In this document: piece after piece, positions 1 to 24,932 of the stretch
Numbering within the stretch: position 1 is the first letter of the stretch
Layout of the letters: the number at the start of each line of letters is the position of its first letter
Virus record (IMG/VR): IMGVR_UViG_3300037468_000575
Span: 64,001-88,932 of that record
DNA from: a virus
Taxonomy: Duplodnaviria > Heunggongvirae > Uroviricota > Caudoviricetes
DNA: 24,932 bases
Reading direction: 5' to 3' (one strand)
Notes under the pieces: generated by a model
What the model was told of the DNA's origin: nothing
What the model saw: the letters and a program-made list of their open reading frames with translations, nothing else
The model's database searches: none
Program-made: the position numbers and the translations under genes

Positions 1-164
1 ATTTGAATTTTTGTTGTTAAAGGAAGAAAACTATCAGTTACATATAAATGCGATCCACCTTTAAAATTAAACATTACACCATCATGCGTTTCGTTTACTT
101 CAATTAAATCTTGTCTTGGTACAGTTAATATAACACTACCTTTTTTAATTGTTACCTTTCCCAT
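1..164 (-). CDS. Hypothetical protein, N-terminal part only (MGKVTIKKGSVILTVPRQDLIEVNETHDG...), runs off the window
   Basis: Not in the ORF track. ATG at 164-162, preceded by AAGGAG 10 nt upstream; frame open for 54 codons to the window edge; begins 4 nt after the stop of the 207-aa ORF. Confidence 0.7.
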   Translation of the reverse strand, partial: MGKVTIKKGSVILTVPRQDLIEVNETHDGVMFNFKGGSHLYVTDSFLPLTTKIQ

Positions 165-168
165 GTTC

Positions 169-792
169 TTAATTCTCCTTCATGATTTTTACTAAAATGG
201 TTGTTTCCATTGTTTTTGTTATTTGACAAAACCAATTAAATAAATCCTCTTTTAAATATGTTCTTAAAAACAAAGAAATAAACTCGGAATATATTTCTAA
301 TGTTGATTGTTCATCTATTTCAGAAATAATTAAATCCATATTTGGTATACAGAATTGAGTTAATTGTTTTGAATCTATATTTATCTTAATATTTTGCCAT
401 ACATTAGTTAAAAACATTTCGTGGTCATATTCAAGAAACTCTAAAAATTTATAAATGTTTTGAACATCATCGGCTGTTTTAACAACAGGTTTTTCTGGAA
501 ATTCAAAATTATATATAGCACTAATATTTCGAAGAATATTATCACAAAACATTAGTTGAGATTCTAATGGACAATCTGTTTTAATATTATTAATTATGCT
601 TAAATAAGATGATTTAAAATTATTCGTACCCATTGGAGTTAAAATACCAAGATACCAATATGATTGTAAAGCGTCTTTAGAATCATCAATTTCTTGTGTT
701 CGTAGCAAGTGTTCATCAAGATCTTCTTCGGGTAAGGTAATCGAATTTCCTAAAAGAACTTTTTCATCTAAACTATATAATTGCATATTCAT
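169..792 (-). CDS. Hypothetical protein (207 aa) directly downstream of RNAP beta
   Basis: ORF starts 2 nt after the beta stop codon, same strand, GGAG upstream. No recognisable motif. Confidence 0.75.
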   Translation of the reverse strand: MNMQLYSLDEKVLLGNSITLPEEDLDEHLLRTQEIDDSKDALQSYWYLGILTPMGTNNFKSSYLSIINNIKTDCPLESQLMFCDNILRNISAIYNFEFPEKPVVKTADDVQNIYKFLEFLEYDHEMFLTNVWQNIKINIDSKQLTQFCIPNMDLIISEIDEQSTLEIYSEFISLFLRTYLKEDLFNWFCQITKTMETTILVKIMKEN

Positions 793-794
793 GG

Positions 795-3700
795 TTATGC
801 TCGCTCCAGCATTAAACTAACAAAATATGAATTTAACAAATTTCTTGCAGATGATATTGTCGGTTCTCTAAATTTAGCATCACCCTTTTGCACAATTTCA
901 GAAATAATTGCATCTCTAGTTAGAAAGTCATCTGAAAGAGGACCCATCAATTCTGCTAGTAAATTTTGACAGTTGTAAGATATAAAACAATATGTATCTT
1001 GTTCTCCAAGCCTTTGACCACCTTCTCTTTTTTTCCCACTTGTGGGCTGTCCAGTTTTTCCTGCAACTGGCCCTGTTGATCTTCCATAGATTTTGAGATC
1101 ACCAATATGTTCCAACTTAGATACATACATATATCCTACCGGAACAGGACTTTTGGTTTTTGTATTAAACTCAGGTAATGTTAAAGTATATCCAGATTTT
1201 AACCCAAGTAACTTTAGAACCGCAATAATATTTTGATAAGGAGGAGCTTTAAAAGGTGGAATAACTAGAGGGAAAAATCCCGTCTTTTGAACTCCATCTA
1301 AAAATCTTGCAAACTCACTTGATGAAAGTTTGCTAAATCTCATTAATGCAGCAGTTGTATATTCTTTATTTTTTGAAGTATCTAGTTGTTGCAAAACAGG
1401 TTTTAGGATCGAAGCTATTTTCGTTCTATTTTTCGAAGCTAAAATATATTTCGCAAGATATTTCGATACAAGACCGCAATACATTTCAAATAACTGACCC
1501 ATATTCATTCTTCCAATTAAACCAATTGGATTAAAAATAATATCAATACGTTCTCCAAATGGAGTTCTTGGCATTAATTCTGGTTTTTCCAGAAGAGAAA
1601 TAATTCCTTTGTTTCCATATCGATTACAAAGCTTATCTCCTAAACCAATTTTTAATTCTTGTTCAATCTTAAACTTAATTAATACACCCTTGATCGTGTC
1701 CCCAGTCATAGTAAACTTCTTTGATAAATTTCTACCATATTTTTGATTTGTTTTATTAATCAATTCTTGTAAATCTGGGAATGTTTTATCAGGAACATTG
1801 GAAAATACTTCTACATCAACAATTCTACCACCAGGACTTTTTAAAACAAAATATCTTCCTGTTATATCTATATCTTCTAATTCTTCATATTGAATTAATT
1901 CTTCTAGTTCACCTACCGTTTTCTTTAATAACGGTTGTCCTTTTACTGTTGATGTTCCAACCTGTTCAATAAATATTAGTTTATCCTTAACACTTAATTC
2001 AGCTTCTGTCATTATACCATGGACTGAAGTTAACGAATCATCAGCAACTAAATCTTCATTAATTACAATGCCATCTTCAAAATTATAACCTTTATATGGC
2101 ATTAACGCAACACATAAAGTTCTTCCAAGCGAAATAGCTCCAGATGAAATACAACTTCCTTCGGCAATAATTGCCCCTTCTCTAACAGAATTTCCTGGAT
2201 TGACAGTAGGAACAAAAATACTTAAAGTATCTTTTCCACTTCCTGATTTTAAATGTACAGGTGAAATATCAACAACTGTTCTGCCAGTTTTACACCGAAT
2301 TGAAACTTTATCTTGTACAATTGTTTCTATTTTTCCATCACATGGAGATCTCTTGATAAAGTTTTCTGATAATACAGATGTTAAAATTCCTTCATATCCA
2401 GATTGTACAGCTGGAGGTGACGGATTTTTTAAAGGAACAATTTGTTTCGCTTGTTGCGAAATCATAATAACTCTGGCTCCATCATTATTTTCTAAAAATG
2501 GAACCATACAAGTTGTTGTTGATAAGATTCCACTCTTTTCCTTATCTGTTTTATCTTTAACTCCAAATAACCCTCTTGCTGAAGTAATATTAGGATCAAT
2601 GGTTAATTGTTGCGTGATTCCAATATTTTCACCTTCTGGAGTATCAAGGGGATCAAGATTCCCGAAATACGTTTCATGAATATTTCTTGCAGATGTTTGT
2701 ATAGCTCGTTTATCGGGAATTCCACTAACTGCTTTTCCTGTTGGAGAAACTCTTGTAATAGTAGCCATTTCTTCAATTGGATTGGCATATTCCATATTTA
2801 CCGCGAGTTCAGTTGTTTGAAACTCTTTTAACACTTTTGTGGAAGACATTTCAAAAATAGCTGATTCATTACCAGACAGAACTTGTTCTTTATAAATGGT
2901 ATAGGCAGCTAAGATTTGTTTTTGAATTAAAGTAACTAAAACTTCAGATGTCCTAACTCTTTGGTTTGAAATATCATTTCTATCAATGACATAACCTTCT
3001 ATAACTTTTTCAGCCATATATTTCATAATATATGGAAGATCCGTTGGTAATTGATCTGTTTTCAAAATTTGTTTAACAACTGGATCAACAATATTTCTAA
3101 CACTAGACATAATTAAGAATGTCGAATTCAATCTTCCAGTAAGTTTAATTATTAGTTTCTCAAAATATTTAGGTGAACCAAATTTTTCATTGATGTCATA
3201 AGAAAATACTTTTCCATGTATAAAAGATTGTACAAGTTGTTGTTTTAGAGCGTTATTAACATTCTTAAAAATAATATATTCTGTGTCATTTATCTTACTA
3301 AATATTTCTTGTTTGTCAGGTTTCTCCGTTGTAATTTGATACTTTAGATCATAGAGTTTCATTGATTCTTCAAAACCAAAAGCAAACGAAATTAGAATCA
3401 ACATTGGCAATCGATAAATCATAAACGTTTCTAAGTAATTTTCTCGTGCTAATTTTCTACTTACAATTCTAAAAATAGAATAAGAACTTTCAAATTTTGA
3501 CTCACCCGCAGCCGGAAATGTAATGGGTTTTTGAATGATTTGATTGATTAAGCATTTACGTTGACCACGAACTCTAAATGTTCCTGTTTTAACATCTATT
3601 TTTGGAATTTCAATATCAATTGAATGTAGCTTTCCAAATTTGTCTTTTAAGATAATTGTAATAACAACTAAATCTGATGGTTTTAATTCTTCATTATTCT

Positions 3701-4880
3701 GACTTTTATCATGTATTTGTATACTAACAAATTTTAATGGAATCTCTTGATTTTCTAACACTTGAAACGAGTTCACAATATCTTTTATTAAATTCATTTC
3801 AAAATCAAGTTGTCTTTTTTGGAATACATGAATTGGGGATTTATAATCAACCATTCTCGGTGTATCATACATAGATGTTCTAGCATCAGTTGATATAGAA
3901 ACCGCCCGTTGTGGTTTTAGTAATTGATCAGAATATGATCGATCCACAGCTTTTAAAGCTAGTCTCATTCTATCTGGCGGAACGGAAGAAGAAATTCGAT
4001 CGGCTTTTGAAAGATCATTGCTTGTCTTAAATAAAATTGATGCTGTTGTAATTCTAGCTGCATCATGTGGTTTCATTTGTCCAGTCATAATTTGATCTAA
4101 TTCATCTGGTTTGTTTTTCAAATATGATGCAACAGCATGAACCACTTTATCTTTTGTTGCTGGATTTAAGTCTTTGTCAACATTGTTAATAACATCTGTT
4201 GTTCCTTTGACAAGGTCTTCTTCCATTTCTTGTTCATCATCAATTGGTTTTACTGATCGAAGATACAAGCGAATTCGTTCAAACTTAAAGTGTTTATCTT
4301 TAATTAGAAGTCGATAACGAGCACTACCTTCTGTAAGCATTGCTAAAATCATTGTATTAAAAGGCAAGTTTTCATCTTTAAAATCTTTTAAAAAAGGAAA
4401 AATCTTTCGATCGATAAATTGATTCATATCTTTTGTTAAATCTACTGAATATATAAAAATTACATTATAGTTTGTTGTAAATGAAGCAATTGTTGTTTCA
4501 ACAAAATTCTTAATCAACATTCCAGCACGCTGTCGATAATTTCTAGGATTGTATGCTGCATCAATAGCACTGGGATATTGACTAAGATCTAAAATTAAAT
4601 TTCGTCCCTCAGGAAATTTCATTTGAGCAGAATATGGAATTAATTTGAAGTTTGTATATAGTTTCCTAAGGTCAGGTGTTAAACGAGTTCTAGGAATTCT
4701 TGTTATAGGAACAGCTACTAATCTGAAATCGATTAACCGTAAATTTAATCTTGGATAATCAATTAAAAAATTTGAGTTTTCGGAAAAATATACTAAAAGA
4801 AAAGGATTTTTTGGATCTTGTGGAAATCGTAGTCCATCTACTACGTGAGTATATTGTCTCAAATTTTTAAAAGCAATCAT
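795..4880 (-). CDS. rpoB: Phage-encoded DNA-directed RNA polymerase beta subunit with a roughly 300-aa unrecognised N-terminal extension
   Basis: Collinear beta motifs: GTFRVRGQRKCLINQ, NIHETYFGNLDPLDTPEGENIG, PFLENNDGARVIM, MPYKGYNFEDGIVI, GDKLCNRYGNKGIIS, DIIFNPIGLIGRMNMGQLFE, YMYVSKLEH...GGQRLGEQD. RBS GGAG upstream of the ATG. Confidence 0.97.
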   Translation of the reverse strand: MIAFKNLRQYTHVVDGLRFPQDPKNPFLLVYFSENSNFLIDYPRLNLRLIDFRLVAVPITRIPRTRLTPDLRKLYTNFKLIPYSAQMKFPEGRNLILDLSQYPSAIDAAYNPRNYRQRAGMLIKNFVETTIASFTTNYNVIFIYSVDLTKDMNQFIDRKIFPFLKDFKDENLPFNTMILAMLTEGSARYRLLIKDKHFKFERIRLYLRSVKPIDDEQEMEEDLVKGTTDVINNVDKDLNPATKDKVVHAVASYLKNKPDELDQIMTGQMKPHDAARITTASILFKTSNDLSKADRISSSVPPDRMRLALKAVDRSYSDQLLKPQRAVSISTDARTSMYDTPRMVDYKSPIHVFQKRQLDFEMNLIKDIVNSFQVLENQEIPLKFVSIQIHDKSQNNEELKPSDLVVITIILKDKFGKLHSIDIEIPKIDVKTGTFRVRGQRKCLINQIIQKPITFPAAGESKFESSYSIFRIVSRKLARENYLETFMIYRLPMLILISFAFGFEESMKLYDLKYQITTEKPDKQEIFSKINDTEYIIFKNVNNALKQQLVQSFIHGKVFSYDINEKFGSPKYFEKLIIKLTGRLNSTFLIMSSVRNIVDPVVKQILKTDQLPTDLPYIMKYMAEKVIEGYVIDRNDISNQRVRTSEVLVTLIQKQILAAYTIYKEQVLSGNESAIFEMSSTKVLKEFQTTELAVNMEYANPIEEMATITRVSPTGKAVSGIPDKRAIQTSARNIHETYFGNLDPLDTPEGENIGITQQLTIDPNITSARGLFGVKDKTDKEKSGILSTTTCMVPFLENNDGARVIMISQQAKQIVPLKNPSPPAVQSGYEGILTSVLSENFIKRSPCDGKIETIVQDKVSIRCKTGRTVVDISPVHLKSGSGKDTLSIFVPTVNPGNSVREGAIIAEGSCISSGAISLGRTLCVALMPYKGYNFEDGIVINEDLVADDSLTSVHGIMTEAELSVKDKLIFIEQVGTSTVKGQPLLKKTVGELEELIQYEELEDIDITGRYFVLKSPGGRIVDVEVFSNVPDKTFPDLQELINKTNQKYGRNLSKKFTMTGDTIKGVLIKFKIEQELKIGLGDKLCNRYGNKGIISLLEKPELMPRTPFGERIDIIFNPIGLIGRMNMGQLFEMYCGLVSKYLAKYILASKNRTKIASILKPVLQQLDTSKNKEYTTAALMRFSKLSSSEFARFLDGVQKTGFFPLVIPPFKAPPYQNIIAVLKLLGLKSGYTLTLPEFNTKTKSPVPVGYMYVSKLEHIGDLKIYGRSTGPVAGKTGQPTSGKKREGGQRLGEQDTYCFISYNCQNLLAELMGPLSDDFLTRDAIISEIVQKGDAKFREPTISSARNLLNSYFVSLMLERA

Positions 4881-4883
4881 CTT

Positions 4884-6944
4884 TTATCTCCGTTTGCCTG
4901 TTAATTCACCAGTAAGAACTTTTTCAAGAATACTTGGTTCATAAGGTTCGTCTGTCACAAGACCTGTTCGAATAGCCTCATTAATATTTTCGAATGCAAG
5001 TCCTTGCACAAAACTTGTATTAAAAACAATTTTCTTAATGTTAATCATTATTGGATCCCAAGTTTTTGCTAATCTAGCTGGAATACTTTGGTTGTGTCTA
5101 TCTCGTAAACAATGACTAGTTAGTACTTCTAAATGAACTAAATCCATATCAGGTGCAACCGACGGTCCATAAATATTATATAGTTTTCTGAATAGATGAT
5201 CAACATCTTTATAGATTTCTCTACCACCTAGTAATCTTTCTAAGTATTTAATTTGAGCACTGATATGTGATGCTTCAACCGGAACTTCTAACATAGTATC
5301 ATTTTCTTTATATTCAAAACTGATTTCATCTTTAGTTTTTATCATGTTATTAAAAACTTGAATCTGAACTGATTTATCTAGAATTAAATTGAACGTTATA
5401 TCTTCAAATTCCACTGTCGCTAATAAACTGTTAGACCAAACTAATGTATCTTCAATAAACAAATCAACATTGAGATGATATTCATTTGTATTAATTGTAA
5501 CCTTACAAGGTTTTCTTGTAACTAATTGATTATCCGTTTGATATAACCATCTGTCAGAAAATTCAGACTTTGGATATTCAATTAACGGATCATTGTCAAG
5601 AATTTCTTGTATAATATCAGTTTTTTCTAGTTTAACTGCTCCTCCTGTATGGAAGGTTCTCATAATTAATTGTGTTCCTCTTTCTCCAATAACTTGAGCT
5701 GCAATGATTCCCGCGTACGGACTTCTAGTTTTTTCTAACAATCTACCATAACAAGTATGACAGAGTTTTGGTGATTTACAATAAATTGGACTTCTTAAAT
5801 ACACAACATCATCGAGTTTAAAATCCGATTCTTTAAACTCTTCTAATTTAGAACCTCGTAAAATAAACCTACCTCTTAATCTTGACATCATACCTTTTGT
5901 TAATCGCAAAGACAATGTTCTGTCTGTTTTGCAATCTTTTAATTGATTATCAATTTCAATACTATTAAGAACATAAGCTAATTTTCTAGACATATATCCA
6001 GTATCAGCTGTATTTAAAACTCTATCAATAATTCCTTTTCTCGCGCCTTGGGAAGCTTTAAAATACTCTGTAGGCGTTAATCCATCAGAAAAGGATCCCT
6101 TAATTGGGGATAGCACTTTTCCAGATGGATCAGCAATAATACCTTTTGCAACTAAAATTTGAATTGGTTGATCCCATCCTTTAGTTGCGCCAGAATCAAC
6201 AAGATCATATAATCCTGTTCCTTCTAAATGTTTCTTTGTAATTTCCACCATTTTTTCTAAAAGAATCGATCCCTCTTCTGGAGTAGAGTTTCCTAGTTTT
6301 TCTTTTAATCTATAAACTTCAGGTGGGAGTTGTAAATCATCCAGAGATATACTTGGTGCCATAATTGTAGCAAATTTAAATCCTAATTTTTCTACTTTTG
6401 AAAAAATATTAATGGCTTCATCCTGACCATAAACCTCTATAATTTTTCGAATCAATTTATTTATAATTGATTTATTTACTTGACCAGGATGATATGGAAA
6501 GCTAGTTGGAAAACAAGAATTAAATAAGGCTTTTCCCATAGTTGTTGTTTGACCTCTATATCTAACAGGAATATAGGGATCAGTAGCAGTTTCTAGATCT
6601 TCATCTGTCACAGAAATAGCAGATTTTGTTAATTTAATATCCTTTGTTATTATATATAAACCAGCAGCCATTTCTTTTGTAATTGCAAAAACAACAGAAT
6701 TCATATTATCAAAGCCTTGACTTCGTAACATTTTTTCTTTTGCTTCTTCTTGGGACTCTCTAGTTATGGGATGGAATATGGCCATTGTATCCTGAACAAA
6801 TACACCGTCTGAACTTGCAAAAGTATAGTTATCTTCAACTGTAAGATCGTAACCAACGGTTTCATTTGGATCATATGTTATATCTAATTCAGAAACAGGA
6901 ATTAAAGTTAGACCTTTGTTAAGCAGATCTTGTTTAGTTAGCAT
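4884..6944 (-). CDS. rpoC: RNA polymerase beta' C-terminal fragment preceded by a 52-aa split-intein C-part (IntC)
   Basis: After residue 52 the protein reads TMAIFHPITRESQEEAK (compare E. coli [17 protein letters not shown]). It has the bridge helix GLTPTEYFKASQGARKGIIDRVLNTADTGYMSRKL, the Zn site C..RSPIYC..LCHTCYG and the trigger loop AAQVIGERGTQLIMRTFHTGG. Own RBS (AGAGGA, 6 nt upstream of ATG). Confidence 0.95.
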   Translation of the reverse strand: MLTKQDLLNKGLTLIPVSELDITYDPNETVGYDLTVEDNYTFASSDGVFVQDTMAIFHPITRESQEEAKEKMLRSQGFDNMNSVVFAITKEMAAGLYIITKDIKLTKSAISVTDEDLETATDPYIPVRYRGQTTTMGKALFNSCFPTSFPYHPGQVNKSIINKLIRKIIEVYGQDEAINIFSKVEKLGFKFATIMAPSISLDDLQLPPEVYRLKEKLGNSTPEEGSILLEKMVEITKKHLEGTGLYDLVDSGATKGWDQPIQILVAKGIIADPSGKVLSPIKGSFSDGLTPTEYFKASQGARKGIIDRVLNTADTGYMSRKLAYVLNSIEIDNQLKDCKTDRTLSLRLTKGMMSRLRGRFILRGSKLEEFKESDFKLDDVVYLRSPIYCKSPKLCHTCYGRLLEKTRSPYAGIIAAQVIGERGTQLIMRTFHTGGAVKLEKTDIIQEILDNDPLIEYPKSEFSDRWLYQTDNQLVTRKPCKVTINTNEYHLNVDLFIEDTLVWSNSLLATVEFEDITFNLILDKSVQIQVFNNMIKTKDEISFEYKENDTMLEVPVEASHISAQIKYLERLLGGREIYKDVDHLFRKLYNIYGPSVAPDMDLVHLEVLTSHCLRDRHNQSIPARLAKTWDPIMINIKKIVFNTSFVQGLAFENINEAIRTGLVTDEPYEPSILEKVLTGELTGKRR
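6789..6944 (-). other. Split intein C-terminal part (IntC, 52 aa) ending ...GVFVQD, followed by Thr+1
   Basis: Block F VGYDLTVEDNYTF and block G-like SSDGVFVQD|T. The beta' sequence resumes exactly at the Thr codon 6788-6786. Confidence 0.88.
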
Positions 6945-8015
6945 TTATATTCCTCTATTTCCATATCTTTTTTCAATAATAATTTTATACCAATTCAAAT
7001 ACCAATCTCTATTAAAATTTGCAAATGTATTACAACTTCTACAAATAGTTATTAAGTTTATTGGATGACAATTTTTTTTGTTGTAATCAATATGATGAAT
7101 AACAATATCGTTTGAATTAATTTTATTACAACATGGATTCATACACATTCTTGAATCTCGATCTAAAATCATATCTTTAAATTCTGGAAGAAAAAATAGT
7201 TCACAATATTTTGAGTAAGTTATTCCTCCTTTCCAATTTGAATTCTTTTCTCGAGAATGTTCTTGAATAAATTTAACTGTTTTAAAAATGTTAGTTTCTT
7301 GATAATTTTTTAGAAAAGTACTAATCTTTTTTTCTTTTACACTATCTAGTATTGAAACATTATCAACATGATATTTCTTTTGAACTCCTAATTTTTGCTC
7401 TTCTTTTCCTTTTTCTGACTGCCAAGGATAGTGTGTTCCATACTTAGATATACTTGTTTCTTGTTTCTTTTCTTTACATTCATCTAATTGTGAAATATTA
7501 TCAACACCATATTTTTCTTGAATTGTTTTCTTTGCAGTTTCAATATAAGCATTTTTTAGACTTCCATAATTTGAAATAGCAGTTTCTTTTTTCTTTTCTT
7601 TAATTTTTTCTAATTTTGAGATATGAGGTACGCCATATTTTTTTAAAACAGTTTCTTTTCTTTTTATGTTAGCTTTTTTTGCTACTTCTGAATCTCCATT
7701 TTTTGTTCCTGCATATCGAACACCGCATGTTGTACTGCACGTATCTGAAAAACCAAATCCATCTATTTTAAATCTTACTAAGTTTTCTTTACAAAAATGA
7801 CATTTTGGAAATTGTTCAATAGTTGTAACATCCTTTAATAAACACCAAAGTCGATCTAATAATCTGGGATTTTTATCATTTATAAACAATGTTTCTTTTT
7901 CTATAACTGTAATCCAATCTTGACGGTATCTATAAATCGTTGGACATATTTTTGATAATGATTTGTGTTGATTTAATTTGTCTTTTATATAAGTTAAAAT
8001 TTCATTTAGTTGCAT
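6945..8015 (-). CDS. Free-standing HNH-family homing endonuclease (Zn ribbon, KYG-type repeats, C-terminal HNH/HNN domain) between the two beta' halves
   Basis: C-terminal RDSRMCMNPCC...VIHHIDYNKKNCHPINLITICRSCN; N-terminal CHFC...CSTTC; about 6 repeats of K.ET..KKYGV.NISQL. Overlaps the beta'-N stop by 14 nt and its TAA abuts the beta'-C ATG. Confidence 0.85.
   Translation of the reverse strand: MQLNEILTYIKDKLNQHKSLSKICPTIYRYRQDWITVIEKETLFINDKNPRLLDRLWCLLKDVTTIEQFPKCHFCKENLVRFKIDGFGFSDTCSTTCGVRYAGTKNGDSEVAKKANIKRKETVLKKYGVPHISKLEKIKEKKKETAISNYGSLKNAYIETAKKTIQEKYGVDNISQLDECKEKKQETSISKYGTHYPWQSEKGKEEQKLGVQKKYHVDNVSILDSVKEKKISTFLKNYQETNIFKTVKFIQEHSREKNSNWKGGITYSKYCELFFLPEFKDMILDRDSRMCMNPCCNKINSNDIVIHHIDYNKKNCHPINLITICRSCNTFANFNRDWYLNWYKIIIEKRYGNRGI
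7265..7665 (-). repeat. About six degenerate 19-23-aa protein repeats (K.ET..(K/E)KYGV.NISQL..(I/C/V)KE) in the HNH endonuclease
   Basis: KRKETVLKKYGVPHISKLEKIKE / KKKETAISNYGSLKNAYIE / TAKKTIQEKYGVDNISQLDECKE / KKQETSISKYGTHYPWQSEKGKE / EQKLGVQKKYHVDNVSILDSVKE / KKISTFLKNYQETNIF. Boundaries approximate. Confidence 0.8.
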
Positions 8016-9519
8016 CTTGTATTAAATACCTGTCTTTTGAATTTTTTAAAAGTTCTTTAGGCGAAATCTTTTTAATTTGTTGATCATTTTCATCATATAC
8101 AATTAGTGAATGATCATATGAAGACCAAAAATCTTCAAATCTATTTTTTGAATCATGTATCTTATACATTTCAATATTTTCATGTTTACTATATTCTAGT
8201 ATTTGTTTTTCTTTAGTTTTTCCATCTATTATATCAATAGATTTTATAAAAAGTTTTTCTATTGGGTTGTATTTTGTAACCATTATATTATTATTTTCTT
8301 CCTTTTTAGTTAATATAAATCTTTCTTTAGAAAGAAAATCTTTAATATGACACTTTATATTTTGTTCTGTTTTTGCATAGATAATAGAACATAGGCAGCT
8401 GTCTCCATCAAAATCCGCATTAAAACCACCAACTTGTAATGTGCAAATTTGAATAGTATTTCCTCGAACTAATTTTACATAAAATGCTCGAATAGATTCT
8501 GCATGAAGAACAGGATCTCTTTTTGCTAAAACAACACGATTCATGGTTGCAACTTCTGTTTCTCTATAAAGTAATTCAAATAAAGAATCAGGAATTTTAT
8601 CATCACTTCTAATTAATTTAAATACCTTTTTTATACTATCAATAGAAAGTTCCATATTTGTAAACGACTTAATTTCATGCGCTAATAACTCTTTACTTAC
8701 TCTTCCAGAATAAAGAAGTCTATGTAAGATAAAAGGTTCAAATAAACTAATAGCCATTCGAAATGGAAGACCAATTTCATTAACCTTTAGATCAGGTCCT
8801 GGAGTAATAACCGCTCTACCAGAGAAATCGGTTCTCTTTCCGAGAATTTGAGATCTAATTAACCCATGTTTCTTCTGAATTAACGCTCTAATATAATCAT
8901 CATGTTCTATAACAGACTTTTGTACTTCATAATTTAAAAGATCAAATAAAGGTCCAGATTTAGACATAGTTTTGACATTTAATGATTTTTTCAAGATTGT
9001 GATGTAATAGTTATTTAAATTATCAATAACCCATTGACCTTTCTCATCTTGATATAAAGGTCTTTGATCTGGAGGAATTACAGGGATAATATTAACAAAT
9101 AAAGTTCCTTCTTTATTTGCTTCTTCTAGTTTCTTAATATATTTATCTCTAGAGTCAGTTCCTCCTCTAAATTTAATGGATGGAAATAACGTAATAAAAG
9201 CATTGATACCAGTGGATCCTTTATCATTTTGAACTAAGTGGTTATCCGCATCCAGACTAAAGCTTTGTTGTCCAGATAGAAATAATTCTATTCGTTTATC
9301 TAGTTGTAAGAGCAGTTTTAAAGCACTTGGGTGAACTACACTAACATTAAGATTAATATACGAAAAAGTTCTCTTTCTATTTGGAGTCTCAACTGGGCCA
9401 AAAATGACTTCTGAAAACAACCCACCTTGATGAAATTCTCCAGTACGAGTTAACATTTCTGTAGTGGTAACTGGCGTTAGTCCTTTTACGAAACTTTTCC
9501 AGTTTAAAAAATATATCAT
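8002..9519 (-). CDS. rpoC: RNA polymerase beta' N-terminal fragment (373 aa, ending in NADFDGD) fused to a 132-aa split-intein N-part (IntN)
   Basis: GLFSEVIFGP, IPVIPPDQRPL, GLIRSQILGKRTDFSGRAVITPGPDLKVNEIGLP, AKRDPVLH, GGFNADFDGD (codons 8421-8401 for NADFDGD), then non-RNAP sequence to the TGA at 8004-8002. Confidence 0.95.
   Translation of the reverse strand: MIYFLNWKSFVKGLTPVTTTEMLTRTGEFHQGGLFSEVIFGPVETPNRKRTFSYINLNVSVVHPSALKLLLQLDKRIELFLSGQQSFSLDADNHLVQNDKGSTGINAFITLFPSIKFRGGTDSRDKYIKKLEEANKEGTLFVNIIPVIPPDQRPLYQDEKGQWVIDNLNNYYITILKKSLNVKTMSKSGPLFDLLNYEVQKSVIEHDDYIRALIQKKHGLIRSQILGKRTDFSGRAVITPGPDLKVNEIGLPFRMAISLFEPFILHRLLYSGRVSKELLAHEIKSFTNMELSIDSIKKVFKLIRSDDKIPDSLFELLYRETEVATMNRVVLAKRDPVLHAESIRAFYVKLVRGNTIQICTLQVGGFNADFDGDSCLCSIIYAKTEQNIKCHIKDFLSKERFILTKKEENNNIMVTKYNPIEKLFIKSIDIIDGKTKEKQILEYSKHENIEMYKIHDSKNRFEDFWSSYDHSLIVYDENDQQIKKISPKELLKNSKDRYLIQDATK
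8005..8400 (-). other. Split intein N-terminal part (IntN, 132 aa) starting SCLCSIIYAK
   Basis: Starts with Ser/Cys directly after NADFDGD and contains a block B-like FWSSYDHSLIVYD (S-x-x-H in place of T-x-x-H). Its length is typical of IntN fragments. Block A match is weak. Confidence 0.8.
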
Positions 9520-9521
9520 AA

Positions 9522-9980
9522 TTAGTCTAATCCATATAAATAGTTTTGAAGTTTGGCCATGATTTTTTGTTGAAAGTCTGATTTTTGTCTATCGTCAACC
9601 CTCGCTTGTTCGTCAGTCCCTTTCGAATGCATAGCATATATATCGCCAATTTTTGTCATAACTTCTTCAAGTTCAGGACCATTAAACTGTCCAGATTGAT
9701 TCATTTTTTGAGCTAGTTTTAATGAAAATTTTATCATAAATGGATCCTGAAGCCCCATGCGATTACAAATTGGAAAGAAAGGAATTTCGCGTCCTCTGCC
9801 TTTAAATGTTAAATAACATTCAGGATTACGTCCATATAATTCATCCTGTAATTGTTTACTTCGCAGAAATTCCAATTTCTTTCCTTCATCTTCTTCATAC
9901 CCAATTGACTCACTAGCTTTTCGCAGAAGTTCATTCAATTTAGCAAAAGTCTTTTCATTAATTGCTTGTTTCTTTGACAT
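9522..9980 (-). CDS. Hypothetical protein (152 aa) coupled to beta'-N
   Basis: Strong RBS AGGAGG upstream; stop lies 2 nt before the beta'-N ATG. Confidence 0.8.
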   Translation of the reverse strand: MSKKQAINEKTFAKLNELLRKASESIGYEEDEGKKLEFLRSKQLQDELYGRNPECYLTFKGRGREIPFFPICNRMGLQDPFMIKFSLKLAQKMNQSGQFNGPELEEVMTKIGDIYAMHSKGTDEQARVDDRQKSDFQQKIMAKLQNYLYGLD

Positions 9981-10037
9981 AACTATATCCTCCTATTGGA
10001 GATCCTTATTTTATAATTTGTTCTAGATAGATATCCT

Positions 10038-11486
10038 CTAGAAATCTTTATTCATTAATGCCTCCATATCCTTAATTTCTTTTTCAAATTGATCTGCAAA
10101 ATAATAAGTAAAGAAATGAATCATATCTATTTCTAACTTAGACAATGCAATTCCAGATAATTTTTTTCCATCAAGAATATTACATAATTGAATTCTCGAA
10201 AATCTACCAATAAAATTACATAATACTGTATGAGGAACGATTTTTGTAGAAAATCCAAAAAAGGTCGTAATCTCATTCTTCAACTCTAAATAATATTCAT
10301 AATTTTTAATCTTGTATGTTGTTGTAATTGAAGGTGGATTTAATGGATAATATTCTAAATAAGAAAATAACGTTTTATATTTTCCTCTAAACACTTCACT
10401 CAATAATTCTTTTGTATAAATTGAAAGTACTGCAGAATGTTCTGGAGAAATGGTTTTGAAATGAGAATATGGAATTTTTGTAACTCTTGAAAGAATTGGA
10501 TAAACCAAAAATTCACACAATGGAGAAATAAACTCTGCTGTAGTCATTCGATTATGAAAATCTATAATATACAAATCATTAGCTTGAGTTTCAGACTTCA
10601 TACTCGGAACATTTTCTTTTTCTAAAATCTCATAAATTTTATCATAAGCAATCTGTTTTAATCTTCCTAATGTATCATTATAACTATAGGTTTTTAAATT
10701 ATCTACATTCTTTCCTTGAATATCTTCAGTTGAAATACTATCATCATATACAATAGATCCTTTATAAACAGATCTTAAGAACCATTTTACTGATTCGTCG
10801 ATAACTCCAACAAAATATGTAATTGGATTTTTATCTTCTTCGCATAGAACTAAAATATTATTCATAATAAAATTAAAAATTTCAATAACATGCACACCAA
10901 TATCTTTACATTGAATTGTTTTAATATAGTCCCACATAAACTTGTCAGACATACTATATTTAAATGTTTTGGTCTTAACTATATTAAATATTTTATAAAT
11001 AACCTCAGAATCAGAAACATCTGAGGCAATTTGATTATACAATTCCTTATGAACTTTTTGACCAAGTTTTAAATTCTTGTTATTAAAAATAAAAGAATAA
11101 ATTTTTAAATATGATGATAATCTTATAATCCTTTCAATTTCATCTGCTACAAATAAAATCGAATTTGCTTTTACTTTACTCGTATTCACAAATATACCAT
11201 AATCTAAATTTTTTGACGTTATATAATCATTAATAAAACGTTTTAAAACTGGAATGTTATCCGAAATAACTTTCGGTCTTACGACTGGGTCTTCGCAAGT
11301 TTTTAAGAGACTCGTAAACCATAGATCAAATTCATCTCCACAAAAGGTTGATACTCTCAATACAAATTCTGTGACAAGTGAGAATTTGTTTGTAATTGAA
11401 GATGGAATTAATTCTATAAGAATTGGTTCTTCATTATTATACGTCAACGACCATTGTTTTGCTTTATTCTGTTCAAATTGTATCAT
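10038..11486 (-). CDS. Hypothetical protein (482 aa); possible highly diverged sigma-like promoter-specificity subunit
   Basis: ORF with GGAGG RBS heading the RNAP gene cluster. The segment IEIFNFIMNNILVLCEEDKNPITYFVGVIDESVKWFLRS is weakly reminiscent of sigma region 2.2-2.4. The CDS is confident; the function is speculative. Confidence 0.6.
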   Translation of the reverse strand: MIQFEQNKAKQWSLTYNNEEPILIELIPSSITNKFSLVTEFVLRVSTFCGDEFDLWFTSLLKTCEDPVVRPKVISDNIPVLKRFINDYITSKNLDYGIFVNTSKVKANSILFVADEIERIIRLSSYLKIYSFIFNNKNLKLGQKVHKELYNQIASDVSDSEVIYKIFNIVKTKTFKYSMSDKFMWDYIKTIQCKDIGVHVIEIFNFIMNNILVLCEEDKNPITYFVGVIDESVKWFLRSVYKGSIVYDDSISTEDIQGKNVDNLKTYSYNDTLGRLKQIAYDKIYEILEKENVPSMKSETQANDLYIIDFHNRMTTAEFISPLCEFLVYPILSRVTKIPYSHFKTISPEHSAVLSIYTKELLSEVFRGKYKTLFSYLEYYPLNPPSITTTYKIKNYEYYLELKNEITTFFGFSTKIVPHTVLCNFIGRFSRIQLCNILDGKKLSGIALSKLEIDMIHFFTYYFADQFEKEIKDMEALMNKDF

Positions 11487-11517
11487 TCAAAATCCTCCAA
11501 AGCGTTATTGTGTAAAG

Positions 11518-11530
11518 TTATATATATAGA
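11518..11530 (-). promoter_or_regulatory. Candidate promoter element TCTATATATATAA upstream of the RNAP cluster
   Basis: The same 11-mer TCTATATATAT occurs at 14934-14924. Both copies sit in intergenic DNA ahead of a gene cluster. Confidence 0.35.
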
Positions 11531-11555
11531 CAAAAATTCTATCCAAGAAACAAAC

Positions 11556-11595
11556 AAAAAAAATCTAGGTTGAGTGCACCCACAAACAACCTAGA
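11556..11595 (-). terminator. Rho-independent terminator ending the accessory cluster
   Basis: Perfect 9-bp arms TCTAGGTTG (11564-11572) and CAACCTAGA (11587-11595) with an inner GTG/CAC pair, followed on the minus strand by T8 (11563-11556). Confidence 0.8.
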
Positions 11596-11630
11596 AGAAC
11601 TATAAAGTGATATGGAATCTTGGGTGAAAA

Positions 11631-11700
11631 ACTCTAGACCGATTCATAAATCTAAAGTGGGAGCTTACATTTGGTCTCTAGACGCTCCCCGATCTAGAGT
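11631..11700 (-). other. Putative structured RNA/DNA element (multi-stem inverted repeats with three TCTAGA sites)
   Basis: Minus strand: ACUCUAGAUC pairs with GGUCUAGAGU (10 bp including one U-G), enclosing GGGAGC/GCUCCC and GAUU-UAUG-AAUC stems. Confidence 0.45.
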
Positions 11701-11752
11701 AGAGGTTTTGATAGATAATCACACCACATAATGAATAACACGTTCTCCTGAG

Positions 11753-12403
11753 TTAGGACCCGACGTTCGCTCGTAGAACCTCTTCTCTCATCGTTTTGTA
11801 TGATTGCATAGCGATTTTGCATATGTAAGCATAGACACCGAATTTATACGCTATATTCGCCTCTTGGATAGTATGATATTGTGTACAGGTATCCGAGTAC
11901 TTCTTGAACTGAGTCATTAACCATAGATACTGCTCTTCTGTCGCATTTCTTCCATACTCTATGGCTTCTTTGTCTGTGCATATATCAATCTGAAGTCGTA
12001 TCAATTTGCGCGGTCGACATGAAACGGAACAATCAACTCTATCTACAAGAGAATGTGTCGAAGTTGTAAAGATAGTAATAGAAATGCCGTCTATCAATAG
12101 ATTTGTTTCTTGCGACAATTTTTCGATCCCACCAGAAAGGATGTTTTTAATCGCTCTCTCCAAGCGCCATTTGCTTTGCAGAATACTTGCTATGGGAATA
12201 AGATCTGAGGTCGCTCCGTAGAGGTTGCAGATCACCTTATCCACAACATTATTTAAGTCAACTGGTATAATATACATGTTGACTTCAATCGAAACAACAC
12301 GGCGCTCCATGAGATTATAAAACTTGGTTAGTTGTTCTTGTATGGCAGTTCTATAATATTCTTCCAGACACCACTTTTTATTCAATTCGATTTCAGGATT
12401 CAA
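11753..12403 (-). CDS. Hypothetical protein (216 aa), member of a local paralogous family (one domain plus EAIEYG tail)
   Basis: RBS AGGAGA. Shares motifs with 12437-13513 and 13890-14324 (LEEYYRTAIQ...RRVVSI, SLVDRVDC, EAIEYGRNAT). Confidence 0.8.
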   Translation of the reverse strand: MNPEIELNKKWCLEEYYRTAIQEQLTKFYNLMERRVVSIEVNMYIIPVDLNNVVDKVICNLYGATSDLIPIASILQSKWRLERAIKNILSGGIEKLSQETNLLIDGISITIFTTSTHSLVDRVDCSVSCRPRKLIRLQIDICTDKEAIEYGRNATEEQYLWLMTQFKKYSDTCTQYHTIQEANIAYKFGVYAYICKIAMQSYKTMREEVLRANVGS

Positions 12404-12436
12404 AGATATTCTCCTTTTTCTAAAATGGTTTCAATC

Positions 12437-13513
12437 CTACGAACACACACTTCTAAAAGCTTTCCCGTTGGCTTGTTGAATTGCTATATCACACATGGCT
12501 ACATGGTGGTTGTATCGTTTAGTCTTTATGAATACCTCTTTTTGATACCGCGCGCGTTCAGCGCTCTCCTTCTCACGAAGCTCTTTGATCAATGTGATTT
12601 CTTCTGGTGTAGCATGTTTTCCGTATTCGATGGCTTCGTCCGTTGTGCCTTCCATATCGAACAAGCGATACTCTTTAGATTCAAATGGGGTCACTACTAA
12701 TTCCACTCGATCTATTGAAGAGTACGTATGCTTCACAACCATAAAAATCTGGATATCGAGAAGCTGTACATTGACATTTTCAAGCTTGTAAATCTGACTT
12801 GACACAATCTTGTTGATATCGGCTGCCAGTTTCTTGAGCTGAACAGCATAAACGTATAGGTAGTCACCGGAAATATCACACGCCACTTTTCCGACAACAT
12901 ACTTCAAACTGGGTGGAGCGGTTATGCAACCATGGACGCGAATTCCCGTAACTATTCTGCCTGTATCGTTCAAAAAGCTGGAGATTGCGTCCTGGATTCT
13001 TTGCTTGTAGAGTATTTCGACGTTGTTCTTTACCATCCATTGTTGCATCGATACAGAGGGCTTCATGACGTTTGAAACTACAGGTGGTGTAGATGAAAGT
13101 TTCGTAACCTCACAGGTAACCCGGTCTACAAGGGAAGTCGTATTGCAAGCGAATATGTTCACGTCAATTCTTTTGATCAAGAGATTTGCTTCGTCTTTCA
13201 GAACTTGGAGTCCACTCTGAAGAACGCTTCTGATAGCATCTTCAAGAACCCACTTTGCTTGCAAAATCTCGTTTGAACTCAATTTATCCTTCCCATTTGA
13301 GATCCCTGCATTACACAGAACTTTAAATACGTGATAATGCGGTCCTTCATTGACATCGTCAAGTTTATGCATTATAACCTGAATACCCAAAATACGCCGT
13401 CCTGTTTTGTCGTCAAAAGACTTTAGGTGATATTGTATTGCCTGTCTATAAACGTCTTCCAGATGTTGCTTTTCATCATACATGTCTGTCTTTACTCCTT
13501 TTATGGTTTTCAT
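12437..13513 (-). CDS. Hypothetical protein (358 aa), paralogous family member with two domain copies plus EAIEYG tail
   Basis: LEDVYRQAIQ...GRRILGI...SLVDRVTC, second copy VEILYKQRIQ...GRIVTGI...SSIDRV, tail EAIEYGKHAT. Confidence 0.8.
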   Translation of the reverse strand: MKTIKGVKTDMYDEKQHLEDVYRQAIQYHLKSFDDKTGRRILGIQVIMHKLDDVNEGPHYHVFKVLCNAGISNGKDKLSSNEILQAKWVLEDAIRSVLQSGLQVLKDEANLLIKRIDVNIFACNTTSLVDRVTCEVTKLSSTPPVVSNVMKPSVSMQQWMVKNNVEILYKQRIQDAISSFLNDTGRIVTGIRVHGCITAPPSLKYVVGKVACDISGDYLYVYAVQLKKLAADINKIVSSQIYKLENVNVQLLDIQIFMVVKHTYSSIDRVELVVTPFESKEYRLFDMEGTTDEAIEYGKHATPEEITLIKELREKESAERARYQKEVFIKTKRYNHHVAMCDIAIQQANGKAFRSVCS

Positions 13514-13515
13514 GG

Positions 13516-13818
13516 TTAGATATTCGCATCGATTGTCGTATGGGGATTACCAACCCCATCATTATCCCGAACAAAGCATTGCAGATTCATTCTCAATGGA
13601 TTATCAGAGAATCCTTTTCGTTGATTCATATCGAAACCTGACCAAAGTGCAGCTCTATGAAGATCAGGTGTACTAATTACAAGAGCTACACCTTGCCCGT
13701 TAGTAACTGCAAGTCTTGAATCTGTATATTTTCCTTTACATTTTCCGCATTGACAAGACCTCAGTTTGTAATCCAACGCCAGAATATCACCGCAAGATGT
13801 ACAGTATATTAACTTCAT
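13516..13818 (-). CDS. Small zinc-ribbon protein (100 aa)
   Basis: CTSCGD...RSCQCGKC; RBS GGAGG upstream; stop lies 2 nt before the next ATG. Confidence 0.75.
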   Translation of the reverse strand: MKLIYCTSCGDILALDYKLRSCQCGKCKGKYTDSRLAVTNGQGVALVISTPDLHRAALWSGFDMNQRKGFSDNPLRMNLQCFVRDNDGVGNPHTTIDANI

Positions 13819-13889
13819 CCTACCTCCGCAAAATAAGTTAATTCAATTTAGCCGCCGGTAAACGGTTCGTTTGTCAGAAGAATCCTACA

Positions 13890-14324
13890 TTATCCACAGT
13901 ATGTTTTGCCTGATGATGGATACATTTCATACGTGGTTAATTTAACATGATCAATGAGACTTGCATGTGATGTTGAAAACATGATAATAGAAATATGTTC
14001 AAGCCTTATGTTAGACCCATCATCTTGAATGCAGTTTTGTACCCGACAGAGCACATTATAGATCTGTTCTTCCATCTGCTTCTTGACAAGCAGATCATCT
14101 TGCTCAAGAGAGAAAGTTGAATGCATGCGAATTCCCAGCTGGCAATACACTCTATCGATTATGCGAACCTTGTGTTCTGCATTTGAAACCATGGATACTG
14201 TAATTCCATAAACTGCTCTATTCGTTCTACGAATGAACCCGTCGATCACGTTTTGAATTGCACCTGCACAATATTTTTCTAGTTCCTGTCTTTTAGCTAC
14301 TTGTTCTTGAAGTGTTGAGTACAT
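13890..14324 (-). CDS. Hypothetical protein (144 aa), single-domain member of the paralogous family
   Basis: LEKYCAGAIQ...NRAVYGI...IDRVYC and FSTSHASLIDHV match the neighbouring paralogs; AAGGA RBS. Confidence 0.75.
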   Translation of the reverse strand: MYSTLQEQVAKRQELEKYCAGAIQNVIDGFIRRTNRAVYGITVSMVSNAEHKVRIIDRVYCQLGIRMHSTFSLEQDDLLVKKQMEEQIYNVLCRVQNCIQDDGSNIRLEHISIIMFSTSHASLIDHVKLTTYEMYPSSGKTYCG

Positions 14325-14362
14325 TTTCGTTTTCCTTTTTGTTTAAGGTTAATAAACACACC

Positions 14363-14467
14363 CTACCACGGATAATCGGCTACACCACCATTGACTGAAT
14401 AAAATCCCTTTTGTCCACAGAAATAAAACTCGGTATACATCACCGAGCAGTAATACAGTCCTTGCAT
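14363..14467 (-). CDS. Small ORF (34 aa, MQGLYYCSVMYTEFYFCGQKGFYSVNGGVADYPW)
   Basis: Below the ORF-track cutoff. AAGGAG 7 nt upstream of ATG; fills the gap between co-oriented genes; TAG stop. Confidence 0.45.
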   Translation of the reverse strand: MQGLYYCSVMYTEFYFCGQKGFYSVNGGVADYPW

Positions 14468-14528
14468 TTTAATTCTCCTTCTGTTAAATGTTTAACTATT
14501 TAGGTTTCCGCACTTTAATCTTCACTTC

Positions 14529-14807
14529 TTATGATTTTTGACTCTCGTTCTTTCCAGATCTTGGCCATTGTTTATATAGGACTGTTAAATCGATCATCTG
14601 TTTCTTAGGTACAGAACGGATTCTTTTGGTCTTAGCATTAATCCTTGTAACTTTACCGACTAATCTCCCACTTGAATTTTGATTGATCCAGTCAACGTTG
14701 ATAGGATCGCATTCATATTTCACAACTAGACCCTTTCGATTCGTCGAATGAATTTTAGTTTGGCGGGTCAAGCGGTTATACTCTTCCAAAATTTCTTTAG
14801 TCTTCAC
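14529..14807 (-). CDS. Basic hypothetical protein (92 aa)
   Basis: GTG start with GGAGG RBS; first gene after the 14808-14944 intergenic gap. Confidence 0.7.
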   Translation of the reverse strand: MKTKEILEEYNRLTRQTKIHSTNRKGLVVKYECDPINVDWINQNSSGRLVGKVTRINAKTKRIRSVPKKQMIDLTVLYKQWPRSGKNESQKS

Positions 14808-14920
14808 CTTCGATCCTCCGTTTATTTCTGCTTTTTGAGAGTTGATAGATCAATCATGATAGTTGATTTCGAATTGCATAACGATCAATTTAAAAACCTT
14901 CGGGAAACCATCTTCAACAA

Positions 14921-14934
14921 TTAATATATATAGA
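14921..14934 (-). promoter_or_regulatory. Candidate promoter element TCTATATATATTAA upstream of the accessory cluster
   Basis: Shares TCTATATATAT with 11530-11520; intergenic. Confidence 0.35.
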
Positions 14935-14944
14935 TGGCTTATGA

Positions 14945-15868
14945 TTAAAGAAGAAGTGATTTTGCTACTTCGAAAACAAAAATTTCTTGAAATACTTTGG
15001 TAGGAATAGACGAGGTTCCTGGTTTTGTTACAACATAATTTCCACAACCATTAGCGATGTTTGCAGAAGTTATTACATCTAAACCAGAAGAAATACAAGC
15101 AGCCATAACCGCAACAACTACATCTCCAGCTCCAGTTACATTAAAAACATCAACATGTTCAGCTTCAATATGAACTTCTGTTTTTAAAATTGTATCTTGT
15201 AAATACATACCATTTGCTCCAGCAGTTTTTAAAATATATGGAACATTTTTTACAAGTGGATGAGCAGTACCTAACATCATTAAATCATATTCAGTTTCGT
15301 TAGGGGTAATCATAAAAACATTATCATAATAAGAAGAATGAATTGGTTTTGGATCTACAATAATAGGAGTTCTAAGACCTTTTAAATAACTCATTAATTC
15401 TTCATTAATCATGCCCTTTCCATAATCCGAAACAATTATCATATCATAACATTGACGTAGGGTTGAAGCAATTTGATAAACAATATCACTATTCATTTGA
15501 ACTGGATTTTCTTCATAATCAATTCTTAACATTTGCGTTTGTCGACCTTCGGTGACAACCCTAACCTTTTGAATTGTTTCACTGGTTGATGTTGTAATAC
15601 CGAGACACTTTCCAATCAAACTAATAATTTCTTTACCGATCTCATCATCTCCAAGACCAATAACAGAAAATGTATCCACACCAATAGATCTTAAAGTTTT
15701 AACAACGTTACCACAGCCACCTAATTCAACATATTCGTTAGTAGCTTTTACAATTGGGACTGGAGCTTCTGGAGATATTCTTGATACAGAACCAACAATA
15801 TATCTATCGAGCATGACATCTCCAACTACAAGAATAGATATTTCATTGAATTTTTTTAACGTTCGCAA
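14945..15868 (-). CDS. rfaE: D-glycero-beta-D-manno-heptose-7-phosphate kinase-like protein (HldE/RfaE kinase domain only, PfkB family)
   Basis: VVGDVMLDRYIVGSVSRISPEAPVPIV, GGCGNV, SDYGKG, VDPK, TPNETE and NVTGAGD match the HldE N-terminal kinase domain. TTG start with GGAGG RBS. No adenylyltransferase domain. Confidence 0.9.
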   Translation of the reverse strand: MRTLKKFNEISILVVGDVMLDRYIVGSVSRISPEAPVPIVKATNEYVELGGCGNVVKTLRSIGVDTFSVIGLGDDEIGKEIISLIGKCLGITTSTSETIQKVRVVTEGRQTQMLRIDYEENPVQMNSDIVYQIASTLRQCYDMIIVSDYGKGMINEELMSYLKGLRTPIIVDPKPIHSSYYDNVFMITPNETEYDLMMLGTAHPLVKNVPYILKTAGANGMYLQDTILKTEVHIEAEHVDVFNVTGAGDVVVAVMAACISSGLDVITSANIANGCGNYVVTKPGTSSIPTKVFQEIFVFEVAKSLLL

Positions 15869-15882
15869 GTTTCAACCTCCAA

Positions 15883-16398
15883 CTATTTCACTACAAATCT
15901 TCGACACATAGCAATAATGATATCTTTATTTATAAATTCACCTGGGCATGTTAAATCCTTAATATTTGTTACTTCGTTGTGTAGTTGAATCTTATTAGGA
16001 GAGAGACCATAAATTTTTAGGATGGGATTAATAACTTTAAAGGAAAGAACTTCGTACAATCTTTTTTCAGGTACTTTTAAATCATAGCTGCCAAGAAATG
16101 CAACATGAAAGGCTCTTTGATTTATATCAGGGGAAATATCATCCCATTCGCAAAGGAATGATAAGGGTCTACAAGCTATAGCAATATAATCTTCTTTTAC
16201 TTTTTCAATAATATAATGATAGTTTACATCACCTTTTTTCAACTCCAAAACTCCATTAAAAATATAAGGCATTTGATAATTTGCATTATCTATTTTAGCT
16301 CCTGGATTTTTATACAGTTCCCAAGTATTATGTATGATAATCCAGCGGAAAGGTTTTCGTCTAATTTTGAGAAGTTCTGGACGAAAAGGCATTTTCAA
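15883..16398 (-). CDS. N-acetylmuramoyl-L-alanine amidase (Amidase_2 / T7 lysozyme-like)
   Basis: Zn-ligand pattern IIIHNT ... YHYII ... QLHNEV ... TCPG. Confidence 0.72.
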   Translation of the reverse strand: MKMPFRPELLKIRRKPFRWIIIHNTWELYKNPGAKIDNANYQMPYIFNGVLELKKGDVNYHYIIEKVKEDYIAIACRPLSFLCEWDDISPDINQRAFHVAFLGSYDLKVPEKRLYEVLSFKVINPILKIYGLSPNKIQLHNEVTNIKDLTCPGEFINKDIIIAMCRRFVVK

Positions 16399-16410
16399 AA
16401 CAGTATCCTC

Positions 16411-17457
16411 CTATGACATCTTTCGCAACTCACCCCAAACATATGTGCCTGCTTTTGTTCTGGTTCCAAATTTGTTAGGCGCTGTATTTGGTCTATTGCC
16501 AGCTCGATTAAATGAAACATGAATCCATGGTCTATTTGCGCCATATTCCCAAATAAGTTGATCATAATTTAAACTATTTTTGATATATTGAGCTATATTG
16601 TATTGTTCTAATTCTGTAAGCGTTGGAAATTGTAAATCACAAGCCTGCCCTCTTTCATGTTGTGAAGTTGACGATCCGGGACGAAATCCTGATGTCACGA
16701 GTATGTTTGCTCTTCCCACTAATGTGGATAAAGCTTCTCCAATATTTTCTGCCCAACCCTGTAAATTGCAAACAATTTCTTGAACTGTTAAACCATGTTG
16801 TGCTTTTACACGATTTTTTGAAAGAGCAGTTTTTGTAGATAAATCACTTAGAATAAAATTTGGCGATAATTGAAAATTATCAGGAGGTGGGTCTGCAACG
16901 GTTAAACAAGATACTGGAGGGGCTGTATCTGGAGGTGGAGGAGTATTATCCGTTGAATCAACAACTGTGGGTGCTACATTTAATGAATTTGATTTCGAGA
17001 TTTCGGTTGGAGTTGGAGGTCTTCCAATAACTCTTGGATAAATATTTAAACCATCATCTACAGATTCTTCATCATCAATATTCCCAAAATCAACTTCTGT
17101 ATATGTTATGTCAATACCTTGAAATGTAATGGTAACACTGATAGTTGTCACTTGATCACAAATTGTATATTTAGGACTTCCTGTTACAATTTGTCCACTA
17201 AGGCATCCACTAACAATACTTCCAAATAAAGCTTTTCCTAAATTATTTGCGAAAACAGTATTACTTCCTGTAACAATCTGTCCAGTATGTCCACATGAGC
17301 CAATTACAAGATCTGTAAGTCTAGCTTGTGGTAAATTGTCACATTTAATATCTGGACTTCCACTTATAATTTGTCCCGTCATGACAATACAAGGTACAGG
17401 TGGATGACAACAACAAATTCCTGAAAATAGATCAGTAACTCTAGATGCTTGAGGCAT
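16411..17457 (-). CDS. PAAR-like spike-tip protein fused to a C-terminal peptidase M15 (Zn D-Ala-D-Ala peptidase-like) domain
   Basis: N-terminal ~100 aa has PQASRVTD, PQARLTD, CCCH, CGH and three GQI(I/V)(S/T)GS repeats. A Pro-rich linker follows, then from about residue 195 FQLSPNF...SGFR...SQHERGQACD (H-x6-D)...WIHVS. Confidence 0.85.
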   Translation of the reverse strand: MPQASRVTDLFSGICCCHPPVPCIVMTGQIISGSPDIKCDNLPQARLTDLVIGSCGHTGQIVTGSNTVFANNLGKALFGSIVSGCLSGQIVTGSPKYTICDQVTTISVTITFQGIDITYTEVDFGNIDDEESVDDGLNIYPRVIGRPPTPTEISKSNSLNVAPTVVDSTDNTPPPPDTAPPVSCLTVADPPPDNFQLSPNFILSDLSTKTALSKNRVKAQHGLTVQEIVCNLQGWAENIGEALSTLVGRANILVTSGFRPGSSTSQHERGQACDLQFPTLTELEQYNIAQYIKNSLNYDQLIWEYGANRPWIHVSFNRAGNRPNTAPNKFGTRTKAGTYVWGELRKMS

Positions 17458-17469
17458 TGAAGATTCTCC

Positions 17470-18024
17470 TTAAATATAATCAGTAAATATTGTTTCTGAA
17501 GCTTGTAACTTGTTTATGTTTTCTTGTAACATAGATTTCGCAGCACTTAAATTATTTTGAAATGGCATTAAACCATAAGAAGCTCCTGTCGTTAATAATC
17601 TCGTTAAATAATCATTTCCAAAGTCCCAATCAGAAACTGATTTAGTGATTGTTGGATCATCATCCCAACCAACTCCTTCATATTCATAAACTACAATATC
17701 AGGATCTGGAGGAGCAGGAAAGATTGGTGGAGCTGCTGGAATTAGAATTCTCCAACCTGTGAGATCATTTCCATAAGATATATCTCCATAGGTTGAATCA
17801 TATTCAACATAAGCTCCAGCACCAAAAGTAGGTAATTTTATCGTTGTAAGAATATCTTCTACAGCAGCTTGACAGACATCTGTAACAGCATGGGTTATTG
17901 CATTAATCTGTTCTTGAATTGCCACAATATATGTGTCTAGTTGTGAAATGGTGTCTATAAGACTAGAAACAGTTGATGAGACATTATCAATCATTTCTTT
18001 TAATGTATCTTGATATATTGTCAT
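17470..18024 (-). CDS. Hypothetical protein (184 aa), probably virion/baseplate associated
   Basis: ATGA overlap with the upstream gene; lies between gp5-like and PAAR genes; acidic with an N-terminal coiled-coil-like stretch. Confidence 0.7.
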   Translation of the reverse strand: MTIYQDTLKEMIDNVSSTVSSLIDTISQLDTYIVAIQEQINAITHAVTDVCQAAVEDILTTIKLPTFGAGAYVEYDSTYGDISYGNDLTGWRILIPAAPPIFPAPPDPDIVVYEYEGVGWDDDPTITKSVSDWDFGNDYLTRLLTTGASYGLMPFQNNLSAAKSMLQENINKLQASETIFTDYI

Positions 18025-18800
18025 GCGAAAAAATCCCCTTTCAATAAATCTTTAACACTTGCAATACTATCCATAATACCTGACATCGACACAGATTTTA
18101 CTGTATCAACAGCATCAATAGCAAGCTTCATATCAGAAATATGTGGTACCGATAAACCCACATTAGCAAATAATGCATCATAATCAAAGTCAGCATAGTT
18201 CAAAGCAAAAGGATCATCAACTATATTCATGGTTGAATATAAACTTTGCAATTGATATGAAAAATCATTCAAATATGGGTTATAATAAGATGGATCATAA
18301 GCACTACAAAGAGTTGACAAACATTCTATCAATTTATCAGCAGATTTAAAAATAGATGATAAGACATCTCCTCCTGGCAAGACTCCTTTTAAAAGATCAT
18401 TAATATATCCAGCAATTTGAGCAACTCCAAATTCTGGAACAGTTGTTAGTAAACTATTGAGAGTATCATCAATAATACCATAAATTCCTTTGGACGTATT
18501 TAAAATTACAGAAAGTGGATTATTATCATTTAGATAAGCGCATTGATCTAAAAAAGTTTTTAATGATTCCATATCAGTCATTGTACTCCCTGGTATAGAA
18601 TTCTCAACAGTAGTATTTAAGATACCAATTCCATTATTAATAGCTCCTGTACCAGAAAATGCCATTGTTCGAAGCATAGAGTCCATTGTTTGAGAATGCC
18701 CCATAATAGTACCCTGAGCTAAGGTTAGAGGATTAATTAAACTGGGAAAATCAGTTACTAATTTATTACATACAGATCGATCTGTTGTTGTAAAAGCCAT
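18021..18800 (-). CDS. Hypothetical protein (259 aa, start revised to MAFTTTDRSVC), probably virion/baseplate associated
   Basis: ATG at 18800 has an AAGGA RBS and lies 23 nt after the gp5-like stop. The track start at 18899 would overlap gp5 by 76 nt. Confidence 0.7.
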   Translation of the reverse strand: MAFTTTDRSVCNKLVTDFPSLINPLTLAQGTIMGHSQTMDSMLRTMAFSGTGAINNGIGILNTTVENSIPGSTMTDMESLKTFLDQCAYLNDNNPLSVILNTSKGIYGIIDDTLNSLLTTVPEFGVAQIAGYINDLLKGVLPGGDVLSSIFKSADKLIECLSTLCSAYDPSYYNPYLNDFSYQLQSLYSTMNIVDDPFALNYADFDYDALFANVGLSVPHISDMKLAIDAVDTVKSVSMSGIMDSIASVKDLLKGDFFA

Positions 18801-18823
18801 TTCTATATTCCTTTTTCTAATGT

Positions 18824-19765
18824 TTATGTATCTCGATTTCCATGAGGACTTGCTACGGTTGCATCCATAGCTTGGGTTGCGGATTTTGATGCTCCACAAT
18901 TATCTTGTATGAATGATGCATCATGGGAAAGAGTACCACCAGCTAAATTAGTAATATTCCCACCAGCTTGAACTTTATGAGTATCCTGACTAACTTCATT
19001 AATGGTTCCGCCAGTTGTTATTAGAATATCATCGGCTGATTTAATATGTGTTTCTCCACCATTAGCTAATATTTTAATATCACCAGCTTCGGATCTTATG
19101 TTAATATTTTCATTTGCTGTCAATAGCAAGGAACCATCCGTTTTAATTACAATATCATCTTTAAAATATGCTTGAAGTTGTTGTTGATCAATATCAATAT
19201 GAAAGAAGTCTCCTTTATGAGTTCGAATAAGGATTTTTTCTTTTCCTGTTCTTTCATCAAACAAAATACTTGTTTGATTTCCATCGATCTCATAAACTGA
19301 TGCAGTATCACCGCTGGGTGGGTTTGTTAAGGATCGTTTTTTTCCGGTAATTTCAACTCTAGCGTCAGAAGGATCATCTGATATAATAATTGTTCTTCCA
19401 TTAGAACTTTTAAAGATTGTCCATTTATCTTCATAATTTGTACCAACTTGATTTTCTGGAAGAACTTTTGTATTTTCTAAATCTAAAGAACCAAAGTAGT
19501 ATGGACGATTAATATTACTTTGTTCGAAAAATATCCATATCCATGATCCTTTTCGAGGAATGTAACTAGTGCCAGTATAATAATTTTCTTGATCGTTTTC
19601 AAGATTTCTTCCACCAATAGGATTATTTGCTGGTCTTGCCCAAATTCCTTTTGTATCTCCAATAAGAGGCATCACATCCGGAATCCATACCATTACCCTT
19701 CCAAATTTTTGAGGATCTTTATTTTCAACAACTTTTGCTCTATAGTTGCCATATAATTTTTCCAT
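18824..19765 (-). CDS. Baseplate hub / central spike protein, T4 gp5 / VgrG-like (OB fold plus beta-helix, no lysozyme domain)
   Basis: YGNYRAKVVENKDPQKFGRVMVWIP...WARP...IPRKGSWIWIFFEQSNINRPYYFG is the gp5 N-terminal OB-fold signature. The C-terminus has short beta-repeat segments. Confidence 0.85.
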   Translation of the reverse strand: MEKLYGNYRAKVVENKDPQKFGRVMVWIPDVMPLIGDTKGIWARPANNPIGGRNLENDQENYYTGTSYIPRKGSWIWIFFEQSNINRPYYFGSLDLENTKVLPENQVGTNYEDKWTIFKSSNGRTIIISDDPSDARVEITGKKRSLTNPPSGDTASVYEIDGNQTSILFDERTGKEKILIRTHKGDFFHIDIDQQQLQAYFKDDIVIKTDGSLLLTANENINIRSEAGDIKILANGGETHIKSADDILITTGGTINEVSQDTHKVQAGGNITNLAGGTLSHDASFIQDNCGASKSATQAMDATVASPHGNRDT

Positions 19766-19768
19766 TAT

Positions 19769-20665
19769 TTAATTCCTAAAAAGTAAACGAATAATGTCAA
19801 TAATTCTTCCAAATGCATCTTCATTAATTCTATATAAAAAGGTTGGAACAATTGATGAGCCCACAATTTGAGACGAGGCAAGTGTAGCTAAAAATCTTGA
19901 TAAATCTTCTAGAGCTGGTAAAAAATTAAATGTATAACTTTTTAAAATCTTAGATGTAAATAAGTGTTTATTCAAACCAGGCATAACTTTTAACTCAGAT
20001 AATGATTGAATCAGATTTCCAATATCTGAAAAGTCATATTTATTTAACTCATCTTCAATTTCTTTATAATCAAAACCTGAATATGAAATTGATTGTGCAA
20101 AAACACTTTTCCCAGATTCTCCAAAAAATGCTGCATGTATATAACAGTTTACTAAGAACTTTAATTTCGCAATTTCTGACATAAAACTTCCTAGTAAACC
20201 ATATTCTTTACCAAATAATCTAATAAACATAGCTGTAAAAAAAGATGAAATTATCGATGCATATTTTGAATCTATATTAACTCTTTTTGTCGTGACTTCT
20301 TCCAAACAAATTCCATATAAAATAGAAGCATATAAATTTTTTACTCCTGGTTTTGCAGATAAAACATCTTTAACACCAAATGGAAATAAATTAATTACAA
20401 GTCCTCCAGTTGGTTTATTATAAGCGACTGGTAAATTATATGTTGGTAAATAAACAACATGTAATATATTTCGTTTTTTTGACTTTTCTAATAGATCAAA
20501 AACTTTATCTTTTGAAAAATGATCAATTCCATCTTTGCTAAACTCTAACATTAACCGCATTTTGTCAAGACCGCTAGGAAGTATTACTTTATCCAAATCG
20601 GAAGTAGACATTGACAAGACGTTTGGAATATCTTTTAATAACACAAAATTTTTTTTAGTAATCAT
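19769..20665 (-). CDS. Hypothetical protein (298 aa)
   Basis: Tightly packed in the operon (abuts both neighbours); no recognised motif. Confidence 0.75.
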   Translation of the reverse strand: MITKKNFVLLKDIPNVLSMSTSDLDKVILPSGLDKMRLMLEFSKDGIDHFSKDKVFDLLEKSKKRNILHVVYLPTYNLPVAYNKPTGGLVINLFPFGVKDVLSAKPGVKNLYASILYGICLEEVTTKRVNIDSKYASIISSFFTAMFIRLFGKEYGLLGSFMSEIAKLKFLVNCYIHAAFFGESGKSVFAQSISYSGFDYKEIEDELNKYDFSDIGNLIQSLSELKVMPGLNKHLFTSKILKSYTFNFLPALEDLSRFLATLASSQIVGSSIVPTFLYRINEDAFGRIIDIIRLLFRN

Positions 20666-21055
20666 CTACCAATTTACCTCAACCATCTCATTTGTCTCTT
20701 TTTTGGAATATCGATCGGAACATATTGTAACAATAGCACTCATACTTGGTATTATAACAATATTTAAATTAAACTGTTCTAAAGAGGCAACACCATTTAC
20801 ATACATTAATAAATCAGCTAATGCAACTGTTCCATACTCATCATATGAAAGATAATCTGGTCGATACAAATATTTGCGATCAAAATCTTTTTGACTGGCA
20901 TTTTTTAACAGATAATAAAGATTTTTTTCAAGAACCCACAAAGAGGGTGAAGGAAATGTAAACAGCTCATTTTTACAAACTAGCTGATCAGACATACGAT
21001 CAATATCTACAGCAAGTTGTTTGCGCTGTTTACTTTCTTTATCGATTGTTATCAT
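20666..21055 (-). CDS. Baseplate wedge protein, T4 gp53-like (LysM-like fold)
   Basis: YRPDYLSYDEYGTVALADLLMYVN matches the RPD.(I/L)S...YG......(I/L)...N pattern of gp53-like proteins; near the gp5-like gene. Confidence 0.65.
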   Translation of the reverse strand: MITIDKESKQRKQLAVDIDRMSDQLVCKNELFTFPSPSLWVLEKNLYYLLKNASQKDFDRKYLYRPDYLSYDEYGTVALADLLMYVNGVASLEQFNLNIVIIPSMSAIVTICSDRYSKKETNEMVEVNW

Positions 21056-21068
21056 TTATTAAGCCTCT

Positions 21069-21881
21069 TTAACAAATTTTCCTAGCTAAATTTCCAGTTG
21101 AACATTTGTCTTGATGTCCTTTTTTATAATGACATTTTTCACAACAACTCAAAGCATAATCTGGATCTAAAGCAAAAAATGGTTCTAATTTTTGAGGACG
21201 TTCATGATGAACTTCTGTTGCTTTATCTCCACAAAATTGACAAATATAATCATCTCGTTTTAATACAAAAATTCTAAAAGTTTGATATTCAGAGTTTGTA
21301 TATGTTATTTCATCTTGTTTTTTGTTTGGATCGTGGTGTAATCGATATAGTGGACATTCTTGTTTACATTTTTCTGAACAGTAAAAATAATATCCATCAA
21401 GACATTCACTGTTTTCTAATGCAGAAATTCTTACATATAACTGACTTCTTTTTGGTGTAAACCACCCACCTTTTTCTTTACTATTAAAACATTCTGAATA
21501 TTTACAATGAACTTGAATTTCTTTTTCTTCAGGTTTGTTAGGATTATATCTTAGTTCTTCTATTTTTGAGAAGAATGTATGTTTGTTCTTTAAATCTTCA
21601 ATTGTAAAATATGAATTTTTATTTCCTATTAAAGCTTTTGATATTTTATTCTTTGTTGCAAATGAATGTTTTTTTCCAAGATTTATTCCAATTTTTCCTT
21701 TGTTCCATGCAGTTCTTCCTTTTTTTCCTTTCATTCCGGACATTTGTCCTTTATGCATAATAGACATTTTATTCCTAGTTTTCTCTGAAAATTTTTTTCC
21801 TAAATTAGGTTTATTATGTCCATGAATATATTTATTTCCTTTTTTCACTGCTTGTTCACAACCACATAAACAAAATATCAT
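21069..21881 (-). CDS. Free-standing HNH homing endonuclease with NUMOD3-type motifs
   Basis: N-terminal CLCGC, KKFSEKTRNKMS and KKHSFATKNKIS (NUMOD3-like); C-terminal RDDYICQFCG...EVHHERP...CCEKCH. Confidence 0.85.
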   Translation of the reverse strand: MIFCLCGCEQAVKKGNKYIHGHNKPNLGKKFSEKTRNKMSIMHKGQMSGMKGKKGRTAWNKGKIGINLGKKHSFATKNKISKALIGNKNSYFTIEDLKNKHTFFSKIEELRYNPNKPEEKEIQVHCKYSECFNSKEKGGWFTPKRSQLYVRISALENSECLDGYYFYCSEKCKQECPLYRLHHDPNKKQDEITYTNSEYQTFRIFVLKRDDYICQFCGDKATEVHHERPQKLEPFFALDPDYALSCCEKCHYKKGHQDKCSTGNLARKIC

Positions 21882-22481
21882 CTAAGACTCTTCTCCTCTC
21901 GTCTCAGAATCTGTATAAACATTTCTACTCCATGAGCAGTTCTTGTCATTAATTGACAATCGTTCATTTAGAGTTGTTAAATCATCGTCATCAAGATATT
22001 TTGAATACTCTGAAATAAAAGTGCGATAATCACCTTTAACTAATGTCATTGGGATAGTGAGAAATCCATTATGAAACTTTTCATGCATAGAATTAAGTAA
22101 CGGAAGATATCCTAATTTATTTGCAAAGTGCATTTCAATTGTTTTAGTCGCAATATCAAAAGTAGAAAATTCTTCATTTGCATCGATTTTTTTATTGACT
22201 AATGCTTTTACAAGAATAAATAATGATGGAACATGATGATGCACTTCAATAGATACTTCATTCATTTTTTCTTGAGTAATTGCACATTCTTGAAGCTGTA
22301 ATACATCTCTAACATAATCTCTCCACAGATTATATTCTAAACTTGATCTGACAATCTTTTCACAATTCTTTAAAAATTTCTTATATTGAGTTTCATTTTC
22401 AAAATTTTTAACTCTTAATGCTAATCTAAATGGAGAATCTTCACTATACAACTCCAAATCTTTAGATAGAACTTCCGCCAT
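21882..22481 (-). CDS. HNH-like (beta-beta-alpha-metal) protein (199 aa)
   Basis: ECAIT...IEVHHH...PLLNSMHEKFHNG resembles an HNH core with a long insertion. Function uncertain. Confidence 0.55.
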   Translation of the reverse strand: MAEVLSKDLELYSEDSPFRLALRVKNFENETQYKKFLKNCEKIVRSSLEYNLWRDYVRDVLQLQECAITQEKMNEVSIEVHHHVPSLFILVKALVNKKIDANEEFSTFDIATKTIEMHFANKLGYLPLLNSMHEKFHNGFLTIPMTLVKGDYRTFISEYSKYLDDDDLTTLNERLSINDKNCSWSRNVYTDSETRGEES

Positions 22482-23979
22482 TATCTTCTTCCTTATTTTC
22501 CATTGAAGGATTTGCAGAATTTAAATAAATCTTAAGTAATAATAAACCAGCAGCTAATGGGGCTTTATCAGCCTTACCAAGTGTATCTAAAAATATTTGA
22601 ACCCCAACCCGAACAGGAAATTCTGCAATTTTTAATTGTCTAATTATTGGAACAAACGTTAGAAGATTTTCTTTCACAGCTTTTTTATCATTCTCAACTT
22701 TATATGAAGAATGAATAGCAAGTATTGCTGAAAGTGACGAAAGTAAAGTTTCAGGAATTTTTGTTGAATTTGTTAAAACCTTTTGAACCTTATCATAAAT
22801 CGACATAAAATTTGGAGATCCTTTGTTTCCAAATTTCTCCAGACTTGCTATTGAGAATGATGGAATAGCTTCTAACGCTTTATATGCTAAATCATCATTT
22901 TTTGTTGATATAGATAGTTTTAACTGACTAAAAATCTTTTCTAGTTTCACAGGATCTGTTAATCGGTTAATAATTGGAAGGATATCATCTTCAATAAGAA
23001 CTTCTCTTCCGCCCTTTGTTAATTCGGTTAAGGGTTGATCTTTTGTTTCCAGACATCCACATTCTAACACTGTCTTTTTATTTTTTGTTAATCTGAAAAA
23101 CTGACTAGAAGCTTTTCGAACCTCTTCTAAATCTTCATATACTTCTTTTTGTGCAGATCCAATGGAAGCTAACAAATATGGATAATGAATAGTAGAACAT
23201 AGTCCATTAAAACCTTCCATGCAATATGTAGCTGTTTTTGCAATTTCATCAACAACAATAAAGGATGGCCAAAACAAACCAAAAAGTTTCTTGACTTTAG
23301 AAGGATTATTCGTAATTTCTTGTTGCAATGAAGCTTGATCTACTAAAACAAAAACATCTTTTCCAAAGGCTGAATGTCCGCTTGTTCCATATATTACATC
23401 CTTTTCAACATCACCAGTAACAGATTTATTTAATTTAAGAACTCCAGAAAATATTTTCCAAATAGTTCTAACTATTTTTCTTTCTAGGATTCTGACAATA
23501 CGAACAATAAAATTTGCACTATAATCATCAAGTAATAAATTAAGAAAATGCGCTTCAGAACTAACCGTATAAGGAAGGGCTTTAATAGCGATAATTTGTT
23601 TTCCTAATTTTGGATGATTAATTGTTACATACGTTGGTTCTAACGTCATAGCATCTCGTTGTGGTAATTCAACTTTTATTTCTGGTTTCTTGTCTTTATC
23701 TCTACTGTCTTTGTCATGGGGTGCAGGTGATTGACTACTCTGTTGTTTAGGTGATGGACTACTCTGTTGTTTAGAAGGTTTTGTTTTTTGAAGTATTTGA
23801 TCTTCATGAACTAATCGATGTTTTACTAGTGATATTTCTTCTCCTGTCATGTCCGCAAGCCTTTGTAGAATTTCACTGGTATGATAGACAATTAAATAAT
23901 GTTCCAAACTTCTACAAACTGCTAACAAAATATTCTTTGATACATTTGGAGTTGTTAAAACTGGAAAAACATACATCAT
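22462..23979 (-). CDS. Hypothetical protein (505 aa) with a low-complexity Q/S/P/K linker
   Basis: Long ORF, 20-nt overlap with the downstream gene; no recognised motif. Confidence 0.75.
   Translation of the reverse strand: MMYVFPVLTTPNVSKNILLAVCRSLEHYLIVYHTSEILQRLADMTGEEISLVKHRLVHEDQILQKTKPSKQQSSPSPKQQSSQSPAPHDKDSRDKDKKPEIKVELPQRDAMTLEPTYVTINHPKLGKQIIAIKALPYTVSSEAHFLNLLLDDYSANFIVRIVRILERKIVRTIWKIFSGVLKLNKSVTGDVEKDVIYGTSGHSAFGKDVFVLVDQASLQQEITNNPSKVKKLFGLFWPSFIVVDEIAKTATYCMEGFNGLCSTIHYPYLLASIGSAQKEVYEDLEEVRKASSQFFRLTKNKKTVLECGCLETKDQPLTELTKGGREVLIEDDILPIINRLTDPVKLEKIFSQLKLSISTKNDDLAYKALEAIPSFSIASLEKFGNKGSPNFMSIYDKVQKVLTNSTKIPETLLSSLSAILAIHSSYKVENDKKAVKENLLTFVPIIRQLKIAEFPVRVGVQIFLDTLGKADKAPLAAGLLLLKIYLNSANPSMENKEEDNGGSSI
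23726..23773. repeat. In-frame 24-bp tandem duplication (encodes KQQSSPSP / KQQSSQSP)
   Basis: ggtgattgactactctgttgttta followed by ggtgatggactactctgttgttta; 23 of 24 identical. Confidence 0.9.
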
Positions 23980-23991
23980 AACTGTGTTCTC

Positions 23992-24915
23992 CTATAGAAG
24001 ATATGCTGTATTCCCTTCATCTTTAACATTAACTTTTTTCGTTTCTTCACTTTGAGTAATTCTGACATCACAAAATTTATGATAAGCACAAAAATTACAT
24101 GTATCTTTTGTAGCTCCTAATGCTTCAGGAACAACAGAAGCCATTAAAGATTTTTGTAAGATTGTTGCTCGTTTCAAAATATTTTCAGCAATTTCATTAT
24201 TTATTGGAATATCAAATGGAAAAAGTCTTCTAGGACTTCTAGGAATATAAATTATTGTTATTGTTTTTATATTATAGTTATACTCTGTATTTAAAATATA
24301 CGAGTAAACTAAACCTTGATAATAATGATCAGGAACATAAGTTACTACACTTTTTTGCTCATCAACTGATTTTAATTCATAAATATATTCAGAACGTATT
24401 GCATCAATTCTTCCTTTTACTTTATACTTTTCACTAACTACGGTTTTTTCAACTTCATCAAAAACATAAAGATCGGTAACCATTCTGTGAAGTTCATCAC
24501 CTAATTTCCTCATTAAATAAACATACGGAAATTGAAATTGTTTTTTAATATCAATTTCATACTTTTGTCTTGCATAATAAGCTTGACGAATACAGGAAAT
24601 GATTTCTGAAACTGAAATATATGGTCTCTCATATCCTTGAATCTTTTTATATTCGTCAATGAGTTTTGCTCTCATTAGGTTTTCAAAATGCACAACGTCA
24701 AAACCAGGTGTACCTTTATTTCTACCTTTCGGAATCAACTCTTGAAAGTCTTCAATTGTGGCTTGATCAATTATTTTTTTAGTGTGTTGTTCAACTTGTT
24801 TTTTCTGAATTTCCTTATTCTTTTTTAGTATCTCACCTTTATCTGGTTTCGGTACATCTTCTAAATATTTTAATAATTCTTCAAAATCATTGTCACTAGA
24901 TATCTTTTCCACCAT
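23992..24915 (-). CDS. Solo Cas4-like / PD-(D/E)XK exonuclease with a predicted Fe-S cluster
   Basis: ISVSEIISCIRQ, LGDELH, KGRIDAI..EYIYELKS, HYYQGLVY and CNFCAYHKFC give the split 1+3 Cys arrangement of Cas4/AddB-type nucleases. Confidence 0.82.
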   Translation of the reverse strand: MVEKISSDNDFEELLKYLEDVPKPDKGEILKKNKEIQKKQVEQHTKKIIDQATIEDFQELIPKGRNKGTPGFDVVHFENLMRAKLIDEYKKIQGYERPYISVSEIISCIRQAYYARQKYEIDIKKQFQFPYVYLMRKLGDELHRMVTDLYVFDEVEKTVVSEKYKVKGRIDAIRSEYIYELKSVDEQKSVVTYVPDHYYQGLVYSYILNTEYNYNIKTITIIYIPRSPRRLFPFDIPINNEIAENILKRATILQKSLMASVVPEALGATKDTCNFCAYHKFCDVRITQSEETKKVNVKDEGNTAYLL

Positions 24916-24932
24916 TCTCTAAAATTGTTAAT

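Follow-up and report, generated by a model that had tools for sequence, protein, structure and literature searches.

A gene arrangement in which a host gene is broken by a split intein, termed the fractured gene, has been described from marine metagenomes for gp41, DnaE, NrdJ, NrdA, IMPDH, and other loci by Dassa, London, Stoddard, Schueler-Furman, and Pietrokovski (Dassa et al. 2009, NAR; PMC2677866); the hosts belong to eight types of DNA synthesis or repair enzymes, and RNA polymerase (RNAP) is never mentioned in that work. Inteins have also been reported in RNAP subunits, including archaeal rPol A′ (Mja) and rPol A″ (Mja and Nph) as well as the eukaryotic or viral RPB2, RPA2, and RPC2 (PMC1635734), together with 14 euryarchaeal COG0086 inteins (PMC4760082). 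With regard to chemistry, "cysteine-less" inteins carrying Ser1 and Thr+1 are described as splicing-competent, and split inteins of this cysteine-less type are in demand for protein engineering but scarce (PMC13014065). Inteins that end in Asp or Gln and are missing the penultimate His are likewise splicing-competent variants, whose altered C-terminal residues can make step 3 of the reaction slower (PMC4031507).

The window analyzed here, a stretch of 24,932 nucleotides, derives from an uncultured jumbo phage in sediment. On its minus strand, the gene for the RNAP β′ subunit is interrupted at the catalytic Mg-binding motif NADFDGD, and it is likely, with a probability of roughly 0.8, that a naturally split intein fractures this gene and that the two halves are rejoined by protein trans-splicing. 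The polymerase active site would then most likely be completed only after translation.

The β′-N open reading frame (ORF; 9519..8002, minus strand, as for all features below) encodes 505 aa and ends with a TGA stop read directly at 8004..8002. Its first 373 residues form the N-extein (8401..9519; Pfam PF00623, E=2e-23), which finishes in NADFDGD (aa 367-373; 8421..8401) and is followed by a 132-aa tail, the putative IntN (8002..8400 including the TGA). This tail opens with SCLCS, its Ser1 lying at 8400..8398, and carries the stretch SSYDHSLIV with a block B of the form S-Y-D-H-S-L. The gap is filled by a free-standing gene for a probable homing endonuclease (6945..8015, 356 aa), which shares 14 nt (8002-8015) with the β′-N ORF and whose TAA directly abuts the ATG of the β′-C ORF (6944..4884, 686 aa). 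The latter has its own ATG, preceded at a distance of 8 nt by the Shine-Dalgarno sequence AGAGGA. Its first 52 residues, the putative IntC (6789..6944), contain blocks F (GYDLTVED) and G (DGVFVQD) and finish ...GYDLTVEDNYTF...GVFVQD, with Gln-Asp as the end. TMAIFHP comes next and begins the 634-aa C-extein (4884..6788), with the +1 Thr at 6788..6786 and matches to PF04983 (E=5e-7) and PF04998 (E=7e-25), such that Rpb1 domains 2, 3, and 5 as well as the NADFDGD Mg-binding motif are all present in β′ according to Pfam and direct reading. The RNAP β gene (795..4880, 1361 aa; PF00562, E=1.7e-43, with PF04565 and PF04560) lies directly downstream in the same operon, a β′/β gene order common to three relatives (L002, L037, and L041). 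A previous sequence-only reading had described β′ as fractured at NADFDGD with an HNH gene in the gap, a 14-nt overlap, an abutting second ATG, and a separate ribosome-binding site for the second half; all of these features were read again on the minus strand, the overlap and the abutment being exact to the base.

Removal of the two extra segments is predicted to give a joined β′ of 373+634=1007 aa, with ...NADFDGDTMAIFHPITR as the predicted junction peptide. The collinearity expected in the sequence-only reading was recovered in full: the joined exteins align with an intein-less orthologue of 1007 aa (P0131) over positions 1-1007 at 89.7% identity with 0 gaps. At the DNA level, the empty site reads GAT GGT GAC|ACA ATG GCT, and many intein-less alleles read NADFDGD[T/Q/A]MA. 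Judged from these alignments, the predicted excision site is precise, and the putative insertion is in frame at a conserved host site and missing from orthologues.

Fold searches, a profile search of PDB sequences, the predicted IntN/IntC complex, and allelic contiguous inteins together support the assignment of both segments as probable halves of one HINT-fold intein. The AF2 model of IntN reached a pLDDT of 92.6, and each of its top 10 Foldseek matches in the PDB was an intein (TMq 0.53-0.65 at probability 1.00), led by the Aes123 PolB1 split intein 9hth. The IntN profile also had inteins as its best two matches among PDB sequences, in register at block B (DH), with E=0.016 as a weak sequence-only value. 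A contiguous mini-intein at the same site in a relative (L011; model pLDDT 86.9) gave 37 PDB matches at E<=1e-3 (best 1.3e-7), with inteins or BIL domains as its top 50 PDB matches (TMt up to 0.77). The suspicion that the segments are intein halves was thus borne out by the fold of IntN but not by family models: neither IntN nor IntC matched Pfam or PHROG HMMs even at E<=10, and the contiguous allelic relatives matched LAGLIDADG_3 and, weakly and below the cut-off, PF14890. Prediction of the IntN+IntC complex, proposed earlier as a check, yielded an ipSAE of 0.86 against 0.00 for the best of 3 controls, with at least 96% contact agreement between runs and partner pLDDT of at least 84; the score passes a mark that 58 of 80 solved complexes attained, as did 2 of 110 mismatched pairs. 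The pass may reflect likeness to known split inteins because split-intein complexes have already been solved.

The residues expected to act in splicing are conserved. Among 37 IntN homologues (alignment A1), intein residue 1, Ser here, is S in 28, C in 6, and T in 3, unlike residue 2, which is variable across the family. IntN S94, D96, H97, and S98 are invariant in the same 37 sequences; block B therefore has the form S-x-D-H, in which the B:10 His is kept and Ser replaces the usual Thr (B:7) in 37/37. In the alignment of IntC with its relatives (A2; 15 sequences for the C-terminal end), the block F Asp (F:4), D33 in GYDLTVED, is invariant, and so are Q51 and D52: the canonical C-terminal His-Asn is absent and Gln-Asp takes its place in 15/15. 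The +1 residue is Thr in 14 A2 relatives and Ser in P0129 and L016. Conservation of these catalytic positions extends to family members with as little as ~40% identity. IntC has a net charge of -8, and the split point of the intein comes after a block N4-like region (...ISPKELL...RYLIQ). Both intein halves are under purifying selection, with dN/dS of 0.224 for IntN and 0.098 for IntC; the values for the exteins are 0.135 (N-extein, versus L037) and 0.113 (C-extein).

From the observed or computed gene anatomy, fold, conservation, selection, polymorphism, and predicted binding of the halves, we infer the following chemistry and spliced product. The operon would give rise to three polypeptides, β′N-IntN (505 aa), the DUF7487-HNH endonuclease (356 aa), and IntC-β′C (686 aa), with β′ broken in the Mg-binding loop, after the final Asp of NADFDGD and before the adjoining Thr. 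The 132-aa IntN and the 52-aa, acidic IntC would associate into one HINT domain and carry out class-1-type trans-splicing, in which Ser1 would perform an N-O acyl shift at Asp(-1), Thr+1 would attack the ester, the C-terminal Asp, in place of the usual Asn, would cyclize and free the intein, and an O-N shift would create the peptide bond of a seamless 1007-aa β′ reading NADFDGD-TMAIFHP.

The RNAPs of jumbo phages such as phiKZ and AR9 are often composed of split β/β′ pieces without inteins, a precedent that favors another, unlikely reading, wherein the intein halves do not splice but serve as a non-covalent clamp that holds together a two-piece β′ with an attached HINT domain. The atypical Gln-Asp C-terminus without a penultimate His and the strong predicted binding of IntN to IntC would fit such a clamp. 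Nevertheless, the family keeps the nucleophile and all assisting residues (S/C/T at position 1, the B:10 His, the F:4 Asp, and T/S at +1), and every fractured or contiguous allele seen has Thr or Ser at +1, a position where intein-less alleles freely carry Q or A as well as T. A domain of ~184 aa inside the Mg-binding loop should, as inferred from known RNAP structures, also block catalysis, and terminal-Asp inteins are documented to splice (PMC4031507).

The same contig also carries a second, uninterrupted β/β′ set, whose β′ frame encodes 903 aa. The sequence-only reading had made phage transcription dependent on trans-splicing, which would hold for this polymerase only; because of the second set, overall transcription does not have to rely on splicing, and losing the fractured copy would not necessarily be lethal. 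The strong purifying selection nonetheless argues that the fractured β′ copy is in use. A distinctly improbable variant of the trans-splicing reading is that the intein is more than a tolerated parasite and that splicing constitutes a conditional step, a post-translational switch for one of the two phage polymerases, in which metal binding, assembly with β, or the times at which the halves are separately expressed could gate formation of the catalytic loop. Gating would be possible because the scissile bond follows the third Mg-chelating Asp and because of the invariant Gln-Asp intein end. Also bearing on a conditional step is a relative in which the two halves lie ~77 kb apart on opposite strands.

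The gene between the halves was called an HNH endonuclease in the sequence-only reading, and matches to Pfam, PHROG, and IscB support its assignment as a probable HNH-type homing endonuclease. Its 356 aa comprise a Cys-rich N-terminal region, DUF7487 "KYG" repeats, and a C-terminal HNH nuclease. The ORF matches DUF7487 in Pfam with E=1.6e-15 (HNH_3 only with E=0.31) and PHROG 3339, "homing endonuclease", with E=5e-13 (HNH PHROGs with E~0.01), its C-terminal 111 aa match the IscB HNH region (E=1.9e-6), and an HNH motif with flanking Cys pairs can be read in the sequence (...CMNPCC...IHHIDYNKKN...NLITICRSCN). No regulatory hairpin was found upstream of the gene, the fold around its start having z=-0.14. 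The endonuclease gene would represent the mobile part of the locus, situated at the canonical endonuclease insertion point and gained or lost among close relatives: it is missing in the closest fractured relative, L037 (84% identity), which retains a short scar resembling the last codons of the gene, and present in L002 (64% identity).

Intein-less and contiguous alleles, suggested earlier as informative relatives, were both found at the same site, where they form part of a broad allelic series. The site is empty in L041, holds contiguous mini-inteins in L011 and P0195, and holds contiguous LAGLIDADG inteins in P0177, P0196, P0198, and P0204. Fractured alleles with an endonuclease gene are present in the window, L002, L004, and L007, the last having the endonuclease, here DUF7487 with a Vsr-like domain (PF04480/PF18741), fused in frame to IntN; fractured alleles without the gene occur in L037 and L010. 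The relative with dispersed halves (L012/L016), whose arrangement makes protein trans-splicing the best explanation, completes the series. Across 185,579 species genomes, a scan covering Cys-first alleles (NADFDGD with Cys as the next residue) returned no archaeal allele and only two candidate allelic inteins, on the MAG contigs L028 and L031.

This diversity also bears on removal at the RNA level, in which the HNH ORF would lie within an excised intron of group I or II, as in AR9-like RNAP genes. HNH genes are common intron passengers, and HNH-bearing introns have been reported to disrupt RNAP genes in AR9- and MarsHill-like jumbo phages. An intron is nevertheless highly improbable here, as a search of 4500-10000 against Rfam gave no intron or other family match at E<=1, the 132-aa and 52-aa flanks are in-frame protein with a HINT fold, kept catalytic residues, and dN/dS of 0.10-0.22, one relative has the halves far apart on opposite strands, and others carry the whole intein in a single uninterrupted frame. 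Near-identical contigs from two other studies (X2 records 10 and 13; X3 record 20) span both junctions without indels, and the same stop/start layout is seen again in independent assemblies of dozens of diverged relatives. It is thus scarcely credible that the gene is decaying as a pseudogene, or that its layout stems from an assembly or frameshift error, in a phage relying on its other RNAP set (the uninterrupted 903-aa β′ frame and β would allow this), given also the extein dN/dS of 0.11-0.14 and two intact ORFs with proper start, Shine-Dalgarno sequence, and stop, and the assembly error raised as a caution in the sequence-only reading is not supported.

Should splicing be confirmed, the locus would provide the first multisubunit RNAP active site needing protein trans-splicing, as far as the literature search reached: in agreement with the earlier impression that no such case was known, no paper was found on an intein at the NADFDGD RNAP site in phages. 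Such a case would carry the fractured-gene arrangement beyond DNA metabolism into transcription. Moreover, a single site presents the complete life cycle of an intein, from the empty site through mini-intein, LAGLIDADG intein, HNH or Vsr-like invasion, and endonuclease loss to dispersal, which makes this large family a good natural system for testing the origin of split inteins. The many diverged split inteins with Ser1/Thr+1 and a terminal Asp could also serve as new orthogonal tools. In jumbo-phage genomes, correct annotation can now be given to both β′ ORFs and to their "unknown" extensions of ~130 aa and ~50 aa.

Compared with described systems, the locus has a known fractured-gene layout in a new host gene. 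As the sequence-only reading recognized, the host is contained in two ORFs with their own translation signals and an endonuclease ORF between the intein halves. Like the fractured genes of Dassa et al., it combines an essential enzyme gene, a split intein at the endonuclease insertion point, and a phage setting with a free-standing endonuclease ORF tightly packed against its flanking ORFs, and its relatives with the endonuclease, with the endonuclease lost, with dispersed halves, and with an endonuclease-IntN fusion (L007) resemble the stages proposed by those authors. Unlike those genes, the host is a transcription enzyme broken at the β′ catalytic loop, the endonuclease is of the DUF7487+HNH kind rather than GIY-YIG or Vsr-like (a Vsr-like domain appears in L007), the upstream regulatory hairpin was not found, and the intein ends in Gln-Asp. 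The best structural match of both models, the Aes123 PolB1 split intein (PDB 9hth; CL/CLm derivatives, Mootz lab, PMC13014065), is likewise a naturally split phage intein with Ser1, a hydroxyl +1 nucleophile, no catalytic cysteines, an IntN of ~100-130 aa, and a short IntC; however, its host is DNA polymerase B, sequence identity is only ~19-20%, and the N159A crystal construct indicates an Asn near the C-terminal end, in contrast to Gln-Asp here. Known RNAP inteins similarly occupy highly conserved regions near the active center, where the unspliced protein should be inactive, but they are contiguous and reside in genes of cells or eukaryotic viruses, no split, bacteriophage-borne, or NADFDGD-located example having been reported. 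Finally, the intein shares with the atypical-end inteins (Amitai, Dassa, and Pietrokovski 2004; Pab PolII; CIV RNR; PMC4031507) a non-Asn cyclizable end and no penultimate His, and differs from them in belonging to a large family of naturally split inteins in which the Gln-Asp end does not vary.

The RNA polymerase (RNAP) beta' gene is broken on the minus strand in the final 24.9 kb of an 88.9-kb IMG/VR viral contig, for which CheckV gives a completeness of 28%, implying a jumbo-phage genome of ~300 kb; contigs sharing this stretch originate from sediment and freshwater-sediment metagenomes. The tight operon begins with ORFs of 482 aa and 152 aa and continues on the same strand with beta'-N (9519..8002, 505 aa), an endonuclease gene (HEN; 8015..6945, 356 aa), beta'-C (6944..4884, 686 aa) and, after a gap of only 3 nt, beta (4880..795, 1361 aa). 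The NADFDGD motif occupies aa 367-373 of the beta'-N ORF (8421..8401) and is followed by 132 extra residues (the putative intein half IntN) and a TGA stop. The HEN ATG lies 14 nt inside the beta'-N ORF, and its TAA directly abuts the beta'-C ATG, which is preceded 8 nt upstream by an AGAGGA Shine-Dalgarno sequence. At the N-terminus of beta'-C, 52 extra residues (IntC) precede TMAIFHP, HEN and IntC being in the same frame with only the TAA between them. On re-reading of the sequence, every detail of this anatomy as first described from sequence alone (ORFs, motif, tails, overlap and ribosome-binding site) was correct.

Intein-less orthologues define the excision site. Both P0131 and P0135 have a length of exactly 1007 aa, as predicted from extein parts of 373 and 634 aa. 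An alignment of the joined window exteins with P0131 covers residues 1-1007 without a gap and shows 89.7% identity, bearing out the collinear product that had been proposed. The operon around P0131 is the same (153 aa, beta', 1361-aa beta), and its empty site reads GAT GGT GAC/ACA ATG GCT. Trans-splicing would join the two window exteins to give the junction peptide ...FNADFDGDTMAIFHPITR.

Neither IntN nor IntC matched curated HMMs (Pfam at E up to 10; PHROGs), so the HMM scoring suggested by the sequence-only reading was silent; the complex prediction suggested alongside it was positive. A search of PDB sequences with a profile of 37 IntN tails ranked two inteins highest, Pab PolII (E=0.016) and Aes123 PolB1, each alignment being in register at block B. 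The AlphaFold model of IntN (pLDDT 92.6) retrieved only inteins among its best 10 Foldseek matches in the PDB (probability 1.00, TMq 0.53-0.65). In the relative L011, IntN and IntC occupy a single uninterrupted frame, forming a 203-aa mini-intein at the same site; its model (pLDDT 86.9) has 37 PDB matches at E<=1e-3, and its top 50 are all inteins or bacterial intein-like domains, led by the Aes123 PolB1 split intein (E=1.3e-7). For window IntN and IntC the prediction is an intertwined complex with ~240 contacts, scoring 0.86 against 0.00 for the best of three controls, a mark that 58 of 80 solved complexes attained, as did 2 of 110 mismatched pairs, although the score may partly reflect likeness to solved split-intein complexes. 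Contact agreement between runs was at least 96%, with partner pLDDT at least 84. These four lines (PDB profile, IntN fold, L011 fold and complex) agree in identifying the two extra segments as the halves of a HINT domain.

Residue 1 of the intein family is Ser in 28 members, Cys in 6 and Thr in 3, while residue 2 is variable. Block B carries an invariant S-x-D-H, in which His B:10 is kept and Ser replaces Thr B:7; in IntC, neither the F:4 Asp (GYDLTVED) nor the terminal Gln-Asp varies. All intein-bearing alleles place Thr or Ser at +1, a position at which intein-less alleles also have Gln or Ala. As judged from alignment, this pattern is the one expected from selection for splicing. The conservation pattern also settles the register, placing the intein start at Ser1 rather than at the next Cys: a start at Cys2, which would assign Ser to the extein as an additional residue, is ruled out because position 1 is always S, C or T, position 2 varies, and the orthologues lack the extra residue. 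A clamp that holds the beta' pieces together without splicing fits these data poorly, since the nucleophiles are conserved and the break sits within the Mg-binding loop. Removal of the interruption as an intron at the RNA level is unsupported, with no Rfam family matched at E<=1 over 4500-10000 and the protein-level evidence for an intein opposing it.

The split is also neither an assembly error nor a sign of gene decay. In the source run the whole stretch lies in a single contig at a depth of ~40, and near-identical contigs from two other studies (X2 records 10 and 13, X3 record 20) bridge both junctions without inserted or missing letters, upholding the layout at the places where a check of read support had been suggested. 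Of the 120 protein clusters that best match beta'-N, 37 carry the same ~130-aa tail after the motif; they are 43-84% identical and come from independent assemblies. Between the window and L037, the closest fractured relative (84% identity), dN/dS is 0.22 for IntN, 0.10 for IntC and 0.11-0.14 for the exteins. Selection and independent assemblies together exclude a pseudogene or assembly artefact as the cause of the broken beta'.

The middle gene comprises a Cys-rich N-terminus, DUF7487 repeats (Pfam E=1.6e-15; PHROG 3339 'homing endonuclease' E=5e-13) and a C-terminal HNH motif (...IHHIDYNKKN...NLITICRSCN) that matches the IscB HNH region (E=1.9e-6) and HNH PHROGs (E ~0.01), in agreement with its initial description as an HNH endonuclease gene. 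Weak zinc-finger-like papillomavirus E6 matches of the whole protein to PDB sequences (E=0.12) were taken as chance, and RNA folding around the HEN start (z=-0.14 versus shuffles) revealed no hairpin sequestering it. The DUF7487 module accompanies an HNH nuclease in the window (6945-8015) and a Vsr-like PF04480/PF18741 nuclease in L007:1820-2848; a shared DNA-binding module seems to have exchanged one nuclease domain for another.

In L037 the split intein lacks HEN, and the IntN stop directly abuts the IntC ATG. Its IntN tail ends in ...NENKGL* (L037:3640-3700), resembling the window HEN C-terminus ...KRYGNRGI* in a comparison with window 6945-6975 and 8002-8030, and looks like the scar of a HEN deletion. 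Among phages ~90% identical in beta', three states therefore coexist: intein-less (L041), split without HEN (L037) and split with HEN (window). The tail of the related protein P0009, ending ...RYGIRGL, also resembles the HEN C-terminus.

The search of related contigs for intein-less and contiguous alleles found both (P0131 and L041; L011 and a LAGLIDADG set). L002 has the window layout, L007 an in-frame fusion of IntN, DUF7487 and a Vsr-like endonuclease, and L010 a split without HEN, while in P0177, P0196, P0198 and P0204 the intein is contiguous and has a LAGLIDADG domain nested within it. An ORF boundary near the intein N-end marks an atypical split point in L014 (7000-7540), L015 (6960-7480), P0142 and P0144. 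In L014/L015-type variants the start of the beta'-C ORF falls inside the N-terminal portion of the intein, so that the other piece retains just a short N-fragment, and many IntN-profile representatives start at profile position 26, as atypically split variants. On one 118-kb contig (L012/L016), beta'N-IntN lies at ~10.4-10.8 kb on the minus strand and IntC-beta'C-beta at 88.4 kb on the plus strand, so that read-through, frameshifting or cis RNA splicing could not rescue the gene.

An exhaustive IntN profile search yielded 120 representative clusters at E<=1e-3 (88 at E<=1e-10). Viral contigs scanned with beta'N alone gave no relative; the IntN alignment gave 8 loci. Genome contigs scanned for NADFDGD followed by Cys, a search for Cys-first alleles, gave 11 stretches, mostly chance or non-intein, and no archaeal allele. 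Two of them, L031:1-739 and L028:286-1736 on MAG contigs labelled proteobacterium and Brevefilum, combine NADFDGD, Cys and intein-like sequence and look like candidate allelic Cys1 inteins at the same site. The open frame of L031 runs 1120 aa upstream and may encode a beta-beta' fusion.

Further interruptions occur in these genes. Near extein-C residue 443, uninterrupted in the window, beta'-C is interrupted in L004:9325-13536, P0122, P0124 and P0125-P0130, in some relatives by further DUF7487 endonuclease genes that leave pieces of ~460 aa and in others by a contiguous ~385-aa insertion matching Pfam Intein_splicing. A separate 2.6-kb insertion in beta'-N of L011 (4111-6776), between the equivalents of residues ~294 and 308, may be another mobile element. 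In L008/L023:1493-2789 (IMGVR_UViG_3300033146_002768), IntC forms an ORF of its own (54 aa), and the match to the extein picks up at residue 33 in a different frame. An additional gap of ~1 kb lies between extein-C residues 402 and 415; the copy would be either more broken or carrying further elements. L002:10669-11538 holds an extra NUMOD3+HNH endonuclease gene between beta' and beta.

Outside the window, the same contig encodes a second, uninterrupted beta' (903-aa open frame, G000:C1:33203-33631, L035) and a second beta (1015-aa frame, G000:C1:28499-29698, L038). The phage thus has two multisubunit RNAP sets, as is common to many jumbo phages, and only the window set is fractured. The proposed dependence of phage transcription on trans-splicing would accordingly apply to the fractured polymerase, but does not extend to the whole phage.

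The sequence-only reading knew of no split intein at an RNAP active site, and the literature search likewise found no paper combining 'intein' and 'NADFDGD'; the jumbo-phage, Jug-phage and crAss papers place inteins or introns in other genes, or mention RNAP disruption only broadly, with the NADFDGD site absent. The fractured genes of Dassa et al. 2009 encode DNA synthesis and repair enzymes, and RNA polymerase goes unmentioned there. Known RNAP inteins are contiguous, occurring in archaeal A'/A'', second-largest subunits of eukaryotes and a eukaryotic virus remnant, and chloroplast genes (PMC1635734, PMC4760082). Mechanism and layout are therefore known, host gene and site are new, and the terminal chemistry is unusual. 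The Gln-Asp terminus is atypical, although splicing is documented for inteins that end in Asp or Gln and for those that have no penultimate His, with cyclisation of the terminal residue in step 3 (PMC4031507). Ser1 and Thr+1 are shared with Aes123-type inteins of 'cysteine-less' chemistry (PMC13014065), and the whole allelic series matches the stepwise model proposed by Dassa et al. 2009 for fractured genes.
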